Part shown: positions 1 through 64,000 of the stretch, piece after piece | Numbering within the stretch: position 1 is the stretch's first letter | Layout: each line of letters begins with the position of its first letter | IMG/VR virus record: IMGVR_UViG_3300046660_000488 | Coordinates: 62,001 to 126,000 of that record | DNA length: 64,000 bases | Direction: 5' to 3' (one strand) | Made by a program: the position numbers and the translations under genes | Notes under the pieces: model-generated | The model's input: the letters and a program-made list of their open reading frames with translations, nothing else | Told to the model about the DNA's origin: nothing | Database searches by the model: none

Positions 1-143
1 GCGAGAGCAAAGAGGTAGATCATCGACGCCTGATAGCGCTCACGCAGATCGAAGATGCACGCCTTGTTCAAGACCTCCGTCATGTGGATGGTCTTGTAAT
101 CCGTCAGCACACCCTCGGTGTCGATGTAGACGCGATGGTCCAT
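1..143 (-). CDS. Hypothetical protein, N-terminal part (runs off window start)
   Basis: ATG at 143-141 overlaps the TGA of the upstream gene; open to the window edge (MDHRVYIDTEG...). Confidence 0.55.
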   Translation of the reverse strand, partial: MDHRVYIDTEGVLTDYKTIHMTEVLNKACIFDLRERYQASMIYLFAL

Positions 144-376
144 CAATACTTGAACTGGTTGAGGCAGGCGAATTTCTTTTCCGTCATCCAACGGATGTTC
201 ACCGTGGCCCCGGTGTTGACGAGCACTTGATCGACCGCGTCCGGATCAATGGGCGTGACGCTGTGGACGCGCACGAGGCTGGAGTCCATGGTCAGGAACA
301 GCACCGGGTCCTTGTCGGTGATGGCCATGTAGTCGGCGAGACCAGACGTGTAGGAGACCAGATAGTGCTTGGCCAT
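143..376 (-). CDS. Hypothetical protein (77 aa)
   Basis: Tightly packed in the minus-strand operon. Confidence 0.65.
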   Translation of the reverse strand: MAKHYLVSYTSGLADYMAITDKDPVLFLTMDSSLVRVHSVTPIDPDAVDQVLVNTGATVNIRWMTEKKFACLNQFKY

Positions 377-378
377 GG

Positions 379-1740
379 TCAGTCTTTCTCGTTGAAGGCT
401 TTGCCGTTCAGGTACACCTCGAACATGAAGTGCTCACGGAAATCTCGCCCGACCAACTCGCGCCGCATGGTGTCGGTGTTGACCCGGCTGCGGGTCCGCC
501 AGACCGTATCGCTGACCTTCTTCAGGTCGGCCGGAAGCATGTGGTCGATGCCCAGATCACCGACCCACGGCTCCCCGGTCTTGCGGAACGGGCGGCCGGG
601 CGTGAAATGGACCAAGAACCCGTCGTCGGACTCACGGACCACGAAATAGAATTCCTTGGCCCGGTAGGTCTCGTGGTTGGCCTTGCGAGCCTCTTCGTCC
701 ATGACGTCGATTTCGCCCGCCAGTTCGTTCCACGGGCGCGGCTTCTTCGGACCCTTGTCGTTCTTTTCCACAACGACCGTGCCCTTGGGCACGAGGCGTT
801 CGCCCAGATCGCTGACGGCGTAGACCTCGTTCTCGACGCCAGCCTCGTTCAGGATGGCGGCGATCTTCTCAGCCTCTCGCACGGTCAGGGTGACCAGCCA
901 GCAGCCGGTGGGGCTATTGCGGCGCTTGAACGTCTTGCCGACGTCGTAATCCGCGCTCGATAGCAGAGCGACCACGGCAGGGAGCTTGGCGTCCACGACA
1001 TCGATCTTGCGGTACGTGCCGACCGCGCCGCGCGGGTCGATGATCACCATGTCGGTGTCCGGCGCGCTGTCGGGATCGAAGCCTTCAGGCTCGTCCTCAT
1101 AGACGACCGTTTCGCGGTCCACGCCTTCTTGGTTGGTTACCGCCGTCGCCGACTGGATTTCGTACGAGCCGTCCAGCTTCTTGATGATCCGGATGCCGGT
1201 CACCGCTGTCTCGATCTCGACTTCGCCGTTCATTTCGCTGCTGGGCGGCTTGGCGCCACCGAAGCTGTCGCCGCTCGTGCCGTCCATCATCTTCTTGATT
1301 CTGGAGTCGGACTCTTTCTGCTTGTCGGAGCGCGTGTCCCACGGGTCGTGTTCGGTGAGGCCGAGAATTTCGCCGATGGTGCGGTCGTCGTCCGCCTCAT
1401 CTTCCTCGCGTTCCTTGACGATCCGCATCATGGCCTTGTTGCGGCTCTTGGCGTCGGCGCGATCCTCACAGACTACGATGTCGTGCTTGGCATAGAACGC
1501 GGCGCGCTGGGCTTCGTCGGCGAAGATGATACGGTACGGAGGACGCTTGAAGCCCTTGAAGAAGGGGTCTTCCATCAACTCCGGAACCGGGATGTGCTCG
1601 GCCGCCTGCGCGCCGTAATCCTCTTCGTTGATCACGGCGAGAGCGATGTCGTTGAAGAGGGTGTCGAAGTCTGTCGGCTCATCGGCCGCCACGATCATCG
1701 AAACGAGATCGCCATCACCGCGCTCGAAGGCGTAACGCAT
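379..1740 (-). CDS. Hypothetical acidic protein (453 aa)
   Basis: Long ORF with phage-like codon bias; no family recognised. Confidence 0.8.
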   Translation of the reverse strand: MRYAFERGDGDLVSMIVAADEPTDFDTLFNDIALAVINEEDYGAQAAEHIPVPELMEDPFFKGFKRPPYRIIFADEAQRAAFYAKHDIVVCEDRADAKSRNKAMMRIVKEREEDEADDDRTIGEILGLTEHDPWDTRSDKQKESDSRIKKMMDGTSGDSFGGAKPPSSEMNGEVEIETAVTGIRIIKKLDGSYEIQSATAVTNQEGVDRETVVYEDEPEGFDPDSAPDTDMVIIDPRGAVGTYRKIDVVDAKLPAVVALLSSADYDVGKTFKRRNSPTGCWLVTLTVREAEKIAAILNEAGVENEVYAVSDLGERLVPKGTVVVEKNDKGPKKPRPWNELAGEIDVMDEEARKANHETYRAKEFYFVVRESDDGFLVHFTPGRPFRKTGEPWVGDLGIDHMLPADLKKVSDTVWRTRSRVNTDTMRRELVGRDFREHFMFEVYLNGKAFNEKD

Positions 1741-1743
1741 GCA

Positions 1744-2151
1744 CTAAGCTCCAGACAGTTCGACTCCGAACAGGTTCTCTTCGTTTACCAGATTGAGAAC
1801 GTTCAGCCAATAGGTTCCGGGTGTGACCGGAACGAAAACTGCCGTCAAGTCATCTTCGACGGTCAGGTCAGCATCATGCACACGTATCACGTCGTCCATC
1901 AACGACGACAAATGCCATGTCGCGGGCTGCTTCGCGGGTGCGTAGACGACACCGGCCCCACCCTTCGTCAAGCTGATCCAGCAACGAATGGAGAGGTCTT
2001 GAGGCATCTTGTAGGGATTGGCGATCATCTGCCGCATCCTGAATTCCTTCGTTTCACCGGAAGCAACGGTGAAGGAAAGCAACCCCAGATAGCCAGAAGG
2101 CAAAGTGTAGGATGGCTCGTCGAAGTTAAATTCGAGGTATGGATACAGCAT
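1744..2151 (-). CDS. Hypothetical protein, probably late; ends in TAG in frame with the next gene
   Basis: ATG at 2151 preferred because a hairpin at 2170-2200 covers the track start; TAAATA upstream at 2235-2240. Confidence 0.7.
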   Translation of the reverse strand: MLYPYLEFNFDEPSYTLPSGYLGLLSFTVASGETKEFRMRQMIANPYKMPQDLSIRCWISLTKGGAGVVYAPAKQPATWHLSSLMDDVIRVHDADLTVEDDLTAVFVPVTPGTYWLNVLNLVNEENLFGVELSGA

Positions 2152-2241
2152 GGTGGCCTCTAAAAATGGAGGGACAGTTGGGCTAAACAACTGTCCCTCC
2201 GGGCATATAGGAGAGTTAACTTAGGGCACAACTTTATTTAG

Positions 2242-2718
2242 TCAAACGACGTAGATAACGATGTTATCAAACTCATTTTGAGTTGGGGGCTCAAAACGCT
2301 TGATCATATCATCTACTACCGACTCAGGGATGTATTTTCCCGTCCTTTCGGCACGCTCGGTCAACCTTGCGTCGAGAACAGGCCGGGGGACTTGGAAGAC
2401 CACGGCGTTCTTGGTGTAGGCCTTGGGCACGTTCGCGAGGATGCGGCGCCGAGACTTCACGGTCATGTTGGTTCGGTCCACGATGATGTTTCGCTCGTCG
2501 GCGATTGCCGCGCGGAACTGTTCCATCATCTGCTGGGTCAACAGCTTAAGGTCGAGCTTATTGAACGCCTCGGAGTAGCTGATGCCCTCGGTTGCCGCGT
2601 ACTGGTCTATCATGTCATCCGTGCTGAGGATGACGTAATTCCGGTCACTTTCGTACGGCTTGCGGTAGGTGCTCTTACCCGCCGCCGGGGGACCAATCAG
2701 CAGAGTGATACTGGACAT
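2242..2718 (-). CDS. P-loop polynucleotide-kinase-like protein (AAA_33 type)
   Basis: Walker A GPPAAGKST, LSTDD, IIVDRTN, RxxxR lid, typical of the T4 Pnk kinase fold. Confidence 0.85.
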   Translation of the reverse strand: MSSITLLIGPPAAGKSTYRKPYESDRNYVILSTDDMIDQYAATEGISYSEAFNKLDLKLLTQQMMEQFRAAIADERNIIVDRTNMTVKSRRRILANVPKAYTKNAVVFQVPRPVLDARLTERAERTGKYIPESVVDDMIKRFEPPTQNEFDNIVIYVV

Positions 2719-3337
2719 TATTCGCCCTGTTCTTCAATGTCTTAAATATGAAATCGGTGGTCTTCGAAATGACTTCTGGGTTCAAAAGAACCTCGAAATG
2801 GTTCGTCGGGATCAGGACGTATTTCGGCCCGACCATTGCTTTCTGACTGCTCACCGTGACGACGCCATCGGTCCGCTCGCCAAGTACAACGAGGCTGGAG
2901 TCTGTGACGAACGACAGGATCGGCACTTCCGGCGGTTCATCGCGCAACGAACTCATGACCGGGCTCTGCTGGCTGATGTCGCGGAACAACTGCGTGGGCA
3001 TGAACCAGCGCATAACGCTGGCCGCCCAACTGCCGCCGAACGGTGTGCTCATCGTCACGATCTTGTTGACGCCGCAGTCTTCGTCCTGAGCGATGGCCGC
3101 CGCGATCACACCCCCAAGGCTGTGCCCGATGATGTTGATGCGGCGGGGCTCGGCCTTGGCCTTCTTCCGAAGGTAGGCAATCGTATCGGCCAACGGCTCC
3201 TTGTTGCCGTAGGAAATGTCCACGGCATCGTGTCGCGGCAAGCGTTCCTTGATCCAGTTGAAGGACAGAGGGCTGCTTGCCGCGCCATGGATGTACCAGA
3301 TCAAGGGTCTGGCAGGAGGGGGCGGCCTATACGACAT
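2675..3337 (-). CDS. Alpha/beta hydrolase (lipase/esterase-like)
   Basis: YIHG oxyanion motif, GHSLGG nucleophile elbow, TDGVV, TNH; probable start MSYRPP at 3337. Confidence 0.85.
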   Translation of the reverse strand: MSYRPPPPARPLIWYIHGAASSPLSFNWIKERLPRHDAVDISYGNKEPLADTIAYLRKKAKAEPRRINIIGHSLGGVIAAAIAQDEDCGVNKIVTMSTPFGGSWAASVMRWFMPTQLFRDISQQSPVMSSLRDEPPEVPILSFVTDSSLVVLGERTDGVVTVSSQKAMVGPKYVLIPTNHFEVLLNPEVISKTTDFIFKTLKNRANNVQYHSADWSPGGG

Positions 3338-3378
3338 CGTTAACCATACGGAGTCAGGGAAATTCTGGTCAACGAAAA

Positions 3379-3597
3379 TTAATTCGCCAGACCCCAGAGC
3401 ACCGACAGGGCCAGCCAGCCGAAGCCGAGCACGCGGCTGCGGAAGCTGCGGCCGTCTTGGAGCAACCACCAGACGAAGATGATCGGGAGCAGGAAGATGC
3501 CGAAGCCGAGCAGCGGCGTCACCGGGCGCTGCGGAATTTCCTTGAGGAAACGGTCGATCAGTTCGCCGGAGAGGTTGTTGGGAGGGAGGTCAGACAC
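3379..3597 (-). CDS. Small membrane protein (72 aa)
   Basis: Two hydrophobic segments. Confidence 0.6.
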   Translation of the reverse strand: MSDLPPNNLSGELIDRFLKEIPQRPVTPLLGFGIFLLPIIFVWWLLQDGRSFRSRVLGFGWLALSVLWGLAN

Positions 3598-3682
3598 GAA
3601 AGTATAGTTCCTGAAGATTACTACTCGACATTACTGGGTTTTGTGGTAGACTTCAATTTAATCGAATTTCCGGAGAGCACCC

Positions 3683-4876
3683 GTGGACTTGAAGAACGTC
3701 ATCACCCCCAGCCTGCAACGTCTTCACGACGTTCTGACCAAGAGGGACCACGGTCTGTGGTTCGTCGGCGGGATGGTGCGTGACCTTCTGCTTGGCATCG
3801 AGCCCAAGGACGTGGACCTGTGCACCACCGCGACGCCCGAGCAGATGATCGCCATCTTCACCGAAGAGGGCATCCGCTTCGAGCCGACCGGCCTTCAGCA
3901 CGGCACTCTGACCGTGATCATCGACGGCGAAGTCTACGAGATCACCACGCTGCGGATCGACACCGATCAGGACGGCCGCCACGCGACCGTGGTCTACACC
4001 ACAGACCTGATCCTCGATCTGGGCCGCCGCGACCTGACCATCAACGCGATGGCCATGGATTTCGACGGCAACCTGATCGACCCGTTCAACGGCGCCCAAG
4101 ACCTGACCGACAAGCGCATCCGCTTCGTCGGCAACCCAGATGACCGGATGCGGGAAGACTATCTCCGCATCCTGCGCTGGTTGCGCTTCCACGACCGGAT
4201 CGCCACCGGCACGCCGCTGGACGCCGATACCGTGGCTGCGGCGCGCCGCAACGCGGACGGTCTGCGGAAGATCAAGCGCGAGCGGGTCTGGATGGAAATG
4301 GCGAAGATCGTCTCGGGCAACAATGGCCCGCTGATGCTCCACAACATCTACGCCATGCAACTGGCCGACTGCATCGGCCTGCCTGCTCTGTATCGCCGCA
4401 CCGGGGACGTCTACCCGGACTGCCCGCCCGGCGGCATCGACCGCATGATGGACGTCGCCAAACTGTCCAGCAATCCCGTGACCCGGTTGGTCGCTGTGCT
4501 GAGGAACGAGGCGACGCACCTGCCCATCGCGTGGAAGTGGAGCGCTGAAGAGCGTGACCTGTGCATTTTCTTGGCCGAGCGGGTGGCGGCTCCCGGTTTC
4601 GGCTGGAAGCATATGCTGGCCGTCAGCGGCGTCCGTCGCGAATGGGTTCTGGAGTTGGCCTACCTGCGGGGAGGCCGCGAAGGTCTGTTCCAAGCCATCC
4701 GCGACTGGGACGTCCCGATGTTCCCGCTGAAGGGCGGCGACCTGATCGCGGAAAAGGGCTACAAGCCCGGCCCCATCGTCGGTGAGACCGTCAAGCACCT
4801 GAAGCACATCTGGGCGACGACCGAATATCTGGCGACCCGTGAAGAGCTTCTGAGGCTCGTCGTCACCAGTGCATAG
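3683..4876 (+). CDS. cca: CCA-adding tRNA nucleotidyltransferase (class II)
   Basis: VGGMVRDLLLG..PKDVDL, DLGRRDLTINAMA, EDYLRILRWLRF, ERVWMEMAK motifs. Confidence 0.93.
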   Translation: MDLKNVITPSLQRLHDVLTKRDHGLWFVGGMVRDLLLGIEPKDVDLCTTATPEQMIAIFTEEGIRFEPTGLQHGTLTVIIDGEVYEITTLRIDTDQDGRHATVVYTTDLILDLGRRDLTINAMAMDFDGNLIDPFNGAQDLTDKRIRFVGNPDDRMREDYLRILRWLRFHDRIATGTPLDADTVAAARRNADGLRKIKRERVWMEMAKIVSGNNGPLMLHNIYAMQLADCIGLPALYRRTGDVYPDCPPGGIDRMMDVAKLSSNPVTRLVAVLRNEATHLPIAWKWSAEERDLCIFLAERVAAPGFGWKHMLAVSGVRREWVLELAYLRGGREGLFQAIRDWDVPMFPLKGGDLIAEKGYKPGPIVGETVKHLKHIWATTEYLATREELLRLVVTSA

Positions 4877-5267
4877 AAGCGAGGGCCGTGTACTTTTCGT
4901 GCACGGCCCTTAGCTCGATCTCTGCGGCGGCTTTCTTTTCGGCGATCACCTGAATGATCGCTTGCTTCACCCATTCGACCTCGGGAACGTTGGTCTCGCC
5001 CGTGAAGAACCACGTGCCGTCGTCTTTCTTGATCGGCAGATGTGCCCAGCTTACGCCGGGGTTGTTCGGGGTATGCGGCGGCGCCCTGAAGCAATAGTCA
5101 AGGTGCGTCATATCCGTTCCGTCCCAGCAAACCCATTGTTCCCAGAGGTACAGGTACAGGGGCTGCTCACCCATCATCCGAACGTAGTACGACGAATACT
5201 CCGGCATTTCCTCGAACCCAAGTTCAAGCAGGATCGACCGGATCGGTTCTACGTTCGGATAGGGCAT
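4863..5267 (-). CDS. Hypothetical protein (134 aa)
   Basis: Operon packing. Confidence 0.7.
   Translation of the reverse strand: MPYPNVEPIRSILLELGFEEMPEYSSYYVRMMGEQPLYLYLWEQWVCWDGTDMTHLDYCFRAPPHTPNNPGVSWAHLPIKKDDGTWFFTGETNVPEVEWVKQAIIQVIAEKKAAAEIELRAVHEKYTALASMHW
4882..4910. terminator. Hairpin at a convergent gene junction
   Basis: AGGGCCGTG/CACGGCCCT inverted repeat. Confidence 0.5.
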
Positions 5268-5270
5268 GGG

Positions 5271-5552
5271 TCAGAAATCCGCGTCGAAATTGCCTGCGGC
5301 TGCGCGGTCGGCGACGTCGCTGGCCTTCAGTTCGTTGAACCCGCCGACGCGAACGCCATCGACGAAGATTTGCGGAACCGTACGCTTGGGTCCTTCCAGA
5401 CCCTGCTCGTCATAGAATGCGAACCGCTTGGTGTCGTCGTTGAGGACGATGAACTCGTACGAGATTTTGTGATCGTCGAGCCACACCTTCGCGGCTTCAC
5501 AGTATGGGCAGGGCGGTTCGGTTTTTCCGTAGACGACAATATCCATGATCAT
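5271..5552 (-). CDS. Glutaredoxin
   Basis: CPYC active site, TVPQIF, VGGF. Confidence 0.93.
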   Translation of the reverse strand: MIMDIVVYGKTEPPCPYCEAAKVWLDDHKISYEFIVLNDDTKRFAFYDEQGLEGPKRTVPQIFVDGVRVGGFNELKASDVADRAAAGNFDADF

Positions 5553-5875
5553 TCTCCTAGTGGGGAAGTAGTTATCTCACTAGGAGTGTACCCTAAAGCC
5601 CGCAGTTTTTCCAATTTCCAGACGACACGCTTAGCAATGTCGTCGAGATTTACTGCACCCTCTTTCACCAAAAGTGCAGTCACTGCAAGCACGTCGCCGA
5701 TCTCATCTTCAGTCAACTGGCGGTTCGTCTTGGAGCCCGGAATGTATGGGTTCCGGCTCTCCCATCCGAACCGCCTGACCTTGGAAAGGATTTGGATGAC
5801 TTCGGCCCCCTCTTCTTGGAGTAGGCCGATGAAACCAGCTTCCCGGTCGGTGACCGGGACGTCAGGGGTGATCAT
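5549..5875 (-). CDS. MazG-like NTP pyrophosphohydrolase
   Basis: LQEEGAEVIQ...EDEIGDV acidic helix pair (EExxE...ExxD). Confidence 0.75.
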   Translation of the reverse strand: MITPDVPVTDREAGFIGLLQEEGAEVIQILSKVRRFGWESRNPYIPGSKTNRQLTEDEIGDVLAVTALLVKEGAVNLDDIAKRVVWKLEKLRALGYTPSEITTSPLGE

Positions 5876-7908
5876 TGTTCCTTCGCGTTGTCCGAGGCGG
5901 CCCGAGAGCGAGCAGCCATCTTCTGACCGGCCCAATCGCGCAAGAACGCATCTTCATCGAACGTTTTTGCCACGTAAACACCGGCTGAGTCGAATGTATC
6001 ACCCTCAACCCGAACAAACGAGTCAATTTTAGCCTTCGAAAGGCGGATTTTGAGGGTTTCGATTTCCTCGAACGCCGCCTTGGCCTTGGACATTTCGGTG
6101 GCCAGCAGGCCGACCTCTTCCCAGACCGTCTTGTCGTTCATGAACGGCTTGTCGGTGTCGTGCAGGTTGACGCTCGACGGGTGGGTCTTGGCCGGGTCGT
6201 ACATGTCGATGATCCGGCGGCTGGCGCGAATGATCGGGTCTCCGCCGAGGTAGCCGGGGGCTTTGGCCTTGGCGAATTCCTCAGCGAAGATCGCGGCGCC
6301 GATCATTTCCGGCGTCGGCTCGACCTTGGGGGCCACTTCCTGCTTCATGACCTCGCGCAGGCCGTCGAGGATTTGCTGGATGCGGTCAACCGCCTCCGGG
6401 CTGGTCAAGGTGACGTCCGGCTTGGCGTCGGCCTCACGGTCGGCTTGCTCGGCGGCTTCACGCTCGACGAGGATTTTGGCCACCTCGCGCAGGGCGAGGT
6501 CCATTTCGGTATCCACGACCGGTTCGATGACGCCGGGGACGCCAGCGGTCTGCTCGGCGACCTCGTAGGGCTGGACGGGAAGCTCAGCGTCGTGGATGAC
6601 GCCGTCCGTGCCTTCACCCTTCGGGGTTTCCAGCAGCTTCTTCACCATCGGGTTCTCAGGCCGCAGGATGACCCAGATCACCTTCGGGTTGACGCTCTCG
6701 TCCACGAACGAGTAGGAGCTACCGTCGTAGAAGAATTTCTGGTTCTCGTCGCCGACCCAGTGCAGGCCTTCTTCTTCGCCGAACTTGCTGATGTAGAGAC
6801 CGAAATAGTCCGGGTCTTCGTCGTAGCCGACTTGGCAGACTTCCGCGAAGACCATCGTGTTGATGTTGCGGCCGTTCAGCCAGCCCTTGGTCAGGATCGG
6901 CTCATCGCGCTCGGCGGTTTTTTCGCGGTAGAACGCTTCCAGCGTCTTGGGCGCGGTCTCTTCCGGCGGGCTGAAATCGATCACTTCGATGAAGCTGTTG
7001 TCATCATCGTCGTCGCCGATGGTGCAGGTCTCGCAGGCGTCTTCATCGATTTCTTCAGCATCGGCGTCTTCCGTGACGAAATCGTCCCAGTCGCCTTCGT
7101 AGAAATCCTCGTCGTCCCAGACAGCCTTGGTGGCCAGCAGGTCGTCACGGTCGTCGCCCGTATACTCGGCGATGACCTCGTAGCGGCAGCAGCGGGCCTT
7201 GGCGAAGTTGTAGTCAATCGGGATCGAGACCACGTCCTTCGGGTTGACCTTGACCAGCACGATCTTGTTGCCCGACGCGACGCCGTAATGCGGCAGGTAG
7301 CTCATCGCGCAGAAATGGAAGCCCTTCGAACAGGTCTTCGTGCGATTGTCGTCAACGCCGTTGCGACGCATTTCCAGAATCTTGCCCGGCGAGTTGTCGA
7401 ACCGGCCGGTGTAGATGTCGCGGAAATTGCCGAGCACTTTCTTGTAGGCGATGATGTCGCCATCAGCATGGATGCCCATGCCGTTCTTCTCCATGAACTG
7501 GTACAGTTCATCGACCGCAGTCATGGAGGGGTTCTGCATCACCTTTTCGAGGAAGCGGATGTAGGGGTTCATGTTGAACCCTTCGCTCAGACCCCAGATG
7601 ATGCGGCCGGTGACGGCGTTGTTGACCGGCTCACCGTTGTAGAAGACGATGCCGTCTTGAATGGTGACTTGGCTGTCATTCTGCTCGCGAATGATCTTGC
7701 CGAGATCGCACAGGCCCGTGAGGGAGGCGTGCAGTTCGTCTGCCGCGTCCTTGTCGCCAGCTTCTTGAGCGGCGAACACACTTTTGATGATGGTGACGAT
7801 CTGGTCGTAATTGCGGTGATCCTTGTGGATCACATGGGCCTTACCTTCAATCGTGGTAAGAGAAATCGACATCGGCGTGACAAGCGCCGAGAACGGAACT
7901 TTTTTCAT
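5872..7908 (-). CDS. rIIB: rIIB-like protein with long acidic C-terminal extension
   Basis: IIAYKKV, DNSPG, CSKGFH, VKVNPKDVVSIP, KARCCRYEV; adjacent to rIIA. Confidence 0.88.
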   Translation of the reverse strand: MKKVPFSALVTPMSISLTTIEGKAHVIHKDHRNYDQIVTIIKSVFAAQEAGDKDAADELHASLTGLCDLGKIIREQNDSQVTIQDGIVFYNGEPVNNAVTGRIIWGLSEGFNMNPYIRFLEKVMQNPSMTAVDELYQFMEKNGMGIHADGDIIAYKKVLGNFRDIYTGRFDNSPGKILEMRRNGVDDNRTKTCSKGFHFCAMSYLPHYGVASGNKIVLVKVNPKDVVSIPIDYNFAKARCCRYEVIAEYTGDDRDDLLATKAVWDDEDFYEGDWDDFVTEDADAEEIDEDACETCTIGDDDDDNSFIEVIDFSPPEETAPKTLEAFYREKTAERDEPILTKGWLNGRNINTMVFAEVCQVGYDEDPDYFGLYISKFGEEEGLHWVGDENQKFFYDGSSYSFVDESVNPKVIWVILRPENPMVKKLLETPKGEGTDGVIHDAELPVQPYEVAEQTAGVPGVIEPVVDTEMDLALREVAKILVEREAAEQADREADAKPDVTLTSPEAVDRIQQILDGLREVMKQEVAPKVEPTPEMIGAAIFAEEFAKAKAPGYLGGDPIIRASRRIIDMYDPAKTHPSSVNLHDTDKPFMNDKTVWEEVGLLATEMSKAKAAFEEIETLKIRLSKAKIDSFVRVEGDTFDSAGVYVAKTFDEDAFLRDWAGQKMAARSRAASDNAKEQ

Positions 7909-8008
7909 AGTATAAACTTCCTCAAATAAGCAAAGTTGACCAGCACCTAAAAAGTATACTGGGAAGCTCGTTTCCGACACTTCGCTGGTATTTAGTTAAG
8001 TGCTGTGA

Positions 8009-10255
8009 TTACGCGCTCACTTGTTCCTTTCTCAGCATGTCAGTAGTTCTTACGTACTCGATGTGATCATTGATCACATTCTCATCTACACGTTGGTAGT
8101 CGTGGTTGCTCGACCGCAGCATGTATTTGAAAAGCGGGTACTTTTCGACGAGAGCCCACCACATTTTGGTGAGCGGCCGTGGGCCGAAAACCTTGTAGAC
8201 TTCGCCGTGGCGCGGCCCGAAATCGTAGAAGCTCAGCATTTTCTGCATGGTCTCGGCCGCGTCGGTGTAGGCTTCCTTCACCGCCATGAACTCTTGCCAG
8301 AACCGGCCGATCTCATGGTCGGGGCCGAACGTCTCGTACAGGCGCTTGAGCGTCTTGGGGTCTTGCCCAGCCGGGGTCGAGTTGATGACCCGCAGCATTT
8401 CGGCGATGGCGATGGCGTCGCCCCAGTTGTTTTCCTTGCAGGACTTCAGGACCAGCGGGTTCACGTGATCCCACAGGTTCCGCCATTCTCCGATGTCAGG
8501 GACGACCTGATACTCGAAGTAAAGCTCCATCTGCTCCGGCGTGATGAACATCACGTTGGCGCGCTGGTTGTTGAAGACGCCGAGGTCGCGCATGGACTCC
8601 AGCGTTTCGCCGACCTTCATCATGGTCAAGGGCTTGCCATCCGGCGACTGCGGAACCCCGGCGATGGCCGGGATGAAGAAGCCACCCTCGCGAAGGTACT
8701 GATCCGACACGTCGGCCAGTTCATTCTTGAAGGCGTTGCGCTGGCGAAGGTAGTAGGACGTCACGTTCGAGGGGTCGCTGTAGCGCCTTGGTCGCCCGGC
8801 TTTGTGGGCGCGCTGCTGGATCGTCGGCGGCGCTTTCTTGGGGCGTGGATCGGCCTTGGGCAGACTGGACGCGGGGAGACATTCGATGCCGCCGATGCGA
8901 GCCTTGAATGCCTCCAGCAAGTCCGGGCGATCTTGCGGCACGCGCAGGACATAGATCGCTTCGTTGCTCGGGGTGCGACCGCGCAGGGTTTCCATACGGC
9001 CCCGCGTGGTTCGGCCGTTCAGGTCGTCGTAGTAGAACCGGTCGGTGAACTTGGCGAAATAGTGCGGCGTCTCGGTATCGCGGTTCTGGCGCCGCATCTT
9101 CCGGCCGCCGGTCTTGGCGTAGCCGAATTCGTAGAGCGAGCAGCCTTCGAGACCGGAGTAGAAGCTGAAGATCAGCTTGTTGTCGGCGATGCGCTTGTCG
9201 CCGATGTGGAAGCCGTTCGGCAGGCAATTGAAGACGACCTTGTAATCCTTCACGTCGGCAACGAACGCGCGCATCGCGTGCTCGGTGGTCATCGACGCAG
9301 CATGGCGCTGAAGGTCTTCGGTCAGCCGGGCCATGATCACCCGCAGACGATCCTCAATCGCGGCGACGGTCCGGCGGTCGTAGGACAGTTCCTCGCGAGA
9401 CGGGGTCATGCTGATCGACCCAATCGGGAAGTCGATCTCGATCATGCTGTCCAGCAGCGAGGCCAATTTCTTGTCGAGCTTGGTGCGGTCCGGCGTCAGG
9501 GGATAGGCGACGATGCCGACAACGGCCTTGGGACGGATGGCGTCCTTGTCGAGGCCCATGCCCGAGTACAGGCGATAGCCGTCCCCGGCCAGAACCACGC
9601 GCCTGCTATCGACCTCGAAATAGGCCGCGCCCGTCACGGTCGGGCACGGGCTGAAATAGCGGAAAACTTGCTCGGCCCGGCGCTGGAATTCGGCGAAATC
9701 GGTCGAGCGGACGGCGACCTTGATTTCGATGCCCGTGGGCTCGTCGGACGGCTCCACAGCCATCAGGGTGACCGAAGGCGCGTCTTCCTCGTCGAAGAAC
9801 ACGGTGTAGGTCCGCTTGCGCTTACGGCGCCAGCAAGTGACAGTGAAGCTGTCGGAATAAGCCAGCGGAGACTTGGAGCCCAGACCGAACGCGCCGACCA
9901 CGTCGTTGTTAAGCGTCTTGGTGCTGGCGAAATATGACGAATACAGGCCGTTGATCGACGGAATCGGAGTGTCGCCGTACCCCCGGTGAGCGAGGCCTTC
10001 GCCGTAATCTCGGACGCAGAAAAACGGTTCGAGGTGGTTGGGCAGGTGGACTTCGATGGGCAGGCTACCCTTGCCCGCCTCAATGTGGGCGTCGTGGGCG
10101 TTGCAGGCGATCTCGCGAACGGTCGCGAGAATCTTTTCCTTGTAGAGATCGGACGACAGGACGCGGAACGCCTTACCCGATGGGGTGATCGTGAACTTGG
10201 TTTCCCGACGAAGGCGATAGCGTTGGATGGGGCGGTCGTCGTAAGCGATCTTCAT
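8009..10255 (-). CDS. rIIA: rIIA-like protein (GHKL ATPase N-terminus)
   Basis: VREIACNAHDAH, VRDYGEG, GAFGLGSKSP, SFTV, EPTGIEI; adjacent to rIIB. Confidence 0.9.
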   Translation of the reverse strand: MKIAYDDRPIQRYRLRRETKFTITPSGKAFRVLSSDLYKEKILATVREIACNAHDAHIEAGKGSLPIEVHLPNHLEPFFCVRDYGEGLAHRGYGDTPIPSINGLYSSYFASTKTLNNDVVGAFGLGSKSPLAYSDSFTVTCWRRKRKRTYTVFFDEEDAPSVTLMAVEPSDEPTGIEIKVAVRSTDFAEFQRRAEQVFRYFSPCPTVTGAAYFEVDSRRVVLAGDGYRLYSGMGLDKDAIRPKAVVGIVAYPLTPDRTKLDKKLASLLDSMIEIDFPIGSISMTPSREELSYDRRTVAAIEDRLRVIMARLTEDLQRHAASMTTEHAMRAFVADVKDYKVVFNCLPNGFHIGDKRIADNKLIFSFYSGLEGCSLYEFGYAKTGGRKMRRQNRDTETPHYFAKFTDRFYYDDLNGRTTRGRMETLRGRTPSNEAIYVLRVPQDRPDLLEAFKARIGGIECLPASSLPKADPRPKKAPPTIQQRAHKAGRPRRYSDPSNVTSYYLRQRNAFKNELADVSDQYLREGGFFIPAIAGVPQSPDGKPLTMMKVGETLESMRDLGVFNNQRANVMFITPEQMELYFEYQVVPDIGEWRNLWDHVNPLVLKSCKENNWGDAIAIAEMLRVINSTPAGQDPKTLKRLYETFGPDHEIGRFWQEFMAVKEAYTDAAETMQKMLSFYDFGPRHGEVYKVFGPRPLTKMWWALVEKYPLFKYMLRSSNHDYQRVDENVINDHIEYVRTTDMLRKEQVSA

Positions 10256-10284
10256 AATGGCTAACCCAAAATCACGAACAGTAT

Positions 10285-10494
10285 TCAGCGAAAATCAGTG
10301 ATGATCTGGCCGGGCTTTGTCGCCACCAAGACCATGTCGTAAATTGGGTAGGACTCAACGATGTCTTGTTTGGCGAAGCATTCGATCCAATCGAGGAAGT
10401 CTACCGTGACGCCTGCACTATCTATGACCGTAATCTGTCCTTCAGTGAAGGACTCATCCGTCTCGTAGACCCGAACAAAATCACCAACTTCCAT
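10285..10494 (-). CDS. Small SH3-like hypothetical protein
   Basis: MEVGDFVRV...GQITVID pattern. Confidence 0.55.
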   Translation of the reverse strand: MEVGDFVRVYETDESFTEGQITVIDSAGVTVDFLDWIECFAKQDIVESYPIYDMVLVATKPGQIITDFR

Positions 10495-10598
10495 ACGCCA
10501 CCGTTACAAATATCGAGGAGCGAAAAGCACCCTGCAAATTAGGTAAACGAAACCCTTCAGGGTGTCAAACCGGTTCGTAAACCAAAATGCCGCACGCC

Positions 10599-10604
10599 TA
10601 AATA
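10599..10604 (+). promoter_or_regulatory. Late promoter TAAATA
   Basis: T4-late-like -10 element 4 nt before the lipase GTG. Confidence 0.6.
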
Positions 10605-10608
10605 ATCC

Positions 10609-11418
10609 GTGCTTTTCAGTCCCCTACCACCCGTCCAAGAACAAATCTCGGTGCTCACCAGTCGGTTGAGCGGGCCGGTTTCTGGCATGATTCCTGCCGA
10701 TTTCGACCTGCTGTTCGTGGAGCTTGCGATCCTCGCATATTTTGACGAACCGCTCGCGCAAAAATGGGCCAAATCCATTGGATTTTTCGATGCTCGCAAG
10801 GTGCACGGAGCCGGTGGCGAAACGCTCGCGACCGTCTTCATGAGCGAGTACGACACGGTCATCGCCATCAAGGGCACGGCCGACGTCTCCACGGTTCTGG
10901 TGGACCTCGACCTTGACCTGACGCGCGATGGCGAACTGCCGGGCAAGGTCCACAACGGCTTCCGGAAGCTGACGACAGAGACGTGGAATAGCATCGCCCC
11001 ACTCGTGGCCAACGACCCCAGCGTCTGGATCGTCGGTCACAGCCTCGGGGGCGCCATCGCGGCCATCGTCGCCATCCGCGCCGCGCGCGGTGACGGCTGC
11101 AACGCCAAGGGCATCGTGACGTTCGGGATGCCGCGCCTCGGAACCCACGCCTACGTGTCGAACCTCGCCACGCCGCACAAGCGATGGGTCCACCATCACG
11201 ACCTCGTGCCGCGCATTCCGGCTAAATGGATTGGATACCAACACTTCGGTAAGGAAGAATACATCGCCAATGGCGAGGTACTTCCGAAGACTATCTGGAA
11301 CCGCCTCAAGCGATTTCTTTCCCGCCTTCTTGATCGTCTGCACCTTGATGGTATTGACGACCACAACATCATCAACTACCGGGCTGCAATAATCCGGGGA
11401 CAAGCACGAAAGAGCTAA
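10609..11418 (+). CDS. Class 3 lipase
   Basis: [34 protein letters not shown]-terminal DH. Confidence 0.9.
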
Positions 11419-11636
11419 TGGCTAAAGACGAAACTATCAAAATCGAGGGTCGCATCCTCGAACTGCTTCCCAACGCCTTCTTCCAAGTCAAACTCAATGA
11501 GGCACACATTATTGTCGCCCATTTGAGCGGCAAAATGCGTAAGAACAACATCCGCTGTCTCGTTGGAGACCGCGTCGATGTTGAAATGACGCCCTACGAT
11601 CTGTCCAAAGGACGGATCGTCTACCGGCACAAATAA
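11418..11636 (+). CDS. infA: Translation initiation factor IF-1
   Basis: [52 protein letters not shown]. Confidence 0.97.
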
Positions 11637-12494
11637 TCAGCCAGCGATCCGGCCGAAGTCGATGACCCGGTTCTGGATCATCGGGATGACCGCGTGAGGG
11701 TACGGGATGATCAGGGTACATTGCCCCGAGAATTCCGTGTCCAGCATCGCCATGAGCGTCGTGTACTCCGACAGCGTCCGCATGTTTTCCCGCAGGATCG
11801 CGGCGTCTTCGCCGGTCAGCATCGACGGAACCTCCGTCTTGTCTCCCAGTCGCCCCGACTGGTCCTGACGTAGGGTCGCCCACGATGCCATGATCCCAGA
11901 GATCGCGGCGTTGTAGGACTGACCGCTGTCAGGGAAATTCAGGCTGGGCGCGGTGAAATCCGAGATCACCACCACGTCGCCCTCGCGCGCGCCGCGCAGA
12001 ACGTCGCGAAGCTCATTGAGCTTGGCCATGCGGTGGTTGAGCCCAGCCATGGCGCCGTCGATGTCGCTGGCCACGTTGCGGACCATGATCGCGCGGGGAA
12101 GCTTGATGCCGCTCTCGAACAGGCTGCGGAAGGTCTCCACGGACATCTGGCCCTCGCCGCCGGGGATGAAGGTCGGCTGCGGGATGTCCTCAAGCGGCTC
12201 CGCGCACATCGCCATGATCTCTTCAAACGACATCATGGTCGGCTCGACGCCTTGGTCGTTGCGGGCGTCCTCGCACAGGTTCTCGACCAGTTCGTCGAGG
12301 CTGTAGGGTGGTGTCATCAGATCATGCAGGGTGCGGGCGATCTGGCGAAGCTCGACCATCAGGCCATGAAGCTCCACATCCGGCATCTGGGCCGCCACCG
12401 CATTTTCGTAAGCGTAGGCCGAAAGGAAAGCCGAATCGTAGACCCGACGAACCTCGGGGGTCATCGCGCGATTGTCCAGTTTCGGCACAGGCAA
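11637..12494 (-). CDS. Hypothetical protein (285 aa)
   Basis: Long ORF with good codon bias. Confidence 0.75.
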   Translation of the reverse strand: MPVPKLDNRAMTPEVRRVYDSAFLSAYAYENAVAAQMPDVELHGLMVELRQIARTLHDLMTPPYSLDELVENLCEDARNDQGVEPTMMSFEEIMAMCAEPLEDIPQPTFIPGGEGQMSVETFRSLFESGIKLPRAIMVRNVASDIDGAMAGLNHRMAKLNELRDVLRGAREGDVVVISDFTAPSLNFPDSGQSYNAAISGIMASWATLRQDQSGRLGDKTEVPSMLTGEDAAILRENMRTLSEYTTLMAMLDTEFSGQCTLIIPYPHAVIPMIQNRVIDFGRIAG

Positions 12495-12505
12495 CTCCTA
12501 CGGTC

Positions 12506-12808
12506 TCACTCGACCGTGGTGCTATCACCTTTGCCTATCCTTGTCACCTGCTTTTCGACTTCGTCGGTGTCAGGATCAGGGAAGAGATTGATTTCGATTT
12601 TCGTGACGCCGATCTGCGCGAGTGCTTGTTCGACTTGCTTGGATACAGCATCGAACGTTTCACCGTCTCGGTTCATTAGAATGCGGACCTGACCGCCGAA
12701 GACGGCGACCGTTGAATCGTCGAAGCCAGCGTCGTACAGCAACTCGTCGTACCGGTCGTTGTCCGGCGTCAATCCTTCAAGGATGCAGACTTCAAACTCG
12801 AACATCAC
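12506..12808 (-). CDS. Hypothetical protein, resembles the N-terminal domain of HicB-like/'DNA-binding' antitoxins
   Basis: FEF..ILEG...ELLYDAGFDDSTV...REGETF pattern recognised by eye. Confidence 0.5.
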   Translation of the reverse strand: MMFEFEVCILEGLTPDNDRYDELLYDAGFDDSTVAVFGGQVRILMNRDGETFDAVSKQVEQALAQIGVTKIEINLFPDPDTDEVEKQVTRIGKGDSTTVE

Positions 12809-13137
12809 AGGATCACCGTTCCGTTTCGCAGCATGGTATGGAGGTTCAAGTTGTCACCGTGCTTCATCAGCGCGTGCTGGATTTCGAACACAGCGTCTTC
12901 AGGCGTCAACGCGAACCACTCGCCGCCCTTGCGCTTGTGGGCCAGCGTGCGATGGATCACCTTTTCGAGGGCTCGCACAAGGTCGTTGTTCACAGCCTCC
13001 TTGTGATAGAGAACCAGCGGCGCGGGATGGCCGGTCTGAAGTTGACCAACGCGGCGCTCCGGCGCTTTGCTGAACCCGATCTTCACAAGCTTAGCATCTG
13101 CCCTCTCACAGATGACGTAGATGTATTGTTGACCCAT
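12805..13137 (-). CDS. GIY-YIG superfamily protein (T5orf172/MUG113-like)
   Basis: YIYVI...VKIGFS..PERRVGQLQTGHP, LEKVIH, GGEWF. Confidence 0.85.
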   Translation of the reverse strand: MGQQYIYVICERADAKLVKIGFSKAPERRVGQLQTGHPAPLVLYHKEAVNNDLVRALEKVIHRTLAHKRKGGEWFALTPEDAVFEIQHALMKHGDNLNLHTMLRNGTVIL

Positions 13138-13170
13138 TCTTCCTTTATACAGGAAGTAGAGGTCTCTTTA

Positions 13171-13548
13171 CTATATTTCCAAATTCACCCGAACCAAGCA
13201 CAGTTGCCGGATCGGCTTCTCTTGCTTGGCCAAATGGAAGTTGATGATGTCAGGTTTCTCGAACCACAGCTTGAAGTGAACAGCCTTCACGTGGTCGTCG
13301 ATGCCGATCCTGAAGGACAGCACGCGCTCAAGCTCGCCGAAGCGATCATCCATCCGGTCGCCGATCTTGTAGATGGCCCAGTAATGCTCGATCTTGTGCT
13401 TCAGGAGGAAGGTGAGGGTTTCCGGATAGCCCTGTAGGAACGTGGCCCGCCAGTCCATGGCGTAGCGCTCGGCGTCCGATTCCTCGTAGTCGTCGTCATC
13501 GTTCCTCAGCGACAGGCGGAGGATTTCGATCTCATTGCGCTGGGTCAT
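13171..13548 (-). CDS. Hypothetical protein (FKLxW-motif family)
   Basis: IDDHVKAVHFKLWF motif. Confidence 0.7.
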   Translation of the reverse strand: MTQRNEIEILRLSLRNDDDDYEESDAERYAMDWRATFLQGYPETLTFLLKHKIEHYWAIYKIGDRMDDRFGELERVLSFRIGIDDHVKAVHFKLWFEKPDIINFHLAKQEKPIRQLCLVRVNLEI

Positions 13549-14171
13549 TTTCCTTTGATGCGCGGGATTTCGCGCAGGATCAGGCCATAGTAATCCATGT
13601 AGGCTTTGTACTCCGGCATGGCCTCGATCTCGCGGAGCATGTCTTCAGGCGGCTTGGTCAGCGCAAACTGCGTGACCGCGATGGCGGTGGCCGGGTCCAC
13701 GTCGGGACGCATGGCCCACGCCAGAGCGTACTTGACCCCATCGCGCAGACGCCACGGGTCCTCGACCTCGGTGGCCAGCTTTTCGATGTAGCAGATCATG
13801 TAGTGCATCAGGGCTTGTTCATAGCCCGTTTGCTTGATGACGCGCGGCTCCGCCGTGCCGGTCAGGATGCTCTGAGCCACGTAGGCGGCCGAGCCATCTG
13901 CGGCGGCTTGATAGCGCAGCTTCTGCTCAACGTAGATCGCTTGGGCGAGGCCGGGCGTTGTCGGCTGGAGGCCCAAGTTCTCGTGCATGTCGGTGATCAT
14001 GGCGCGGAACTGCTCGGACGACGCCAGAATCTTCGCCGGGTCGAGTTCGACCGGCTTGATCTTCCGCACGTATTTCTTCGCGCCCTTGCCGACTTTCAAA
14101 CCCACGCTATGCCACCGTTTCTGGTTTACGAGAAACAGCAGCATAGCATCGTTTTGGTTGAAAGCAATCAC
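13545..14171 (-). CDS. Hypothetical protein (208 aa)
   Basis: Overlapping start/stop packing. Confidence 0.7.
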   Translation of the reverse strand: MIAFNQNDAMLLFLVNQKRWHSVGLKVGKGAKKYVRKIKPVELDPAKILASSEQFRAMITDMHENLGLQPTTPGLAQAIYVEQKLRYQAAADGSAAYVAQSILTGTAEPRVIKQTGYEQALMHYMICYIEKLATEVEDPWRLRDGVKYALAWAMRPDVDPATAIAVTQFALTKPPEDMLREIEAMPEYKAYMDYYGLILREIPRIKGK

Positions 14172-15406
14172 TCTTCGCCCAAGCTGGAGTACTTGTAGTC
14201 CCTCCAGTCGAGGCCGCCGATCAGGTCGCGGATACCGTCAACCCGAGCTTGCGTGCCAGCGGTCGGGTGAACCGCCTTGGCGATGGTCGCTCGGATCAGG
14301 TCAGCGGGGTCGGCGCCGCGCTTGATCAGGAACATGTACTGGGCCTCCGGCTGCTTCAGGTTCGCGTTGACGTACTGCGCGAATTCCTTCTGGTCGTCGA
14401 TCCGAATGCTGTCGTACAATTCCTTCACCTGAACAGCGCGCTCTTCCACCGCTGCGGCGAAGTCGGCCGCATAGGCTTCCACGGCCTTGCGGTCGTTCTC
14501 TTCCATGAACGGCTTGACGTCGTCCACGGTGTTGTGCGCGATCATCGCCAGCACGTCTTTCTCGTGCTGGAGGAAGTCCTTGGTCTTGTGAATCTGGCAG
14601 TACCAGAGGCCCTTGACCTTGTACATCCGGCCGTCGTGGAACCGGACGATGTAGCCTTCCATGCCCTGAACGTCGTGGACCTCAGCCATGAACGTCTCGA
14701 TGCTCTCCACGCCGCCGGGCAGGGCGCGCACGACTTCCATGCCCGCTTTCTCGGCGTGCCGCACCATCTTGTCGTACGGCATGTATCCGCCAAACAGGTT
14801 GTCGCGAAGCGCCAGCAAGACCAGACGGTCTTCCGGATAGTCGATGACGATCTTCTGCTTTCGCGAGCACCACTCGAACAGCGGCGTCCAGCCGTGGTTG
14901 ATCATGTTGGCCGCCCATTCCGCGTAATGCGGGTTGGCCTTGATCCACTCGTTGACCGGCTTGGCCACGTCGGTCTCGCCCATCTTCGTGCACCAGACGA
15001 GGCCGTCAGCCTGAGCCGGGCCAGCGCCCGTCCACATCGGGTTGATCATCGACCCGTCCATCTTTTCGAGGACGTGGTGCGGCTCCGACCAGTCGATCAC
15101 GTCGATCTGGCTCTCGGGCTTCTCACCGATGTTGAAGAACTTGGCGAACTTGCGCGCGAGGATGCGGCCGTCCTTGGAGAACGTCAGACCCCGGCATTCA
15201 CGCAGCACCGTGTACTCGCGGTTCAGCGCGGGATCGTCGGTGTTCGGGAACGGGAAAATGCCGTCGAAGCTGATGACGTAATTGAAGATCACGTAATCAC
15301 CACGGTCTGCTTCGATGAACGCGGACGTTCCAGTACGCGCGTTGTGGTTCGCAACAGCCTGACGCACTTCGTCAAGCGTGATGTTCATCGGGAAATGGTA
15401 TCGCAT
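14168..15406 (-). CDS. rnlA: RNA ligase, T4 Rnl1 family
   Basis: RECRG, KFFNIGE, motif I EKMDGSMI, FEW, EGYIV, MYKVK. Confidence 0.93.
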   Translation of the reverse strand: MRYHFPMNITLDEVRQAVANHNARTGTSAFIEADRGDYVIFNYVISFDGIFPFPNTDDPALNREYTVLRECRGLTFSKDGRILARKFAKFFNIGEKPESQIDVIDWSEPHHVLEKMDGSMINPMWTGAGPAQADGLVWCTKMGETDVAKPVNEWIKANPHYAEWAANMINHGWTPLFEWCSRKQKIVIDYPEDRLVLLALRDNLFGGYMPYDKMVRHAEKAGMEVVRALPGGVESIETFMAEVHDVQGMEGYIVRFHDGRMYKVKGLWYCQIHKTKDFLQHEKDVLAMIAHNTVDDVKPFMEENDRKAVEAYAADFAAAVEERAVQVKELYDSIRIDDQKEFAQYVNANLKQPEAQYMFLIKRGADPADLIRATIAKAVHPTAGTQARVDGIRDLIGGLDWRDYKYSSLGEE

Positions 15407-15486
15407 AGTAATCTCCTGTATGGTTAACAGGATGACTACTACGAATATTCAGCGCAATATTTTAGGGTATGGCGTGCTTGCCGTTT

Positions 15487-15741
15487 TCAGCCGCGAAAGT
15501 GAACCACAGCCCACCAGATGATCGGGGTGAGGATTATCGCCTCCAAGATCAGGCTGAACAATGGCAAGTAGAACAGCGCATCCTTGTTGCTCAACCAGAA
15601 CCAATGCACTCGATAGTACTTGGTCTGGAGGTGTTCCATGACCTTGTTCACCGGGACTATCAGCGGCAAGGACAGGATCAGGAGCCCGATCATGATGGGT
15701 GTGACGATTGCCCACCCCAGAGACTTGTGAACGTCGGTCAT
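15487..15741 (-). CDS. Small membrane protein
   Basis: Two hydrophobic segments. Confidence 0.6.
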   Translation of the reverse strand: MTDVHKSLGWAIVTPIMIGLLILSLPLIVPVNKVMEHLQTKYYRVHWFWLSNKDALFYLPLFSLILEAIILTPIIWWAVVHFRG

Positions 15742-15759
15742 GTCGGGCTCCTGAGCCGC

Positions 15760-16353
15760 TTAGGCGGCGATGTCGGCGCGGTTCTTGATGATGCGGTCGA
15801 TGATGCCGAACTCCAGAGCCTGCTGGGGGCTCATGAAGTTGTCGCGTTCCATCGCCTTCTCGATGACTTCCAGCGGCTGGCCGGTGTTCTCGTGGAGCAT
15901 CCGGTGCAGGCGGCGCTGGATGTCCAGCATTTCGTCCATCTGGATTTTCATGTCCAAGGCGATGCCACGGCTACCGCCGCTCGGGTCGTGGATCATGATG
16001 CGCGAGTCCGGCAGGGCGTAGCGCTTGCCCTTCTGGCCAGCGGCCAGCAGCATGGCGCCCATCGAGCAGGCTTGACCCATGCACAGGGTCGCCACGTCCG
16101 GCTTGATGAAGTTCATCGTGTCGCGGATCGCCAGACCAGCGGTGACGACGCCGCCCGGCGAGTTGATGTACATCGTGATGTCATCGTCGCCTTGGCTTTC
16201 GAGGTAAAGCAACTGGGCGACGACGGTGGTGGACATGTTGTCCTCGACCGGACCGTTCAGGAAGACGATCCGGTGACGCAGCAACAGGCTGTAGATGTCG
16301 AACGCACGTTCGCCACGGCCGTCAGCCTCGACCACCATAGGAATGAGAGACAT
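15760..16353 (-). CDS. clpP: ATP-dependent Clp protease proteolytic subunit
   Basis: [17 protein letters not shown], catalytic Ser (ACSMG), His (MIHDP) and Asp (ERDNF) intact. Confidence 0.97.
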
Positions 16354-16451
16354 GAAATACCTTTCAGAAATACACTTCCGGCCCTGAAATTCAGCGAGCC
16401 GGGTTCAAAGCCCAGTATAGGATGGCGGCCGACTATTTGTCGAAATTGACG

Positions 16452-16748
16452 TCAGCACCATTCAACCTTGACGCCGACGATCTTGGCCAGCGCGAGTAGA
16501 ACGCCTTCGCCGTAGCAATGGCCGCCGTGCGTGCTGGACTCGGCGAGGCGGTTCTTCTCTTCCCATGCGGCGTACGCTTCGTACCGGTTGTCGTCCGACA
16601 GATCACCGTCGTAGACGTCCTCGTCGAAGGGGTTGTTGGCCGAATCCTCGCGGTCGATCCACCAGCAGTCATTGTCGAGCGTGACAATGCAAGTCGGGTT
16701 AGCCCGGATGATGTCTTCCAATGGGGTCAGCTTCGGCTTCTTCGCCAT
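16452..16748 (-). CDS. Hypothetical acidic protein
   Basis: Operon packing. Confidence 0.7.
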   Translation of the reverse strand: MAKKPKLTPLEDIIRANPTCIVTLDNDCWWIDREDSANNPFDEDVYDGDLSDDNRYEAYAAWEEKNRLAESSTHGGHCYGEGVLLALAKIVGVKVEWC

Positions 16749-16917
16749 CTGAAATGCCTTCGTTCAAATCGGTTTGATCAAATCGCGCGCCGTAGCGTCG
16801 CTCGGAGACCGCTTGCAGCGGCCCCCGTGCGGGCTCAGCGACTTTCTTGGCCGGTAGGCGGACAAATAGGCCCACCAGCATCAGGACGCCAATCGAGAGA
16901 CCAGCCAGCGCCAGCAT
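16699..16917 (-). CDS. Possible small membrane-anchored protein (72 aa)
   Basis: ATG overlaps the TAA of the vWA gene (TAATG); N-terminal hydrophobic helix; overlaps the next gene by 50 nt. Confidence 0.4.
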   Translation of the reverse strand: MLALAGLSIGVLMLVGLFVRLPAKKVAEPARGPLQAVSERRYGARFDQTDLNEGISDGEEAEADPIGRHHPG

Positions 16918-18350
16918 TACGCGGCCATCGCCATGTACTGCGACGGCACGTAGCGGTTCTTGCGGTTGGCGATCTCTTCCTTCGAGTCGTAATGGGCCGT
17001 GATGCCGAAATTGGCCTTGGCCTTGGGGTTGTCGTGGACGACGAACAGGGTGTCGCAGTAGCCTTCCTCGCCCCACGAACCGACGTGACCATCGGTGAAC
17101 AGGATGAAGCGGACCGGCTCGATGCCCTTCTCGCGCATGAATTTCCAGTTCGACTCCAAGATCGTGCCACCGCCGCCGGTGATCCGGGTCATCCGGTAAT
17201 CGTCGATCTCGTGGATGTTCTCGCCCGTGAATTCTTGGAACGAACCCTCGTCCACGTGGCCGTCGAAACACCACAGGCGAACGCGGAAATCGCGGAATTC
17301 TTCCATGATCCCCTTCACTTCGGAGAGCATGTCGCGGATCATTTCCGGGCCGACCGAACCGGACACGTCGATGGCGATGCAGATGTCGATGGTATCGACG
17401 AAATTCTGCCCCGGCAGGAGCGCGCCGATGCTATAGGACTTGCGCGAAATCCGCTGGAACGTGAAGTCATCACGGATCGACGAGCGGATGTGCGCGTCGA
17501 GCATGCTCCGCCAGTCGAGCTTCGGGTTGATCAGTTCGTCAACGACCCGCAGGACGTTGCCGGGGACCTTGCCGGGCTTGGTCTGCTGGATCGTCTGGAT
17601 CAGGTCAGAGAGAATGTCCGAGCGGATTTTCTCCAAGTCCTTTTCCGTCAGGACCGGAGGACCGTTCTTGGCCGAGATCGTGATGTCGATTTCGTCGGGC
17701 AGACCGTCGCCATTTCCGTCGCCATCATCATCCCCGTCTTCACCGTCCTCGCCGTTTTCTCCGCCCTTGCCTTTCTGCTTCGGACCTTTTTCCTTGCCCT
17801 TCTCACCACCTTCTCCCTCGTCGTCCTTCTTGCCCTTCTTTTTCTTCGGCTTCGGCGCCGAGGCGTCAAGGTGCTGATCGAGGGGCATGACGATGGTAAG
17901 CTGGTTCTTTTCCTTCAGCTTACGGAGGATTTCGTATAGCTCTTCCGACGACATTTCGTCGGTGTACTTGTCGTTGTACAGGCCAAGCTGCGGCATCCGG
18001 CCGATGTCGGCCTTCTTGAGCGTGTAGTTGACGATGTAGTCGATGGCCATGTTCCACAGGTCCGGATCGCGGTGACCGCGACGGCAGATGTGGTCATAGA
18101 CGCAGTGAAGCACCTCGTGCGCGAGCACGAAGTAAAGCTCTTTCTTCTTGAGGTTCTTGACGAATTCCCGGTTGTAGAAAAGGTGACGGCCATCCGTGGC
18201 CATCGTGCTCAGCCACTCACCAGCCTCGACTTCGTGCAGACGGGAAGCCATGCCACCGAAGAACTGCATTTCGAAGAGCATGTAGACCCGCGCCGCAATA
18301 AGCTTGCGGTAGACGGGGTCGTTCATAGTCGGCTTCGTGCCTTCGGCCAT
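16917..18350 (-). CDS. DUF2201-type metallopeptidase-like + vWA domain protein
   Basis: TMATDGR, LAHEVLH (HExxH), WNMAIDYIVN, Lys/Gly/Asp linker, AIDVSGS MIDAS, GGGT, FTDG. Confidence 0.9.
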   Translation of the reverse strand: MAEGTKPTMNDPVYRKLIAARVYMLFEMQFFGGMASRLHEVEAGEWLSTMATDGRHLFYNREFVKNLKKKELYFVLAHEVLHCVYDHICRRGHRDPDLWNMAIDYIVNYTLKKADIGRMPQLGLYNDKYTDEMSSEELYEILRKLKEKNQLTIVMPLDQHLDASAPKPKKKKGKKDDEGEGGEKGKEKGPKQKGKGGENGEDGEDGDDDGDGNGDGLPDEIDITISAKNGPPVLTEKDLEKIRSDILSDLIQTIQQTKPGKVPGNVLRVVDELINPKLDWRSMLDAHIRSSIRDDFTFQRISRKSYSIGALLPGQNFVDTIDICIAIDVSGSVGPEMIRDMLSEVKGIMEEFRDFRVRLWCFDGHVDEGSFQEFTGENIHEIDDYRMTRITGGGGTILESNWKFMREKGIEPVRFILFTDGHVGSWGEEGYCDTLFVVHDNPKAKANFGITAHYDSKEEIANRKNRYVPSQYMAMAA

Positions 18351-18424
18351 CGGGAGAACCTACGCGGAAAAACTTACAAGTCGAGACCCCGGCCGCAGCC
18401 GGGGTCATAGGTAGTCAGTGACGA

Positions 18425-19879
18425 TCAATCGTCGTCATCGTCGTCTTCGTCCGTGCCCATGATCACGTCACGGTTTTCCATGGCGAACCGGTCGAAGTTT
18501 TCCATGGCCACGGTGTCGAACGGCAGCTTGTACAGCGAGATCGAGTGCTTGGCCGCGACGACGCCCGCATCCTTCGGGAAGTTCAGCAGGACGAACGCGA
18601 TGAAGTTGTCGGCCTGCTTGAACCACTCAAGCCGGTCTTCCTTCTTGTTGCCGTTGGCCTTGACCTTGTCGGCCCGGTCACGAAGCTCGAAGCACAGGCC
18701 GGTGGACAGGGCGAAGCAGACCTGCGGGGACTTGTCCCGCATCGTCTTGGTCCGGCCGCTCAGCACTTCCTCGTTCGAGGGGAGCTTGTCCAAGAAATCC
18801 TCGAATTGGAGGAATTCGGACGCCTCGCCGTCGCCGACGCAGCCCGCCGCCACGGCCTTCTTGACCACGTGCGGCAGTTTCGGGTTCGCGGCCAGCACGT
18901 CGGAGAACATGTGCCACGAGCGGGGCGTCTTGAAGCCACGGGCGGCGTTGTTCGGCTGGAAATCGAACAGCTTGCCCTTGTAGCGCTGGAGGTATTGCAT
19001 GACGCGGGGGATGATCGCCCGCGACTTGATGGCCCACGTTTCCCAGTCGTCGTAGTCGGGGACCATTTCGAAGTGGATGAAGCGGTTGGCGACCGGCGTA
19101 GGCATGCGGAAGGTGACGCCACGGTCGGTTTCGCGGTTGCCCATCGCCATGATGAAGACGTTGTCGGGAACCTCGTATTCGCCCAGCTTGCGGTCCAGCA
19201 CCAGTTGGTAGGACGCGGCCTGAACCGAAGGGGGAGCGGAGTTGAACTCTTCGAGGGCGAGGATGGCCGACACTTCGCCGGTGACGGTCCAGCCCAGACG
19301 GCCCCAGTGGAATTCCGGCGGCGTCGCATTGACCGCATCCATGTCGGTGACGACAAGGTGGTCGATGACGCGCTCAGGGTCTTCCTCGTCGTAGACGGGG
19401 ACGCGCTTGGTCGGGACCTTGTAGTCCGAGTTGACCAGAGCGGTGGTGAACCAGTCCTTGCCGCGTTCGAAGATGACGGCCTTGTAGTCCGACGTGTCGC
19501 CACGGCCACGCAGGAAGCGGACGTTGATCTCGGGCTCGGCGCCGAGCGGGTTGTCGAAGCGGATGCGAGTGATCTCGCCCTCGACTTCGAGCTTTTGGTC
19601 GTAGCTGAGGTTTCGCGGCAGAGCCAGCGGCGCCGACCAACGGACGCCGTGGACACCGTTCTCAATGACCGGGAACGGAATGCCTCGAAGGTCGGTTGGC
19701 TCCATCTGCGACAGACGCAGATCGACGAAACCGATCTTGTTCTCAACAGCGATCTGCTGAGCCGTGGCCGACTTGGAGATACCCGGAGGCCCCCAGAGGA
19801 AGACGGCTCGTTTCGTCTTCATGACAGCCCGAATGGCTGTCGCGCACTGTGAGGGTGTAAGGGTGAGTGTGGTGGCCAT
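18425..19879 (-). CDS. MoxR-like AAA+ ATPase, partner of the vWA protein, with an internal insertion
   Basis: WGPPGISKS, DLRLSQMEPTDLRG, LEEFNSAPPSVQAA, GNRETD, ANRFIH, TPRSW. Confidence 0.9.
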   Translation of the reverse strand: MATTLTLTPSQCATAIRAVMKTKRAVFLWGPPGISKSATAQQIAVENKIGFVDLRLSQMEPTDLRGIPFPVIENGVHGVRWSAPLALPRNLSYDQKLEVEGEITRIRFDNPLGAEPEINVRFLRGRGDTSDYKAVIFERGKDWFTTALVNSDYKVPTKRVPVYDEEDPERVIDHLVVTDMDAVNATPPEFHWGRLGWTVTGEVSAILALEEFNSAPPSVQAASYQLVLDRKLGEYEVPDNVFIMAMGNRETDRGVTFRMPTPVANRFIHFEMVPDYDDWETWAIKSRAIIPRVMQYLQRYKGKLFDFQPNNAARGFKTPRSWHMFSDVLAANPKLPHVVKKAVAAGCVGDGEASEFLQFEDFLDKLPSNEEVLSGRTKTMRDKSPQVCFALSTGLCFELRDRADKVKANGNKKEDRLEWFKQADNFIAFVLLNFPKDAGVVAAKHSISLYKLPFDTVAMENFDRFAMENRDVIMGTDEDDDDDD

Positions 19880-20045
19880 TACCGAACGCTCGCTGAAACT
19901 TGCCGCATGCCTGATGCGCTTTTCCCCAATCTGGCGACCGATTTATGTCTCGTCAACCAAATTCGGGTGTAAGTCAGACCTCGCCGGTCCGCCTTACGAC
20001 GCTTTGCACATTCCTACCGGAATAATACAATCGGTCAACGAGAAA

Positions 20046-20513
20046 TCATTCGTCCCAGAATGATGGCATCGTCCGCAAATCGCTTATGCTTCCGTCGTTA
20101 AGCTTAAGCATGACCCCCAAATCAGCCTCAAAAACGACCAGACGAGTTTTTGCGTTCGGGTCTGGTTTTTTGGGGTCGGCCGGTTCCTCTTTGCCGAGGA
20201 AGTAGGGGAGCTTGGCGCGGCGATCCATGAACAGCAGGTCGCGCGATTTTACGACGTAATCGTCGGGTACGCTGATCTCGTACGGCCGGAAGAGCAAGCT
20301 GAGCAGCTTCAGCCCGAGGAAGGTGAGTTTTTGGCCCTTGGCCGTGCCGTCAGCGATCTTCCCGCGATAGCTGCGGAAGATCAGATACATGATCTGCTGA
20401 TCGGTCTTGTCGTTGAAATAGCTGGCGAATTCAACGAACTGAGGCTCCGGCTCGCCATCTTCCGGGTAGACGGCTGGCCGGATGCGCTCGATTAGGCGTT
20501 GGTAGAAGTTCAC
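20046..20513 (-). CDS. Hypothetical protein
   Basis: Operon packing. Confidence 0.7.
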   Translation of the reverse strand: MNFYQRLIERIRPAVYPEDGEPEPQFVEFASYFNDKTDQQIMYLIFRSYRGKIADGTAKGQKLTFLGLKLLSLLFRPYEISVPDDYVVKSRDLLFMDRRAKLPYFLGKEEPADPKKPDPNAKTRLVVFEADLGVMLKLNDGSISDLRTMPSFWDE

Positions 20514-20803
20514 AGGTCCGTTTCGTTGACCTTCACGCCCTGAGTGAGCATGTGGACCTCGAATTTGTCGGTCTTGAAGAGTCGGTTCAGCTTCTCAGCA
20601 AGGTTGAACGCATGCCCCGGATTGCTGAAGGACACCTTCTTGTATTTCGGCCCCAAGTCCAGCAGGTTGTGCAGCGAGCGCAGATTGATCGGCTTGCCTT
20701 CATGGAAGACAGCGTAGATCGCGTCGGCTTTCAAGACCTGCTCAGACTTGTAAGTCTTAGGGTCGGTGTAATTCAGCAGAATAGTCGGCTTTGGTCGAGA
20801 CAT
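20510..20803 (-). CDS. Conserved large-phage hypothetical protein
   Basis: MSRPKP.ILL...YAVF..GKPINL...GPKYKKVSFSNPGHAFNLA pattern; TAAATA upstream. Confidence 0.75.
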   Translation of the reverse strand: MSRPKPTILLNYTDPKTYKSEQVLKADAIYAVFHEGKPINLRSLHNLLDLGPKYKKVSFSNPGHAFNLAEKLNRLFKTDKFEVHMLTQGVKVNETDL

Positions 20804-20886
20804 AGTTCACCCGGTAAATAAAACGGGCACCACGTTGCCCACGTTTTATTTATCCGAATGACACCAACTTTAATGTTGACTTTGGC

Positions 20887-21186
20887 CTACTGTGCCAGCT
20901 TGTCGGGAACGGCTTCCAAGGGAAAACCATTCTTGGTCGCGTCGTTCCGAATCTTCGCGCAGTACCACTCCGCGACCTCACGAGTGTATTCACCAATTCG
21001 GGCGTAGCCCTCGGTGTGAACTTTCATCGTGAGTTCGAAGGCTTTGTCCTCGTCGAGGCCAAAAATGCTCTGGATCAGAGCCGTCACGAATTCCACCGGG
21101 GTGAAATTGTCGTTCAAGAGCCGGACCGCATAGCGCGACGGCGCCTTGAATTGGGTGCGTTCGAGAACGCCTTCTTGCGCGCTCAT
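20887..21186 (-). CDS. clpS: ClpS N-degron adaptor
   Basis: YAVRLLNDNFTPVEFV, VHTEG.A, TREVAE, GFPL. Confidence 0.92.
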   Translation of the reverse strand: MSAQEGVLERTQFKAPSRYAVRLLNDNFTPVEFVTALIQSIFGLDEDKAFELTMKVHTEGYARIGEYTREVAEWYCAKIRNDATKNGFPLEAVPDKLAQ

Positions 21187-21431
21187 CCGTGGACGATCCG
21201 GCTGATGCAGACGATGATCGACAGCAGGCCCCAGAACGCCAGAAACCCGAAGACGAGGATCGAGGTGACTCGACCCTTCGGGGTCATGGGCTTGTTTTCC
21301 ACCGGTTCGTTGCTGGCCTGCTTGCTCAGCATATACAGGTTCGCGAGGGAAATGAGCGCGAACATCAGCGTGGAGATAATCGAATAGCCGATCATAATGG
21401 GTCTCTCAGAAATACGGTGCGAAGATCGCAC
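21183..21431 (-). CDS. Small membrane protein
   Basis: Two TM-like segments. Confidence 0.55.
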   Translation of the reverse strand: MRSSHRISERPIMIGYSIISTLMFALISLANLYMLSKQASNEPVENKPMTPKGRVTSILVFGFLAFWGLLSIIVCISRIVHG

Positions 21432-21452
21432 ATGGTTAAAATCTGGTCAACG

Positions 21453-21477
21453 AAAAAGGGCGGCCGAAGCCGCCCTT
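21453..21477 (-). terminator. Intrinsic terminator
   Basis: AAGGGCGGC/GCCGCCCTT stem followed by a U-tract on the minus strand. Confidence 0.75.
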
Positions 21478-21499
21478 CCGTAAAGGTCTGGCGGCCGTC

Positions 21500-22177
21500 T
21501 TACGAGACGATGAACGACCGGGTGAACTGCACCGACGCCGACAGGGAGATTTTCTGGGCGTTGGTCAGCGAAGCACCGGACGTACCTTCCGGGCCTGCGC
21601 TACCGGCGACGCCGAGGCTGCTCCCGTAGGAAGCCGACGCGATGGTCGCGTTCAGCGACTTGGCGTTCGACGTGCCGTGGTTGCTGAACGTGATCTGGCC
21701 GATCCGGAACGGGCTGTAGGCGCTGTCGGACACGACCTCGTTGATGATCTTCAGTTCTTCCATGGCCTTGATCAGGACGTCCTTGCGAAGTGCGCGCTCG
21801 GCTTCCTCGATCTTCTTGGCCTGAATGGTGGTGTCGGCGATCACGTTGGTGATCTTCAGGCCGGTGCGCGACACGGCTTCCGCACGCTCTTCGAGATTGT
21901 AGTTCTCGCGTTCGCTGACGCGGGCGGCGGCGTTGAGCGAAATGCGCTCGTAGCCGGAGGCGTCGCGCGTGCGGTTCAGGTTGTTGGTCTGCCACTCGGC
22001 GCTCGGGATGAACTTGGCCAGCGCGTCCTTGATGTCGGCGCGAAGCTGTTCCTCGGTGAAACCGGGCGTCAGCATGGCGGCGATGGTGGTGACGATGCGG
22101 ACAGTATCCGACACCACTGTGTTCTCGGCGCGAAGATCGAGGTAGATGTAATCGTTTACGGGTTCAATATTTGACAT
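21500..22177 (-). CDS. SIMPL/DUF541-like protein
   Basis: Composition and C-terminal ISLSASVQF resemble the SIMPL fold. Confidence 0.6.
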   Translation of the reverse strand: MSNIEPVNDYIYLDLRAENTVVSDTVRIVTTIAAMLTPGFTEEQLRADIKDALAKFIPSAEWQTNNLNRTRDASGYERISLNAAARVSERENYNLEERAEAVSRTGLKITNVIADTTIQAKKIEEAERALRKDVLIKAMEELKIINEVVSDSAYSPFRIGQITFSNHGTSNAKSLNATIASASYGSSLGVAGSAGPEGTSGASLTNAQKISLSASVQFTRSFIVS

Positions 22178-22321
22178 CAAAATGGCTCGCGTGAAAGAGT
22201 GTTGTTTAGTTAACATACACCAGAACCGCAATTGCCGCATAAATAAAAACGAAGCGTCTTCGGAGCTTCCCGATCACCTACTTGGGATCGGTTCTAACTT
22301 TGCTTTTTAAGGAAGAATGAT

Positions 22322-22759
22322 ATGAGCAACTTTGCACGCCACGTTATTGGCTACGACTGGCTCCTGAACATCCCCACGGACAATCAGGACAGCTACCCAC
22401 CCCACGACATCGACTCGCTGAGCGAGACCCACTACCGCCTGACTTTGGCCGTGGCCGGTTTCCGTCGTGAGAACATCATGATCACCACCAAGGACGGCTA
22501 TCTCAACGTCGCTGGCACTTTCCTGTCGAAGGAAGAGCGCGCCGCGAAGGAACGAGACGTCCTGAATGGAAAGACGCTGAACCCCACAGCGCCCAAGTCT
22601 CTGCACAAGGGCATCGCCTTCCGGAATTTCAACCGTCAATTCAAGATCGGCCCCGATGTGGAAATCATCAACGCCAGCTTGGAGAACGGTCTGCTCGTCA
22701 TCGACATGGAGCGCCAACTGCCGGAAGCGAAAACCCTCAAGACCATCCCCATCCGGTAA
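22322..22759 (+). CDS. Small heat-shock protein (IbpA/Hsp20)
   Basis: YPPHDI, YRLTLAVAGF, LHKGIAFRNF, ASLENGLLVID, IPI; TAAATA upstream. Confidence 0.93.
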   Translation: MSNFARHVIGYDWLLNIPTDNQDSYPPHDIDSLSETHYRLTLAVAGFRRENIMITTKDGYLNVAGTFLSKEERAAKERDVLNGKTLNPTAPKSLHKGIAFRNFNRQFKIGPDVEIINASLENGLLVIDMERQLPEAKTLKTIPIR

Positions 22760-22765
22760 CCGCAC

Positions 22766-23050
22766 ATGCCCAACACCTCACTGAGCCATGACCACCTAGA
22801 AGACCGCCTCAAGGAGGCGGCAGGATGGAAATTCACAGTCGAGGAATTCAAGGGCATCTTTCCCGAAGTTGAGTACGACGGGAGCAGGTTATATCGCGGA
22901 GACTACCCGTTTGCCGTAACAGCAAACGGGCTTCGGGTCTACTGCGTCTACAACCCAGCGGCTGGGCGGGACAAATACGACATCACGGTTGAAACGCTCA
23001 TCTGCTTCGAGAACGAGGACGGAACCCAACGAACCCACAGCAGATACTAA
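22766..23050 (+). CDS. Hypothetical protein
   Basis: Follows Hsp20. Confidence 0.65.
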   Translation: MPNTSLSHDHLEDRLKEAAGWKFTVEEFKGIFPEVEYDGSRLYRGDYPFAVTANGLRVYCVYNPAAGRDKYDITVETLICFENEDGTQRTHSRY

Positions 23051-23072
23051 CTCACCCATAGACCACGAGAAA

Positions 23073-23107
23073 GAAAGGCGGGGATCACTCCCCGCCTTTC
23101 GCTTTTT
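23073..23107. terminator. Bidirectional intrinsic terminator
   Basis: GAAAGGCGGGG/CCCCGCCTTTC stem between convergent genes. Confidence 0.8.
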
Positions 23108-23505
23108 CAGATGATCGTGTCTTCGTCGTCATCGACGGCGAAGCTGAAGCTGATGACCGGCTTCAACATCTTGTCGTTGGCCACGATGAACATCCCGGCC
23201 AGCGTCACCTTCGTCCGCGTTTCCGGCGACGGATCGAAGTGGAACGCCCCGTAGACCGCGTCCCGATGCTTGAACACGTACTCGGCGATGAACTTGGCGA
23301 ACACGTCAGCGGGAACCGTGTAATCGTAGCCCCGCAGGATATAGGCCACGAGGTCGCCGATCTCGTCAGCGTCATCGTACCAGTACGTGTCGATCAGGTT
23401 GTCGTAGACTTCCACCAGCGCGGGATAGGCAGACGACCGGAGGTGATCCCTCCAGTCATCCAGCTTTGCTTCCCGGTGGTTGGCTCGATGGTTCCCGAAC
23501 AGCAT
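23107..23505 (-). CDS. Hypothetical protein
   Basis: Operon packing. Confidence 0.7.
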   Translation of the reverse strand: MLFGNHRANHREAKLDDWRDHLRSSAYPALVEVYDNLIDTYWYDDADEIGDLVAYILRGYDYTVPADVFAKFIAEYVFKHRDAVYGAFHFDPSPETRTKVTLAGMFIVANDKMLKPVISFSFAVDDDEDTII

Positions 23506-24084
23506 TTAGAACTTCTTCCCATCATCCTTCAGACGGTTCTCGATCTTGTGGTCGGCCCGGCTGGCGTTGAATTCGAGCTTTTCGTTGATCACGGCCCAGA
23601 GGTCGAAACCACGGTCGTCGGCGAGGCCGAAAGTGGCCGACAGGGCGTCGGACAGCTTCAGGCGGAATTGTTCCGTGCGGTTCTTCCGCAGGTGTTCCAT
23701 AGCGGCCGAGACCTCGTTGACGATCCGCAGCAGCAGGACTTCGTCATCGGCGGCGCTGTCAGCCGAGTAGGCGGCGATCTGGGCCGCATAGTCGTAGTCG
23801 AGGAAGCCGCCGTGCAGCGAGGCTTCGGCGCCCAGCATGTCGAACAGTCGGATGGCGACGTCGGCCAGTTCGACTTGGAACATCGGCAGGTGAGGGAGCT
23901 TGTCGTCGTTCAGGTTGCCGATCAGGCCATGGGCGGCTTCGGACACTTCCGAAACGACCAGCATCATCAGTTCCGCGCGGTTGCGGGTGGCGAGGGTCGA
24001 TTCCTTGGTGACCAGATCGGTCCACCAGCCTGCCTTGACGTTACGCGCGTGGATATCCGCCGAAAAGGCGTTCAGGTCGGTCAT
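23506..24084 (-). CDS. MazG-like NTP pyrophosphohydrolase
   Basis: LVVSEVSEAAHG..DDKLPH..VELADVAIRLFD, second helical repeat, KLEFNASRADH. Confidence 0.75.
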   Translation of the reverse strand: MTDLNAFSADIHARNVKAGWWTDLVTKESTLATRNRAELMMLVVSEVSEAAHGLIGNLNDDKLPHLPMFQVELADVAIRLFDMLGAEASLHGGFLDYDYAAQIAAYSADSAADDEVLLLRIVNEVSAAMEHLRKNRTEQFRLKLSDALSATFGLADDRGFDLWAVINEKLEFNASRADHKIENRLKDDGKKF

Positions 24085-24153
24085 GAAATGGTTTTCCAAA
24101 AATGGCGTTAGCGAATAACCCCACATTAACCATCCCGAAAATTCGCAGCAATA

Positions 24154-24351
24154 TTAGTCGGCCTCGGGTGGGCTCTCGATGATGCAGACCTTGCCGCCCA
24201 GCTTCAGCGGGACGTGGGAATCGTCGAGATAGACCTTGCCGTCCTCGACCTTGGTCACCGTGCGCTGTTCGAGGGCGGGCGAGTTGCCGCGCAGCTTGGC
24301 GCGGATCACGGTCTGTCCGACCTTCAGTTCACGTCCAAGGAAGTCGAGCAT
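24154..24351 (-). CDS. Small SH3-like protein
   Basis: DFLGRELKVGQTV pattern. Confidence 0.65.
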   Translation of the reverse strand: MLDFLGRELKVGQTVIRAKLRGNSPALEQRTVTKVEDGKVYLDDSHVPLKLGGKVCIIESPPEAD

Positions 24352-24707
24352 CAGGCGAATTTCACGTTGGAGCCGTTGAGCGCTTGGAGCGCGGCGAGGC
24401 AGACCGCCATCGTGGTCGTCTTGGCGTTGACCATCTGATAGACCCGGCTGTCGTCACGGTAGAAGCACGAGTTGTAGGTGTCCGATTCAGGGATGTGCTG
24501 AATCCGGAATTCCCAGCCCTTGGCCGAGAAGAAATCGACGACGCGGTAAGCGTCGTCGATCACTGTTGAGAACGCGGGTAGGGGAACTCTTTCACGATTA
24601 TCCTGCCCGACCATGTAACGTTGGCCGTCCTCGTTGATCACCACGACACGCCATAGGCGGGTGGCGACCAAGGAGTCCATGGCGGGTCCTGCGTCCGGAA
24701 GCGCCAT
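24351..24707 (-). CDS. Phage ABA-sandwich-like domain protein
   Basis: FSTVIDDAYRVV...AKTTTMAVCLAAL pattern. Confidence 0.6.
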   Translation of the reverse strand: MALPDAGPAMDSLVATRLWRVVVINEDGQRYMVGQDNRERVPLPAFSTVIDDAYRVVDFFSAKGWEFRIQHIPESDTYNSCFYRDDSRVYQMVNAKTTTMAVCLAALQALNGSNVKFA

Positions 24708-24937
24708 CAGTCGCGGCGCCGCTTGGCCTTCGCAGCACGGGAAACGGCTTCCGCCTTCTGGCGGCGACGCTTGGTGCTGGGCTTTTCGTAGGCTTCGCGT
24801 GAGCGAACCTCACGGATCAGACCCTCGCGCTTGACCTTCTTGCTGAAGATGTGGATGGCGGCTTCAACGTTGTTGCCGCGAACATCGACAGACAGGCCAC
24901 GCTTGTTTTCAAAGGGTCCAACTTTATGGACGGACAT
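24707..24937 (-). CDS. rpsU: Ribosomal protein bS21
   Basis: V.VRGNNVEAA..FSKKVKREG..REV..REAYEKPS.KRRR. Confidence 0.93.
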   Translation of the reverse strand: MSVHKVGPFENKRGLSVDVRGNNVEAAIHIFSKKVKREGLIREVRSREAYEKPSTKRRRQKAEAVSRAAKAKRRRD

Positions 24938-25026
24938 TAGCTTAAACTCCGAGTGTGCTAATACTGACAGAATACATTACAAGGCTAAACCGTCGCAATA
25001 TAATCTGTCAGTATTTAGTCTGGAGT

Positions 25027-26289
<1,263 letters not shown>

Positions 26290-26345
26290 AAAATCAAATC
26301 CTACTGGATTGCACCACGCTTTTATTTAGCGGTTGCAAAATTCAG

Positions 26346-27530
26346 TTACACGTCAAGCCAGCCGTTGGACTTGTTCTTCGGGTCCTGCTTGTCGGCGTCA
26401 CGAATGGCTTGAACGATGCCCAAAAGCAGTTCAGGCTTGCGTTCGAGGATCGACAGCATGACCTCGCGCTCGTCCTGCGACAGGGACTGCACTTGGTCGG
26501 AGACCGTGTAGTCCTCAACCGGCTCATCATCCTCGACCTCGTTGACGATCTCGGGCTCTTCCTCTTCAGCCAGAACCTGCTCAACGGCTTCCACCGCCTC
26601 AGCCATGCTGGCCGGGTAGGCGTCGAAGCTGGATTGCTGAACTTGCTTCAAGGTGATGGGGTCATCAGTCGGCGGGGCCAGATTGATCGGGGCGACCGGC
26701 TCGTCGTCTTCCGGCTCATCGTCCACGGACGCGGCGGCCTTGGCCTCTTCCGGCTCGCTGTCCTCGTCGCGGCGCTTGGCGCGTTCCTCGACGGTCTCTT
26801 CGAGCATGGACGCACCGGCGATGATCGACGCGATGGCCAACGGGTCGAAGGCCAGCATGATCAGCAGGATCACGATGTTGACGGCCGACTCCGGGTTCTT
26901 CAGTCCGAGGAAATTGGCGACGTACTTGATCGGGCCGAGCTTGGTTTCGACGGCGTTGACCTGAAGCTTCAGGGGCACAAGCTCCTGAGACACCTTGTTC
27001 ATGTCGGCGTTGGTCGCGTCGATGCTCGCCTTGATCTCGGCGCGCTCAGCGGTCTGGGCCTTACGGGCGCGCAGGCCCTTGCTGGCGTCGGTTCCGATGA
27101 TGGTGTTGACGGCGTTGTCGAGTTGGGTCAGGCGCGCCTTGTTGGCGACGATCTGATCCTTGTACTGGGCGATCTGGGTGTTCTTCTGCTCGATTTGCAG
27201 TTCCACCGGCGCCAGCGGGGCGGATTGTTCGAGGTGACCCTTGGCCAGATAGCCGTAAATGCCCATCGACGTGATGATCATCAGCGACATAACCGCGCCG
27301 GTCATGTAGCCCTTCAGAAGGCCGCCCTTCTTCTTTTTCCAGTTGGCGTGGACCCACGTGGCCACGGTGACCTTGCCCACTTCAAGCGAGCTTGCCATGA
27401 CGATGACGCCAATCGGGGTGGCCGCGAACAGGGCCGCGAGACCAACGACGGAGAAATAGGCGGCGATGATCGAGATCGCCACCCCAACTAGGATCATCCA
27501 AATTGCGGAGTAGTACTTGAGATTATTCAT
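26346..27530 (-). CDS. Multi-pass membrane protein with coiled coil and acidic tail
   Basis: Three N-terminal TM segments, long coiled coil, fourth TM (AFDPLAI). Confidence 0.8.
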   Translation of the reverse strand: MNNLKYYSAIWMILVGVAISIIAAYFSVVGLAALFAATPIGVIVMASSLEVGKVTVATWVHANWKKKKGGLLKGYMTGAVMSLMIITSMGIYGYLAKGHLEQSAPLAPVELQIEQKNTQIAQYKDQIVANKARLTQLDNAVNTIIGTDASKGLRARKAQTAERAEIKASIDATNADMNKVSQELVPLKLQVNAVETKLGPIKYVANFLGLKNPESAVNIVILLIMLAFDPLAIASIIAGASMLEETVEERAKRRDEDSEPEEAKAAASVDDEPEDDEPVAPINLAPPTDDPITLKQVQQSSFDAYPASMAEAVEAVEQVLAEEEEPEIVNEVEDDEPVEDYTVSDQVQSLSQDEREVMLSILERKPELLLGIVQAIRDADKQDPKNKSNGWLDV

Positions 27531-27585
27531 GTTGTGCCAATGCCTTTGCTAATAAGTTGTGTAAAATATGGGTAGTGTTATTAGC

Positions 27586-28041
27586 TCAGGAGAGCATGCC
27601 CTTTACTGTAAGCCATAGTTTAGTGAGGCGGCCAATAAAGGTCAATTTCTCCGGAGTTTCTTCAACCAAAACAAGCGCATGCTCGCGGTCGAGGAACTTG
27701 TACTCGATCTTGGTGGGCTCGAATTTCTTCAGGCCGTCAATGACATCCTGCACGTTCAGTTCCGAGCAGGTGTACAGATCGAATTGGAAGACTGCGGGGA
27801 CACATTCGTCCCACGTGTGGAGACAGCAATGCGACGTCTCGATGATGGCGTCAGCCGTCAGGCCACGGTTGCCCACAACGGGGCAGTACCGGGCGCGCGG
27901 CGCGGCCAGTTCTTTCATGCCGATTTGCTTGATCAGCGCCGACATCCAGTCGCAGACAGCTTGGAGGTCGGCTTCGCCCGGTGGGCGGTTTACTTCAGCA
28001 CGCACAATGAGGTGCTGATGACGGTTATCGGGTGTCATCAA
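27586..28041 (-). CDS. speD: S-adenosylmethionine decarboxylase-like proenzyme
   Basis: HLIV, GLTA..IETSH..HTW, DLYTC; self-cleavage Ser motif. Confidence 0.85.
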   Translation of the reverse strand: MMTPDNRHQHLIVRAEVNRPPGEADLQAVCDWMSALIKQIGMKELAAPRARYCPVVGNRGLTADAIIETSHCCLHTWDECVPAVFQFDLYTCSELNVQDVIDGLKKFEPTKIEYKFLDREHALVLVEETPEKLTFIGRLTKLWLTVKGMLS

Positions 28042-28080
28042 TCATGGGACCAATCTACAGATGTGAGAGTTCGCCGGGCC

Positions 28081-28647
28081 TTATTGGGCCGGGCGCGTGA
28101 CCGTGATCGCCGCTTCGGCGGTCGCGACACTGTTCGTGAGGGCGCCCACATCAATTTGCATGATGCGGCTACCAACGCGGACGATTGCGTTGGCCGTGGC
28201 TCCGTCACGGAATCCCGTGCTCTTGGTCTGGTCGATCACTTCCGTGGTCCAGCCCAGACGGGTTTCCATCAGGCCTCGCGCAATGCAGCGCTTGAGAGCC
28301 GGGATGCCGGTGATCTCGACGTTGCCATTGGCCTCGTCGCGGGTGATCAGCGAATCATCACCGTGCTCAACGGTGAGCGTCATCGTAAACGACGACGGCG
28401 CGGTGTTGGCAGTGCCACCAACCGCAACAGTGTTGGCCACGTAGATCGTGCCCATTTCTTGCATCTTTTCAACGACATTACGGAAACGCAGGTTGCCGCG
28501 CTCCTTGTCGAGACCGGCTTGCAGGCCGTTCGGCTGCTGACCCTTGGCCATGTAGTAGCCAAGTTCTTTGTCGTCGATGAAGCCAGTAGTCGCATTTGCG
28601 GCCGCAAAGCTGTTCTGGATGGACACCTGATAGATAGTGTTCAGCAT
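28081..28647 (-). CDS. Probable virion/late protein
   Basis: TAAATA upstream (28686-28691); Thr/Ala/Gly/Asn-rich. Confidence 0.65.
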   Translation of the reverse strand: MLNTIYQVSIQNSFAAANATTGFIDDKELGYYMAKGQQPNGLQAGLDKERGNLRFRNVVEKMQEMGTIYVANTVAVGGTANTAPSSFTMTLTVEHGDDSLITRDEANGNVEITGIPALKRCIARGLMETRLGWTTEVIDQTKSTGFRDGATANAIVRVGSRIMQIDVGALTNSVATAEAAITVTRPAQ

Positions 28648-28815
28648 GGTCAATTCTCCCTGTGCAGGCCACAAATGTGTTAGGTTATTTATGCGAAATC
28701 ATTTGGTTGACGAGATTTGCCTGATGGGTTAACCATAGTCGGATGGCCGCACCTCACGAATTTCTGGTGCAGGCCGATTTGATAAATGCGATTATTAGAC
28801 CCGGATTTTTGAGTA

Positions 28816-30762
28816 ATGAGCATTCCCCAGCTTGACGACGATGACATCGAGAAGCTTGACGACTTCCAGCACGCACGTCTTCGCACCGAAATGTGGTTGG
28901 GATCGCGAGACCCGAACACCCTGAACGTCCTCGAATACGAGGCCGGGAAGCCGAAGGCTGTTGAGACGACTTGGGTTCCGGCGGTCTTCACGGCCTTCCG
29001 TGAAATCCTCGACAACGCTCTGGACGAAATGATCACGCGCGGATACGGCGACCGGCTCGATGTGAGCTACGATCCCGCCACCGCGACCTTCATGATCAAG
29101 GACAACGGCCGGGGCATCCCGATCAATTTCAACGAGAAACACAAGCAGTACTCCGCCACGATGGCGATGACTGAGACCAAGGCTGGCCGAAACTTCAAGG
29201 ACCGTGGCAACTCGCGCGGCCTGAACGGCGTCGGCGGCTCGGTGGTGAACTTCTGCTCGGAATACCTGACCATCGACGTCATCCGCGACAAGAAGCATTT
29301 CAACCAGCGCTTCAACGAAGGCACGGGCGAAAAGCTGATTATCGAAGACCCGATCATCATGCCGACCGGTTCCAAGGACACGGGCACGAAGGTCAAGGTG
29401 AAGCTGTCGCACAAGGTCTTCCACGACCTGACCCTGCCGGAGAGCTTCATCAAGGCCCGCGTCTTCGAAGTGGCCCTGTGCTACCCGAAGCTGAAGGTCT
29501 ACTACAACGGCAAGCTCGTTTCGGCTGGCAAGCAAGGCGTCGAGAAGACCCTGTTCGGCGACCGCAAGCCGATCACCATCACCGTAGACGCGGTGACCAA
29601 CGTCAAGACCGGCACGATCCTGCCCGACAACACGCCGGAAGTGGTCCAGCGGCCGTTCCTGAGCAAGTTCTGGCTGGTCCCGGCCTTCTTCGAGTCGAGC
29701 GGCGAGCACACCCACAGCCTCGTCAACTGCATCCCCACGTTCCACGGCGGCAAGCACGTGGACACGTTCAAGCGCGGGTTCTTCGCTGGCATGCTCTCGG
29801 CTCTGGCCTCGAAGAGCAAGGCCAAGAAACTGAACCCGAACCGGTCGGACATGGAAGACGGGATGTTGATCTACAACATCACGGAAATGGACTCGCCCGC
29901 CTTCGACAGCCAGTCCAAGACGCGCCTGATCAACGAGGAAGTGGCGTCGGTGATCCGCAAGGCTCTCGACGACCCGGACTTCTTCAAGGGCGTGATCCGC
30001 CGCAATCCGGAGTGGGTCGATATGATCTACGCCCGTTGCGCGGAGCGGACCAAGAAAACCGACGACGCCGAAGCCAACAAGCTGGCCAAGAAGAACCTGC
30101 GGACCAAGGTCGCCGACCTTGAAGACGCATCCGGCGCCGACCGTTCCAAGTGCATCCTGTTCATCGCCGAAGGCAAGTCGGCCGTGGCGGGCATGGTCGA
30201 GGCGCGCAACGCCATGATCCACGGTGGCCTCCCGCTGCGCGGCAAGGTGCTTAACGTGTTCGAGGAGTCCACCAAGACCGTCCTCGAAAACAAGGCCCTA
30301 AGCTCGATCATGAAGGCCGTAGGCCTGATCCCCGGCCAGCGCGTGAACCGCCACCAGCTTCGCTACGGCAAGATTTACATCACCACGGACGCCGACGAGG
30401 ATGGGAAGAACATCGCAGCCCTGCTGATCAACTTCTTCTTCACGATGTGGCCGGAGTTGTTCGATCCCGAGAAACCGCCGTACGTCTATCTGTTCGACAC
30501 CCCGCTGATCGTCGCAGTCAAAGGCAAGACGCGGAAATACTGGTACAACGAGGACTACGACGACTTCAACCCGGAGCAGTACAAGGACTGGAAGCTCACC
30601 CGCGCCAAGGGTCTGGCCGCCCTGAAGAAGGACGACTGGAAGTGGGTACTTGAAAATCCGAAGGCTACACCCATCACTGACGATGGCGAACTGAAAGAGG
30701 CGATGAACCTCTTGTTCAATCCGAAACTCGCTGATAAGCGAAAGGAATGGATCGGGATGTGA
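28816..30762 (+). CDS. DNA topoisomerase II large subunit (T4 gp39+60 / GyrB-like)
   Basis: EILDNALDE, DNGRGIP, GLNGVG, TOPRIM AEGKSA, PLRGK, TTDADEDG, KGLAAL. Confidence 0.96.
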   Translation: MSIPQLDDDDIEKLDDFQHARLRTEMWLGSRDPNTLNVLEYEAGKPKAVETTWVPAVFTAFREILDNALDEMITRGYGDRLDVSYDPATATFMIKDNGRGIPINFNEKHKQYSATMAMTETKAGRNFKDRGNSRGLNGVGGSVVNFCSEYLTIDVIRDKKHFNQRFNEGTGEKLIIEDPIIMPTGSKDTGTKVKVKLSHKVFHDLTLPESFIKARVFEVALCYPKLKVYYNGKLVSAGKQGVEKTLFGDRKPITITVDAVTNVKTGTILPDNTPEVVQRPFLSKFWLVPAFFESSGEHTHSLVNCIPTFHGGKHVDTFKRGFFAGMLSALASKSKAKKLNPNRSDMEDGMLIYNITEMDSPAFDSQSKTRLINEEVASVIRKALDDPDFFKGVIRRNPEWVDMIYARCAERTKKTDDAEANKLAKKNLRTKVADLEDASGADRSKCILFIAEGKSAVAGMVEARNAMIHGGLPLRGKVLNVFEESTKTVLENKALSSIMKAVGLIPGQRVNRHQLRYGKIYITTDADEDGKNIAALLINFFFTMWPELFDPEKPPYVYLFDTPLIVAVKGKTRKYWYNEDYDDFNPEQYKDWKLTRAKGLAALKKDDWKWVLENPKATPITDDGELKEAMNLLFNPKLADKRKEWIGM

Positions 30763-30974
30763 TGACTGTCGAGAAGCCGAAAGCCCCGTACACGGTTCTG
30801 GTTCGGCTTGACAGCATCGAGCACTGCAAGGAGGCGATGGCTTGGTTCGTCGCCTCCTTCCCCGACGAGACCCCAAACTTCACCATGCGCTACGCCAAGG
30901 CTGGCGAGTACGTCCTGCGCGCCCGGTTCGTCAGCAAGAAAAACGCAGCCGTCTTCAGGTTGTTCTGGTCATGA
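30762..30974 (+). CDS. Small protein (FKLxW-motif family)
   Basis: C-terminal FVSKKNAAVFRLFWS. Confidence 0.65.
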   Translation: MTVEKPKAPYTVLVRLDSIEHCKEAMAWFVASFPDETPNFTMRYAKAGEYVLRARFVSKKNAAVFRLFWS

Positions 30975-30999
30975 AAAAAGGCGGTTCCTTAGAACCGCC
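30974..30999. terminator. Intrinsic terminator at a convergent junction
   Basis: GGCGGTTC/GAACCGCC stem with flanking A-tract. Confidence 0.65.
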
Positions 31000-31273
31000 C
31001 ACTCTTTATGTCATCTTCGGCCGTGGTGATTGACGGCCGCCCGAAACAGGTGCACGGCCCGTCGTATTCCCGCTCCAGACGCCCCCTGACGGCGTAGAGC
31101 ATGCTGATCTCCACCTCCCCATTCGGATAGACCTCGTAGGGCCTGTTGCACTCGCGGCAGGCCTCAGTTGTCTTGTCTCGAACAACAACGCTCGCGAAAT
31201 GGAGACAGTAGGGGCAATAGTGCTCCACTACCGTCTCTGCTTCCACGTGATAGTTGGCGGCCGGGTTTCTCAT
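30989..31273 (-). CDS. Zn-finger-like hypothetical protein
   Basis: CPYC...CREC. Confidence 0.6.
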   Translation of the reverse strand: MRNPAANYHVEAETVVEHYCPYCLHFASVVVRDKTTEACRECNRPYEVYPNGEVEISMLYAVRGRLEREYDGPCTCFGRPSITTAEDDIKSGRF

Positions 31274-32739
31274 AGCTTCAACTTCTTCAGTTCTTCGAGT
31301 TCAGTGTTGTATATATCCTTGCGGCGCGCTGGCTTGGCGAGAATATCCTTGTACTCTTTGATGTCGAGTTTCAGCTTCTCGATGATCGCGGTGACCTCCG
31401 CCTCGTATTCCTTGGTCCACCGGTAGGTGGGCAGGCTGACGACACGGCTCATCTGCGATTCGTCGAGCACGATCTTGGCCTTGCCGATGACCGTGGTGAC
31501 TTCCTCGACGACGCCTGCCCGGTTCGGGAACTTGCCCAGCTTCGAGGTGAAGCTGGTGTCCTTGAACAGGGCCTTCAGCGCGAGGTAGTAATTGAGTTCG
31601 TAGCTGGCGTCGTCGCGCATCTTCTCGTAGCGATTGACGTACCATTGCAGGCGCCACGCCACGAATTCCTTGACCACGTCTTCGGCCGACTCGTACTGCT
31701 TGATCCGTGTGCCGCCCCAGTCGATCACGACGATCCGTTCGGTGACCTTCTGGTGCAGCTTGAAGAACTCGACGGCGTCAGCGTCGGTCCACGCCTTGCG
31801 GGCCGGGACCTTGGTCTTGACGACCTTGCCTTCGATGGTCTCCGTTTTCACCGACGCAGGCTGAGCCGCCAGCGATCCGCGCAGCATCTTGATGGTGATC
31901 TTGATGCCGTCCGCCGACTCGTCGGTGAAGCCCTTGATCTCGCCGCTGTCTTCCATGGCGATCAGACGCTCTCGGAAATCCTCAAGCTCCATGCCCGGCG
32001 GCAGTTCGCTGATGTAGATCGTCGAAGTGTCGATGATCTTGGCCTTGCCGGTGTAGACCCACTGGTTGGGACCGACGTTCTTGACCGAAATGTCGTAGCG
32101 CTCATACGTCGGGATCAACTGCTTGACCGGACGGTCGTTCAGAGCGTCCTGCGTGGCCTGCACGAGGGCCTTGAACTGCCGGGGCAGGATGTTGGTGCTC
32201 CAACCCACCGCGACGCCCTTGACGCCGTTCAGGAGGACTACAGGGATCAGCGGCAGGAAGTGCTTGGGCTGGAGGTTCGAGCCGTCGTAATTCTCTTCCA
32301 GCGGGATCAGGTCGAGGTCGTTGTAGAAGAACGCCTGAGCGGCCTTGGAGCGGACGACCTCGGTGTAGCGCGGCGCGCCGATGCCTTCGACCGGCGCGAT
32401 GCGGCTACCGAACGCTCCCTCGCCCTGAATCAGGGGGACGTTGTTCTTGTAGGGGGCGGCCAGCAGGTTGATGGCGTTGTTCGCCGACGTCTCGCCGTGG
32501 ACGTACAGACGCTCGTAACCCATCAGCCCCGACAGGGCGAAGGTCTTCAGCTTCTCGGCACGGTTCCGCAGCAGCCACAGCGCCACGCGCTGGCCAAACT
32601 TCATGCCGTCTTCCACTGCCGGGATGGCGCGGGTTGAACAGACGTAGATGGCGTATGAGCGGCTGTCGCGGAGGATAAGCTTGCTCGAAGACAGCAAAAT
32701 GGCCTTCGAAGACAACGGTTTTGGTACTGACTTGGCCAT
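31270..32739 (-). CDS. DNA topoisomerase II medium subunit (T4 gp52 / GyrA-like)
   Basis: RAIP..EDGMK.GQR, YVHGETS, GAFGSR, APRYT catalytic Tyr, LLNG..GVAVG. Confidence 0.95.
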   Translation of the reverse strand: MAKSVPKPLSSKAILLSSSKLILRDSRSYAIYVCSTRAIPAVEDGMKFGQRVALWLLRNRAEKLKTFALSGLMGYERLYVHGETSANNAINLLAAPYKNNVPLIQGEGAFGSRIAPVEGIGAPRYTEVVRSKAAQAFFYNDLDLIPLEENYDGSNLQPKHFLPLIPVVLLNGVKGVAVGWSTNILPRQFKALVQATQDALNDRPVKQLIPTYERYDISVKNVGPNQWVYTGKAKIIDTSTIYISELPPGMELEDFRERLIAMEDSGEIKGFTDESADGIKITIKMLRGSLAAQPASVKTETIEGKVVKTKVPARKAWTDADAVEFFKLHQKVTERIVVIDWGGTRIKQYESAEDVVKEFVAWRLQWYVNRYEKMRDDASYELNYYLALKALFKDTSFTSKLGKFPNRAGVVEEVTTVIGKAKIVLDESQMSRVVSLPTYRWTKEYEAEVTAIIEKLKLDIKEYKDILAKPARRKDIYNTELEELKKLKL

Positions 32740-32806
32740 AAAATCGCTTAAAACAATAAGAAATGGGGCGACTTTCGCCGCCCCATCTGGAAATCACCGG
32801 CGAAAC

Positions 32807-33136
32807 TTAGGCGACGCTCGCCCAGTGGATGCCGTGGGAGTTGTCCACGCCGACCCGGATGTTCACGTCCTTGCCGAGGACTTCCTTGGCAACCCGACGC
32901 AGACGCTGTGCCAGTTCGTACGACTGGTCTTGGGTCAGGCGGGCCTGCTTCAGCATCTGGCCCAGATCGACAGACACGATGGCCGAGGGGTGCTGGTGGC
33001 CGTTGACGTGAACTGCCTCGCGCGTGAGGCCAATGTTCTGGGTGGCCAGCCAGTTCTTCAGGTCGTTGAGTTCAACGGTGCTCTTTGCACGCGCCGGACG
33101 CTTGCCTTCAGTCTTCTTGGTCATTGGAAATAACAC
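32807..33136 (-). CDS. Hypothetical protein
   Basis: Good codon bias. Confidence 0.65.
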   Translation of the reverse strand: MLFPMTKKTEGKRPARAKSTVELNDLKNWLATQNIGLTREAVHVNGHQHPSAIVSVDLGQMLKQARLTQDQSYELAQRLRRVAKEVLGKDVNIRVGVDNSHGIHWASVA

Positions 33137-33448
33137 TCAAAGTATAGGGAGACCCGCGAAATCTTTGAGCGGCGGGCCGTATCGCTCTATCCCCAAAGTA
33201 CCCAATAGGCCCTTGACATCGCAATATATTTCGTTCGCCAGACGGAAATTCGTCTCCGGAAATTCGCTCGAAAATTCGTGCACCAACTTAAAGCGGCTTT
33301 TAGTTAACGACTTTTTGTGATAAATATCAATGGCCTGCACATTTTTGGAGCAAGTCCCAGCCTATCGTTGGGGCATATTGAGGTTGACAGGCCGCCTCCG
33401 GAACCCGTTTAATCCGGCTTCCTGTTAAACACTTTTTAAGGAGAACTG

Positions 33449-33985
33449 ATGCGATCCCGCAAGACCGCTGCTGCATTTCTATTCGTGCTAACTCTACTAA
33501 CGACAAGCATTTTCTCGGGCACGACAGCTAAAGCTTCCACTCCCCAACCCACCATCGCAGCACTCGAAAAAATCGTCCCCTCGTCGCTTGACGACATCGA
33601 CGGGGAAAACCGCAACCAGATCGTTTGTCTCGCTCTGAACATGTATCACGAAGCTCGGGGTAGCACCCAAGCCGACATCATGGCAGTCGGGCACACGACC
33701 AAGAACCGAACCAAATATCGAAAGAAGACCTACTGCAACGTCATCTGGGAAAAGGGCCAATACGACTGGGTCCGACGTCCGATTTCGCAGCAAATGCCCA
33801 AGGACTTAAAGACGTGGCGCCAAATGGTGGATTCCGCCCGTCAGATCGTCATGGACGATCTACCCGATCCGACTAAAGGGGCAGACAGTTTCTATTCTCG
33901 TCGTCGGGGACCAACAGCACAAGCCACACGGTCCTCTGTTCGCGTACCCATTGGCGGTAATGTTTATTACCGAATGGGTGGTTAA
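33449..33985 (+). CDS. SleB-like cell wall hydrolase (Hydrolase_2) with signal peptide
   Basis: CLALNMYHEARG, AVG..KNR, CNVI..GQYDW, DPTKGA; RBS AAGGAG. Confidence 0.88.
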   Translation: MRSRKTAAAFLFVLTLLTTSIFSGTTAKASTPQPTIAALEKIVPSSLDDIDGENRNQIVCLALNMYHEARGSTQADIMAVGHTTKNRTKYRKKTYCNVIWEKGQYDWVRRPISQQMPKDLKTWRQMVDSARQIVMDDLPDPTKGADSFYSRRRGPTAQATRSSVRVPIGGNVYYRMGG

Positions 33986-33996
33986 ATAGGGCAATC

Positions 33997-34362
33997 ATGA
34001 GCCCCGAAGACCTAGAACTCTGGAAGAAGGTGACCGAAGGTCTGGTTCCCTTGCTTCCCAAAACCAGCGCTCCGGCAATCCGGCCGGATGCGCTCGTTAT
34101 TCAGCGTCCCCGTGCGCGCCAGTCGGAAATCGACTTGCACGGCCTCACCATCCAACAAGCTTGCGTCGAGACCCGGCAGTTCATCACGGACGCCAAGGCC
34201 GCAGGCCTGCGTCACGTGACCATCATCACGGGACTGTCCGGCTACATCCGCCGGGAATTCCCCTTCTGGGTTGATCAGCTACCCGAAGTCCGCAAGATCG
34301 AGCCGTTCAGCGGCGGCGGAGCCTTCAAAGTCTATCTCAAACGCGATAAGCGCCGAGCGTAA
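33997..34362 (+). CDS. Stand-alone Smr-domain nuclease (SmrB-like)
   Basis: N-terminal EDLELWKKV helix, IDLHGLT..QA, IITG, GGGA. Confidence 0.9.
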   Translation: MSPEDLELWKKVTEGLVPLLPKTSAPAIRPDALVIQRPRARQSEIDLHGLTIQQACVETRQFITDAKAAGLRHVTIITGLSGYIRREFPFWVDQLPEVRKIEPFSGGGAFKVYLKRDKRRA

Positions 34363-34858
34363 TCGGCGCCAGCGAGTCCACCAGAATCACGCCATGCTCG
34401 TCGCAGCCCGGCTTCACCAGATGCAGAAGATCGTCCACCAAGACGGTGCAGCCCAACTCGGCCGCCTTCTTGCCCTTGAACCGGATGAACTCGCGAGCAT
34501 GGTCGATCTTCAGCGCTTCCCAATCGCCGGTCGCCTCAGCCTCGTACAGCGCCATGCGGGCATTGATCTCGTTGTCCACGACGCCGCAATGGACGTTAAA
34601 GCAATCCGACACGATGGTCGGACAGCGGTGGATGCCAGCGATCAGCCGGTGAGCTTCGTGCAAGCCGTGGGCGTGCAGTTCAGGGATGATGATGTCGGCC
34701 CACTCGTCCGTCTCACGGAAGGTGATGACGTGGTGGGTCTTGTGGGGCGTCATGGCGATGTAAGCGCGCCAGAAAGCCGAATTGTCACCCTTGATCAGGG
34801 TCTTGTCCATGTCCCACGCGATGGTGTCGTGCAGGTCGAGTACTGGATGAAGGTTCAT
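34337..34858 (-). CDS. HAD-superfamily phosphatase-like protein
   Basis: AWDMDKTL motif I, ITFR, LVDD motif IV. Confidence 0.7.
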   Translation of the reverse strand: MNLHPVLDLHDTIAWDMDKTLIKGDNSAFWRAYIAMTPHKTHHVITFRETDEWADIIIPELHAHGLHEAHRLIAGIHRCPTIVSDCFNVHCGVVDNEINARMALYEAEATGDWEALKIDHAREFIRFKGKKAAELGCTVLVDDLLHLVKPGCDEHGVILVDSLAPITLGAYRV

Positions 34859-34914
34859 AATGTCCGCAGAGAATGGTTACGCGAATATTTAGGATTTTGA
34901 CACAACCTATGATT

Positions 34915-35635
34915 CGATTCTATCGTCCGACTCTTGGACTGTTTGTCCACCATAGCTCAGGGCGTACAGCGGTTGCCCACCGCACGACGGAAGCCGGGAC
35001 TCTATCCAGACCGGCAACCATGAGGCAGAGCAGCCGACAAGACATATGACGAGCTACAAGCCGGTGCAAGTCCGGATGGCAAGCAACCTCATGTGGCCAC
35101 TTGGTGGAACACTCGTTCCATAAGAGCGCGCCTTAAAAAGAAGAGAGTTGCGTCTTGTTTCATTTGACGCCTCTCTGCGTGCGACCGATCCCTCGACTGT
35201 CGGCGTACGTGCTTGAACTACACCCTCATAACCGTTTTGCTATACCCGTTCACCCGAGACGCACCGCGCCGGGGATGAAAGCGCTCGCTTGAGCACATCC
35301 TTCCGGACCGCGCAACGTCTCCATCTTCAGGTGGAACGCGCAAGGATTGGGCCGTCACATGCTGGTACAGGGAAACCGCCAGCCTCAGCAAACAAACTGA
35401 TCGCGGCTTGTCGAGAGACCAACAACTCATGGTCAAATCATCCTCCCTCTTGGACTGGAATCCTTTACCCGGATTTCTGTTCAAGGGGGAGGAAAGAGAC
35501 ACTAAATCTATGGTTCAAGGAATAAACGGTCTCCTTCCTCTATCATCAAGGTACAACTTGGCGTGACGGGATGAGCGTAGCGACAGCGAAGCGATTCCCA
35601 AGCGCCATCAGGAGGCGTAGCCGCCTGATCGAATA
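34915..35635 (+). ncRNA. Putative large structured non-coding RNA/element
   Basis: ~830-nt gap without a credible ORF; many nested complementary stems, a T-loop-like hairpin and a GAAA tetraloop (see findings). Confidence 0.6.
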
Positions 35636-35695
35636 GATTTGCATTTCGTTTACCATTATGCGTATGATCATGAAATTGTTTTTTAAGCCATTTTC

Positions 35696-36220
35696 ATGCT
35701 CATCACCCCGCCCAAAATTCTTGTGGCAGACATCGAGACCAACGCCATCCACAACCCGACCCGTTTCTGGGTCCTTGGCATTCTCGATTACCACACCGAC
35801 GAGTTCACCGGACATGTGGGCGACGACGACATCGCCGAGGGGCTGATGCGTCTGGAAGAAGCTGACCTGATCATCGGCCACAATTTCTTGGGCTACGACA
35901 ACAAGAATATCACCCGCCTGACCGATGGCGTCTTCGTCCTCGACAAGGAGAAGATCATCGACACCGTCAAGCTGAGCAGGTCACTCGTCAAAGAGTTCGA
36001 CACCTCTCGCGGCGGTCCGGGCCACGGCCTGAAGGCATGGGGTGATCTTTTCGGTTACCCGAAGGGTAACTGGGACAAATTCGACCGTTTCTATCCCGAA
36101 ATGGTCCCATACTGCGAGCAGGACTGCCGAATCACCAAGAAGGTGTTCGATTTCGTCAACGAGATCGAGACCGGCATCCATGGTCGCATCAACCTGCTGG
36201 AACGAGCGAATGTCCGATGA
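35696..36220 (+). CDS. Stand-alone DnaQ-like 3'-5' exonuclease (PolA-exo type)
   Basis: ExoI ADIETN, ExoII GHNFLGYD, ExoIII YCEQDC. Confidence 0.88.
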   Translation: MLITPPKILVADIETNAIHNPTRFWVLGILDYHTDEFTGHVGDDDIAEGLMRLEEADLIIGHNFLGYDNKNITRLTDGVFVLDKEKIIDTVKLSRSLVKEFDTSRGGPGHGLKAWGDLFGYPKGNWDKFDRFYPEMVPYCEQDCRITKKVFDFVNEIETGIHGRINLLERANVR

Positions 36221-37001
36221 CATTTTCACCCAAATTGGCCTCGACGATGAGGACCGGTTCAACGCGGAGAACGACATCGAGTTGATGCCGACCGATCCTC
36301 GCGATCTTAACGGCATACCAGCAGATGAACTCGACTCTGAGATCGAGTTGGCACAACTGGATGGCTTTACCTATGCGGAGGCCAAAGCCATGGTCCTTCG
36401 CCGCGCCAACGTCGATACCGCGTTGACCAAGCACGGGATGATGGCGCCCGACAGCGTCATCGCCAAGGTCCGCGACACGCGCAAGCTCGACGATTCTGCC
36501 TTCATCTTGGCTCCCAAGGACGTGAAGGCGACCTCGGTTTCGATCATGAACCGCATTCGCGGGATCGTCACCTACGCCAAAACCTACCCGACCGGAACCT
36601 ACGTCCTGCTCGGCGACCACAAGAACTGGTTCGTCTGCCGCATCGGCCTTGTCGAGGACGACACGTTCCAACACGTGGTCCACGTCATGAAGGACAAGGA
36701 TGGTGTTCACTGGATGGACGCCGCCAAGGTCAGGCATTCGTTCTCCAACCGCTGGGAGAGCATCATTCATGCTTTCGCGGATGACGAAGACGCTGTCGTT
36801 TTCATCAAGCAGTTCGAGAGCAAGATTTACCGCCTGCAAGCAATCATCGAAGAGTCCGACCGCATCATGCTTGAAAGCATGCAGAGCGGTGACTACCAGC
36901 GTGCACGAAATATTTCAACCGCGATGAACTCAACATACGACGAGTGCATCGACCATTTCAGAACGCTCGGCGTCTACAACAAGATGTTCGACGACAACTA
37001 A
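36210..37001 (+). CDS. Hypothetical protein
   Basis: Probable start MSDDIF at 36210. Confidence 0.75.
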   Translation: MSDDIFTQIGLDDEDRFNAENDIELMPTDPRDLNGIPADELDSEIELAQLDGFTYAEAKAMVLRRANVDTALTKHGMMAPDSVIAKVRDTRKLDDSAFILAPKDVKATSVSIMNRIRGIVTYAKTYPTGTYVLLGDHKNWFVCRIGLVEDDTFQHVVHVMKDKDGVHWMDAAKVRHSFSNRWESIIHAFADDEDAVVFIKQFESKIYRLQAIIEESDRIMLESMQSGDYQRARNISTAMNSTYDECIDHFRTLGVYNKMFDDN

Positions 37002-37011
37002 GGAATTTGAC

Positions 37012-37212
37012 GTGAAGATTTCCACCGCTCGCAATCTCATCTTTGGTCTGTATGGCTTTTTCTTCTCGTTGTGCGCGGTGTTTGCCGTCGCGTGGGGCAC
37101 GCATGTCGTGGTTTGCATCAAGAACCATGAATACCTGTTTATGCTCGTCGGCGCCATCGCCTTCCCGGTCGCCGTCGTTCATGGGATTGGCATCTGGTTC
37201 GGAGTTTGGTAA
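37012..37212 (+). CDS. Small membrane protein
   Basis: Two TM segments; RBS AAGGA. Confidence 0.7.
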   Translation: MKISTARNLIFGLYGFFFSLCAVFAVAWGTHVVVCIKNHEYLFMLVGAIAFPVAVVHGIGIWFGVW

Positions 37213-37222
37213 ACCAAATCCT

Positions 37223-37633
37223 ATGACCAAGATCGAGCGCCAAGGCCTTCCGCAGTTCGCGACCACGACAGCCACTAAAATCTGGCTGGACATCATGAAG
37301 CGCAGCCGGGAAAAACTGATCAGGGAATCTGGTTGGGACCATGCCGCCGCCCTTCCAGTCGGGACATTTGTCCTCTGCGGCACGCGGCTCAATTGGTCTA
37401 TCGCTCGGGTCGGGTTCGACGTGGGTCCGGGGTTCGCACCGTCCGCCAAGCTGACGTCGCTGCGCGATCTGACATGGACGCTTTTCGACCGCGAATACCG
37501 GGAGAAATACGCCCCGGTGGAACCGTGGGACAGTGTGTTCTACGATTTCAAGAGTGACGCTGACTTGGCCGATTTCATCAAGGCGGCCTACAAAGTCGAA
37601 GGCCGCTTCCGAGACTGGTCGAACATCTGGTGA
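37223..37633 (+). CDS. Hypothetical protein
   Basis: Operon packing; FKSDADLADF motif variant. Confidence 0.65.
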   Translation: MTKIERQGLPQFATTTATKIWLDIMKRSREKLIRESGWDHAAALPVGTFVLCGTRLNWSIARVGFDVGPGFAPSAKLTSLRDLTWTLFDREYREKYAPVEPWDSVFYDFKSDADLADFIKAAYKVEGRFRDWSNIW

Positions 37634-37857
37634 CCGACTATCCACACAAGGTGGTCATCACCCTCGACGATCATCCCGACGTCTGGGATCGGAAGGCGAT
37701 GGCGAATTACGAGTTCGTCGTCCTGACCCCGGATACTGAGGCGTGGATGCTCCGCAATCTGCACGGCAAATTCCAAGCCTTCCCGTCCGACGTGGACATC
37801 GTCTTCGAGTTTGCCAGCGACCGTGACGCAACCCTTTTCAAGCTGTTTTTCGCATGA
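37630..37857 (+). CDS. Small protein (FKLxW-motif family)
   Basis: FASDRDATLFKLFF. Confidence 0.7.
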   Translation: MTDYPHKVVITLDDHPDVWDRKAMANYEFVVLTPDTEAWMLRNLHGKFQAFPSDVDIVFEFASDRDATLFKLFFA

Positions 37858-38186
37858 CCGATCTGCGATCCGATGAAGTCGAAATCCTGACCCGCGAGCC
37901 CCGCCGCATTTCGATGCGGCCGGAAGCCATCGCCGAGCGCCAGCGGGCCTATAAGAACAATTGCATCAAGATCGACCGGCGGAAATACCCCAAGCTGTTT
38001 GGTTGCCCGCGCTTTGCAAAAGGCATGGAGTTCGATCAACCCAGCCCAACTCTATTGGCGTGGAAACGCAGCCCCGCTCGTTTCGGCGTCATCAAGATCG
38101 AGCCCCACGTCATGGGCCTCGTCATTCGCTTTGAATCGCTGGCCGATATGGTCCAGTTCGAGAGGGACTTTATTGATGTCGCGTGA
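37854..38186 (+). CDS. Hypothetical protein
   Basis: ATGA overlap; FESLADMVQF motif variant. Confidence 0.65.
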   Translation: MTDLRSDEVEILTREPRRISMRPEAIAERQRAYKNNCIKIDRRKYPKLFGCPRFAKGMEFDQPSPTLLAWKRSPARFGVIKIEPHVMGLVIRFESLADMVQFERDFIDVA

Positions 38187-38634
38187 ACCTTGGGTGATCC
38201 GCTGGCGCCAGCGAACGGCTGACGGTCTGCGCTGGCGGTATCGCTGTCGCAATCTCGGCCCATCACCGGTGCTGGACTTCGTTTCCACCCATGCGGTCGA
38301 TGGTGGTGACGATTTTCCGTGGGTGTACTGGTCGTTCAAGTCGGAAGACATCGAAGCACAGTTTGAAGAACTGTTCCCGAGCGACCACTATCCGGACGAT
38401 GACGACACCCTCGACACTCCGCCTCCAGTTCCGGTGGTCGTCAGCCCCGAGCAAGAGGCGATGGAGACGGAGATCATGACGATCCTTCAGGATGAAATTC
38501 AGAAAGAAATCGTTCGTGAAATCCGGGCCGAAGATCGACTTCGGCAGATCAAGGAAGAGGCGGCGATGAAATCGAAACTTCGAGCGACGCAGCACCTGAT
38601 CGACGGCGTCATCGACCGGATGATGAAGCGCTAA
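38176..38634 (+). CDS. Hypothetical protein
   Basis: Probable start MSREPW. Confidence 0.65.
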   Translation: MSREPWVIRWRQRTADGLRWRYRCRNLGPSPVLDFVSTHAVDGGDDFPWVYWSFKSEDIEAQFEELFPSDHYPDDDDTLDTPPPVPVVVSPEQEAMETEIMTILQDEIQKEIVREIRAEDRLRQIKEEAAMKSKLRATQHLIDGVIDRMMKR

Positions 38635-38723
38635 GCAGAGGCCACCTTCGGGTGGCCTTTGTGCTATTGACTTCCCGCCAAAACAGTATAGATTGGAATC
38701 TCAACTTCACGGGAGAGCCGATC

Positions 38724-39026
38724 TTGAGCCAAGTCGCCCAGACGATCATTGCCCAACTTGGTGGCCATCGCTTCATCGCGATGACTGGCGCCAAGCTGGT
38801 TCGTATGGAAGACGGCCTGATGATCAACCTGCCTCCCAAGATGAAGACCAAGGACCGGATCAACAAGGTCATCATCCGCCTCGACGTCGGCAAGGATGTG
38901 TACACGGTCACCTTCGGCCGGTTCTGGAAGCTCGACTTCAATCCCATCGTCGAGCTTGACCGGATCGAGGCTGAAGGCCTTCGCGATGCGTTCGAGCGCC
39001 ACACCGGCCTGCGGACCTCGCTGTGA
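38724..39026 (+). CDS. Conserved phage hypothetical protein
   Basis: VAQTIIAQLGG.RFIAMTGAK pattern; TTGACT promoter and GGAG RBS upstream of TTG. Confidence 0.75.
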   Translation: MSQVAQTIIAQLGGHRFIAMTGAKLVRMEDGLMINLPPKMKTKDRINKVIIRLDVGKDVYTVTFGRFWKLDFNPIVELDRIEAEGLRDAFERHTGLRTSL

Positions 39027-39517
39027 ACGTCACCACCATCGACCTCGAATTGATCCGGCCCAACGTCAACGGGGTGACCTATGGCGGCATGGGGCGCGTG
39101 TTCGCTCGCACGCCGACCCTCCTGCTGGTCTGGTTTAAGGGCGCGAACGTCAAGGGCGGCGGCTACGATTACATCTGGTCACCCGCGACCATGCGCGTTC
39201 TCGACCGCAAGGACCACGGGTCGCGCGGCCTGTCGCGCCGCATCTGCCAAGGCGAACGCCTGCACCAGCGCATCTTCACGCGGTTTGCCGACCAGATCGA
39301 CGAGCACCTTGGGGAAGGCTTCCACAAGCTGCTGGAGATCGACAAGACCGTCGTCGTGGGCGACAACGAGCCGTTCAGCAAGTACGGCCACGAAATGCCC
39401 ATCACCGGCCATGAATTCGGCTACGAGCACATGAAGGAACAGGAGAGCAAGCGCGCGGCTCTGATCGCGGCTGGCTACTCCGGCCTTGAGCTTGAAATGC
39501 TGGTGCAGCGCCTGTGA
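39023..39517 (+). CDS. Hypothetical protein
   Basis: GTGA overlap. Confidence 0.7.
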   Translation: MNVTTIDLELIRPNVNGVTYGGMGRVFARTPTLLLVWFKGANVKGGGYDYIWSPATMRVLDRKDHGSRGLSRRICQGERLHQRIFTRFADQIDEHLGEGFHKLLEIDKTVVVGDNEPFSKYGHEMPITGHEFGYEHMKEQESKRAALIAAGYSGLELEMLVQRL

Positions 39518-39771
39518 GTACGCTGGCCGACACCGCCGTCCGGATGATCAAGGCCAGCGGCCTCATGACCGTGGTCTGGGGTGATGGCATCCTCGTGGAC
39601 ATCTGCTTCAACGCCGGTGTCCCGTACGAGCATCCCCTGCACGCCATGCAGAAGACCCTCGCCGCGCTGGCCAAGGACGAACGCTTCGAGGCGTTCCATA
39701 TCCGTGGCAACGATTCCCGTGGCCGTCAGCGCCGAGTGCGCGCGTTCAAGCTGAAGGAAGCCTTCCGATGA
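39514..39771 (+). CDS. Hypothetical protein
   Basis: GTGA overlap. Confidence 0.7.
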   Translation: MSTLADTAVRMIKASGLMTVVWGDGILVDICFNAGVPYEHPLHAMQKTLAALAKDERFEAFHIRGNDSRGRQRRVRAFKLKEAFR

Positions 39772-39908
39772 CCGAAGCCCACAAGCAAGGCGAAGCCGCC
39801 TATAAGGCCGGGAAGTCCAGCACACAGAACCCCTACGCATCGGGGACGACGGAACACGACGATTGGCAAGAGGGCTGGTGGGAGACCAAGGATCGCTACA
39901 TGGGCTAA
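39768..39908 (+). CDS. Ribosome modulation factor (RMF/CrpP)-like protein, 46 aa, not in ORF track
   Basis: MTEAHKQGEAAYKAGKSSTQNPYASGTTEHDDWQEGWWETKDRYMG matches the A..xG..A..xG.....xPY......W..GW pattern; ATGA overlap with upstream gene. Confidence 0.75.
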   Translation: MTEAHKQGEAAYKAGKSSTQNPYASGTTEHDDWQEGWWETKDRYMG

Positions 39909-39991
39909 GCACAGTTTCTCAACTGTGCTGTCTTGACTTGCCTGTGGAATAGTGCATACTGTGTTTCTCGATCACAGATGGAGGTAACCGC

Positions 39992-40156
39992 GTGCCCAAC
40001 CCGAACGACTACAATTCCTCGGACGAGTACAAGGACGCGGTGGCCGTCTACATCGCGCAGACCAACGACCTCAGCGTCGCTCGGGCGCGACAAGGTCTGG
40101 AAACCCTGATCGCGCGCGGTCTGGTGGTCTTCCCCGAATTCAAGCGGGCGGCCTGA
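39992..40156 (+). CDS. Small hypothetical protein (54 aa), not in ORF track
   Basis: GGAGG RBS, GTG start, TTGACT..CATACT promoter upstream. Confidence 0.65.
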   Translation: MPNPNDYNSSDEYKDAVAVYIAQTNDLSVARARQGLETLIARGLVVFPEFKRAA

Positions 40157-40159
40157 ACC

Positions 40160-40576
40160 ATGAGGATGCCAGAAAAAGGCCCCAACCCGCGCTATCATGC
40201 GATCACGTCGGACCATGCGGCCCAGATCGTTCGCGACAGCGATCCCACCACGCCGCACATCATCTTCGGCGACCAAGTGGCCGTCCGCTCTGCTCTGGAG
40301 GCCACGGGCCTGCAAATCACGCAGATCAGCGGCGCTGAATTCGCGAGCGTCCGCACGACGCCGTTCAGCCCGACTGAACTGCGTGGCATCGTCCTGATCG
40401 ACGATGTCGCCAGCCTATCGGAAGACGACCTCTACTCGGCTTTCTACCACCTGAAGACCATTCGCGGCCTGCTGACGGCGCCGGTGGCTCTGTCGGTTCC
40501 GGTCGATTACACCTTGTGGGGAACGTCGGCCGCCAAGATCACCAACTTCCTGAATTTCCTGATCGTCGAGGATTGA
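40160..40576 (+). CDS. Hypothetical protein
   Basis: Operon packing. Confidence 0.65.
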   Translation: MRMPEKGPNPRYHAITSDHAAQIVRDSDPTTPHIIFGDQVAVRSALEATGLQITQISGAEFASVRTTPFSPTELRGIVLIDDVASLSEDDLYSAFYHLKTIRGLLTAPVALSVPVDYTLWGTSAAKITNFLNFLIVED

Positions 40577-40629
40577 TCCTCGTCAGCATTTGGTTTACCA
40601 AATTGGCCATCTTTTAACGAGGGTGGCCA

Positions 40630-41304
40630 ATGCGCTCCGACCAATTTGCTTTCTGGCTTCAGGGCTGGTTCGAGCTTAACGAAGAGGCCGGACAAACCGT
40701 CTTCGATTACGACAACGTCTACCAATGCCTCTACCCGTGCATTCGGTCGCACCTGAAGCTCGTGTTCGAGCTTGAGCCGAATCCCTCGAAGCTCTGTGTC
40801 TGGTTGGACGGCTATCTCGAAGCCGTCTACAACCCGTTCGATTTCACCAGCACCCATCTTCTGGCGATCAAGGCTCGGCTGGACAACGAGTTTATCCACG
40901 TCATCGACAAGAGCTACCCGCCGGAGAAGACGGCCGCTCTGAACGCGATCCACACGAAGAACCCTGCTCCACACGCCGCAGCGCCCGGCCTTGGTCCGTT
41001 CGTGGCCACCACGGTCGGCGCGCAGCCGGTCCATCCCGCAAAGGATGGCGGACCGGTCTCATTCCAGCCCAACATGGCTCAGATGTCGTTCTACGAGCAG
41101 ATGGTCAAGACCAACGGCGGCGGCGCGACCTTGAACGCCCTGATCGGCATGCTCCGCACCGAATTCGAGCGTGACCCCGGCCCGCACCCACATTCGTTCC
41201 AGTACGTGAAGGGCGAGAAAATGGGCTACGACGGCGTGACCAAGGACACGGGCCACCACATGAGCACGAACAACGAAGCCTATCATCCGGGCGCTCGCTG
41301 CTGA
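40630..41304 (+). CDS. Hypothetical protein
   Basis: FAFWLQGWFEL / WLDGYLE internal repeat; RBS GAGGG. Confidence 0.7.
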   Translation: MRSDQFAFWLQGWFELNEEAGQTVFDYDNVYQCLYPCIRSHLKLVFELEPNPSKLCVWLDGYLEAVYNPFDFTSTHLLAIKARLDNEFIHVIDKSYPPEKTAALNAIHTKNPAPHAAAPGLGPFVATTVGAQPVHPAKDGGPVSFQPNMAQMSFYEQMVKTNGGGATLNALIGMLRTEFERDPGPHPHSFQYVKGEKMGYDGVTKDTGHHMSTNNEAYHPGARC

Positions 41305-41349
41305 CCGCACAACGCGCTTGATCTGCCCCCCGGCGTCGGGCATAGGATC

Positions 41350-41428
41350 GGGCAGTACCTTACATAGGTGACGTGCTGAACATTCCCTTGGGAGCACGTG
41401 GCTGGTGCGATTCCGCCGGGTACACCCA
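41350..41428 (+). ncRNA. tRNA-like cloverleaf ending in CCA (non-canonical)
   Basis: GGG.GTACC/GGTAC.CCC acceptor-like stem, ACC/GGT arm, ACGTGCT/AGCACGT arm, GGTGCGATTCC T-loop-like arm. Confidence 0.45.
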
Positions 41429-41465
41429 TTTTCTTGTTGACGAGATTTCTCGCTCGACTATATGG

Positions 41466-41543
41466 TGACGATACAGCTTCGGCTGCTCGGGCTTCGGCCC
41501 CCACGTTCGCTTGGTGGCGCCCTAGCAGGCGAACGTGGCCCAA
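41466..41543 (+). ncRNA. Small structured RNA with two cUUCGg tetraloop hairpins
   Basis: CAGC-TTCG-GCTG, GGGC-TTCG-GCCC, CCACGTTCGC/GCGAACGTGG; TTGACG promoter immediately upstream. Confidence 0.5.
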
Positions 41544-41565
41544 AGTCGTTGACGAAAATAATTGT

Positions 41566-41594
41566 TGACGAGAAATAGGCGCTGTGACTAAATA
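41566..41594 (+). promoter_or_regulatory. Composite TTGACG / TAAATA promoter of the tRNA operon
   Basis: TTGACG-N17-TAAATA. Confidence 0.65.
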
Positions 41595-41691
41595 GAATTA
41601 TCAGCGGTGAGTGCGCGGGACTTTCAGTTACCCCGGATCACCGAAACTCAATCGCCCCAAGGGGCACAGACGACAGAAAGGGAATAGTGTT

Positions 41692-41784
41692 ATGACCACG
41701 ATCATCAGTTCACACTCGTATTGCTATTCCTCCAGCTATCATTCGGGTAGCGGGTTGCTGTCGTGCGAGGATTTCACGGGCTAA
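41692..41784 (+). CDS. Attenuator leader peptide (30 aa) MTTIISSHSYCYSSSYHSGSGLLSCEDFTG
   Basis: RBS GAAAGGGA; codons 6-18 are only Ser/His/Tyr/Cys, matching the downstream tRNA set; not in ORF track. Confidence 0.85.
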   Translation: MTTIISSHSYCYSSSYHSGSGLLSCEDFTG

Positions 41785-41811
41785 GGTCCAAGTCGAAATC
41801 ACCAAGTGAAC

Positions 41812-41884
41812 GCAACCCCGAGCACCCACACAGGTCCGGGGTTTTTCTTTGCCCCGTCGCCTGAAAAGGTTCCGGGGTTTTTTA
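41812..41884 (+). terminator. Tandem intrinsic terminators (attenuator) upstream of the tRNA cluster
   Basis: AACCCCG/CGGGGTT+TTTCTTT (41814-41850) and GCCCCG/CGGGGT+TTTTT (41851-41884); GCAACCC(41812-41818) can alternatively pair with GGGTTGC (41752-41758). Confidence 0.85.
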
Positions 41885-41932
41885 TTGTCTGAAAGGGTTA
41901 ACGAATGAAGTAAACAAGTCGATGTACTTTGC

Positions 41933-42024
41933 GGAGCCGTGGTAGAGAGGCTTATTGCACCCGTTTCGAAAGCGGGAGTGGTCGTAAAAACCCACCGAGG
42001 GTTCGAATCCCTCCGGCTCCGCCA
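41933..42024 (+). tRNA. tRNA-Ser(CGA)
   Basis: CCCGT-TTCGAAA-GCGGG, long variable arm, GGTTCGAATCC, G73-CCA. Confidence 0.95.
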
Positions 42025-42053
42025 AGTACATCGAATATCTGAAGCTCCTTCGC

Positions 42054-42143
42054 GGAGGGCGGGCAGGCCGGTAATGCAGCGCACTGCTAATGCGTACAGC
42101 CCTTCAAACGGCTGAGAGGGTTCGATTCCCTCGCCTTCCGCAA
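42054..42143 (+). tRNA. tRNA-Ser(GCT)
   Basis: GCGCA-CTGCTAA-TGCGT, long variable arm; 3' end GCAA (CCA not encoded). Confidence 0.92.
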
Positions 42144-42155
42144 AGGAGCTTCAAT

Positions 42156-42247
42156 GGAGCCGTGGCCGAGTGGCTTAAGGCGCTCGCTTGGAAAGCGAGT
42201 GTGGTCGTAAAAACCCACCGTGAGTTCGAATCTCACCGGCTCCGCCA
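42156..42247 (+). tRNA. tRNA-Ser(GGA)
   Basis: CTCGC-TTGGAAA-GCGAG; acceptor stem and variable arm identical to Ser(CGA). Confidence 0.95.
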
Positions 42248-42251
42248 ACAT

Positions 42252-42338
42252 GTTGTGATGACCGAGTGGTCGAAGGTGCGGGATTGCAACCCCCGTAGCG
42301 TAAAGCTCACGTGGGTTCGAATCCCACTCACAACTCCA
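42252..42338 (+). tRNA. tRNA-Cys(GCA) with atypical long variable arm
   Basis: CGGGA-TTGCAAC-CCCCG, U73-CCA, variable hairpin AGC-GTAAA-GCT. Confidence 0.88.
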
Positions 42339-42362
42339 AATACGCTCCGTGGTCTGTCTTGT

Positions 42363-42446
42363 GGGCAGGTGGGTGAGTGGCTGAAACCGGAGGACTGTAA
42401 CCCCTCTCTGAAAGGCGCGCTGGTTCGAATCCAGCTCTGCCTACCA
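42363..42446 (+). tRNA. tRNA-Tyr(GTA)
   Basis: GAGGA-CTGTAAC-CCCTC, variable arm, A73-CCA. Confidence 0.92.
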
Positions 42447-42478
42447 GTCAGACCACGGAGCAAAATGTTCTTTCTCAT

Positions 42479-42563
42479 GCACAGGTGGTGTGAGTGGTTT
42501 AAGCCGGGAGACTGTAAATCTCCTCCGAAAGGGACGCTGGTTCGAATCCAGCCCTGTGCACCA
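42479..42563 (+). tRNA. tRNA-Tyr(GTA), second copy
   Basis: GGAGA-CTGTAAA-TCTCC, A73-CCA. Confidence 0.94.
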
Positions 42564-42610
42564 GAAAGAACATTTGAGCCAGTCTAGCGAAAGCAAAGCT
42601 GGTTCATTTT

Positions 42611-42686
42611 GCTAGTGTAGCTCAGTTGGTAGAGCGTCGGCTTGTGGAGTCGATTGTCGCGGGTTCGAGCCCCGCCGCTAGTTCCA
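42611..42686 (+). tRNA. tRNA-His(GTG) lacking G-1 (G1.U72, U73)
   Basis: TCGGC-TTGTGGA-GTCGA; base -1 is T. Confidence 0.9.
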
Positions 42687-42739
42687 TTTCAACCCGAGCA
42701 TCCGGCAATTGTGCCGGTGCTCACAACAGGAGAAATATC

Positions 42740-42970
42740 GTGCAAGTCCAGACCCACACGCAATGCGTTCTGCGTCGCGCTACGGGGTCCACTCAAGTCT
42801 CGTGGATTCCGACCAAATTCGCTCAGGAAGGTCGTGTTCTCGAACTTGATGAAGATGGCCGTGCAAACGGCTGGACTGTCGCGGAAGTCTGGGGCTTCAA
42901 CATGCCCTCCAAGATCGTCTTCGAGCGTGAACGCGATTTCAAGAACCACCGCAAGGCGACCGACGTATGA
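42740..42970 (+). CDS. Hypothetical protein
   Basis: AGGAG RBS, GTG start. Confidence 0.65.
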   Translation: MQVQTHTQCVLRRATGSTQVSWIPTKFAQEGRVLELDEDGRANGWTVAEVWGFNMPSKIVFERERDFKNHRKATDV

Positions 42971-43134
42971 GCAAGCCCGACAAGAAAAAGGCCAAGCTCC
43001 AATCGGCGATCACCGCGCTAGAGGCCAAGCTGCAACAGTCCCTCGGGAAGAAGGACTCGCGCACCGTTGAAATCGACGTCCCCGGCACTCTGCGTCAGAT
43101 TGCCGTCCTGAAGAAGCAATTGGAGGCCGTGTAA
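42967..43134 (+). CDS. Small basic coiled-coil protein (55 aa), not in ORF track
   Basis: ATGA and TAATG overlaps with both neighbours. Confidence 0.7.
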   Translation: MSKPDKKKAKLQSAITALEAKLQQSLGKKDSRTVEIDVPGTLRQIAVLKKQLEAV

Positions 43135-43412
43135 TGGCTGGCCGGATCGAAACGTATACGCACAGCGACAAGTCGGTTCCCAACAAGGGAGGCGCCATTG
43201 TCGCAGTCCGCTCGCAGACCGATTTCGCGGCCCGCACGGACGAGTTCATAGCCTTCGCCCAGAAGGTCGCCAAGATGTCGTTCGCGGCTCAGGCAACCAA
43301 CTGGGAGGACGTCACGGCCGCCTTCCCCGATTTGGAAGATGAGCGTGTCGCCCTGACGAAGGCGATCAAGGAAAAGGTCGAGATCGACCAGATCGTCATC
43401 CTGACGATCTAA
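43134..43412 (+). CDS. tsf: Minimal elongation factor Ts core subdomain (92 aa)
   Basis: GRIETYTH...GGAIVAVRSQTDFAARTDEFIAFAQKVA matches EF-Ts G.I.SYIH...GVLVEVNCETDFVARNEEF..LA; KEKVEI matches GENIKV. Confidence 0.8.
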   Translation: MAGRIETYTHSDKSVPNKGGAIVAVRSQTDFAARTDEFIAFAQKVAKMSFAAQATNWEDVTAAFPDLEDERVALTKAIKEKVEIDQIVILTI

Positions 43413-43416
43413 GAGG

Positions 43417-43524
43417 TCTGGGTTGACTGAGTGGTCATAAGGTTGATCGGATACTAGAGAGCGGAGGTGGGTGTACCGGCCCAACACCAAGGCTCACGTG
43501 GGTTCGAATCCCACACCCGGAACA
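43417..43524 (+). tRNA. Aberrant tRNA-like gene with intact acceptor/D/T arms and an expanded, unpaired anticodon region
   Basis: TCTGGGT/ACCCGGA acceptor; T arm GTGGGTTCGAATCCCAC identical to the Cys tRNA at 42252; no canonical anticodon stem. Confidence 0.6.
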
Positions 43525-43541
43525 TTTACGAGGACAAGGAC

Positions 43542-44160
43542 ATGTTGAGAGGCACGAGAATTCTGGAAGGCGACGAAGCCGTCGCCTACGCTAAGGTGAT
43601 CGACACGCTGCGGGTGTGTCTTCATTGAAGCTGGCTTCGAGGAAGTGATCCTTCCGGCGATCTGGGAACAGCAGACCTTCATTGATAAGGCTGGCCCCGA
43701 GATCGTCAACCAGATGTGGGCATTCAAGGACAAGGGCGACCGCCCTGTCTGCCTCATCCCCGAAGTCACCGGTCTCGTGCAAGAGACTTGGCGGGATACA
43801 TGGTCGAAGACGTGCAAGTCCAAGCGCATCTTCTACGTCTCCCGCTGCTACCGCTACGAACGCCCCCAAGCTGGGCGCTACCGTGAATTCACACAGTTCG
43901 GGGTAGAGTTGCTTGGGGACGTTCCCGGCGGGACCGAAGAGGTCAAAGGTCTGCTGATCGCCGTGCTCGACAAGCTCGGCCTCAGTTACCGGTTCAGCGA
44001 CGCGGTCAAGCGAGGCTTGACCTACTATGTCGAGGACGGCTTCGAGGTCGAATGTGAGAGCTTGGGCGCCCAGAAGCAGATCGCCGGTGGCGGTCGATAC
44101 GCGGAAGGGATCGGGTGGGCCATTGGTGTGGACCGCCTGCTGCTCGCGCTCTCGAAGTAG
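43542..44160 (+). CDS. hisS: Catalytic-domain-only histidyl-tRNA synthetase, made via +1 frameshift at 43620-43625 (205 aa)
   Basis: Frame-0 MLRGTR...TLRVCL joins frame+1 IEAGFEEVILP, gapless against HisRS motif 1; motif 2 RYERPQAGRYREFTQ; motif 3 GGGRY..GWAIGVDRL; no anticodon-binding domain. Confidence 0.88.
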
Positions 44161-44167
44161 TTTCTAT

Positions 44168-44243
44168 GGTGGTGGTAGTTCAGCGGTAGAACGCCAGACT
44201 GTGACTCTGGATGTCGCGGGTTCGATCCCCGTCCATCACCCCA
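44168..44243 (+). tRNA. tRNA-His(GTG) with canonical G-1:C73
   Basis: G-GTGGTGG/CCATCAC-C-CCA; CCAGA-CTGTGAC-TCTGG. Confidence 0.95.
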
Positions 44244-44337
44244 AATTCTGGTTGACCAAATACCCCGGCGGGTGTTAGGTTGGCCAATCGATCAACTCCT
44301 CACGCTTGTATTTCATTGCAGCAAGAGGAGAAGAAAG

Positions 44338-44589
44338 ATGCAAGTTTTCGTACTGACCGAGTCGCATCACATCGCGTACGAGGGAACGTGGACCGTAGTC
44401 CAAGGCGTCTATCTGACGCGGGATGAAGCCTTCGCGAAAGTGAAGGAACGCCTGCCAAAGGAAGCCGACCATGGGCAAGAAAAGTTCATGATCGTTCGGA
44501 GCCGTAGTGCAGACGAGCAGTGGTTCAGGCTACGTGAAATGACCGTGGGCGAGTACCAAGGTCGTGACGTTCTGTTCTATGAAGACTAA
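44338..44589 (+). CDS. Hypothetical protein
   Basis: GAGGAG RBS; start MQVFVL. Confidence 0.7.
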   Translation: MQVFVLTESHHIAYEGTWTVVQGVYLTRDEAFAKVKERLPKEADHGQEKFMIVRSRSADEQWFRLREMTVGEYQGRDVLFYED

Positions 44590-44641
44590 CGAGTGGGCGG
44601 GCTTCGGTCCGCCCATTCCACCCGCCGGACCGACGTGATAC

Positions 44642-44732
44642 GGAGGGTTGGCCGAGCGGTAAGGCTCTGGTCTTGAAAACCAGTGACAGGGTGACGAGCC
44701 CTGCGGGGGTTCGATCCCCTCACCCTCCGCCA
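44642..44732 (+). tRNA. tRNA-Ser(TGA)
   Basis: CTGGT-CTTGAAA-ACCAG, long variable arm, G73-CCA. Confidence 0.95.
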
Positions 44733-44926
44733 CGACGTTCTTCGCGCTTACGGCGCTTCCTACCCAGCATCGCCTTCATTTTATCCATGCCGGTCTCGAA
44801 CGCGGCCATGGCCTTGTTGGCGTCGTCCTCGCTCTCACCGCAAGACAGCGTCTCCCAAGCAAATGCGTCACCGGCGACGGACAGTACGGCCGATAGCTCG
44901 GCTTCGGTAAGTCGAATGCGTTCCAT
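44720..44926 (-). CDS. Small hypothetical protein
   Basis: Probable start MERIRL with GGAG RBS. Confidence 0.55.
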   Translation of the reverse strand: MERIRLTEAELSAVLSVAGDAFAWETLSCGESEDDANKAMAAFETGMDKMKAMLGRKRRKREERRGGG

Positions 44927-44994
44927 GAGGTGATCTCCTTCACCTTTACTAGGCCACGATTTCACCCTGATGTGCGCGGCACACCAAAATAAAT

Positions 44995-45699
44995 TCAGAT
45001 TTCGTCGCTATCCGGATCGAAGGTCTGGTTGAAGACCGACTTGATCTGCTGCGGATAGAACGCGATCCACCAGTCAGTCGGCTTGTACCCACGCGATCCG
45101 CCATCGGCCATGGTGTCGATCAGATGGATGCCGTCATAGCCCTCGCTGATCAGTTGCTGCTGGAACGCGGCGACGTCTTCGGTCTTGGATTTCACTCCGT
45201 CCGGCAGATGGTTCATGACGCGCGTCCAAGCATCGTTGGACAGCATTTCCTTCTGCTTGGCGTCGTAGGCCTTCCGGATGCGGTAGTAGTCGTTGTGGGG
45301 ATCGTTCTGGTCGAGGGTCTTGAGCTTTTGGGCCAGATCGCGAAGCTCTTCGAGGTCTTCGTCCCAGAGCCAATCGCCGCTCATCGCCAGCGGGCGCTTG
45401 ATCGACAGGAAGCACGGCTTGACGTTGGCGCCGGTCGCAGGCCCGGTCTCCGGGTGATAGCCCGCGAAATAGTTCGCCGTGTCCGGGCTGACGTCGAACC
45501 AGAACCCGAGGCGGTTGAAACCAGACCCGGCCGAGCCGAAGGCATGGTGCTTGAAGGTGGCGAAGTCTCGGAACGTGCCGTGGTAGCAGACCAGCGGCTG
45601 ACCTTGCTTGTCCACGACCTTAGAGCCCTTGAACCACGCTTGGAACGCAGGGTTCTCGGCGACGTTGGCTCGTTCCATGAGATTGATGTATTCGCGCAT
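44995..45699 (-). CDS. ADP-ribosyltransferase-like protein (ART-PolyVal type), late
   Basis: AFQAWFKGSKVVD..G.PLVCYHGT, GFWF, VKPCFLSIKRP, GYDGI, IAFYPQQIKS; TAAATA 5 nt upstream of ATG. Confidence 0.75.
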   Translation of the reverse strand: MREYINLMERANVAENPAFQAWFKGSKVVDKQGQPLVCYHGTFRDFATFKHHAFGSAGSGFNRLGFWFDVSPDTANYFAGYHPETGPATGANVKPCFLSIKRPLAMSGDWLWDEDLEELRDLAQKLKTLDQNDPHNDYYRIRKAYDAKQKEMLSNDAWTRVMNHLPDGVKSKTEDVAAFQQQLISEGYDGIHLIDTMADGGSRGYKPTDWWIAFYPQQIKSVFNQTFDPDSDEI

Positions 45700-45896
45700 G
45701 GTCGTATTTATGACCAAGCAAAAGGCTCCAGAACCGGTGGGGACCGTTCTGGAGCCTTCCGGGGATTATCCGGGGACCAGCGCCGTGTGTTGTTCAACGC
45801 TGGCCTGACGAGGCTCCCACGGGCCTCTGTGTCGGTCAAACGAAAACACCCGGCCCATTGCTGGACCGGGTGCAAGATTTCGTGACTGGCAGAGGC

Positions 45897-46454
45897 TTAG
45901 CCGCCGTCTCCACCGCCACCACCACCACCACCGTCTCCGCCGCCGCCGCCGCCCGAGTCACCACCCGAGCTACCGCCATCCGAAGACGAGGACGACGAGT
46001 CTGAACCGGCCGAAGAGTCCGACGACGCTTCACCGGCCGATTCCGGGCCGCCTTCCGCGTTGCTGGCCTCGACCTCAGCGGCCGTGGCCGGTTCGCCTTC
46101 GCCGACGACCTCGATCTCGACGCTCACGGATTCAGCTTCGGCGATTTCCGAAGCGGATGGCTCCGTGCCCGGCTCAGCCTCGGCGATGTTCACCGTGCCT
46201 TGCGCGCCGTTCGAGGCGGTAACCTCGGACCCCACGGTCGGAGCGGACGATCCGGTGTAGTAGCTGCGGCTCTGATCCGTCATGATGACGTAGTAGAAGA
46301 ACCAGTCGTTGCTGCTGCTGTCCTGATAGGCCCAGCGGCCATCCTTCAGGTGCTTGACGGCGACGACTTGCTTGTGCGTCCGGTGGGACGGCTCGCAGGC
46401 CGCCAGAGATAGGCCGATGGCTGCGACAGCCAGCGCCGTGATGATGCGCTTCAT
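45897..46454 (-). CDS. Lipoprotein with Ser/Gly-rich acidic tail
   Basis: Signal peptide with LAAC lipobox; C-terminal poly-Gly. Confidence 0.8.
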   Translation of the reverse strand: MKRIITALAVAAIGLSLAACEPSHRTHKQVVAVKHLKDGRWAYQDSSSNDWFFYYVIMTDQSRSYYTGSSAPTVGSEVTASNGAQGTVNIAEAEPGTEPSASEIAEAESVSVEIEVVGEGEPATAAEVEASNAEGGPESAGEASSDSSAGSDSSSSSSDGGSSGGDSGGGGGGDGGGGGGGGDGG

Positions 46455-46463
46455 GTAGTCCCC

Positions 46464-47138
46464 TTAGTCGTGCTTGTGGAAATCGGCGCCACTGGTGGTG
46501 GCGTTGGTGTCGGTCGCCGCCGGATGGTGGGCGTGAAGCATGTTGGCGACCCATGCGATGAAGACGGTCGTGCCGATGAACATGGCGTGGATCGCCATTT
46601 CCATACCGAGCGTGTTCCACGTCACCTCGTGATGCGCGGCCGGGTTGCCGACCTCCATGAAGGTCTTCAGCAGGTGGATGGCGGTGACCGCGACGAGCGA
46701 CATGCTCATCTTGATTTTCAGGGTCGAGCTATCCAGCCCGTTCATCCAGCGCGGCTTGCCGCCCAATTCGCTGAATTTGTATTCCTTGACGAAGGTGTTG
46801 AAGCCGCCGACCGTGACCATGACCATCAATTCCCCGATCATGACCGCGTCGATCAGGCTCAGCACGAACAGAAGCCGCTCAGGACCGTCGTGTTGGAAGA
46901 TGGCGAAGATGTTGAAGTGGTGGTCGTGCGTGAAGGCGTAGAACACGATGTCCTGCACCAGTTGGACGCCGTAGAGCGCGATGACCAACAGGAACATCAG
47001 GTACATGGGGACGAGCCCCAAGCGGCTGTTGTAGATCAGCTTGCCCGCAAAATCGACAAAGACGGTCGATCCGCTGGGTTGGACGAGAGGCGCCTGCTTC
47101 GTCTTTGTCGGGCGAGGATCGCCGTGGCCGATAGTCAT
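46464..47138 (-). CDS. YqhA/UPF0114 family membrane protein
   Basis: IYNSR...LSLID...GGFNTFV...LKIKMSMSLVAVTAIHLLK.FM. Confidence 0.82.
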   Translation of the reverse strand: MTIGHGDPRPTKTKQAPLVQPSGSTVFVDFAGKLIYNSRLGLVPMYLMFLLVIALYGVQLVQDIVFYAFTHDHHFNIFAIFQHDGPERLLFVLSLIDAVMIGELMVMVTVGGFNTFVKEYKFSELGGKPRWMNGLDSSTLKIKMSMSLVAVTAIHLLKTFMEVGNPAAHHEVTWNTLGMEMAIHAMFIGTTVFIAWVANMLHAHHPAATDTNATTSGADFHKHD

Positions 47139-47183
47139 GAAAGGGTTTCCCGATGGTAAAATGTCGGGAAACCAATTTCATGC

Positions 47184-47681
47184 CTATTGGTTTTCGTCAA
47201 CCAATTTCAGGAGGTGTTCGGCGACCTCGCCGCGACCCAGAACCGGGTCAACGTACCAGACGCCCTTGCCTCCAGCAGCACGCCAGCGCTTGATGTTGAC
47301 GAAGAAATCGTCCACCAGCACGTCGCCCGGCGCCTTCATGTGGAGGGCCTTGTCCTTGCTTCGGCAGGTGATCACCGGAATCTCGTAGCCGTATTTCGAC
47401 CCGAAGTGCTTGGCGTACCATTCGACCTTGTGGGCGGCGGCGCGGTCATAGCCGGTTGCCGGACAGCCGGTCAGGATCGTCGGCTTGAAGGGCAGGACCA
47501 GATCGAAGAGATCGTAGGCCTCGTCCTTGACCGGCATGTCGAGCCAGAAATTGGGGTAATCCTCGACGCGAGCCCAAAGCTCCGCGTCGCCAAGTTCGCG
47601 GCAGGTCTTGCCCCACTGCGCGTATACGTGTTCGTCGAAGGCGGCCAGAACGCCGTCACTATCCAAGAAAATATGTGTCAT
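47184..47681 (-). CDS. HAD-family 5'(3')-deoxyribonucleotidase-like protein
   Basis: FLDSDGVLA, FWLDMP, LTG, K.EW, LVDD, W..AGG.G. Confidence 0.85.
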   Translation of the reverse strand: MTHIFLDSDGVLAAFDEHVYAQWGKTCRELGDAELWARVEDYPNFWLDMPVKDEAYDLFDLVLPFKPTILTGCPATGYDRAAAHKVEWYAKHFGSKYGYEIPVITCRSKDKALHMKAPGDVLVDDFFVNIKRWRAAGGKGVWYVDPVLGRGEVAEHLLKLVDENQ

Positions 47682-47733
47682 GTGCCATTATATAGCCAAG
47701 CTGAAATGCCCGGCCATATATGGTTTACGAGAT

Positions 47734-47979
47734 TTAAGTCCCGTAGGTGAAGATCACCTTGCCGCTATGGTCGAGGACGGCGAACTGCGGCCGGACGACG
47801 CCGTGGTAGACGGCATTGATGCTGAGCACCTTGTCGGCGATCTCTTCGGCGTGAAGCTCTTTGACGCGCTCTTTCGCGCCATGCAGGGTCATGGTCGTCT
47901 CGACCAGCGGCCCGATCTCCACTTCATATTCATCCCGGCCGGTTTGACGTACAGTGCGGCGGTGGATGCAGAAGGACAT
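47734..47979 (-). CDS. Hypothetical protein
   Basis: Operon packing. Confidence 0.6.
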   Translation of the reverse strand: MSFCIHRRTVRQTGRDEYEVEIGPLVETTMTLHGAKERVKELHAEEIADKVLSINAVYHGVVRPQFAVLDHSGKVIFTYGT

Positions 47980-47998
47980 GGGTGACCCTGAAGATGTT

Positions 47999-48073
47999 TG
48001 GCGCCTTCAGCCGGGCTCGAACCGGCGACCTACAGATTTAGAGTCTGCTGCTCTACCGCTGAGCTATGAAGGC
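47999..48073 (-). tRNA. Amber suppressor tRNA (CTA), G73
   Basis: GCCTTCA/TGAAGGC, GCAGA-CTCTAAA-TCTGT, GGTTCGAGCC, CCA encoded. Confidence 0.92.
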
Positions 48074-48079
48074 GTCCTT

Positions 48080-48155
48080 TGGTGATCACAGTCGGGCTCG
48101 AACCGACGACCCGCAGATTTAGAGTCCGCTGCTCTACCAACTGAGCTATGCAATC
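48080..48155 (-). tRNA. Amber suppressor tRNA (CTA), A73
   Basis: GATTGCA/TGTGATC, GCGGA-CTCTAAA-TCTGC, CCA encoded; TTGACC promoter upstream. Confidence 0.92.
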
Positions 48156-48208
48156 AGACCAAAGACGATCAAACATCTATCAGGCCATTCCAATCTGGTC
48201 AACCAAAA

Positions 48209-48547
48209 TCAGTCCAGATCGTTCAGGCGGCTGGTCACGTCGTGCTCGCCGTTGATGCGGCGATAGCGACCGGTCAGCTTTTTGGCCCAGCGCTTGCCAT
48301 AGCCCCAGACTTCGTCGTGGGAGCAATAGCCGCGAGGGGTCTTGCGGTGCGGCGCGCAGACAGGCATTTGGGCGCCATAGCTGTCGCGACCGTGGAACCA
48401 GTGTTCCTTGTTGAAGTCGTTGGCGTCGCTGAGGTGACGAGCACGACGAGGGGCAGTCACGCCGGGGGCGTGCTTGGCCTTGGCGTTCTCGTAGTGGCGT
48501 TCACCGGGGTGATAGCCGGGGAGGCGACGACGGGTGGTTCGAGACAT
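48209..48547 (-). CDS. Basic Arg/His-rich hypothetical protein
   Basis: Start MSRTTRR with AGGAG RBS. Confidence 0.65.
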   Translation of the reverse strand: MSRTTRRRLPGYHPGERHYENAKAKHAPGVTAPRRARHLSDANDFNKEHWFHGRDSYGAQMPVCAPHRKTPRGYCSHDEVWGYGKRWAKKLTGRYRRINGEHDVTSRLNDLD

Positions 48548-48661
48548 CGGTTTTCTCCTGTGCGGAAATGCACAATCGAAAACCGGAGACGGCGAGTACG
48601 GCCATGCTGGTCGATCCTCAAAAAGTTGAGCCGCCACTATATAGCGACGGCTCGTCTTTCG

Positions 48662-49153
48662 TCAACCAGATTGTGGCCGATGTTTCGCAAGTAGAGTGGC
48701 GAGCAGAGCCCGTTCTGCCTCGTCTTGCTTCACTTGTCGCGCCGCAGCAGCTTCCGCCGATTTCCTCGCGGCTTCCTGAGCAGCCGCTTCGACGGCCGCC
48801 AGATGCTTGATCCACGTCTCCGACGACGTCAGTTTGTTTTCGTCGAAGTAGGTGGTCGCGATGGTGATGCTGATGCCGTCGAAGCCGACCGAATCGTGGT
48901 CGTCCCATTGGCCCTTGCCCGGCATTTCGTTCCGGACCTTGTAGGCGGCCATGCGCTCGTACAGTTCGTCGAGGCTGTTGGCCGTCAGGACTTCGGTCTC
49001 CGAGCCCGTCTCGCGCAGGTAGTTGTCGCGGTTGTTGCGATACTGGGTCGTCGTCGCGTTGACGTTGAACTGGACGGCCGGGGCGCCGTCGTAATCGTCT
49101 TCGTGATAGTCGAGCCCAACGATGTCGAGCTTTTCCACGGTGATGGTGTCCAT
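48662..49153 (-). CDS. Hypothetical protein
   Basis: Start MDTITV with AGGAG RBS. Confidence 0.7.
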   Translation of the reverse strand: MDTITVEKLDIVGLDYHEDDYDGAPAVQFNVNATTTQYRNNRDNYLRETGSETEVLTANSLDELYERMAAYKVRNEMPGKGQWDDHDSVGFDGISITIATTYFDENKLTSSETWIKHLAAVEAAAQEAARKSAEAAAARQVKQDEAERALLATLLAKHRPQSG

Positions 49154-49211
49154 CGCCGATCTCCTGTGATTTGGGGAAAGGACCGGCGCGGGTCTCCCCG
49201 CGCCGGTATCG

Positions 49212-49775
49212 TTAGGCCGCCTCTTGCACGGCCCGCACGGCGGCGGGCGTGATGAAGGCGTGGCCGCCCGCTTCGATCCGCAGATCGGCTCGACGGATAC
49301 GCAGAAGTCCTCGGGTCGAGCCCTCGTCCTTCTCCATGGTCTCAAAACCCTGCGTGCTCTCGAAATGAGAGACGTAATAGGTCTTGCCGCCGGTCTTCAA
49401 CGTCCACTTGGGCAAGAAGGGAAACTCGATGGAGCCCTTGTTGAAGTGGAAGTCGATGAACCGGCAGTTCGTCGCCGTCAGCGGGAACAGGGCTTCCTGT
49501 TCCGCCAGCGCCTTGTGCATGCCAAGGATACGATCCCGGCGCGCCTCGGCGTCTTTGATCATCGCGAGCATCTTTCGCGCCATGGCCTGCTGAGAGGCCA
49601 GTTCACGGTGGAGACTCGGGGCAGAGTCGTGCTTCAGCCGAGCGGCGTTCTTGGCCTTGCGCTTGGCGACGGTGATTTCCGCCGACAGTCGCTTGTAGAC
49701 CACACGCCATTGGGCTCGCCACGCAAGGTAGCTTTCCCGGTCGGTGAAGGTGGGGAACATCGCATAAGCGCTCAT
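49212..49775 (-). CDS. Hypothetical protein, N-terminus paralogous to 49790-50068
   Basis: FTDRESYLAWRAQWR. Confidence 0.75.
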   Translation of the reverse strand: MSAYAMFPTFTDRESYLAWRAQWRVVYKRLSAEITVAKRKAKNAARLKHDSAPSLHRELASQQAMARKMLAMIKDAEARRDRILGMHKALAEQEALFPLTATNCRFIDFHFNKGSIEFPFLPKWTLKTGGKTYYVSHFESTQGFETMEKDEGSTRGLLRIRRADLRIEAGGHAFITPAAVRAVQEAA

Positions 49776-49789
49776 GATGTCAGCCTCCC

Positions 49790-50068
49790 TTAAGCGGCTT
49801 GAGTTTCGCGGGCGGCCAGTTGAGCGTTCTTCTGCTCAGTGGCTTCCTTACGAAGCTCCATCATTTCGCGCGCCTCGGATTTCAAGGTGCGGATGTTGTT
49901 CTGAAGGCGAGCCGCAGCGTCGAGCTTGTTGGCGCGGAACGCCTCTTTGCACGACATCTTGCTTCGACGGAGGTTGGCCGACAGTTCGGCGTACTCCTCA
50001 CGCCATTCGGCGCGCCAAGCAAGGAAGGATTCGCGGTTGGTGAAGGAAAGGGTTTGCAGGTTGGTCAT
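49790..50068 (-). CDS. Helical hypothetical protein
   Basis: FTNRESFLAWRAEWR; GGAG RBS. Confidence 0.75.
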   Translation of the reverse strand: MTNLQTLSFTNRESFLAWRAEWREEYAELSANLRRSKMSCKEAFRANKLDAAARLQNNIRTLKSEAREMMELRKEATEQKNAQLAARETQAA

Positions 50069-50125
50069 GTGAATTCTCCGTATCAGGGGGATTGGATCGT
50101 TATGGGAAGAAGAAGCTGGTGGCAG

Positions 50126-50362
50126 TCAGACCTTCAGGTCGTCGTACCAGCGAAGTTTGAAGTGGACTGCGTCCCGCACGTCGCGGAAGTAGTACACCTC
50201 ATAGCCGGGGCTGAAGAAGAACTGGTCGCGAAGGAATTCCTCGCACCATTCAGTTACTTCAGAGACGGGCGGAGCCGTCTTTGGCGGCAAGTATCGCCGG
50301 GGTCCTAGTCGGACCCGTTCCAACTTCCCCCACAGCGTCTTCATGCGTCGCATGAAATCCAC
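50126..50362 (-). CDS. Small protein (FKLxW-motif family)
   Basis: YFRDVRDAVHFKLRWY. Confidence 0.72.
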   Translation of the reverse strand: MDFMRRMKTLWGKLERVRLGPRRYLPPKTAPPVSEVTEWCEEFLRDQFFFSPGYEVYYFRDVRDAVHFKLRWYDDLKV

Positions 50363-50406
50363 GTGCCGGGAGAACTCAGGAGGTTGGGAAATCTACTTCA
50401 TGGTCG

Positions 50407-50784
50407 TTATCTCCATCGCAGTTTGAACATGATTGCATCTACCTCACTCGCGAAAGTAACCGCGACCTTGGTGGAGCAGTCGGATGCGAAACCAACTCGT
50501 TTGAAGTGGTCTCGACAATTGGAGGATAGCCACTTTTCCATTCGTGTCAAGTCCCTCCAATCAAAATCGGTGCACTTTACGATGCACCAGCCCTTTGGCA
50601 TCTTCGCGAGGATGGCCTGATAGCCGGGTTCGTCTTCCCAGCGATCCTCTCCAAGCATACCGTACCCATACTCTCCTTCTGCCCAAGGATCGTCTTCCGG
50701 AAGCTCGTAGTCTTCGTCGGTCAGGTTGCTTTCATCGAACTCGGCATCGAAGCCGTCTTGCTTGTTTTTGTTATTGATTTCCAT
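50407..50784 (-). CDS. Acidic protein (FKLxW-motif family)
   Basis: TFASEVDAIMFKLRWR; probable start MEINN. Confidence 0.72.
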   Translation of the reverse strand: MEINNKNKQDGFDAEFDESNLTDEDYELPEDDPWAEGEYGYGMLGEDRWEDEPGYQAILAKMPKGWCIVKCTDFDWRDLTRMEKWLSSNCRDHFKRVGFASDCSTKVAVTFASEVDAIMFKLRWR

Positions 50785-50983
50785 TTGAATACGCACGAAA
50801 AAAGGCCCACTCACGCGGATCGCGAGCAGGCGGAGTTGAAAAATAGGCATGAAAAAGCCCGCAACGAAAGCGCGCAAAAGAGCACGCTCCGGCGGGCGGG
50901 GCGACAGTCAGATCAGAAGAAGGGTGGACCTAACGGTAGGGCATGAACCTATTTAGACCGACGATAAATCGTCTGTCAATTTC

Positions 50984-51349
50984 CTACTTGTTTCGCCAGT
51001 GAGGTTTCTCGCCGCGATCCTCGGCGTCCATCGCGGCCTGCATGCGGCGATTGTATTTCATCTGGTGGGGATCGTCCTCACCCTTCGGGCTCTCGGCGTC
51101 GTAATAGCGTCCGTTGAACTGGACGATGGAATGGCCGGGGAACATGCCCTCGATCTTGGTAGTCGAGAGAATTTCGGCGCCCGGCCCCAGAGCCTTTGCC
51201 AGCTTGTGGGCGAAACCCCAGCACCAGCCGTTGTTGATCGCCCAAGGCGACATCTGGAAGCCCGCGCGGATGCGGAGGATGGCTTCCTCGACCGGGTCGG
51301 TGACCATTTTCTCTTCAAGAATGTCGTAGAGGTGCATCAACTCGCGCAT
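50984..51349 (-). CDS. Late protein, possible papain-like/transglutaminase fold
   Basis: NNGWC, GHSI, YYDA resemble a Cys-His-Asp triad; TAAATA 5 nt upstream. Confidence 0.6.
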   Translation of the reverse strand: MRELMHLYDILEEKMVTDPVEEAILRIRAGFQMSPWAINNGWCWGFAHKLAKALGPGAEILSTTKIEGMFPGHSIVQFNGRYYDAESPKGEDDPHQMKYNRRMQAAMDAEDRGEKPHWRNK

Positions 51350-51411
51350 GCACATATTTAGGGCGATGGCTTACACGTAAGCCATACTCGCTATTATGAC
51401 TTACGTGTAAG

Positions 51412-51864
51412 TCACTCGGCAGCGTCGTACTCGAAAAGGTCCGCCATCCGGATGATCGCCATGTCCTTCAGGAACTGGTCGCGGTCGCCGAACCACTCAG
51501 ACGAAGCGCTACGGAAGAATCCCAAGCGGGCTCCGAGCACACGTTGATTGAACGTGTGCTGATCACCGGTGACGGCCACGCTGGTGGGCAAGGTCGAGAG
51601 GGAGAAATTATGGAAGACGATGCCCCAAGCATTGTCGATCCGGCGGATGATGGTGTGCTCGCGCTCACCGGCGCCAATGATCTTGGGCTTGATCGTGTGT
51701 AGGACCAGTTTCTGGCCGAACATGTCGTACTGGGTGTTGGTCCCGCGCCAGCGCCCGCCGTGCCGCACGTGGCGGAGCAGGTTCCACTGATACTCGCGCG
51801 TCATGCTCTCCGGAAGTGGCTTGGCGTCTTTCGACAGCTTCCGGAATTGCTCGTGCGTCATCAT
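51412..51864 (-). CDS. Hypothetical protein
   Basis: Operon packing. Confidence 0.7.
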   Translation of the reverse strand: MMTHEQFRKLSKDAKPLPESMTREYQWNLLRHVRHGGRWRGTNTQYDMFGQKLVLHTIKPKIIGAGEREHTIIRRIDNAWGIVFHNFSLSTLPTSVAVTGDQHTFNQRVLGARLGFFRSASSEWFGDRDQFLKDMAIIRMADLFEYDAAE

Positions 51865-51868
51865 GGGA

Positions 51869-52339
51869 TCAGCCCACGATCATGTAGAACGATCCACCAT
51901 CCCTGACGTGGTGTCGGGCGATCATGGCGCGCAGTGGGACCGGGATGTCGCGGCCGTCCGGGTTATGGACGATCAGCAACCGGTTCATGACGCGGTTGCG
52001 TTCGAGGAACCGTACGGTCTGGGCGATGGGTTGGTCGATCAGCGTGTCGGCCATCATGACGTCGGAGCCGATGCCGTGGTCAGCCAGATTGCTGCGAAGC
52101 TCGGCCATGTTGATCGGCCGAATCTGGACGACAAACAGCCCATCGCGACCACCCGCCCGGTATTTTCCGGCCAGTTGGCTGGCGACCTCTGCGGCGTGAT
52201 CGGCTTCGTACAAAGCAGCCTCGTTGAACTGTGAGCCTTTCCTTTGTCGGAAAGCCGCCATTTCGTCAACGAGAATATTGCGAACATTATTAACGGTGGG
52301 GTAATAAATAAGAGTGGCTACGGAATTAGCCGTAGTCAC
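51869..52339 (-). CDS. Hypothetical protein
   Basis: Start uncertain. Confidence 0.55.
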   Translation of the reverse strand: MTTANSVATLIYYPTVNNVRNILVDEMAAFRQRKGSQFNEAALYEADHAAEVASQLAGKYRAGGRDGLFVVQIRPINMAELRSNLADHGIGSDVMMADTLIDQPIAQTVRFLERNRVMNRLLIVHNPDGRDIPVPLRAMIARHHVRDGGSFYMIVG

Positions 52340-52398
52340 ATCGTAGGCAGAAGTCCCCGCAAGTTGGCGAGGCAGAAGTCCTACAAGGAGAATAGAAT

Positions 52399-53061
52399 AT
52401 GGCTCGCAGAAAGCCTGCGCGCGGACCTGTGTCCGTGCAGCAAACGGAGTATACGCCTACTGTCGTGGAATTTATCCTCGACGAGACCGGCTCCATGACG
52501 AAGCATAAGACCGCAACGGTCAACGGCTTCAACGATTTCCTAAATGAACAGAAAGCACAGCAAGGCACTTGCCTGCTGACCCTGACCAAGTTCCACACCG
52601 GAATTGGCCAGACGTCGCCGTACGTCGATCTCGACATCGGCATGGTCCCAAGCATGAAGTACGACTGGTTTGTTCCGGGCGACTCAACTAATCTTCGGGA
52701 CACTGTCGGCCAGCGATTGGCTGCTCTTCGTGAGCGGCTTTCGACGTGGTCGGTCAAACCGAAGGTTCTCTTCGTGATCATGACCGATGGTGGCGACAAT
52801 GCCAGCAGACAATACAGCGTCAAAGACCTGAACCTCGCGATCACGCAAGCGATCCAAGAAGATGGTCACAACTTTATGTTCCTCGGAGCAGACCAAGACG
52901 CTACGGCGGTCGGCCTGTCCTTTGGTATCCCCGCCGGGAACATCAAGTCCTTCAGCAGTTCAGAGTTCCGCGAGACCATGCAAACGGTCTCCGCAGCAAC
53001 GTCTGCTTTCCGTGCTTCGTCGTCTTACACCGACGCCGATCTGTTCAAGACCGCAATCTAA
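52399..53061 (+). CDS. vWA domain protein
   Basis: FILDETGSM, STNLRD, VIMTDGGDNAS, FLGA; AGGAG RBS. Confidence 0.85.
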   Translation: MARRKPARGPVSVQQTEYTPTVVEFILDETGSMTKHKTATVNGFNDFLNEQKAQQGTCLLTLTKFHTGIGQTSPYVDLDIGMVPSMKYDWFVPGDSTNLRDTVGQRLAALRERLSTWSVKPKVLFVIMTDGGDNASRQYSVKDLNLAITQAIQEDGHNFMFLGADQDATAVGLSFGIPAGNIKSFSSSEFRETMQTVSAATSAFRASSSYTDADLFKTAI

Positions 53062-53073
53062 GGCTATACTCAA

Positions 53074-54015
53074 ATGTTGCAGAACCAATACGAAATCCGG
53101 GTGCTGGTCAAAGGCCGCCCCATCGCTGAATACTACCACAACGGCCAGACCTTCATTGAAGGCCGTGACGGCTCCAACTTCGAAATCCAGTTCCGGAACC
53201 TGACCAACCAGCGTGTGGAAGCACTGGTCGCGGTCGATGGTCGTTCGGTAGTGGATGGCGACGAAGCCAGCCCCGAAAGCCGTGGCTTCGTGGTCGCCGC
53301 GCACGAGACCATCGTGATCCCCGGCTGGAAGCTTGACGCTGAACAAGCCGCCGCCTTCCTGTTCGCGGGGAAGCAGCAAAGCTACTCGGCCGCGATGTCA
53401 GGCGGCAAGTCGCACAACACCGGCGTCCTCGGCGTCATGGTGTTCAAGGAGAAGGTCGCACGGACGGCGTTCACCGGCGGTGGCATCATGCGCTCGCGGT
53501 TCGCCTCTCCGGGCGTGTCTCCGCAGATCACCGACTATTCCTACTACGGTGACCCGATCCGTCCTACCTACGGCGCGGCAGGCCATCTGGGTGGCGTCGG
53601 CATGAGCCGTTCGGCGTCTTCGTCGCGCACGAAGGGCATTCCGACGACGCTGGAGAACACCTTCGCTGGCGCGAAGCTGTCGGCTGACACGGCCTACACG
53701 TCGTCCACCATGGACTGGATGGACATGGAGCAAACCCGTAGCATGGCTTCGGTCCAGCCGCAGAACGCCGTCGAGCAGACTCTGGGCACTGGCTTTGGCC
53801 AAGCTCAGGATTTCAAGACGCAGGAGATCGAGTTCAATCGTGGCGATCTCGCGTCGCAGATGGTCCTCTACTACGACGACGCCCGTGGCCTGCGCGCCCG
53901 TGGCATCGAACTGAGCCGTAAGAAGGCGGTTCGCGTGCAGACCACCCAACCGGACGCTTTCCCCGGTTTCAAGAAGCAGACGGGATGCAAGCCGCCTCCC
54001 GGCTGGCAGGGCTAA
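53074..54015 (+). CDS. Conserved hypothetical protein co-transcribed with vWA gene
   Basis: FEIQFRN..RVEA.VAVDG.SV.DG, IPGW, NTGVLGV, TLGTGFG. Confidence 0.8.
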   Translation: MLQNQYEIRVLVKGRPIAEYYHNGQTFIEGRDGSNFEIQFRNLTNQRVEALVAVDGRSVVDGDEASPESRGFVVAAHETIVIPGWKLDAEQAAAFLFAGKQQSYSAAMSGGKSHNTGVLGVMVFKEKVARTAFTGGGIMRSRFASPGVSPQITDYSYYGDPIRPTYGAAGHLGGVGMSRSASSSRTKGIPTTLENTFAGAKLSADTAYTSSTMDWMDMEQTRSMASVQPQNAVEQTLGTGFGQAQDFKTQEIEFNRGDLASQMVLYYDDARGLRARGIELSRKKAVRVQTTQPDAFPGFKKQTGCKPPPGWQG

Positions 54016-54080
54016 TTACGCCGGACCGGCTCGGAGCAATCCGGGTCGGTCCACCCTTCCATTTCCAGCGGATTCCGCCC

Positions 54081-54890
54081 GTGTCCCTCAATTCGCATTT
54101 CCTCGACCTCGACTATCTGAAATCCACCGGTGCTACCCCCGCCTATTTCGGCCTTGGGTTCATCCAACTGAAGATCGACGAACACCGCCGCATCCATTTC
54201 TGGATCGACAAGGGCATCGTCGGCTCCGAAGAGACCCACGACCATCGCTATCCGTTCTACTCGGAAGTCCTGAAGGGCTACATCGAGAATTACGACTTCA
54301 CGTTCATCCCCAACGTGAACGGCGAGTTCGAAATGGTCTCCGTCTCTTGCGACCCTGAAAACCCAGCGCCGCAGCACGGCCGCAAGGCTGGCCACATGGA
54401 GCAGACCGGCTACCAAGCGCTGTCGGCCGGTTCCGGCTACAACATCCAAGCGGGCCGTTTCCACCAGAGCTACGCCGATCCCGGCACGGTCACCCTGCTG
54501 ACACGTGGCGAAACGCGGTTCAAGTACGCCAATGTCATCCGTGGTCGGAATGACAAGGCCATCTGTGCGTTCTCGAAGACGCTCAGCGTCGAGGAATGCT
54601 GGGAGAAGATCGCCGAAATTCTCAACCCCGCGCCCAAGGGCAAGCCCGGCTACCATCTGGCCGAAATTCCCAAGGGGGAAGTGGGCGAGGTCTCGAAGAT
54701 CGTCGAGGAAGCCCTTGAGCTTCAGGATTTCGATCAGCAGCGGACTGCGGTCGGCGGCCTCGTGGAACTGTCCGATCTCGTCGGCGCCATCGAAGCCTAT
54801 CTGGCCAAGCACCATCCGTCGATTGGCCTGAGCGACCTGAAGACCTTCGCCGACATCACCAAGCGGGTATTCGAAAATGGACACCGTTGA
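54081..54890 (+). CDS. Cupin-like domain fused to a MazG-like helical domain
   Basis: HDHRYPFYSEVLKG...GRFHQ (cupin); GEVSKIVEEALEL...ELSDLVGA (MazG-like). Confidence 0.65.
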   Translation: MSLNSHFLDLDYLKSTGATPAYFGLGFIQLKIDEHRRIHFWIDKGIVGSEETHDHRYPFYSEVLKGYIENYDFTFIPNVNGEFEMVSVSCDPENPAPQHGRKAGHMEQTGYQALSAGSGYNIQAGRFHQSYADPGTVTLLTRGETRFKYANVIRGRNDKAICAFSKTLSVEECWEKIAEILNPAPKGKPGYHLAEIPKGEVGEVSKIVEEALELQDFDQQRTAVGGLVELSDLVGAIEAYLAKHHPSIGLSDLKTFADITKRVFENGHR

Positions 54891-55473
54891 AAGCTGGGAG
54901 CGCCTGACAAAGACGCTTCGCCATTTCTCCAACACCGGGTTCGCTTACAAAGACGCGCCGTGGATGGTCCCTTACGAGTTCAACATGGCGACCTGTCCGG
55001 ATGAATTGTTTCTCGTCGAATCGCAGGTCGGCTACCACGTTGGCTCGGCAGAGCAAAGCTTCATCTGCCTTGACCACAATGGGTGGCTTGAGAAGGGTAA
55101 ATATTGCGCGCTTACGCCATGTTTCCGCAATGAATTTGTTCTGGATGAGCTTCATCAGCAAGGTTTCATGAAGGTGGAGCTATATCAGACGGATGATGTC
55201 ACCGACGAAGCACTGCTGTATTTGGCCCGCGCCTGCCGATGGCATTATGTCGCATTGGCAGAGGCTGCGCTTGGTGGCACAAATACGACCCAAGAGTGCA
55301 TTAACCTTTTGGAAACCTCTGAAGGCTTCGATATAGAGTGGAATGGGATCGAGCTTGGCTCGTACGGTCGTCGCTCATGGCGCGGACTGACGTGGCTATA
55401 CGGTACTGCACTTGCAGAACCGAGGTTTTCCAAGGCTTTACGACGGAATCTTGAAACGGTTAAAAACGTATAA
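54877..55473 (+). CDS. Truncated class II aminoacyl-tRNA-synthetase-like enzyme
   Basis: GSAEQSF, motif 2-like TPCFRNE..LHQ.GFMKVEL, DIE.NGIELGSYG, motif 3-like GTALAEPRF. Confidence 0.65.
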   Translation: MDTVESWERLTKTLRHFSNTGFAYKDAPWMVPYEFNMATCPDELFLVESQVGYHVGSAEQSFICLDHNGWLEKGKYCALTPCFRNEFVLDELHQQGFMKVELYQTDDVTDEALLYLARACRWHYVALAEAALGGTNTTQECINLLETSEGFDIEWNGIELGSYGRRSWRGLTWLYGTALAEPRFSKALRRNLETVKNV

Positions 55474-55627
55474 TATCCGCCCAAATCGAGCTTGACGGGT
55501 TGTCGCACCCATGGCTAAGGTTGCGACATATTGTCGGTGGGAAACCAATCTCGAAAGAGAGTGGTTGACAATTTTGCACAGGAATAGCACCTTCGCCTAA
55601 CGAGCCTACAGGCTCGGGAGGTTACTC

Positions 55628-56080
55628 TTGTTTATGGAAAATTCGTCGTTCACCCTCAGCGAGGTTGAAGCACCGTGCGTCAACGACATGGCGATCATGT
55701 CGTTCAACGCTTCGATGACGGCAGACAAGTTCTCGCTTACATCGTTGAAGGCGACAGAGATTTTGTCTCTGCACTCACGCCGCAAGAGCGACAAGTCTGA
55801 AGACCTATCGGACCTCCTGCACTCGAAGATCGACGGATTGCTCGGCTTCATGCTGACGACATTCAGGCCCACCGCGTCGTTCGATTCAGTCACGGACGCG
55901 ATGGACAAGCCGATAACTGCGAACGGTCTGAACCCGTTCGATCTGGCGGCCATCGACGAGGGCGCCATTCCGGTGGCCATCGTCCGGACCTTGGCGAAAT
56001 GCCGGGTTGATTTCGACCATCACAAGCTTCGCAACTGGTCACCATTCGCGACCAGATACGCCGCTCAGCTACTCGCTTAG
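55628..56080 (+). CDS. Hypothetical protein
   Basis: GGAGG upstream. Confidence 0.6.
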   Translation: MFMENSSFTLSEVEAPCVNDMAIMSFNASMTADKFSLTSLKATEILSLHSRRKSDKSEDLSDLLHSKIDGLLGFMLTTFRPTASFDSVTDAMDKPITANGLNPFDLAAIDEGAIPVAIVRTLAKCRVDFDHHKLRNWSPFATRYAAQLLA

Positions 56081-56491
56081 CTGAGACATCCGCCAGTCGA
56101 TGTACTCGCCTCGATCCGCCCAGCGGGCTGGATCGGTCTTGTACGTATCGCGTAGGGCGGGCTCCAACGCATCAAGCTGCTCCAGACTGAAACGCTCGAC
56201 GACCGGTTGGTTCGGGTCGCGCATGATCCTGACGATCATGTGCGCGGCTGCGCGATACGCTTCCTGCGTATGCGGGCGTTGCTCGTTGTACTCGCCCTCG
56301 TCCTTGCCGGTGTTCTTGGCCGGAAGCTCGTCGAAATAGTAGGCCCCCATCTGGAAGCCGAACAGGTACTCGTAGATGTCGCCCGCGATATAGTCCTCTT
56401 GGACGTCAGGCGGCGAGGCGCGAAAATGCTCCTTCCAGAACACCCCGCGCAGCTTGGCGGCGTCGAATGCGCTATCAAGTTCATCTGACAT
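56069..56491 (-). CDS. Hypothetical protein
   Basis: Good codon bias. Confidence 0.65.
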   Translation of the reverse strand: MSDELDSAFDAAKLRGVFWKEHFRASPPDVQEDYIAGDIYEYLFGFQMGAYYFDELPAKNTGKDEGEYNEQRPHTQEAYRAAAHMIVRIMRDPNQPVVERFSLEQLDALEPALRDTYKTDPARWADRGEYIDWRMSQLSE

Positions 56492-56625
56492 TTTCGTACA
56501 CCACCTGTTGACAGGCCAAACTCAGGCGCGTATCAGCCGCGTCCTGTCTCAACGATCTCAGGGAGGTCACACATGATGAGCGCTCCCGTATCGTGGATTT
56601 GCTCGGCCGCAGCGATATCGCTCGG

Positions 56626-56835
56626 CTAATCAGCCCTTAGCAGGGGCTTTTCATCATCGGCTTTGACTAGCGGCTTGGCGCCAGCGTTTTGACGCGCGCG
56701 CTCCATGACGCTCTCAATCGACTCGCCCCTCAAGGCGAGGATGATGCGCGCCACCGCGACACTCAGACCGGCTACCAGCATCTGGAAGCCGATGAAGTGC
56801 CAAAAATCCCCAAGAACGAATTTGATAATTTCCAT
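56626..56835 (-). CDS. Small membrane protein
   Basis: MEIIKFVLGDFWHFIG hydrophobic N-terminus. Confidence 0.6.
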   Translation of the reverse strand: MEIIKFVLGDFWHFIGFQMLVAGLSVAVARIILALRGESIESVMERARQNAGAKPLVKADDEKPLLRAD

Positions 56836-56924
56836 GACCTGATGATGCGGGACATGGAAATTGCGGTCAATTTTTGTATGTGGGATATTTCGTTTACCAG
56901 ATAATTTAAGAGGGGGACCACCCC

Positions 56925-58013
56925 ATGGAACTGATCACGAAACTGTCGGACGCCAAGCTGATCTCGCCGCCCAAGTGGCTTGCGGCTGGGACGGTCTACG
57001 CCACGATCACGGGCTCGATGGCCTATGGCGTCAACTTGGACGACTCGGATCAGGACGTCTATGGCGTTGCGATCCCGCCCAAGCAAGTCATCTTCCCGCA
57101 CACCAACGGCGTCATCGCCGGGTTCGGGGACCAAGGTGAAGTGTTCGAGCAATGGACCGAACACCACATCAAGGACCCTAGCGGCCGGATGGAGTACGAC
57201 TTCACGATCAGCAGCATCGTGAAGTATTTCCAACTGTGCATGCAGAACAACCCGAACATGATCGACACCCTGTTCACGCCTGACAACTGCGTGATCCATC
57301 GCACCCCGATCAGCGACCTCATCCGGACCAACCGGCGGATGTTCCTGCACAAGGGCGCGTGGCACAAGTTCAAGGGCTACGCCTTCTCGCAGATGGCGCG
57401 CTACACGTCGGCCAACGAAAACCAGAAAGTCGGCCGGGTCGTGAAGTACATGCTGGATCACGAGATCGCCAACGAGGATTTCTATCTGCGTCTCATGGCA
57501 GAATCCACTCGCCGGACCATCCTGAGTGACGGGGGTGAATATACCAGCGAGGGCAATACTGGCATGCGGCATCTGTCCGACAAAGAGTTGGTCGATTTCG
57601 CTGGGATGGTCAAAGGCCTGACTGAGCGCCAGATCAAGACGGTCGAGGCGGGCATGGACACCAAGTCCATGTACCACATCGTCCGCCTGATGAACGAGGT
57701 CGAGCAAATCTTGACGACCGGTGATCTGGACCTCCAGCAGAACCGGGAGCAGATGAAATCGGTCCGTCGTGGCGAATGGACTGTCGAGCGCATGAAGGAA
57801 TGGTTCGAGACCAAGGAAATCTCGCTGGAACAGGTCTATCTGGACAGCAAGCTTCCTCACAGTCCTGACGAAGACGCGATCCGTCGCTTGCTTCTTCAGT
57901 GCTTGGAACAGGCCTACGGCAACCTCGACAACCTGATCAATCGGGAAGTCGATCACGGGAAGCTGGCCTTGATGCGAGACATCCGCGCCTTGCTGGAAAC
58001 GCACGGCGGGTAG
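56925..58013 (+). CDS. Pol-beta-type nucleotidyltransferase (RlaP/NrdC.11-like)
   Basis: TGSMAYG...SDQDVYGV, NNPN.IDTLF, KGYA, K..YH.VRL. Confidence 0.85.
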   Translation: MELITKLSDAKLISPPKWLAAGTVYATITGSMAYGVNLDDSDQDVYGVAIPPKQVIFPHTNGVIAGFGDQGEVFEQWTEHHIKDPSGRMEYDFTISSIVKYFQLCMQNNPNMIDTLFTPDNCVIHRTPISDLIRTNRRMFLHKGAWHKFKGYAFSQMARYTSANENQKVGRVVKYMLDHEIANEDFYLRLMAESTRRTILSDGGEYTSEGNTGMRHLSDKELVDFAGMVKGLTERQIKTVEAGMDTKSMYHIVRLMNEVEQILTTGDLDLQQNREQMKSVRRGEWTVERMKEWFETKEISLEQVYLDSKLPHSPDEDAIRRLLLQCLEQAYGNLDNLINREVDHGKLALMRDIRALLETHGG

Positions 58014-58092
58014 TATTCGTAGTATAGGCACTTGACTGTGCTTCAAAAAAGTGTAGAGTCCTCCTTGTCATCACGACAAGGAGGACTTTCGC

Positions 58093-58329
58093 ATGAGCAC
58101 TAAAGCTGAGCGCGCCGCCAAGGCTTTCGCCGCTTTCCAGCGTAAGGTCGCCCGGATGGATCGTCCGACGCTCGAAGCGTTCGTGAAAGACGTCAACATT
58201 CGTGAATGGGAAGCTCGCGAGCGGTTCAATAAGAGCCGCAGCGTCCGCGACAGCGAGGGCTACGCCAAGCGTCGTCAGGAAGCGAGCCACGCCAAATCGG
58301 TCCTGAACGGCCTTCCGAAGGCCGACTGA
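58093..58329 (+). CDS. Small basic protein
   Basis: TTGACT-N17-TAGAGT promoter, AAGGAGG RBS. Confidence 0.75.
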   Translation: MSTKAERAAKAFAAFQRKVARMDRPTLEAFVKDVNIREWEARERFNKSRSVRDSEGYAKRRQEASHAKSVLNGLPKAD

Positions 58330-58331
58330 TC

Positions 58332-58574
58332 ATGGTCACGAAGATCAACAAGCGCAACGACCACGGCGTCAAGGACTCGATGTACATGTACCGCACCGTC
58401 AAGGGCGTGCACTACATCCAGTGGGCGATCTACGCCACGCCGGAGCGCGTGAAGGCGTACCGTGAAGCGGGCGTCAGCGTCCGCAAATTCGTCGGCGAAT
58501 TCTTCATCCCCGAAACTGACAAGGACAAGGCCGCCGCTGTCGATCTGCGTCTCGGCGAAGACAAGTGGTGGTGA
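58332..58574 (+). CDS. Hypothetical protein
   Basis: Operon packing. Confidence 0.7.
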   Translation: MVTKINKRNDHGVKDSMYMYRTVKGVHYIQWAIYATPERVKAYREAGVSVRKFVGEFFIPETDKDKAAAVDLRLGEDKWW

Positions 58575-58882
58575 TGCAGACCCTGTCGGGCATCTACGAC
58601 GGGCACGAGGCCGTCGTCCTCTATGAGGGCGACGACAAGCCCGTGCACGTCTTCGTCTGGCTGATCGCCCAAGAAATGGTGCTGATCGACGAGACCGTGC
58701 CCCGCGTGAAGGTCGCCAGCGCTTGGCTTGCATCGAAGCTTGGAACCTACCAGACCATGCACCTGCTGTGGGACCACGGTATTCCGGAGACCAGCCTGCT
58801 CTGGGATTTGAACCACACCGGCAAGCCATCGGACGAGTATCTGAGGGCTGAGTTTGGCGAGCCGAAGTCTCTGTCGAAATAA
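58574..58882 (+). CDS. Hypothetical protein
   Basis: TGATG overlap. Confidence 0.65.
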   Translation: MQTLSGIYDGHEAVVLYEGDDKPVHVFVWLIAQEMVLIDETVPRVKVASAWLASKLGTYQTMHLLWDHGIPETSLLWDLNHTGKPSDEYLRAEFGEPKSLSK

Positions 58883-58965
58883 TCAAGCAAAGATGCGAAA
58901 CTCTGCTTGACGCGGATCGAAAAGTCTATATAAATAGCTCCAACGACCACTTGGAGACCAAACGC

Positions 58966-60291
58966 ATGCGCGCTCGCGAAATCAACCTGCCGGAAAGCCT
59001 CGCCGACGTCCCCACCGTGATCCAAGGGATGCTGCTGAAGCTGCGGAAGGATCAAGGCGCGAGCCTGAACGCCAAGCTGCTGGCCGGTATCTTCACCCTG
59101 CCGGATTTCCACGGCTGGACGATGACCAACGAAAAGATGATGCGTCCGTCGAACGGCGGCTGGGTCCTGTCCACCACGCCTTGGGGCATGTGGTACAAGG
59201 ACGCCGCCAGTTCGAGCATGTCGTCGCTGGGCAAGAACGGCCACATCAGCACGGCGGCCTATTACCACGTCAAGGACAAGCCGGAAGATGCGTGGGACAT
59301 CCGTCGCCGCGAATCGGTCGAGAAGGGCCTCGCCAACCTCGATTTCTTCAAGGCGAACCTGTCCAAGAAAGGTCGCTGGGAAATGCAGAATTTCCGCGCG
59401 ACCGAATTCTCGAACGAGCGCCAGACCGGCATCAAGTTTGAATTCGATTTCTACACCATGAACTCGGTGTACAACATCACCTCGCCGCAGGGCGAGACCT
59501 ACATGGTCGGCGGCGACTACAAGAACGGCGCCGCTGTGCAGACGACCTTCCCCATGTTCTTCGAATGGGCCAAGGAAAACACCAACTTCATGGACTGCGT
59601 GCTCTCCGCCCTGAAGATGGAGCCCCACGCGAAGAAGGAAGACCCGAAGTCGCGCTACGTCCCGCCGCACACGGCCTCGGCTGAAGAGAAGAAGGTCTAT
59701 GCCCTTCTGACCAGCATGACGGACGACATCGCCGCCGAGCAGCGCAAGAAATACTACGACTGGAACGTCGCCAGCATCGAGCGTTTCACTGAGTTGCGCG
59801 CGGCTGGCGACAAGGAAGCGATCAAGCGCTTCGCCCAGAACCACTCGGGCCTGCTGGGCGCCGTCTGGGACCGCGAAGCCAAGAAACTGAGCGCCGACTG
59901 GAAGGCCAAGCTCGAAAAGTATGTCGCCGACATCATCGCAGGCATGCAGAACATGTTCGTCCGCAAGAACACCCGCAAGCTGGCTTCGATCCTGTCGGCC
60001 AAGGGCAACATGAAGGAAGAGAAGGTTCTGTCGATCCGCGCCACCAATCAAGGCACCATCGACGCCCGGATGCTCTTCACCTTCGAAGACGGTTCGTCGT
60101 TCCAGACCAGCCAGTCCACCGAATGGTCGCACGCCAGCGACTACTGGGGCCGGGTGACCGAATTCCTGCGCTTCCCGACCCGCTTCCACGACGTGGTCCT
60201 GCCGAACGGCGAGAAGATGAAGGGTCCTTCGGAAGAGCAAATGAACACCGTGTTCGTCGGCGCCCCGTCCGGCGCGACGATGGATTACTGA
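58966..60291 (+). CDS. Probable virion-packaged protein (MRARE N-terminus)
   Basis: TAAATA at 58931-58936, GGAG RBS. Confidence 0.75.
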   Translation: MRAREINLPESLADVPTVIQGMLLKLRKDQGASLNAKLLAGIFTLPDFHGWTMTNEKMMRPSNGGWVLSTTPWGMWYKDAASSSMSSLGKNGHISTAAYYHVKDKPEDAWDIRRRESVEKGLANLDFFKANLSKKGRWEMQNFRATEFSNERQTGIKFEFDFYTMNSVYNITSPQGETYMVGGDYKNGAAVQTTFPMFFEWAKENTNFMDCVLSALKMEPHAKKEDPKSRYVPPHTASAEEKKVYALLTSMTDDIAAEQRKKYYDWNVASIERFTELRAAGDKEAIKRFAQNHSGLLGAVWDREAKKLSADWKAKLEKYVADIIAGMQNMFVRKNTRKLASILSAKGNMKEEKVLSIRATNQGTIDARMLFTFEDGSSFQTSQSTEWSHASDYWGRVTEFLRFPTRFHDVVLPNGEKMKGPSEEQMNTVFVGAPSGATMDY

Positions 60292-60310
60292 TTGCATCTG
60301 ATTGCATCTG

Positions 60311-60348
60311 AGCCCCGTCTGGTTTACGAAAAGCCAAACGGGGCTTTT
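60311..60348 (+). terminator. Intrinsic terminator
   Basis: AGCCCCGT/ACGGGGCT plus TTT. Confidence 0.7.
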
Positions 60349-60350
60349 GC

Positions 60351-60884
60351 ATGTCTGGGCAGTACGACAAGACGCGGGGTCGAGCGATCCGCGACATCGC
60401 CCTGAAAGCGGCGTACCACGGCACGTATCACACGGCCGCACGGCTCGTGGAAGAGTACCAGCTTGCGTTCATGGATCGGAAGCTGATCGTCTCCTACATG
60501 CTGGTCCGGCGCTCATCCACGCGCCAGCACGATTACTCACACGCGGCGATCACCGTCACCAACGGCTCGCGGTGGACGGCCCGGCTGACCATCAAGGTCG
60601 CCGACGACGATCCGATGTGGCATTGTGAGAAGACCGATTTCCAAGGCAACACCACCGTTTTCTCGCAAGGCCACGACCTAGAGTTCGCGCCGGGTGTCGA
60701 GCAGATCAAGAGCGAGCTTAAGCGCCGCATGATCAACGCATCGACCGTGACCGCCATCGGCATCTGGCTCTGCAAATACGGCAAAGAGACGGAATTCTGG
60801 TTTAGCGGCTTGGGCGATCAGGAAGCTGCTGGTAGACACTTCGACACCGATTACACCCTGTTCAAACTCTCGGATTTTGACTGA
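60351..60884 (+). CDS. Hypothetical protein
   Basis: C-terminal DYTLFKLSDF motif variant. Confidence 0.65.
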   Translation: MSGQYDKTRGRAIRDIALKAAYHGTYHTAARLVEEYQLAFMDRKLIVSYMLVRRSSTRQHDYSHAAITVTNGSRWTARLTIKVADDDPMWHCEKTDFQGNTTVFSQGHDLEFAPGVEQIKSELKRRMINASTVTAIGIWLCKYGKETEFWFSGLGDQEAAGRHFDTDYTLFKLSDFD

Positions 60885-61270
60885 TGGCTCGCACGACACC
60901 AACCGCTCCGCAATTTCGTTCAACGCAGACGAAGTTGTTCCATGCGACGAAAGCCGCGCTCGACGAAGTCAACGCCAAGATGACCGTCGCGTACGAGGGC
61001 ATGATCGAGAACACCATGTCGCGACGCCACGTGTCGCTGCTGTTCCAGAAGCCGGACCGTGAGCAGGCCGAGAAAATGATCCAGCGGACCACGCCCGGAT
61101 ACTGGGATTACTGGCGGCTCGAAAATGACCAAGCGAAGCTGCACAATTTCTTCCTGTCCCTCGACAACAACATCATCGAGGAAGAGGTCGCGGTTGGTGA
61201 GGATATCCTGCGGATCATCCGCATCCATTCTGATATCCGGTTCCTCGGAATTGTCGAAGAAAGCACTTGA
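60884..61270 (+). CDS. Hypothetical protein
   Basis: TGATG overlap. Confidence 0.65.
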   Translation: MARTTPTAPQFRSTQTKLFHATKAALDEVNAKMTVAYEGMIENTMSRRHVSLLFQKPDREQAEKMIQRTTPGYWDYWRLENDQAKLHNFFLSLDNNIIEEEVAVGEDILRIIRIHSDIRFLGIVEEST

Positions 61271-61322
61271 CGGATATAATCTGGTGCACTAAATGTAGGT
61301 CATCGATTGAGAGATCGGTTGT

Positions 61323-61400
61323 GACGCGGTGTCCCGAGTCGGCTAGGTACGTGGTCCGCAAGATCATGGCACGGTGGTTCAAGTCCATCCCGCGTCACCA
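61323..61400 (+). tRNA. Atypical tRNA with GCA anticodon (C33, A73)
   Basis: GACGCGG/CCGCGTC, GTGGT-CCGCAAG-ATCAT, GGTTCAAGTCC, CCA. Confidence 0.65.
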
Positions 61401-61420
61401 ATCTCTCTCAGCGATTTTAT

Positions 61421-61497
61421 GACGGCATGGCAGAGTGACTATGCACCAGATTGCAAATCTGGATTAGGGGTCGGTTAAAATCCCCCTGTCGTCTCCA
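61421..61497 (+). tRNA. tRNA-Cys(GCA) with degenerate T arm
   Basis: GACGGCA/TGTCGTC, CCAGA-TTGCAAA-TCTGG, U73-CCA; T loop lacks TTCG. Confidence 0.7.
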
Positions 61498-61504
61498 AGG
61501 TTTC

Positions 61505-61580
61505 GGGGCCTTAGCTCAGTTGGTAGAGCGCCTGCTTTGCAAGCAGGATGTCATCGGTTCGAGTCCGATAGGCTCCACCA
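61505..61580 (+). tRNA. tRNA-Ala(TGC)
   Basis: CCTGC-TTTGCAA-GCAGG, G3.U70, CCA. Confidence 0.96.
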
Positions 61581-61600
61581 TTCCCCAGTCAGAGACGCGC

Positions 61601-61963
61601 ATGACCGCTCGCGAAATCCCTCCGGTTCCAACGTCCCCGGAGACGCTTGAAGCATGGATCGCGTTCCTGCGTACGGCCACGCCGCTGGAGCGGCAGTGCG
61701 CGAAGATCAAACTCAATAGCGTCTGGCCGAATAGCCCTCCGATAACGGCGAGCCTGAAGGTCATGCACGACAATCCTCGGCTCATGGAGAGCCTGACACA
61801 AACCGGTCAGGAATCTCTGCGGCTGCTGTTCGCGGGTGAAAGCTTGAGCGAATTCTACCGCGACAACCCCCTTGAACCTCTTCCTGATACGGACTCCGTG
61901 ATGGGAACGCTCCCGCCGCTGGAAGGCCTGCCCACCCTTACGGAGCCCAAAGATGCCGGTTGA
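61601..61963 (+). CDS. Hypothetical protein
   Basis: Start MTAREIPP after tRNA-Ala. Confidence 0.6.
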   Translation: MTAREIPPVPTSPETLEAWIAFLRTATPLERQCAKIKLNSVWPNSPPITASLKVMHDNPRLMESLTQTGQESLRLLFAGESLSEFYRDNPLEPLPDTDSVMGTLPPLEGLPTLTEPKDAG

Positions 61964-62507
61964 GAATGAGCGCAAGTACGTCCTCGCGGTCGATGAGCCC
62001 TATGCGTTCCGTGACGAATTGCTGGCGCGCACCGGCGCCCGCAGCCAGCGCATCCAGCAAGGCTACGTCGGTGAGCACATTCGCTTCCGGCTGTCCCAGA
62101 CGGCGTCGTATCTGCGGACGTTCAACGCCTTCATGACCTTCAAGATGAAGGTCGGGGACGAACTGATCGAGATCGAGACCGACATGGCGCTCGCTGATTT
62201 CCGCAAGCTCTGGGAGTCCGACAAGGTCGAGCGCAAGCTTATCAAGGAACGCATCTGCGTTCCGCACTACAACAACACGTGGGAAGTCGATTTCTTCATC
62301 GAACCGGCCGACGTCGGCAATGGATTCGAGAAAATCTACATGGTCATGGCAGAGGTCGAACTGCCGCCCGGCAGGCTCCTGCCGTCAAGCGTGCCGAAAT
62401 TCATCAACGACAACCTGATCTATTTGGTTGAGCCCAACGACCTGCGGTTCGTCAACGCCCGCCTCGGCACGCCGGACGAGGTCCGCGCACTGGTCGCCAG
62501 CCTCTAG
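61953..62507 (+). CDS. CYTH-domain triphosphatase-like protein
   Basis: ENERKY (ExExK), IQQGY, EIE, KERI, WEVDFF, MAEVEL. Confidence 0.88.
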   Translation: MPVENERKYVLAVDEPYAFRDELLARTGARSQRIQQGYVGEHIRFRLSQTASYLRTFNAFMTFKMKVGDELIEIETDMALADFRKLWESDKVERKLIKERICVPHYNNTWEVDFFIEPADVGNGFEKIYMVMAEVELPPGRLLPSSVPKFINDNLIYLVEPNDLRFVNARLGTPDEVRALVASL

Positions 62508-63802
62508 CGTTTCTTGATCGGCGCGAAGCGCATGCGGCTGGTGGGGATCACCACGCTGGCGTTGAACTCGCCGATGAAATTGGCGGGCATGTCGCTGGCC
62601 TGCCACGGGTCGCGGTCCCAGCCTTGGGATCGCGGCGATCCCTTCATTTCGTAATTGCCGACGTTGTCGCGGCGAATGTCGCCGTTGTAATACTCGCTGT
62701 CGTGGTTGTCGTTCTCAGTTTCCAACTCGGCGGCGCGCGCATTGGCTTCGTCAGCCGTGTTGAACGTTTCCTTGTGCGTGACGTCGTCGGCGTACTCTTC
62801 GCCGTTCCACTTCGCTCGATAGTAAGTCACCGTGTATTTCATCGGTGTGCGGAAGTAGATCACGCACGGAAACTTGTCTCCACCGGCCTTCAGCACGCGG
62901 GCCGCGCGGTGGCGACCTTCGTGGCCCTTGACCTTCCCGGTCTCTTGAACCACCCGCAGGAACGGGATGTTGTAAGAGGACTTGTTGAAGTCTGGGTCCG
63001 TCCCCTTCTTGAAATCGTCGAGCGACACCTTGGCGTCGTCCAGCACGTCCTGATACTCGCGCTCGTTCGTCGTCGTCAGACGGATGAAGTCGGCCGGGTT
63101 CATGACGCAGATCATCGCGCCATACATGCTGCGCGCATGCTTCACGCCGCCCTTGTTCAGCGGTAGGCGGACGGTCTCTTCGTTCACCGCGTTGGCGGCC
63201 CGCTCCAGATCGTCCCGCGTGCCGCGCGCCATGACCTCGACCCGGTCGGCCGGGATCGCGTCCGTGATGGCCACCACGCCCATGCCCAAGGTGTGCTTGG
63301 CGCGCCAGCCGTCCTGATCGGTGTAGGCGATCTTGACCAGCACGTTGTTCGCGCCCGGCTCGGCGTAGTTCAGGTCAGGCTCTGCTGAGGCGTGGACGAT
63401 AGGACGGCCGCGAAAGACGCCGCTGGACGATCCGTTCGTGTACTCGGCGTCGGACATCACGCGATAGAGGTGCTTGGGCGGCTCGCCGTCCTGTGTGCGC
63501 GGCAGGACGCGGCCATCCTTGAAGGGACCTTCGATCAGGCCCTCGACCACCGGAGCCTTCTTGTTGGCGGGTTTGCCGTCATCGCCGTAGAAGGTCTGCT
63601 TGCCGGTCTTGTCCTTGTTCGGGGTGTCCTTGGCGCCGGTGGTGTGACCAAAGCCTGTCCACGTCGGCGGCAGGCCGTTGTCATCGACGGTGTTGCCGAA
63701 TTTGGAAGCCTGACGCTTCGTCTCGCCCGGCCCCACGTCGCAGGTGGAGTTGATGCCGGGGACCACGAGGCCAAGTTCAGAAAGGATTTCACGAGCGCGC
63801 AT
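62504..63802 (-). CDS. Late multidomain protein (possible ART-like and ParB/Srx-like domains)
   Basis: MRARE N-terminus; LYRVMS..EY...VHAS; GHEGRHRA; TAAATA 5 nt upstream. Confidence 0.7.
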   Translation of the reverse strand: MRAREILSELGLVVPGINSTCDVGPGETKRQASKFGNTVDDNGLPPTWTGFGHTTGAKDTPNKDKTGKQTFYGDDGKPANKKAPVVEGLIEGPFKDGRVLPRTQDGEPPKHLYRVMSDAEYTNGSSSGVFRGRPIVHASAEPDLNYAEPGANNVLVKIAYTDQDGWRAKHTLGMGVVAITDAIPADRVEVMARGTRDDLERAANAVNEETVRLPLNKGGVKHARSMYGAMICVMNPADFIRLTTTNEREYQDVLDDAKVSLDDFKKGTDPDFNKSSYNIPFLRVVQETGKVKGHEGRHRAARVLKAGGDKFPCVIYFRTPMKYTVTYYRAKWNGEEYADDVTHKETFNTADEANARAAELETENDNHDSEYYNGDIRRDNVGNYEMKGSPRSQGWDRDPWQASDMPANFIGEFNASVVIPTSRMRFAPIKKR

Positions 63803-63848
63803 TGCTGTATTTATCGACCACAGTTTTCACAGATGCTACTGTTTCTTA

Positions 63849-64000
63849 ATGAAGATCGCAGTCATCACAGCATACTACAACGAGACGTTCGAACAACTGA
63901 TGAAGTGTCACGACAGCGTCGTGAAGCAAAGCGGAGACGTCACGCACTTCATGGTCTCGGACGGCAAGCCCCATCCCGATATTGATTACTGGAACGGCGT
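63849..64000 (+). CDS. Glycosyltransferase family 2-like protein, N-terminal part (truncated by window end)
   Basis: KIAVITAYYNE...SVVKQ...HFMVSDG. Confidence 0.7.
   Translation, partial: MKIAVITAYYNETFEQLMKCHDSVVKQSGDVTHFMVSDGKPHPDIDYWNG

Follow-up and report, generated by a model that had tools for sequence, protein, structure and literature searches.

A large, intricately folded non-coding RNA predicted in megaphages and on integrated mobile islands of Alphaproteobacteria

The gap between two genes of a 578-kb megaphage from a rhizosphere metagenome is most likely an independent gene for a non-coding RNA of roughly 700 nt, with a complex, evolutionarily maintained fold that matches no family in Rfam 15. 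The analysis was carried out on a window of 64,000 nt from this genome (IMG/VR record IMGVR_UViG_3300046660_000488, positions 62,001 to 126,000), to which all coordinates below refer. The RNA is one of four diverged paralogues (~62% identity) in this phage, and it belongs to a family of at least 34 distinct members, which occurs in one to four copies per genome in related megaphages, on metagenome contigs and in five alphaproteobacterial genomes. The predicted fold includes at least a dozen helices, among them a 5' H-type pseudoknot, a central multi-tier domain, a GAAA-capped hairpin and a covarying long-range loop-loop pairing, interspersed with the invariant or near-invariant single-stranded blocks AACCGU, GG...ACCGCC, ACUCAGG and AUCUAGG. 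We consider this reading to have a probability of about 0.8, with the reservation that there is no direct evidence of a transcript: the only run labelled RNA-Seq that holds the sequence carries a single 186-nt contig, 97% identical to 35327-35511, and this run was judged to be probably DNA.

A first-pass annotation had proposed, from the sequence alone, that this region encodes a large phage ncRNA or ribozyme on the plus strand, possibly of a new class, and had listed eight stems and a TTGACA element. Each of these sequence elements was found to be present at its position, and the main idea is supported. To assess whether the region folds better than expected by chance, we compared its minimum free energy with that of shuffled sequences. 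The plus strand gave -268.7 kcal/mol against -239.3 +/- 6.0 for shuffles (z = -4.94), and the minus strand gave z = -1.98. However, comparative analysis showed that half of the listed stems are not the evolutionarily conserved ones. The AGAGAG/CTCTCT stem with GCGTC/GACGC, the GAGACG/CGTCTC stem with GGATG/CATCC, and GCTGG..GAAA..CCAGC are conserved and covary, while the T-loop hairpin is real but present in only a subset of members. The remaining four, TCCACCA/TGGTGGA, GGTTGCC/GGCAACC, ATGAGG/CCTCAT and GAGGAAAGAGAC/GTCTCCTTCCTC, were found only in this copy and overlap conserved, covarying helices, clashing with the 5' pseudoknot, the GTGGA/TCCAT hairpin and the CTCCCTCTT/GGGGGAGGA helix. 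A tRNA-like 5' end (acceptor plus D-arm) was likewise rejected, as the "acceptor" stem TCCACCA/TGGTGGA is confined to this copy and helix P1 covaries rather than keeping a D-arm sequence. A second correction is that the family is not restricted to phages.

Homologues were collected by a pattern scan of IMG/VR, metagenomes and genomes, and by nhmmer and covariance model searches; most of the metagenome and genome hits of the pattern scan were chance matches and were removed with nhmmer. The phage members belong to a clade of >400-kb phages related to Sinorhizobium phage Phosso and Agrobacterium phage Atu_ph07. Neither of these two cultured relatives nor one complete clade member (G003) has a match to the core model, so the RNA is dispensable for this kind of phage, and a blastn search of GenBank phages with the region found no match. 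In bacteria, including Microvirga sp. M2, Microvirga sp. 3-52, Azospirillum sp. TSH64 and Mesorhizobium sp. KR2-14, the RNA lies on tRNA-integrated islands next to integrases or resolvases. It is sporadic, as none was found in a sample of 150 other Alphaproteobacteria examined under stricter filters.

To test whether the fold has been maintained by selection on base-pairing, we next examined compensatory changes. Among the four paralogues, 46 of 106 predicted pairs have compensatory changes. Across 34 members and about 600 nt, 113 pairs are 84.9% canonical, against 40-43% when the partner is slid and 71.2 +/- 0.4% in shuffles, and 89 pairs show double changes. In a 174-nt core aligned with a covariance model, 91.6% of cells pair, against 72.7% in shuffles and 34-47% in slid controls; 32 of 40 pairs show double changes, and the covariation score was 0.489 against 0.165, with 0 of 500 shuffles as high. 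The alignments behind these counts were partly fitted to the model, or to MAFFT plus RNAalifold, which inflates pairing somewhat, and the members are related, so that shuffle tests overstate significance. Furthermore, the 5' and 3' variable regions remain imperfectly aligned and the full secondary structure is provisional. In the helices, G:U (12.2%) outnumbers A:C (4.2%) three to one, which, together with the fold z-scores and the promoter, supports the plus strand as the RNA. The individual features are listed in the table.

Table. Features of the predicted RNA locus and its neighbours, with window coordinates
Position	Strand	Feature	Supporting observations
34337..34858	-	Divergent upstream neighbour, a HAD-like protein (DMDKT motif), homologous to a Sinorhizobium phage Phosso gene annotated as polynucleotide kinase	BLASTP 31% identity, E = 2e-19; syntenic next to the RNA in 9 loci; no Pfam family found
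34897..34926	+	Sigma-70-like promoter: -35 TTGACA (34897-34902), 18-nt spacer, -10 TATCGT (34921-34926); block GATTCTAT (34916-34923) invariant in all four paralogues	Consensus scan 10 of 12; the same TTGACN-18-TAnnnT layout at the same distance in many members, 14 of 31 scoring >= 9/12
34933..35632	+	Gene for the ~700-nt structured non-coding RNA (paralogue c1, the "a" locus); ends inferred from the promoter and the 3' GC-rich hairpin	Four paralogues and 34 distinct homologues found over nearly this whole span by nhmmer and the covariance model; not coding
34946-52 / 35102-08		TCCACCA / TGGTGGA	This copy only
34954..35032	+	P1 helix AGCTC (34954-58) / GAGCA (35028-32), enclosing the 5' pseudoknot and the GCCGG (34993-97) / CCGGC (35011-15) helix	All five P1 pairs with three or more pair types and 82-97% pairing in 33 sequences; CCGG helix 76-88% paired
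34960..34983	+	5' H-type pseudoknot: S1 GGGCG 34960-64 / TGCCC 34974-78; S2 GCGG 34969-72 / CCGC 34980-83; A-rich stretch follows in most members	Both stems covary: S1 as GGAG/CUCC, GAAAG/CUUUC and GGCGG/CCGCC; S2 as GGGG/CCCC, GCUGC/GCAGC and GAGG/CCUC
34971-77 / 35013-19		GGTTGCC / GGCAACC	This copy only
35020-25 / 35087-92		ATGAGG / CCTCAT	This copy only
35061..35075	+	Hairpin CCGG-TGCAAGT-CCGG with a T-loop-like loop, in a variable region	Present only in the members G0a, G1a, G1b and M123; the only part behind a sub-threshold twister-sister hit of 17 bits against a gathering score of 34
35104..35121	+	Conserved hairpin GTGGA / TCCAT, just before the conserved A-rich GGCAC motif	Five pairs with 3-5 pair types each
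35142..35176	+	Hairpin AGAGAG-..-CGTC / GACG-CTCTCT carrying the near-invariant TTTGAC	Compensatory changes in all four paralogues (GATAG/CTATC, GGCGG/CCGCC); pairs 89-97% canonical in 34 sequences
35178..35209	+	Helix CGTGCGAC / GCGTACG; loop CTCGA (35192-96) pairs at long range with TCGAG (35411-15)	Stem: six pairs at 100% canonical, five with three or more types; loop-loop pairing covaries in all paralogues (CTCAAC/GTTGAG, TTTCG/CGAAA, TTCGAT/ATCGAA), five pairs of three or more types
35227..35235	+	CATAACCGT, the most conserved single-stranded block	AACCGT invariant in all 34 members
35247..35338	+	Central three-tier domain: CGTTCACC / GGTGGAACG; GAGACG (35256-61) / CGTCTC (35316-21); CCGGGGATG (35269-77) / CATCCTTCCG (35296-305)	Helices 3-8 of the model; 23 of their 26 pairs show changes on both sides
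35349..35409	+	Domain GGGCCGT / GCGGCTT, enclosing the hairpin GCTGGT-..GG-GAAA-CC..-GCCAGC (35361-83) and the hairpin TCAGC / ACTGA (35385-400)	Helix 9 is 99.5% paired and five of its six pairs covary; GG...ACC invariant
35425..35432	+	Conserved motif AACTCAKG	Near-invariant
35443..35493	+	Helix CTCCCTCTT / GGGGGAGGA around a hairpin of very variable length	93-96% canonical; three pairs with three or more types
35489-500 / 35529-40		GAGGAAAGAGAC / GTCTCCTTCCTC	This copy only
35503..35512	+	Conserved motif AAATCTAKGR	Near-invariant
35575..35629	+	Variable 3' tail with the GAGCGnnAGCGA motif, and a terminal GC-rich hairpin ATCAGGAGGC-GTA-GCCGCCTGAT (35607-29) lacking a U-tract	Motif and an equivalent hairpin recur in many phage members; no canonical terminator found
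35696..36220	+	Downstream neighbour, a DEDD-type 3'-5' exonuclease ("DNA polymerase exonuclease subunit")	phrog_403 at 9e-16, phrog_17 at 5e-18, PF13482 weakly

We also examined whether the region might instead encode a protein. It has no credible ORF under table 11 or with TAG read through, and TGA read-through opens long frames everywhere in this GC-rich DNA and means nothing. No member has a frame open across the conserved 540-650 nt, the longest frames (36-161 codons) fall at inconsistent places, indels are not multiples of three, and column variability shows no period-3 signal (p = 0.69). Although the window holds two tRNAs with a CUA anticodon, so that some TAG read-through in this phage is conceivable, the compensatory changes with a G:U over A:C asymmetry point to a single-stranded transcript of the plus strand, and a coding gene or a DNA-level element conserved for reasons unrelated to RNA is very improbable.

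To determine whether the RNA belongs to a known family, we searched Rfam 15 at gathering scores with the whole window and with 14 further member loci, at E <= 10 with the region, and at E <= 5 with 15 member loci. Only noise and tRNAs were returned, with no match to GOLLD (RF01998), ROOL (RF03087), bacterial RNase P RNA (RF00010/RF00011), tmRNA or group I or group II introns. ARAGORN found no tmRNA in the window or in 40 member loci. The element lies between complete genes, has its own promoter and interrupts no gene, so it is not an intron. Short words such as GGAGGAAAG and GGGAAACC..AACCGCC may resemble E. coli M1 RNA, and tRNA arrays lie nearby, but the order of the motifs does not match RNase P, inspection of the consensus revealed no CR-V-like partner for the GGAGGAAAG word, and four diverged copies per genome would be odd for a housekeeping RNA. 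Thus, a very divergent member of a known family missed by the covariance models appears highly unlikely.

The genomic context was then compared among loci. A homologous exonuclease gene follows the RNA in 7 of 34 loci, five of which are one syntenic phage locus, and which include a bacterial-type integrative island on a metagenome contig (L060) and a Caulobacter MAG contig. On L060 the order is tRNA, integrase, RNA, exonuclease and defence genes, and integrases or resolvases were also found in the loci L061, L127, L169, L183/184 and L156. A tRNA array lies 1-6 kb downstream of the "a" locus in four phage lineages. Apart from the syntenic HAD-like gene and the exonuclease, neighbours are unrelated, and no other conserved protein partner was apparent. 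We infer that the RNA is made from its own host-type (sigma-70) promoter and acts in trans as a folded RNA, and that it is not a leader of a particular gene, because neighbouring genes differ between paralogues and some are convergent. Any assignment of function is entirely inferential. As a tentative proposal, the RNA may be a self-folding architectural RNA of mobile elements, possibly self-assembling, like GOLLD and ROOL, in which the invariant unpaired nucleotides would build tertiary or quaternary contacts or a binding or active site. It would serve the nucleic-acid transactions of the element, given the recurring exonuclease gene downstream and the DNA-replication gene neighbourhood.

Several other roles were considered, each of which appears less likely than this one. 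The RNA might be a partner, regulator or decoy of a nuclease in conflicts between mobile elements and hosts, i.e., a cofactor or inhibitor of the adjacent exonuclease or a decoy for host RNA- or tRNA-targeting defence nucleases. The homologous exonuclease lies immediately downstream on the same strand in two unrelated settings, the megaphage "a" loci and the L060 island plus the Caulobacter MAG contig, and the L060 island carries HEPN plus GmrSD (NsnA/PD-T4-2-like) and a BglII restriction-modification system, while the upstream phage neighbour is polynucleotide-kinase-like. However, 27 of 34 loci have no exonuclease neighbour, the other three paralogues in this genome have unrelated neighbours, the genome has only one such small exonuclease, and PADLOC gave no hit for the exonucleases beyond a marginal DEDDh match, making this reading doubtful. 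A similarly doubtful possibility is that each copy marks a replication origin, where the structured transcript forms an R-loop or primer, much as ColE1 RNA II and the T4 oriF/oriG transcripts appear to do. Copies are more evenly spaced than chance in complete genomes, with gaps of 0.21-0.30 of the genome in G000 and 0.16-0.37 in G005, and of 0.46/0.54 and 0.48/0.52 in the two-copy genomes (Fisher p = 4e-4 on a circle and 0.016 on a line), although these tests are not independent because the phages share synteny. The "a" copy also lies among replication genes (topoisomerase II subunits, an Smr-domain protein and the DNA polymerase exonuclease subunit), and on bacterial islands the RNA sits next to the integrase and an exonuclease. 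Nevertheless, no GC-skew inflection or switch of gene orientation was found at any copy, no AT-rich unwinding element is shared downstream, a complete relative has no copy of the RNA, and about 600 nt with pseudoknots and invariant unpaired blocks is far more structure than known primer RNAs need.

A new self-cleaving, ligating or otherwise catalytic RNA is also unlikely on present evidence. Large size, pseudoknots and about 17 invariant plus about 55 near-invariant nucleotides, many of them unpaired, are typical of large ribozymes (PMC5737381), but GOLLD, ROOL and OLE have similar features and no known catalysis, and no ribozyme family in Rfam was matched; the twister-sister (RF02681) hit (E = 1.3) rests on a hairpin absent from most members. 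Still less probable is a cis-acting 5' leader or riboswitch controlling the exonuclease gene. In the loci G0a, G1a, G4b, M060 and the Caulobacter MAG the RNA lies on the same strand 42-118 nt upstream of the exonuclease gene, and the absence of a U-tract makes read-through possible, but most copies precede unrelated genes or convergent genes, or lie antisense within a gene run (c2 and c4 of this genome are examples), and a length of 650-800 nt with a separate strong promoter is atypical for a leader. Finally, a rather unlikely possibility is that the RNA, kept in one to four diverged copies spaced at about a quarter or half of the chromosome, works at chromosome scale, for example by priming or licensing multiple replication origins or by organising or condensing a half-megabase phage genome, or alternatively assembles into an RNA-only quaternary structure.

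Very few bacterial or phage RNAs longer than 500 nt have a conserved, complex fold, i.e., rRNAs, group II introns, GOLLD, ROOL and OLE, and each has proved biologically or structurally remarkable. A further class would widen the set available for structural and functional work, and the copies in cultivable soil bacteria make genetics and biochemistry possible, which is not the case for the uncultured megaphages. The recurring exonuclease neighbour and the regular spacing of copies offer testable leads to a function, something GOLLD and ROOL still lack.

Among known systems, ColE1 RNA II and the phage T4 origin transcripts are probably comparable as promoter-driven structured transcripts of several hundred nucleotides that work at the DNA level, and multiple dispersed copies would fit multiple origins, but the structural complexity and conservation here are far greater. 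OLE RNA (RF01071) and the raiA motif RNA are other large, highly structured bacterial ncRNAs whose biochemical function is unresolved; those are chromosomal RNAs of Bacillota and Actinobacteria with conserved protein partners or gene contexts, whereas this one is sporadic and carried by mobile elements, and there is no model match. By size, phage and island context and nearness to tRNA arrays, the RNA most resembles GOLLD and ROOL, which form RNA-only assemblies (10.1101/2024.12.08.627333). ROOL is a large (~580 nt) ornate RNA with multistem junctions and pseudoknots and few absolutely conserved positions, associated with prophages and tRNAs and of unknown function (PMC5737381). The RNA described here is longer, its taxa differ, and its recurring neighbours (DEDD exonuclease, integrase) are not those we found given for ROOL in that work. 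GOLLD is a very large (~800 nt), multi-pseudoknot, stand-alone RNA gene of unknown function, found in phages and prophages and also elsewhere, often near tRNA genes (PMC5737381). The present RNA resembles it in kind only, with 650-800 nt and at least two pseudoknotted interactions, but it does not match the GOLLD model, occurs in Alphaproteobacteria and their megaphages rather than in Lactobacillales and lake metagenomes, and is present in up to four diverged paralogues per genome.

The 578,292-bp IMG/VR virus record from which bases 62001-126000 were taken carries direct terminal repeats, and the only sequencing run that holds the whole stretch is a rhizosphere metagenome. The interval under study lies between a minus-strand gene for a HAD-like protein upstream and a plus-strand gene for a DEDD-type exonuclease downstream. 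All eight complementary segments, as well as the TTGACA, that were listed in the first-pass annotation were found in the sequence where it placed them. To test whether the interval might encode a protein, open reading frames were examined under table 11, which was used throughout, and with TAG read through, and no credible ORF was found. The window carries two adjacent tRNA genes with a CUA anticodon, labeled tRNA-Pyl by ARAGORN and called tRNA at 63-72 bits by Rfam, which look like amber-suppressor tRNAs, so the phage may read TAG as sense in some genes. The plus strand folded much better than its shuffles (z = -4.94), while the minus strand gave z = -1.98.

To determine whether this element occurs elsewhere, we first searched the phage’s own genome with nhmmer and BLAST. 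Four copies at about 61-65% identity over ~740 nt were found: c1 at 96.9 kb (+), which is the element described here, c3 at 217.8 kb (+), c2 at 389.9 kb (-) and c4 at 539.4 kb (-). All four share the promoter block TTGAC..GATTCTAT, a series of invariant motifs and visibly compensatory stems. Next, six related megaphages of 266-608 kb were identified through the topoisomerase II large subunit, at 59-67% amino-acid identity, and a covariance model of a 174-nt core was used to search them. This model found 15 members, of which four were in this genome (G000), four in the related megaphage G005, two each in G001, G004 and G006, and one in G002, while none was found in the complete genome G003. Finally, a degenerate pattern built from invariant blocks was scanned over IMG/VR, metagenomes and one genome per prokaryotic species. 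After filtering with a family HMM and removal of duplicates, this gave 34 distinct members. The additional viral contigs are fragments of genomes estimated at about 440-560 kb. Five members come from bacterial genomes, all Alphaproteobacteria: Microvirga sp. M2, with two copies, Microvirga sp. 3-52, Azospirillum sp. TSH64, Mesorhizobium sp. KR2-14, with two copies, and a Caulobacter MAG. The family is sporadic, as none of 150 other sampled Alphaproteobacteria has it. The closest cultured phages, Sinorhizobium phage Phosso (51% topoisomerase II identity) and Agrobacterium phage Atu_ph07 (48%), do not match the core model. In addition, the source rhizosphere sample holds a separate 328-nt low-depth contig that matches only the conserved hairpin (35345-35384) and continues as in another family member (…GCCGCTATAGACGCGGATCGTGGCTTGTCG), and a second carrier of the RNA family is therefore present in the same sample.

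To assess whether the conserved sequence is maintained as a folded RNA, we analyzed compensatory changes. With the four paralogues alone, RNAalifold predicted 106 pairs, 46 of them with compensatory double changes. On the 34-member alignment, the consensus structure plus one long-range pairing gave 113 pairs with 84.9% canonical cells, and 89 pairs showed double changes. Pairing fell to 40-43% when partners were slid by 1-3 columns and to 71.2 +/- 0.4% in column shuffles. On a core alignment fitted to the covariance model, 91.6% of cells paired against 72.7% in shuffles, 32 of 40 pairs changed on both sides, the covariation score was 0.489 against 0.165, and no shuffle of 500 reached any observed measure, while slid controls paired at 34-47%. 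Because the core alignment is fitted to the model and the sequences are related, the shuffle statistics overstate independence; however, the slid controls and the abundance of three to five pair types per position do not depend on that. G:U pairs (12.2%) outnumbered A:C (4.2%) threefold, as expected only if the plus strand is the folded molecule. There was no codon periodicity (p = 0.69), and no frame spans the element in any member. We found no convincing RNA data for the element: a wastewater run labeled RNA-Seq holds one 186-nt contig, 97% identical to 35327-35511, and nothing from the flanking genes, and this run was judged to be probably DNA.

The features of the element and its surroundings are collected in the table below. 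Of the stems proposed in the first-pass annotation, three are part of the conserved fold, whereas the T-loop hairpin is a lineage-specific insert. The other four (TCCACCA/TGGTGGA, GGTTGCC/GGCAACC, ATGAGG/CCTCAT and the 12-mer at 35489-500 / 35529-40) are peculiar to this copy and compete with conserved helices. The variable regions are not well aligned, and the model is provisional there.

Features of the RNA element and of the genes around it, in window coordinates
Coordinates	Strand	Feature	Observations
28816-30762, 31270-32739, 33449-33985, 33997-34362		Topoisomerase II large and small subunits, a cell-wall hydrolase domain protein and an Smr-domain protein	Neighborhood upstream of the RNA
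34337-34858	-	HAD-like gene	DMDKT motif; 31% identity (E = 2e-19) to a Sinorhizobium phage Phosso gene annotated as polynucleotide kinase
34897-34926	+	TTGACA-18-TATCGT	Consensus scan, 10 of 12
34933-35632	+	RNA element, copy c1 (ends inferred)
34954-58 / 35028-32		P1
34960-64 / 34974-78		S1 of a compact H-type pseudoknot	Covaries
34969-72 / 34980-83		S2 of the same pseudoknot	Covaries
34993-97 / 35011-15		GCCGG/CCGGC helix
35061-75		T-loop-like hairpin	Within a variable region, in this copy
35104-21		Hairpin
35142-76		TTTGAC hairpin
35178-85 / 35203-09		Helix
35192-96 / 35411-15		Loop CTCGA of the preceding helix pairs with TCGAG	Covaries in every paralogue (CTCAAC/GTTGAG, TTTCG/CGAAA, TTCGAT/ATCGAA)
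35227-35		AACCGT within this block	Invariant
35247-35338		Three-tier central domain
35349-55 / 35403-09		Helix closing a domain	Domain holds the hairpin at 35361-83
35361-83		GAAA-capped hairpin
35425-32		Motif ACTCAKG
35443-51 / 35485-93		Helix	Around a length-variable hairpin
35503-12		Motif AAATCTAKG
35607-29		GC-rich hairpin	Ends a variable 3' tail; no U-tract
35696-36220	+	DEDD-type exonuclease gene	phrog_403 ‘DNA polymerase exonuclease subunit’ at 9e-16; PF13482 weakly
36042-37001	+	Next ORF, 319 aa	No family match; overlaps the exonuclease ORF by 179 nt in a different frame
41933-44732	+	Array of Ser (CGA, GCT, GGA, TGA), Cys, Tyr and His tRNA genes	Also at L123:3465-6221, L134:2119-3359 and L040:900-2775 (other loci of the family)
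47999-48155	-	Two adjacent tRNA genes with a CUA anticodon

We next examined the genomic context of the family. Neighbors of the four paralogues are unrelated to each other; they include a DnaJ-like gene downstream of c2, and most have no family match. Some are convergent, and c4 lies antisense within a run of plus-strand genes, which argues for a trans-acting product. One copy per phage, the ‘a’ locus, is syntenic and consists of the HAD-like gene, the RNA and the exonuclease, followed 1-6 kb further on by the tRNA array, which is conserved at this place in four phage lineages. In this genome, the ORF that overlaps the exonuclease ORF may start later, or the pair may be joined by a frameshift. 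The order topoisomerase, Smr, HAD/‘polynucleotide kinase’ is also kept in Sinorhizobium phage Phosso, which has no RNA at that place.

In the non-megaphage loci, i.e., bacterial genomes and metagenome contigs, the RNA lies on integrated mobile elements. The metagenome contig JGI25828J46368_100023 (L060, 1-8414) is a compact tRNA-integrated defense island with a tRNA, a DUF6538 tyrosine integrase, the RNA and, 77 nt later, a PF10108 exonuclease, followed by a HEPN (RiboL-PSP) gene, a GmrSD_N gene that is NsnA/PD-T4-2_A-like by PADLOC, a resolvase, an MT-A70 methyltransferase and a BglII-family restriction endonuclease. Integrases or resolvases flank the RNA in the loci L061, L127, L169, L156 and L183/184. 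The last two are on the Microvirga sp. M2 chromosome (NZ_CP134063.1, RNA cores at 472,622 and 489,883) and are 2,449-bp segments, 99.96% identical and in inverted orientation about 17 kb apart, each of which carries the RNA, a 155-aa ORF and a serine recombinase (resolvase). They sit on an island with tRNA-Ala, a DUF6538 integrase, a KaiC-like ATPase and an HWE histidine kinase, and the layout resembles a composite or invertible element. The exonuclease on L060 and the phage exonuclease hit the same PHROG families, and a same-strand exonuclease follows the RNA in 7 of 34 loci, in two unrelated settings.

An unexplained regularity was observed in the complete or near-complete genomes, in which the copies are evenly spread about a quarter or half a genome apart. 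The gaps were 0.21, 0.30, 0.26 and 0.24 of the genome in G000 (copies at 97.2, 218.1, 389.4 and 539.0 kb, only the first of which lies in the window), 0.16, 0.23, 0.24 and 0.37 in G005, 0.54 and 0.46 in G004, and 0.48 and 0.52 in G006. The probability of minimum gaps this large is 0.005, 0.048, 0.077 and 0.035 on a circle, and the combined p is 4e-4 on a circle and 0.016 if the genomes are treated as lines. However, these genomes share ancestry and synteny, the tests are not independent, and neither GC skew nor gene orientation marks the sites. We regard this spacing as a lead and not as a result.

To determine whether the element belongs to a known class, it was compared with Rfam 15, and no family matched, including GOLLD, ROOL, OLE, HEARO, RNase P, tmRNA, group I/II introns and self-cleaving ribozymes. 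The only ribozyme-like hit, to twister-sister at 17 bits against 34, rests on the non-conserved T-loop hairpin, and ARAGORN found no tmRNA. Literature searches for large structured RNAs of phages, megaphages or new ornate RNA classes returned nothing that describes it, although the literature searched was incomplete and a prior description elsewhere cannot be excluded. Altogether, our results strongly support a real and apparently undescribed class of large structured non-coding RNA, carried by megaphages and integrative elements of Alphaproteobacteria.

The RNA has a conserved, complex fold on the plus strand and, in many members, its own promoter-like element at a fixed distance, and we infer that it acts in trans as a folded RNA. 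Modes of action other than the one favored below appear less likely. A specific partnership with nucleases, or a decoy role toward them, is possible but unlikely, and an origin or primer role is slightly less likely still. Catalysis is doubtful, cis-regulation is improbable, and there is only a remote chance that the element is a hidden member of a known family or an artifact.

By size, complexity, phage and island carriage, nearness to tRNAs, where GOLLD and ROOL are also often found, and lack of a constant protein partner, its nearest analogues are GOLLD and ROOL (PMC5737381). We tentatively favor, at about 35-40%, a GOLLD/ROOL-like architectural or self-assembling RNA that serves the element’s nucleic-acid transactions; GOLLD and ROOL themselves fold and assemble without proteins (10.1101/2024.12.08.627333).

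What the first reader, a model, noticed from the sequence alone, without database searches (positions are those of the whole stretch)
39768..39908. Hidden 46-aa RMF-like (ribosome hibernation) protein
Seen: below the ORF-track cut-off and translationally coupled (ATGA). AHKQGEAAYKAGKS...NPY...WQEGW parallels RMF AHQRGYQAGIAGRS...CPY...WLGGW (recalled from memory). Established: RMF dimerises 70S ribosomes and blocks the anti-SD region; it is typical of gammaproteobacteria. Inference: the phage may silence or protect host ribosomes, in a host lineage that probably lacks RMF.
Basis: partly seen in the sequence, partly recalled or inferred. Interest (0 to 1): 0.6.

Follow-up and report, generated by a model that had tools for sequence, protein, structure and literature searches.

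The report
Acidic RMF-fold mini-protein in a megaphage
A real 46-residue gene of a 578-kb phage has the two-helix fold of the bacterial ribosome-silencing protein RMF but lacks nearly all of RMF's RNA-gripping basic residues, so it is an ordinary member of a widespread, uncharacterised family of phage and plasmid mini-proteins and probably not a ribosome hibernation factor.

Summary
Window 39768..39908 (+) is a 46-aa ORF whose ATG overlaps the stop of the upstream gene (ATGA). Its GC3 matches its neighbours, and a hairpin and a promoter-like site follow it. It matches Pfam RMF (PF04957) above the curated cut-off. Its AlphaFold model (pLDDT 96.8) has RMF structures as the three best PDB matches.

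The functional reading does not hold. The protein is acidic (pI 5.1, net charge -3.3), whereas 104 true RMF orthologues all have pI 9.1 or higher. It has no N-terminal extension, so R3, K5, R6 and R8 are absent. R11, R15, R37 and R45 are replaced by E, Q, H and W. It scores 10.5 bits on an RMF-orthologue HMM (orthologues 104-134) and 72.5 bits on an HMM of its mostly acidic, metagenomic relatives.

The same fold occurs in dozens of cultured phages of alpha-, beta- and gammaproteobacteria, some already labelled "ribosome modulation factor", and on plasmids. It is often found as 2-5 tandem copies. It has no conserved neighbour and is sporadic among kin megaphages.

Most likely it is a stand-alone accessory protein that binds a protein partner (inferred). 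I rate it a new member of a known, functionally uncharacterised kind, with modest interest.

The parts
39768..39908 (+). 46-aa ORF (P0001) with the RMF/CrpP two-helix fold. Predicted helices are residues 3-13 and 28-45, joined by a loop carrying the NPY motif. Acidic, pI 5.1.
39755..39771 (+). Translation start region: AGGA (39755-39758), a 9-nt spacer, and the ATGA overlap (39768-39771) of the start codon with the stop of the upstream gene.
   Evidence: read directly; ORF ends
38652..39771 (+). Three upstream ORFs (124, 164 and 85 aa) joined by 4-nt overlaps into one translationally coupled unit with the 46-aa ORF. None has a Pfam match. Only the 124-aa ORF matches PHROGs, in families of unknown function (phrog_9437 and, weakly, phrog_28795). 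None is conserved next to RMF-like genes elsewhere.
39908..39929 (+). 9-bp hairpin with a 4-nt loop starting at the last base of the stop codon (z -3.6 against shuffles for the 56-nt stretch). It has only a weak T tract, so it may be a terminator or an RNA end-stabilising element. This marks the end of the operon.
   Evidence: not called by the strict terminator scan
39933..39960 (+). Sigma-70-like promoter match (TTGACT, 16 nt, CATACT) in front of the next gene set (39992 onward).
   Evidence: consensus match only

Best explanation
The ORF is a genuine, expressed-type phage gene. It encodes a 46-residue member of the RMF/CrpP-fold family (Pfam PF04957) and belongs to the mostly acidic branch found in phages, plasmids and metagenomes. 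It keeps the residues that build the two-helix mini-core: G8, A11, G15, N21-P22-Y23, W33, G36 and W37. It has lost the basic N-terminal extension and the arginines through which true RMF holds 16S rRNA, and its surface charge is inverted. It is therefore not a working RMF orthologue. It is the last cistron of a four-gene translationally coupled unit in the replication/RNA-repair/tRNA region of a 578-kb phage related to Atu_ph07 and Phosso. It is a sporadically distributed accessory gene with no conserved partner gene. The rest is inferred, not shown. I think it most likely acts as a small stand-alone binding module that docks, through the acidic face of helix 2 (D32, E35, E39, D42), onto a positively charged, probably nucleic-acid-binding, surface of a host or phage protein and blocks or tunes that protein. 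It probably does not bind rRNA. The frequent tandem multi-copy forms of the module in relatives fit a binding or decoy role better than an enzymatic one.
For: Gene reality: Pfam match over the cut-off, GC3 frame signal, ATGA coupling and a Shine-Dalgarno-like site.
Fold: pLDDT 96.8 with two helices. The three best PDB matches are all RMF: 9iot_y, 2jrm and 6h4n_v, with TM 0.71-0.74.
Not an RMF orthologue:
- pI 5.08 and charge -3.3, against pI 9.1 or higher and charge +1.7 to +9.7 in 104 orthologues.
- Of the 11 conserved basic positions of RMF, only R24 is kept, as K16.
- 10.5 bits on the RMF-orthologue HMM against 104-134 for orthologues, and 72.5 bits on the relatives' HMM built without the query.
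- The NCBIfam RMF equivalog scores 20.6 against a cut-off of 40.
Family character:
- 101 relatives at E<=1e-3 among 1.84 billion representatives. Of the 45 single-domain ones, 37 have pI below 6.
- 56 of the 101 are longer than 80 aa, and most of these carry 2-5 copies of the module. Net charges reach -87, and the ten longest that were scanned have no other Pfam domain.
Mobile-element setting: phage-like contexts for three relatives, at least 45 BFVD phage proteins at probability 1.0, and Pseudomonas and Aeromonas plasmids.
Accessory status: found in 2 of 5 kin megaphages and not syntenic, with no conserved neighbours.
No hibernation partner: no HPF/S30AE gene in the genome.
Against: No experiment exists for any acidic member of the family, so the binding-module mechanism is inference from charge, size, fold and distribution.
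- The query's charge (-3.3) is only moderately acidic.
- Some relatives are neutral or basic: 5 of 45 have pI above 8, and Milano gp060 has pI 7.9. The family may therefore not share one function.
- The conserved residues are almost all core residues, so no conserved binding surface could be identified.
- The phage also encodes a bS21 homologue 15 kb away. In E. coli, S21 lines the RMF pocket, which keeps a ribosome-linked role possible.
- The relatives' alignment was selected by similarity to the query, so the 72.5-bit score partly reflects that selection.
Confidence: 0.6

Rival explanations
1. One reading: a phage RMF that binds the host 30S at the anti-SD region, silences or protects ribosomes and drives 70S dimerisation.
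For: True homology and the same fold as RMF. G23, which is important for dimerisation, is kept as G15. The phage invests in translation: 14 tRNAs in the window, a bS21 homologue and a CCA-adding enzyme.
Against: The N-terminal extension with R3, K5, R6 and R8 is absent. R11 is E, R15 is Q, R37 is H and R45 is W. These residues are reported to bind 16S rRNA or to be needed for binding and dimerisation. The net charge is negative, whereas every orthologue is basic. It scores 10.5 bits on the orthologue HMM. No HPF partner is encoded.
Confidence: 0.08
2. A ribosome-directed factor that works differently from RMF. For example, it could bind a basic ribosomal protein near the RMF pocket (S1, S7, S21, or the phage's own bS21). 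Or it could act against host hibernation so that dormant ribosomes stay usable for the phage.
For: It has the RMF fold with inverted charge. The phage encodes bS21. The RMF pocket is ringed by S2, S7, S9 and S21, and RMF touches S1.
Against: bS21 and the RMF-like gene do not co-occur among kin megaphages: both in G000 and G001, bS21 only in G002 and G005, RMF-like only in G004. The RMF residues that touch S1 (R37, Q39) are not kept. There is no conserved neighbour. No direct test was possible.
Confidence: 0.1
3. A CrpP-like enzyme that modifies a small molecule such as a fluoroquinolone.
For: It shares a Pfam family with CrpP, with weak matches to the NCBIfam Rmf/CrpP models.
Against: The CrpP-related model scores 14 bits against a cut-off of 35. 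A 46-residue two-helix protein has no plausible active site. The enzymatic claim for CrpP itself has been contested: Zubyk and Wright 2021, which I know only as reference 33 of PMC9495688 and could not read.
Confidence: 0.01
4. Not a gene: a chance open frame in GC-rich DNA that happens to resemble RMF.
For: It is very short. GC-rich phage DNA carries many spurious ORFs; a 145-aa antisense ORF overlaps this one.
Against: It matches Pfam over the curated cut-off and has 101 database relatives. The model has pLDDT 96.8. The GC3 periodicity is correct in this frame only, and the antisense ORFs have a flat profile. The 4-nt coupling to the upstream gene is exact.
Confidence: 0.02

Closest known systems
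Ribosome modulation factor RMF of E. coli and other gammaproteobacteria (PDB 6H4N chain v, 9IOT, 2JRM; NCBIfam NF011162)
   Same: It has the same helix-linker-helix fold (TM 0.71-0.74, rmsd 1.6-2.5 A). The core residues are shared: A12, H13, G16, A19, G23, S25, P30, Y31, W40, G43, W44 and E46 in RMF numbering. The size is similar.
   Different: There is no basic N-terminal extension. Ten of RMF's 11 conserved basic positions are lost. The pI is 5.1 against 9.1 or higher. C29 is replaced by N. The gene is on a phage rather than a chromosome. It fails the NCBIfam equivalog cut-off.
Annotated phage 'ribosome modulation factor domain' proteins, e.g. Agrobacterium phage Milano gp060 (QBQ72082, 46 aa), with related hits in phages 7-7-1 and OLIVR4 and Pseudomonas phage Ep020
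   Same: Same length class and same motifs. Each is the last or an inner gene of a tightly packed run of small phage genes. Local identity is 45-52%. All are uncharacterised.
   Different: Milano gp060 is near neutral (pI 7.9), while the query is acidic. There is no synteny, and these phages are unrelated 68-98-kb phages.
BFVD structural neighbours: uncharacterised proteins of Burkholderia phage BcepSaruman, Caulobacter phages CcrSC and CcrBL9, Rhizobium phage RHph_I1_6, Pseudomonas phage MR4 and Delftia phage IME-DE1
   Same: The predicted fold is nearly identical (TM up to 0.94, rmsd 0.3-1.9 A, probability 1.0). They are small phage proteins, and several are already named 'Ribosome modulation factor'.
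   Different: Sequence identity is only 19-38%. Function is unknown in every case. I could not compare charges because their sequences were not at hand.
CrpP and CrpP-related proteins of Pseudomonas ICEs and plasmids (NCBIfam NF041886, NF041856)
   Same: They belong to the same Pfam family, are small and are carried on mobile elements. tblastn finds 122 plasmid records, mostly Pseudomonas.
   Different: The query is below both NCBIfam cut-offs (22.5 against 28, and 14 against 35). CrpP is longer (65 aa, from my own knowledge).

Membership tests
RMF, true ribosome modulation factor (orthologue) | Two-helix RMF fold with conserved core (G16, A19, G23, P30-Y31, W40, G43-W44) | tested here: met
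   AF2 pLDDT 96.8. The three best PDB matches are all RMF. Core residues align.
RMF, true ribosome modulation factor (orthologue) | Basic N-terminal extension with R3, K5 and R8 that binds 16S rRNA h28 | tested here: not met
   The query starts two residues before helix 1, at the position of RMF L9. R3 is conserved in 98, K5 in 105 and R8/K in 98 of 105 orthologue rows.
RMF, true ribosome modulation factor (orthologue) | R11 and R15 in helix 1 (rRNA backbone contacts); R37 (S1 contact); R45 (dimerisation) | tested here: not met
   These positions are E3, Q7, H30 and W38 in the query.
RMF, true ribosome modulation factor (orthologue) | Small basic protein | tested here: not met
   The query has pI 5.08 and charge -3.3. 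The 104 orthologues have pI 9.1 or higher, median 10.5.
RMF, true ribosome modulation factor (orthologue) | Scores as an orthologue on curated or purpose-built models | tested here: not met
   NF011162 scores 20.6 bits against a cut-off of 40. My own orthologue HMM gives 10.5 bits against 104-134 for orthologues.
RMF, true ribosome modulation factor (orthologue) | Binds 30S near the anti-SD region and, with HPF, forms 100S | not testable with these tools
   This needs sucrose gradients or cryo-EM. No HPF gene is in the phage genome.
Pfam PF04957 (RMF family in the broad sense, Rmf/CrpP fold) | Score over the gathering threshold | tested here: met
   31.7 bits against 27.9, E 1.6e-7, profile positions 11-52 of 53. 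30.8 bits in the six-frame genome search.
NCBIfam NF041886 Rmf/CrpP family protein | Score over the curated cut-off | tested here: not met
   22.5 bits against 28. 27 of the 45 sequences in the alignment (the query and 44 relatives) match at E<=0.01.
NCBIfam NF041887 Rmf-like phage protein and NF041856 CrpP-related | Score over the curated cut-off | tested here: not met
   13.2 bits against 40, and 14 bits against 35.
Acidic phage/plasmid branch of the RMF fold (informal group defined here) | Motif G..A...G.....NPY..GT.EH.DW..GW, no basic N-terminal arm, acidic or neutral charge, carried on a mobile element | tested here: met
   Alignment A1. 72.5 bits on the HMM built without the query. 37 of 45 single-domain members have pI below 6.

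The most novel reading that the evidence does not exclude
A charge-inverted RMF mimic that acts on the host's hibernation machinery instead of on rRNA. For example, it could bind a basic protein of the RMF pocket (S1, S7, S21, or the phage's own bS21), or host RMF itself. This would keep or return dormant ribosomes to use when the megaphage infects starved cells. It would be a phage anti-hibernation factor, and the many acidic relatives in other phages would share that role.
Probability: 0.07. Interest if true: 0.75.

Novelty: new member of a known kind. Interest (0 to 1): 0.3.

Why it matters
It matters mainly as a caution and as a pointer. As a caution, the label 'ribosome modulation factor' is already attached by annotation pipelines to many small phage proteins. 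For this one, and for most of its near relatives, it is probably wrong in the functional sense, because the rRNA-binding arm and charge are missing. As a pointer, the RMF fold has a large, mostly acidic branch on phages, plasmids and ICE-like elements, often multiplied into very acidic tandem arrays. No member has a known function. One well-chosen experiment on a cultured-phage homologue would annotate hundreds of genes. If the role turned out to be ribosome-linked after all, it would add a new way in which phages handle dormant hosts.

Tried and rejected
- Related loci for the gene itself: the protein is too short for the search for related loci, and alignment A1 is too variable for it.
- Word-index protein search: it found only the protein itself. 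I therefore ran the exhaustive HMMER search.
- Host assignment:
  - megablast of the region against cultured phages found nothing.
  - The CCA-adding enzyme found only distant hits in MAG contigs of mixed taxa.
  - A search with the phage bS21 over 401 genomes gave at most 56% identity and no taxon names.
  - The host is left open.
- Conserved neighbours: tblastn of the seven flanking ORFs against six loci that carry relatives found none.
- Link to phage bS21: there is no co-occurrence among five kin megaphages.
- HPF partner: none in the genome.
- Domain fusions that could hint at function: the ten longest relatives have no Pfam domain except RMF repeats. The PHROG families hit are all of unknown function.
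- Two-domain relative: the fold has pLDDT 90.9 but pTM 0.61, so whether the modules pack against each other is inconclusive.
- Complex prediction: not used, because no candidate partner emerged and neighbouring genes alone are not reason enough.
- Literature: I found no experimental work on phage RMF-like proteins. The paper contesting CrpP's enzymatic role is not held.
- Other points: no alternative genetic code was used, and TAG still ends about 15 of 81 GC3-supported ORFs in the window.

Full report
**1. What is there**

Window 39768..39908 (+) is an open frame of 46 codons ending in TAA.
- That ORF overlaps the 164-aa ORF (39023..39517) by GTGA, and the 164-aa ORF overlaps the 124-aa ORF (38652..39026) in the same way. 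The small gene is therefore the last cistron of a four-gene translationally coupled unit.
- An AGGA sits 9 nt before the start, and no other start is available upstream in the frame.
- GC at the third codon position is 0.77 in this frame and 0.54 and 0.50 in the other two. The neighbouring genes have 0.78-0.87, and the overlapping antisense ORFs are flat at 0.62.
- A 9-bp hairpin begins at the last base of the stop codon (39908-39929). The 56-nt stretch folds with z = -3.6 against shuffles.
- A TTGACT-16-CATACT promoter-like site follows at 39933-39960, so the transcription unit probably ends here.

The ORF is real, and it lies below the usual 60-aa cut-off.

**2. The genome around it**

The window is bases 62001-126000 of a 578,292-bp IMG/VR virus record rated complete. 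The record has an exact 127-bp terminal repeat and 59% GC.

The window carries:
- 14 tRNA genes;
- a CCA-adding/poly(A) polymerase-type enzyme, a T4 Rnl1-type RNA ligase and both subunits of a type II topoisomerase;
- a DNA-polymerase exonuclease-like gene just upstream;
- a ribosomal protein bS21 homologue.

The large terminase is 57% identical to that of Sinorhizobium phage Phosso (469 kb) and 56% to Agrobacterium phage Atu_ph07 (490 kb). It is 55-75% identical to those of uncultured phages of 415-608 kb. This is a megaphage of that lineage. The host is not established.

**3. Is it RMF-like? Yes, in sequence and fold**

- Pfam RMF (PF04957) matches at 31.7 bits against a cut-off of 27.9 (E 1.6e-7), over profile positions 11-52 of 53.
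- A profile of 45 sequences (the query and 44 relatives) aligns to E. coli RMF with hhalign probability 88%, E 2.8e-6.
- With that alignment AlphaFold2 gives mean pLDDT 96.8, with helix 3-13, a loop and helix 28-45.
- In the PDB the three best Foldseek matches are all RMF: E. coli 9IOT and 6H4N and Vibrio 2JRM, with TM 0.71-0.74 and rmsd 1.6-2.5 A. The E-values are weak, as expected for 46 residues.
- The shared residues are the small and aromatic ones that build the mini-core: G8, A11, G15, P22-Y23, W33, G36 and W37. These are also the invariant or nearly invariant columns of the relatives' alignment.

**4. Is it an RMF? No**

I collected 104 bona fide RMF orthologues of 52-61 aa, mostly named by their sources.
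- All are basic: charge +1.7 to +9.7 and pI 9.1 or higher, median 10.5. They conserve R3, K5, R6, R8, R11, R15, R24, K26, R37, R45 and R51.
- The cryo-EM study of the E. coli hibernating ribosome states that Arg3, Lys5, Arg8, Arg11 and Arg15 hydrogen-bond the 16S rRNA backbone, and that R37 and Q39 touch S1 (10.1101/382572).
- A review records that R3, K5 and R11 matter most for ribosome binding, and G23 and R45 for dimerisation (PMC8778775).
- In the query the whole N-terminal arm is missing, because the protein begins at the position of RMF L9. R11 is E3, R15 is Q7, R37 is H30, Q39 is D32, R45 is W38 and R51 is Y44. Only R24 survives, as K16.
- The protein has 8 acidic and 5 basic residues, pI 5.08 and charge -3.3.
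- It scores 10.5 bits on an HMM of the orthologues, which themselves score 104-134. It scores 72.5 bits on an HMM of its own relatives built without it.
- It is under the cut-offs of all four NCBIfam models of this fold.
- The genome encodes no HPF.

An rRNA-lined pocket is an unlikely home for a negatively charged protein that lacks every phosphate-binding arginine. I put RMF-type action at about 8%.

**5. What it belongs to**

- The word-index search found only the protein itself.
- The exhaustive HMMER search over 1.84 billion cluster representatives found 101 relatives at E<=1e-3. None is close; the best single-domain one is 52% identical.
- Of the 45 single-domain relatives, 37 have pI below 6 and the median charge is -5.2.
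- 56 hits are longer than 80 aa, and most of these carry 2-5 tandem copies of the module. Some are 500-640 aa with net charges of -53 to -87. The ten longest that I scanned have no other Pfam domain.
- The contigs of three relatives are typical phage arrays of small same-strand genes: T4_Y16D, HNH, DUF3799, phage ProQ-like and CsrA.
- In BFVD at least 45 phage proteins match the model at probability 1.0, with TM up to 0.94. They come from phages of Burkholderia, Caulobacter, Rhizobium, Pseudomonas, Delftia, Achromobacter, Xanthomonas, Gluconobacter and Serratia. Several are already named 'Ribosome modulation factor'.
- Agrobacterium phage Milano has a 46-aa 'ribosome modulation factor domain superfamily protein', and its genome paper mentions two such genes (PMC6588377).
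- tblastn also finds the module on 122 plasmids, mostly Pseudomonas megaplasmids.
- PHROG families hit by the relatives have no assigned function.

The gene is thus one more member of a widespread, catalogued, functionally unknown family of mobile-element mini-proteins.

**6. Distribution and partners**

- Among five kin megaphages only two have any match. In the closest one (terminase 75% identical) the module is the C-terminus of a 108-aa ORF in a different neighbourhood.
- None of the seven flanking ORFs has a homologue beside RMF-like genes elsewhere.
- bS21 and the RMF-like gene do not co-occur among the kin.

So the translational coupling is local packing and is not evidence of a conserved complex. 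I did not run a complex prediction for lack of a candidate.

**7. How it most likely works**

Shown:
- a stable two-helix module;
- core residues conserved, surface variable and mostly acidic;
- an acidic stripe on the exposed face of helix 2 (D32, E35, E39, D42, spaced 3-4-3), read from the sequence and the helix limits;
- frequent tandem multiplication of the module;
- sporadic, mobile-element distribution.

Inferred: it is a stand-alone binding module that docks on a basic, probably nucleic-acid-binding, surface of a host or phage protein and blocks or tunes it, as many small acidic phage proteins do.

I hold the classification, including 'not a functional RMF', at about 0.85-0.9, and this mechanism at about 0.3. 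The combined figure of 0.6 in the report reflects both. A fold of a two-module relative (pLDDT 90.9, pTM 0.61) did not settle whether modules pack against each other.

**8. Comparison with the known, and novelty**

It works like nothing yet characterised. It looks like RMF but fails RMF's defining functional features. It sits in the broad Pfam family with CrpP. CrpP's proposed enzymatic role is disputed in a paper I know only as a citation and could not read. Chromosomal RMF is reported to be confined to gammaproteobacteria (PMC13411936), while the fold is common in phages of alpha- and betaproteobacteria. My verdict is a new member of a known kind. The mildly new element is the observation that this branch is charge-inverted relative to RMF and often tandemly repeated, which I did not find described.

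**9. Limits**

- No expression data could be obtained.
- The host is unknown.
- The relatives' alignment was chosen by similarity to the query.
- The charges of the BFVD neighbours were not checked.
- All functional statements beyond fold and residue content are inference.

Noticed in passing
window 24707..24937 (-): A 76-aa ribosomal protein bS21 homologue encoded by the phage (PF01165, 55.9 bits). Three of the five kin megaphages also carry one or two copies. The best identity to 401 bacterial genomes searched is 56%.
   Followed up: partly
window 47999..48155 (-): Two tandem tRNAs with a CTA anticodon (amber suppressors, which ARAGORN labels Pyl). TAG still ends about 15 of 81 GC3-supported ORFs in the window, so wholesale TAG recoding is not evident here.
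   Followed up: partly
window 41933..42686, 44169..44732, 61323..61580 (+): Three tRNA clusters with 12 genes: Ser x4, Cys x3, Tyr x2, His x2 and Ala. The first array starts about 2 kb downstream of the RMF-like gene.
   Followed up: no
window 3683..4876 (+) and 14168..15406 (-): A CCA-adding/poly(A)-polymerase-family enzyme and a T4 Rnl1-type RNA ligase. Together with the tRNA arrays they suggest a tRNA maintenance and repair toolkit.
   Followed up: no
window 16917..18350 (-): A DUF2201 putative metallopeptidase with a VWA-like domain (122.9 bits), of the type usually paired with a MoxR-type ATPase. Its role in a phage is unclear.
   Followed up: no
proteins P0003, P0004, P0006, P0016, P0018, P0042, P0053 (metagenomic, not in the window): Proteins of 456-638 aa, each with one to four clear copies of the RMF-like motif. 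They have net charges of -53 to -87 and no Pfam domain other than RMF, and the architecture is unexplained.
   Followed up: partly
G000:C1 ends (outside the window): The 578,292-bp record has an exact 127-bp repeat at its two ends. This fits a circularly closed assembly, or short terminal repeats, of a complete megaphage genome.
   Followed up: yes
L090 1498..1824 (-) (kin megaphage G001): In the closest kin the RMF-like module forms the C-terminal third of a 108-aa ORF, with an unrelated N-terminal part and different neighbours.
   Followed up: partly

What the first reader, a model, noticed from the sequence alone, without database searches (positions are those of the whole stretch)
41566..41930. 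Unannotated Ser/His/Tyr/Cys leader-peptide attenuator controlling a tRNA operon for exactly those amino acids
Seen: after a TTGACG-N17-TAAATA promoter, an RBS (GAAAGGGA) precedes a 30-codon ORF at 41692-41784, MTTIISSHSYCYSSSYHSGSGLLSCEDFTG. Codons 6-18 (AGT TCA CAC TCG TAT TGC TAT TCC TCC AGC TAT CAT TCG) are 13 consecutive Ser/His/Tyr/Cys codons. The downstream operon carries tRNAs for exactly these four amino acids, and the Ser codons used cover all four Ser isoacceptors encoded (CGA, GCT, GGA, TGA). GGGTTGC (41752-41758, in the ORF) can pair with GCAACCC (41812-41818), the 5' arm of the first of two tandem terminators (41814-41850, 41851-41884). A pause-type hairpin GCTATC/GGTAGC lies at 41735-41751. 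Established: this is the architecture of his/trp/thr ribosome-mediated attenuators, which normally control amino-acid biosynthesis or synthetase genes. Inference: the phage senses loss of charged Ser/His/Tyr/Cys tRNA, for example from host tRNA-cleaving defences or starvation, and only then transcribes replacement tRNAs. I know of no described attenuator that regulates a phage tRNA cluster.
Basis: partly seen in the sequence, partly recalled or inferred. Interest (0 to 1): 0.97.

Follow-up and report, generated by a model that had tools for sequence, protein, structure and literature searches.

The report
Leader-peptide attenuator controlling phage tRNA genes
A giant phage places a tiny test gene, made of the codons read by the tRNAs encoded just downstream, in front of two transcription stop signals, so it probably makes those tRNAs only when ribosomes run short of them; the same design recurs in other giant phages and appears undescribed.

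Summary
Window 41565-41885 holds a promoter, a ribosome-binding site and a 30-codon ORF with 13 consecutive Ser/His/Tyr/Cys codons. Two intrinsic terminators follow, then tRNAs Ser(CGA, GCU, GGA), Cys, Tyr x2, His, and further on His and Ser(UGA).

The attenuator reading is strongly supported in silico. Four orthologous leaders from related jumbo phages keep the codon run, not the peptide tail. They also keep the anti-antiterminator / antiterminator / terminator layout, with the leader stop codon in the apical loop inside the antiterminator. One ortholog has no Tyr codon, and its operon has no tRNA-Tyr.

I then found ten further units with other specificities: Leu/Tyr/Pro/Met/Cys, His, Trp/Arg/His, His/Lys/Phe/Trp, Ser/Arg, Tyr/Glu and Ile/Gly/Ala. 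They include two GC-poor huge phages with a different promoter type. In each unit the run mirrors the downstream tRNA set (exact permutation test, 1 of 40,320).

The same folding script recovers the known E. coli thrL antiterminator. No Rfam family matched, and ten full-text literature searches found nothing comparable.

The mechanism class is known; the target (tRNA genes) and the per-tRNA codon design are new. Nothing has been tested experimentally, and the physiological trigger is unknown.

The parts
41437..41466 (+). Upstream promoter-like site P1 (TTGACG-N18-TATGGT), following the T-run at 41429 that ends the preceding gene
41565..41594 (+). Promoter P2: TTGACG, then 17 nt to CTAAAT or 18 nt to TAAATA. 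The same motif precedes all orthologous leaders
41602..41666 (+). 5' untranslated region with two hairpins. A hairpin between transcription start and ribosome-binding site is present in every ortholog
41676..41683 (+). Shine-Dalgarno-like GAAAGGGA, 8 nt before the ATG
41692..41784 (+). Leader ORF, 30 codons plus TAA
41707..41745 (+). Sensor run: 13 consecutive Ser/His/Tyr/Cys codons, each readable by a tRNA of the operon. All four Ser isoacceptor classes are sampled
41731..41754 (+). Segment 1:2 hairpin (anti-antiterminator or pause hairpin). It pairs the end of the codon run with the start of the antiterminator strand
41745..41827 (+). Antiterminator (2:3). Strand 41745-41758 pairs with 41812-41827, which is the whole 5' arm of T1. 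dG -33.7 kcal/mol, z = -2.7 against shuffles
41770..41800 (+). Inner hairpin of the antiterminator. The leader stop codon (41782-41784) lies in its apical tetraloop UAAG
41814..41850 (+). Intrinsic terminator T1 (3:4), -14.1 kcal/mol, with U-tract
41833..41861 (+). Relay pairing 4:5. The 3' arm of T1 pairs with the 5' arm of T2 (-14.2 kcal/mol) when T1 is prevented from forming
41851..41885 (+). Intrinsic terminator T2 (5:6), -16.2 kcal/mol, with U-tract
41933..42686 (+). Seven tRNA genes: Ser(CGA), Ser(GCU), Ser(GGA), Cys(GCA), Tyr(GUA) x2, His(GUG). No promoter-like site lies between T2 and the first tRNA
42740..43412 (+). Three small ORFs of unknown function inside the same presumed transcription unit (42740-42970, 42967-43134, 43134-43412)
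43543..44160 (+). HisRS-like catalytic-core gene in two reading frames (43543-43629, then the +1 frame to 44160)
44169..44732 (+). tRNA-His(GUG) 44169-44243, a small ORF, and tRNA-Ser(UGA) 44642-44732. This is the presumed distal end of the operon. No + strand terminator-like site was found between 42686 and 44732

Best explanation
This is a trp/his/thr-type ribosome-mediated transcription attenuator, but the genes it gates are the phage's own tRNA genes.

Proposed sequence of events:
1. Transcription starts at a sigma-70-like promoter (41565-41594).
2. A ribosome loads on the 30-codon leader. It must read 13 consecutive codons that sample every tRNA species of the operon: four Ser isoacceptor classes, His, Tyr and Cys.
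3. If all these aminoacyl-tRNAs are plentiful, the ribosome runs through segment 2 (41745-41758). It reaches the stop codon, which sits in the apical loop at the centre of the antiterminator. The antiterminator therefore cannot close. T1 and T2 form and transcription ends at about 41850 or 41885.
4. If any one of these aminoacyl-tRNAs is scarce, the ribosome stalls inside the run (best at codons about 6-14). It melts the 1:2 hairpin and leaves segment 2 free.
5. Segment 2 pairs with segment 3 (41812-41827), the 5' arm of T1, as soon as that arm is made.
6. The orphaned 3' arm of T1 then pairs with the 5' arm of T2, so T2 fails as well.
7. RNA polymerase reads into nine tRNA genes and a HisRS-like gene.
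8. The new tRNAs, once charged, relieve the stall. This closes a negative feedback loop on tRNA supply.

Shown here: all the sequence elements, their conservation, the covariation of codon run with tRNA set, and the predicted alternative structures.

Inferred: translation of the leader, coupling between ribosome and polymerase, terminator efficiency, co-transcription of the distal His and Ser(UGA) genes, and the physiological trigger.
For: (1) Anatomy is confirmed.

(2) Four independent orthologs were found: L003, L004 (same as L005), L037 and L073 (same as L067). All keep promoter, 5' hairpin, start, run and one or two terminators. The peptide tail after the run is not conserved. Substitutions inside the run stay within Ser/His/Tyr/Cys.

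(3) Covariation. L004's leader has no Tyr codon. Its operon has Ser x4, His x2 and Cys, but no Tyr.

(4) Ten more units with other codon sets sit before matching tRNA sets. These are L009 x2, L017, L080 x3 and L081 x4. In L009 the eight codons CTT TAC CCA ATG CCG TGC TAT CCC map one-to-one onto tRNAs Leu GAG, Tyr, Pro UGG, Met, Pro CGG, Cys and Pro GGG.

(5) The true leader-operon assignment is the unique optimum among 40,320 permutations. Run probabilities range from 2e-8 to 2e-2.

(6) In all 15 units the segment just after the run pairs with the terminator's 5' arm when a ribosome is placed on the run. The pairing is lost when the ribosome is placed further on or at the stop. For the seven antiterminators tested, z = -2.6 to -5.0, with 0-3 of 200 shuffles folding as well.

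(7) The same script recovers the textbook thrL antiterminator.

(8) The relay pairing between tandem terminators is conserved in all three two-terminator versions, at -13 to -15 kcal/mol.

(9) No promoter-like site lies between terminator and first tRNA, so tRNA expression must pass the terminators.

(10) Negative controls. 24 kb of the tRNA-rich region of phage T5 gave no candidates. Another tRNA cluster in the window has the same promoter type with no leader.
Against: - There are no experimental data of any kind.
- Equilibrium folding of the complete leader RNA keeps the terminator wherever the ribosome is placed in L004 and L037, and only partly loses it in L003. The model therefore depends on kinetic, co-transcriptional folding, as it does for classical attenuators.
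- With a ribosome at the stop codon, segment 2 lies 24-36 nt behind it and is not physically covered. Exclusion of the antiterminator then rests on the ribosome sitting inside the would-be loop.
- In L003 and L073 the 1:2 hairpin competes only with the outer 4 bp of the antiterminator. An untranslated leader might therefore read through.
- The L009 His leader has essentially no 5' untranslated region and no Shine-Dalgarno sequence.
- A sequence-based alignment gave no usable consensus structure, so there are no formal covariation statistics for individual base pairs.
- The cultured relative Phosso showed no such unit in 103 kb of tRNA-rich DNA.
- Host tRNAs read the same codons, so the quantity sensed is the total pool, not the phage tRNAs alone.
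Confidence: 0.82

Rival explanations
1. Same attenuator, different purpose. It reports host amino-acid starvation or general translational stress and acts as a timing or physiology switch for a block of early genes. It is not a sensor of tRNA supply or of tRNA-cleaving defence.
For: A stalled ribosome cannot tell a missing amino acid from a missing tRNA. The unit also carries protein genes (42740-44160). Classical attenuators respond to starvation (thrL control).
Against: Making more tRNA does not help when the amino acid itself is missing. The codon set follows the tRNA set down to isoacceptors: three Pro codons for three Pro tRNAs in L009, and GAA plus GAG for Glu UUC and CUC in L080. It differs from operon to operon within one genome. 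That is unnecessary for a general stress sensor.
Confidence: 0.1
2. The small ORF encodes a functional Ser/Cys/His/Tyr-rich peptide, such as a metal-binding or modified peptide. The terminators simply end its transcript, and the tRNAs are expressed by constitutive leak-through or from another start.
For: The ORF has a ribosome-binding site and is conserved in five genomes. Cys/Ser-rich cores occur in modified peptides (general knowledge).
Against: Only the run is conserved, and substitutions within it stay in the codon set. The C-terminal half changes freely while keeping RNA pairing. No modification enzymes are nearby. Leaders with quite different compositions precede other tRNA sets and match them. 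No promoter-like site lies after the terminators.
Confidence: 0.04
3. Leader translation controls processing or stability of the tRNA precursor, or Rho-dependent polarity. It does not control the choice between intrinsic terminator and antiterminator.
For: Structured 5' leaders and ribosome position can influence RNase access. Equilibrium folds always favour the terminators.
Against: Every unit has a canonical GC-rich hairpin plus U-tract. The 5' arm of that hairpin is exactly the partner of the post-run segment. The tandem-terminator relay only makes sense for termination control.
Confidence: 0.03
4. Coincidence: a chance low-complexity ORF next to ordinary terminators.
For: Short ORFs abound in GC-rich DNA.
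Against: Run probability is about 2e-8. The unit is conserved in five genomes. Fifteen units match their tRNA sets, with 1 of 40,320 permutations doing as well.
Confidence: 0.01

Closest known systems
Leader-peptide transcription attenuators of amino-acid biosynthetic operons (E. coli thrL, hisL, trpL, leuL, ilvL, pheL)
   Same: A short translated leader with a run of regulatory codons. A 1:2 / 2:3 / 3:4 set of alternative hairpins ending in an intrinsic terminator. The ribosome's position selects the fold. The thrL control behaves identically in the same script. As in thr (Thr and Ile) and ilv (Ile, Leu, Val), several amino acids are sensed at once. The his leader also uses a relay of successive alternative hairpins (general knowledge).
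   Different: The regulated genes are tRNA genes, not biosynthetic enzymes. The element is phage-encoded. The run samples four or five amino acids and individual isoacceptors. The leader stop codon lies in the apical loop inside the antiterminator instead of at its 5' strand. Two tandem terminators are linked by a 4:5 relay. No sequence or structure match to any Rfam leader family.
pheST (pheM leader) attenuator
   Same: An attenuator that controls a component of the translation apparatus in response to charged tRNA (general knowledge).
   Different: It regulates the synthetase, for one amino acid, in a cellular genome. Here the product is the tRNA itself.
T-box riboswitches
   Same: Transcription antitermination that responds to tRNA status and controls translation-related genes.
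   Different: T-boxes bind uncharged tRNA directly through a specifier codon and the T-box motif, with no leader peptide. No T-box hit was found here, and a translated leader is present.
Short-ORF charged-tRNA sensors outside biosynthesis: Salmonella mgtCBR leader ORFs (PMC3641672) and polycysteine leaderless sORFs in mycobacteria (bioRxiv 10.1101/834739)
   Same: Short ORFs whose codon content makes downstream expression depend on particular charged tRNAs. Both papers were retrieved.
   Different: Their targets are virulence, transport or Cys-metabolism genes, with one amino acid each. None gates tRNA genes.
Promoter-level (stringent and growth-rate) control of bacterial tRNA operons
   Same: Also adjusts tRNA output to translational demand (general knowledge).
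   Different: It acts at initiation through ppGpp and DksA and is global. It is not specific to the tRNA species encoded.

Membership tests
Ribosome-mediated (leader-peptide) transcription attenuator | Short translatable ORF in the 5' leader of the transcript | tested here: met
   ORF 41692-41784 with GAAAGGGA 8 nt upstream and a promoter about 100 nt upstream. The ATG start is conserved in 4 orthologs.
Ribosome-mediated (leader-peptide) transcription attenuator | Cluster of regulatory codons far above chance | tested here: met
   13 consecutive codons from a 12-codon set, P about 2e-8. Runs of 11-14 codons in the orthologs.
Ribosome-mediated (leader-peptide) transcription attenuator | Intrinsic terminator between the leader ORF and the first regulated gene, with no promoter after it | tested here: met
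   T1 at -14.1 and T2 at -16.2 kcal/mol, each with a U-tract. No promoter-like site at 41885-41932.
Ribosome-mediated (leader-peptide) transcription attenuator | Antiterminator that is mutually exclusive with the terminator. It is available when a ribosome stalls on the regulatory codons and unavailable when the ribosome goes on to the stop | tested here: met
   In silico only: (15 units). z = -2.6 to -5.0 for the seven tested. Positive control thrL.
Ribosome-mediated (leader-peptide) transcription attenuator | 1:2 anti-antiterminator or pause hairpin | tested here: inconclusive
   Clear in the window (41731-41754), L004, L037 and L080-SR. In L003 and L073 it competes with only the outer 4 bp of the antiterminator.
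Ribosome-mediated (leader-peptide) transcription attenuator | Regulated genes make or charge the amino acid named by the codons (classical scope) | tested here: not met
   The downstream genes are tRNAs plus a HisRS-like fragment. This is the point on which it is a new variant.
Ribosome-mediated (leader-peptide) transcription attenuator | Read-through responds to charged-tRNA level in vivo or in vitro | not testable with these tools
   Needs reporter fusions, coupled in vitro transcription-translation, or Term-seq.
Curated Rfam leader families (His_leader, Thr_leader, Trp_leader, Leu_leader and others) | Match to the family covariance model | tested here: not met
   No hit at gathering score in 38000-64000. 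At E<=5 in 41540-41935 there was only a weak terminator-like match to an unrelated sRNA family.
T-box riboswitch | Specifier loop and T-box sequence, with no leader peptide | tested here: not met
   No T-box match. A translated leader is present.
RiPP precursor peptide | Conserved N-terminal recognition leader, a C-terminal core, and adjacent modification enzymes | tested here: not met
   The run is N-terminal and the C-terminal half is not conserved. The neighbours are tRNAs, small ORFs and a HisRS-like gene.

The most novel reading that the evidence does not exclude
Huge phages may run an autonomous, codon-resolved tRNA homeostasis network. Each tRNA operon would carry its own 'test strip': a leader ORF assembled from the very codons its tRNAs read, down to isoacceptor level. 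Each operon would then switch on only when its own tRNA species become limiting, for instance after host tRNA pools decay or are cleaved during infection. These sensors would evolve modularly, by co-variation of codon run and tRNA content, across phages of unrelated hosts. In the window's clade a second layer may exist: a conserved +1 frameshift at a His codon or stop in the co-transcribed HisRS-like gene.
Probability: 0.55. Interest if true: 0.93.

Novelty: new variant of a known kind. Interest (0 to 1): 0.88.

Why it matters
Why phages carry tRNA genes is a long-standing question. Proposed answers include codon-usage compensation, replacement of decaying host tRNAs, and escape from tRNA-cleaving defences.

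A built-in sensor that turns each phage tRNA operon on only when its own codons are read slowly has three consequences:
- It shows that the phage treats tRNA supply as a regulated variable.
- It gives a direct experimental handle: the leader reports which tRNAs become limiting during infection.
- It extends leader-peptide attenuation to a new class of target, RNA genes of the translation apparatus, and to viruses.

The units are compact, at about 250-320 nt. Their specificity seems to be set simply by the codon run. They could therefore serve as portable reporters of the charging state of chosen tRNAs. The recurrence in phages with sigma-70-type promoters and in phages with TAnnTTTG-type promoters suggests a widespread principle that annotation has missed.

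Tried and rejected
- Whole-leader equilibrium folding with ribosome masks. Terminators dominate in most homologs, so this is uninformative for a kinetic switch. I replaced it by folding only the RNA that exists before the terminator's 3' arm is made, validated on thrL.
- MAFFT plus RNAalifold on the five antiterminators. The sequences are too divergent and the alignment does not respect the helices, so no per-pair covariation statistics could be obtained. I did not build a covariance model.
- Nucleotide searches of the phage collection with the locus. Only generic tRNA hits came back.
- Pattern scans: MFVSSS-type start and the L009 run. Neither gave new true hits.
- The single metagenome scan added one new ortholog only.
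- First pass for cognate runs before every tRNA cluster in L003-L018 using ATG ORFs. Most clusters have no leader, so the device is used for some operons only.
- Cultured phages: Sinorhizobium phage Phosso, 103 kb scanned, and T5, 24 kb scanned. No unit was found. The remaining 366 kb of Phosso was not scanned.
- Considered and rejected: RiPP precursor or functional peptide, pyrBI-type ribosome blocking of the terminator (the stop codon is 27-37 nt upstream, too far), and T-box.

Full report
WHAT IS THERE. The window is part of IMGVR_UViG_3300046660_000488, a 578-kb phage contig (window position = contig position minus 62000). It encodes rIIA, rIIB and both topoisomerase II subunits. Its nearest isolates are Sinorhizobium phage Phosso and Agrobacterium phage Atu_ph07, at about 50% amino-acid identity.

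- a TTGACG -35 hexamer (41565-41570), followed 17-18 nt later by CTAAAT/TAAATA;
- a structured 5' leader;
- GAAAGGGA 8 nt before an ATG;
- a 30-codon ORF (41692-41784) whose codons 6-18 are all Ser, His, Tyr or Cys;
- two hairpin-plus-U-tract terminators, T1 at 41814-41850 (-14.1 kcal/mol) and T2 at 41851-41885 (-16.2 kcal/mol);
- 48 nt later, tRNAs Ser(CGA), Ser(GCU), Ser(GGA), Cys, Tyr, Tyr and His.

After three small ORFs and a HisRS-like gene come a second tRNA-His and tRNA-Ser(UGA). No terminator-like site on the + strand separates them. Every codon of the run is readable by one of these tRNAs. A chance run of this kind has a probability of about 2e-8.

ORTHOLOGS. I used the linked HisRS-like protein and short DNA patterns from the run. 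This gave four further versions in other jumbo-phage contigs: L003, L004 (same as L005, L042, L058), L037 and L073 (same as L067).

All have the same promoter motif, a 5' hairpin, a start codon, a run of 11-14 Ser/His/Tyr/Cys codons, and one or two terminators. The peptide after the run is unrelated between versions. Replacements inside the run stay within the four amino acids, for example His to Tyr at one position. This is what is expected if codons and RNA pairing are under selection, not the peptide.

One informative difference stands out. L004's leader has Ser, His and Cys codons but no Tyr. Its operon encodes Ser x4, His x2 and Cys, with no tRNA-Tyr. The Cys gene was missed by ARAGORN and found with Rfam.

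STRUCTURE. Equilibrium folding of the entire leader is dominated by the terminators, as it would be for classical attenuators. I therefore folded only the RNA that exists before the terminator's 3' arm is made, with the ribosome footprint removed.

In all five orthologs the same design appears:
- A small hairpin joins the last run codons to the start of segment 2. In the window this is 41731-41754.
- A long stem-loop forms whose outer helix pairs segment 2 (41745-41758) with the complete 5' arm of T1 (41812-41827).
- Nested inside it is a hairpin with the leader stop codon in its apical loop (41782-41784 in loop UAAG).

The long stem-loop forms when the ribosome is placed on the run. It disappears when the ribosome is placed further on or at the stop.

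The helices use different sequences in different genomes. For example, GGAACC/GGUUCC in L003 becomes GGGACC/GGUCUC in L073.

Seven such antiterminator segments are each more stable than dinucleotide shuffles, with z = -2.6 to -5.0 and 0-3 of 200 shuffles as good. Applied to E. coli thrL, the same script returns the textbook antiterminator and the same dependence on ribosome position.

Where there are two terminators (window, L003, L073), the freed 3' arm of T1 pairs with the 5' arm of T2 at -13 to -15 kcal/mol. One antiterminator can thereby disable both.

OTHER SPECIFICITIES. I scanned every locus in hand for a terminator within 400 nt upstream of a tRNA gene, with a short ORF just before it. 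This gave ten more units.

In L009 (a 608-kb relative):
- A leader contains CTT TAC CCA ATG CCG TGC TAT CCC. It precedes tRNAs Tyr, Pro(UGG), Leu(GAG), Pro(CGG), Met, Cys, Pro(GGG) and Cys. That is one codon per tRNA species, including all three Pro isoacceptors.
- A His-rich leader precedes tRNA-His and the HisRS-like gene.

In L017, a Trp/Arg/His run precedes Trp, His x2 and Arg x4.

In two published uncultured huge phages with about 31% GC (LR745206.1 as L080, LR756502.1 as L081):
- His/Lys/Phe(/Trp) runs precede His, Phe, Trp and Lys tRNAs.
- Ser/Arg runs precede Arg and Ser tRNAs.
- Tyr/Glu runs precede Glu(UUC), Glu(CUC) and Tyr tRNAs.
- An Ile/Gly/Ala run precedes Ile, Gly and Ala tRNAs.

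Their upstream regions carry a TAnnTTTG-type motif and no Shine-Dalgarno sequence. This points to a different host group (inference from general knowledge of Bacteroidota promoters).

In every one of these units the segment after the run pairs with the terminator's 5' arm, with the same dependence on ribosome position.

For eight non-homologous leader/operon pairs, the true pairing gives the highest total of cognate codons of all 40,320 permutations.

Controls:
- 24 kb of the tRNA-rich region of phage T5 gave no candidate.
- 103 kb of phage Phosso gave none.
- In the window a second tRNA cluster (Cys, Cys, Ala at 61323) has the same promoter type placed directly in front of it, without a leader.

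The device is therefore used for some operons only.

MECHANISM. The best-supported reading is classical ribosome-mediated attenuation applied to tRNA genes.
- A ribosome that reads the run quickly goes on to the stop codon at the heart of the antiterminator. The terminators form.
- A ribosome that waits for any one of the sampled aminoacyl-tRNAs leaves segment 2 free to capture the terminator's 5' arm. Polymerase then reads into the tRNA genes.
- The tRNA products in turn remove the stall, giving negative feedback.

What is shown: the elements, their conservation, the codon/tRNA covariation and the predicted folds. What is inferred: translation, coupling, termination efficiency and the trigger.

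Sequence cannot tell which of three triggers applies: defence-induced tRNA cleavage, decay of host tRNAs after host shut-off, or simple supply-and-demand balancing. Amino-acid starvation as the main signal seems less likely. More tRNA would not help in that case, and the isoacceptor-level match would be unnecessary.

COMPARISON AND NOVELTY. The element works like the thr/his/trp attenuators and meets their structural criteria in silico. It differs in several ways:
- its target is tRNA genes;
- it is viral;
- its run is assembled from many amino acids and isoacceptors;
- the stop codon is placed inside the antiterminator;
- tandem terminators are linked by a relay.

It matches no Rfam family. 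Ten full-text searches found nothing on attenuators before tRNA genes. Targeted reading of a jumbo-phage genomics review and of the huge-phage paper also found nothing. The library does not cover most subscription journals, so an older description cannot be excluded. I rate it a new variant of a known kind.

LIMITS.
- No experiment has been done.
- There are no formal per-pair covariation statistics.
- The 1:2 hairpin is weak in two orthologs.
- Co-transcription of the distal tRNAs is inferred.
- No cultivable carrier has been identified yet.

Noticed in passing
window 43543-44160 (+); also L003, L004, L006, L008, L009, L010, L012 around position 8001, and Phosso L074 about 4030-4686: The HisRS-like gene of the operon is split between two reading frames. 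A 28-codon piece matching the HisRS N-terminus ends at a stop codon. The catalytic core (Pfam tRNA-synt_His) continues in the +1 frame. The junction is always NUU CAY followed by UGA, or by CGA..UGA, in ten phages whose protein is 62-81% identical to the window's. Phosso is among them, and there only the downstream part is annotated. This looks like a conserved programmed +1 frameshift with prfB-like logic, possibly sensitive to His-tRNA. The protein has about 200 residues and lacks an anticodon-binding domain. One literature search found nothing..
   Followed up: partly
window 42252-42338 (+): tRNA-Cys(GCA) has a 13-nt variable arm (class II shape) and discriminator U73. That shape is unusual for tRNA-Cys. 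Similar long tRNA-Cys genes occur in L037 (86 nt) and L073. L004 has a normal 73-nt one.
   Followed up: partly
window 43417-43522 (+): tRNA-like element (Rfam tRNA 27.9 bits, just under the threshold of 29). The acceptor, D and T arms are good but the anticodon region is 45 nt long. It could be an intron-containing or degenerate tRNA. It lies immediately before the HisRS-like gene.
   Followed up: partly
window 47999-48155 (-): Two tandem tRNAs with anticodon CUA (amber suppressors, labelled Pyl by ARAGORN), with a promoter-like TGGTTGACCAGA at 48194-48205. Such tRNAs also occur in L003, L012 and Phosso. This raises the question of whether TAG is read through in some phage genes.
   Followed up: no
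window 61267-61580 (+): The same promoter motif (TTGACG..CTAAAT) sits directly before tRNAs Cys, Cys and Ala, with no leader or terminator. The phage therefore has both gated and ungated tRNA clusters.
   Followed up: partly
window 41437-41560 (+): A second promoter-like site (TTGACG-N18-TATGGT) lies 128 nt upstream of the leader promoter. It is followed by a long GC-rich hairpin at about 41495-41545. This may be a tandem promoter or a small RNA.
   Followed up: no
window 44995-45717 (-): A 240-residue protein with an ART-PolyVal ADP-ribosyltransferase domain is encoded convergently, right after the tRNA operon.
   Followed up: no
L004 6690-7130 and L004 5940-6177: In this ortholog an HNH-endonuclease-like ORF is inserted between tRNA genes of the gated operon. 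A 79-codon ORF also lies between the terminator and the first tRNA.
   Followed up: no
L080 16740-16832, 18020-18082, 39400-39481; L081 equivalents: Leaders in the two GC-poor huge phages (LR745206.1, LR756502.1) are preceded by a conserved AAATTAGG ... TATATTTGTA motif (TAnnTTTG type). They have no Shine-Dalgarno sequence. This suggests a host with Bacteroidota-type promoters and shows that the attenuator design is not tied to one host group.
   Followed up: partly
L075, L076 (Phosso 380000-469473): The cultured relative Phosso carries dozens of tRNA genes interleaved with small ORFs. It also carries IF-3, ribosomal protein S21, ribosome recycling factor and ThrRS. No leader-terminator unit was found in the 103 kb scanned.
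   Followed up: partly
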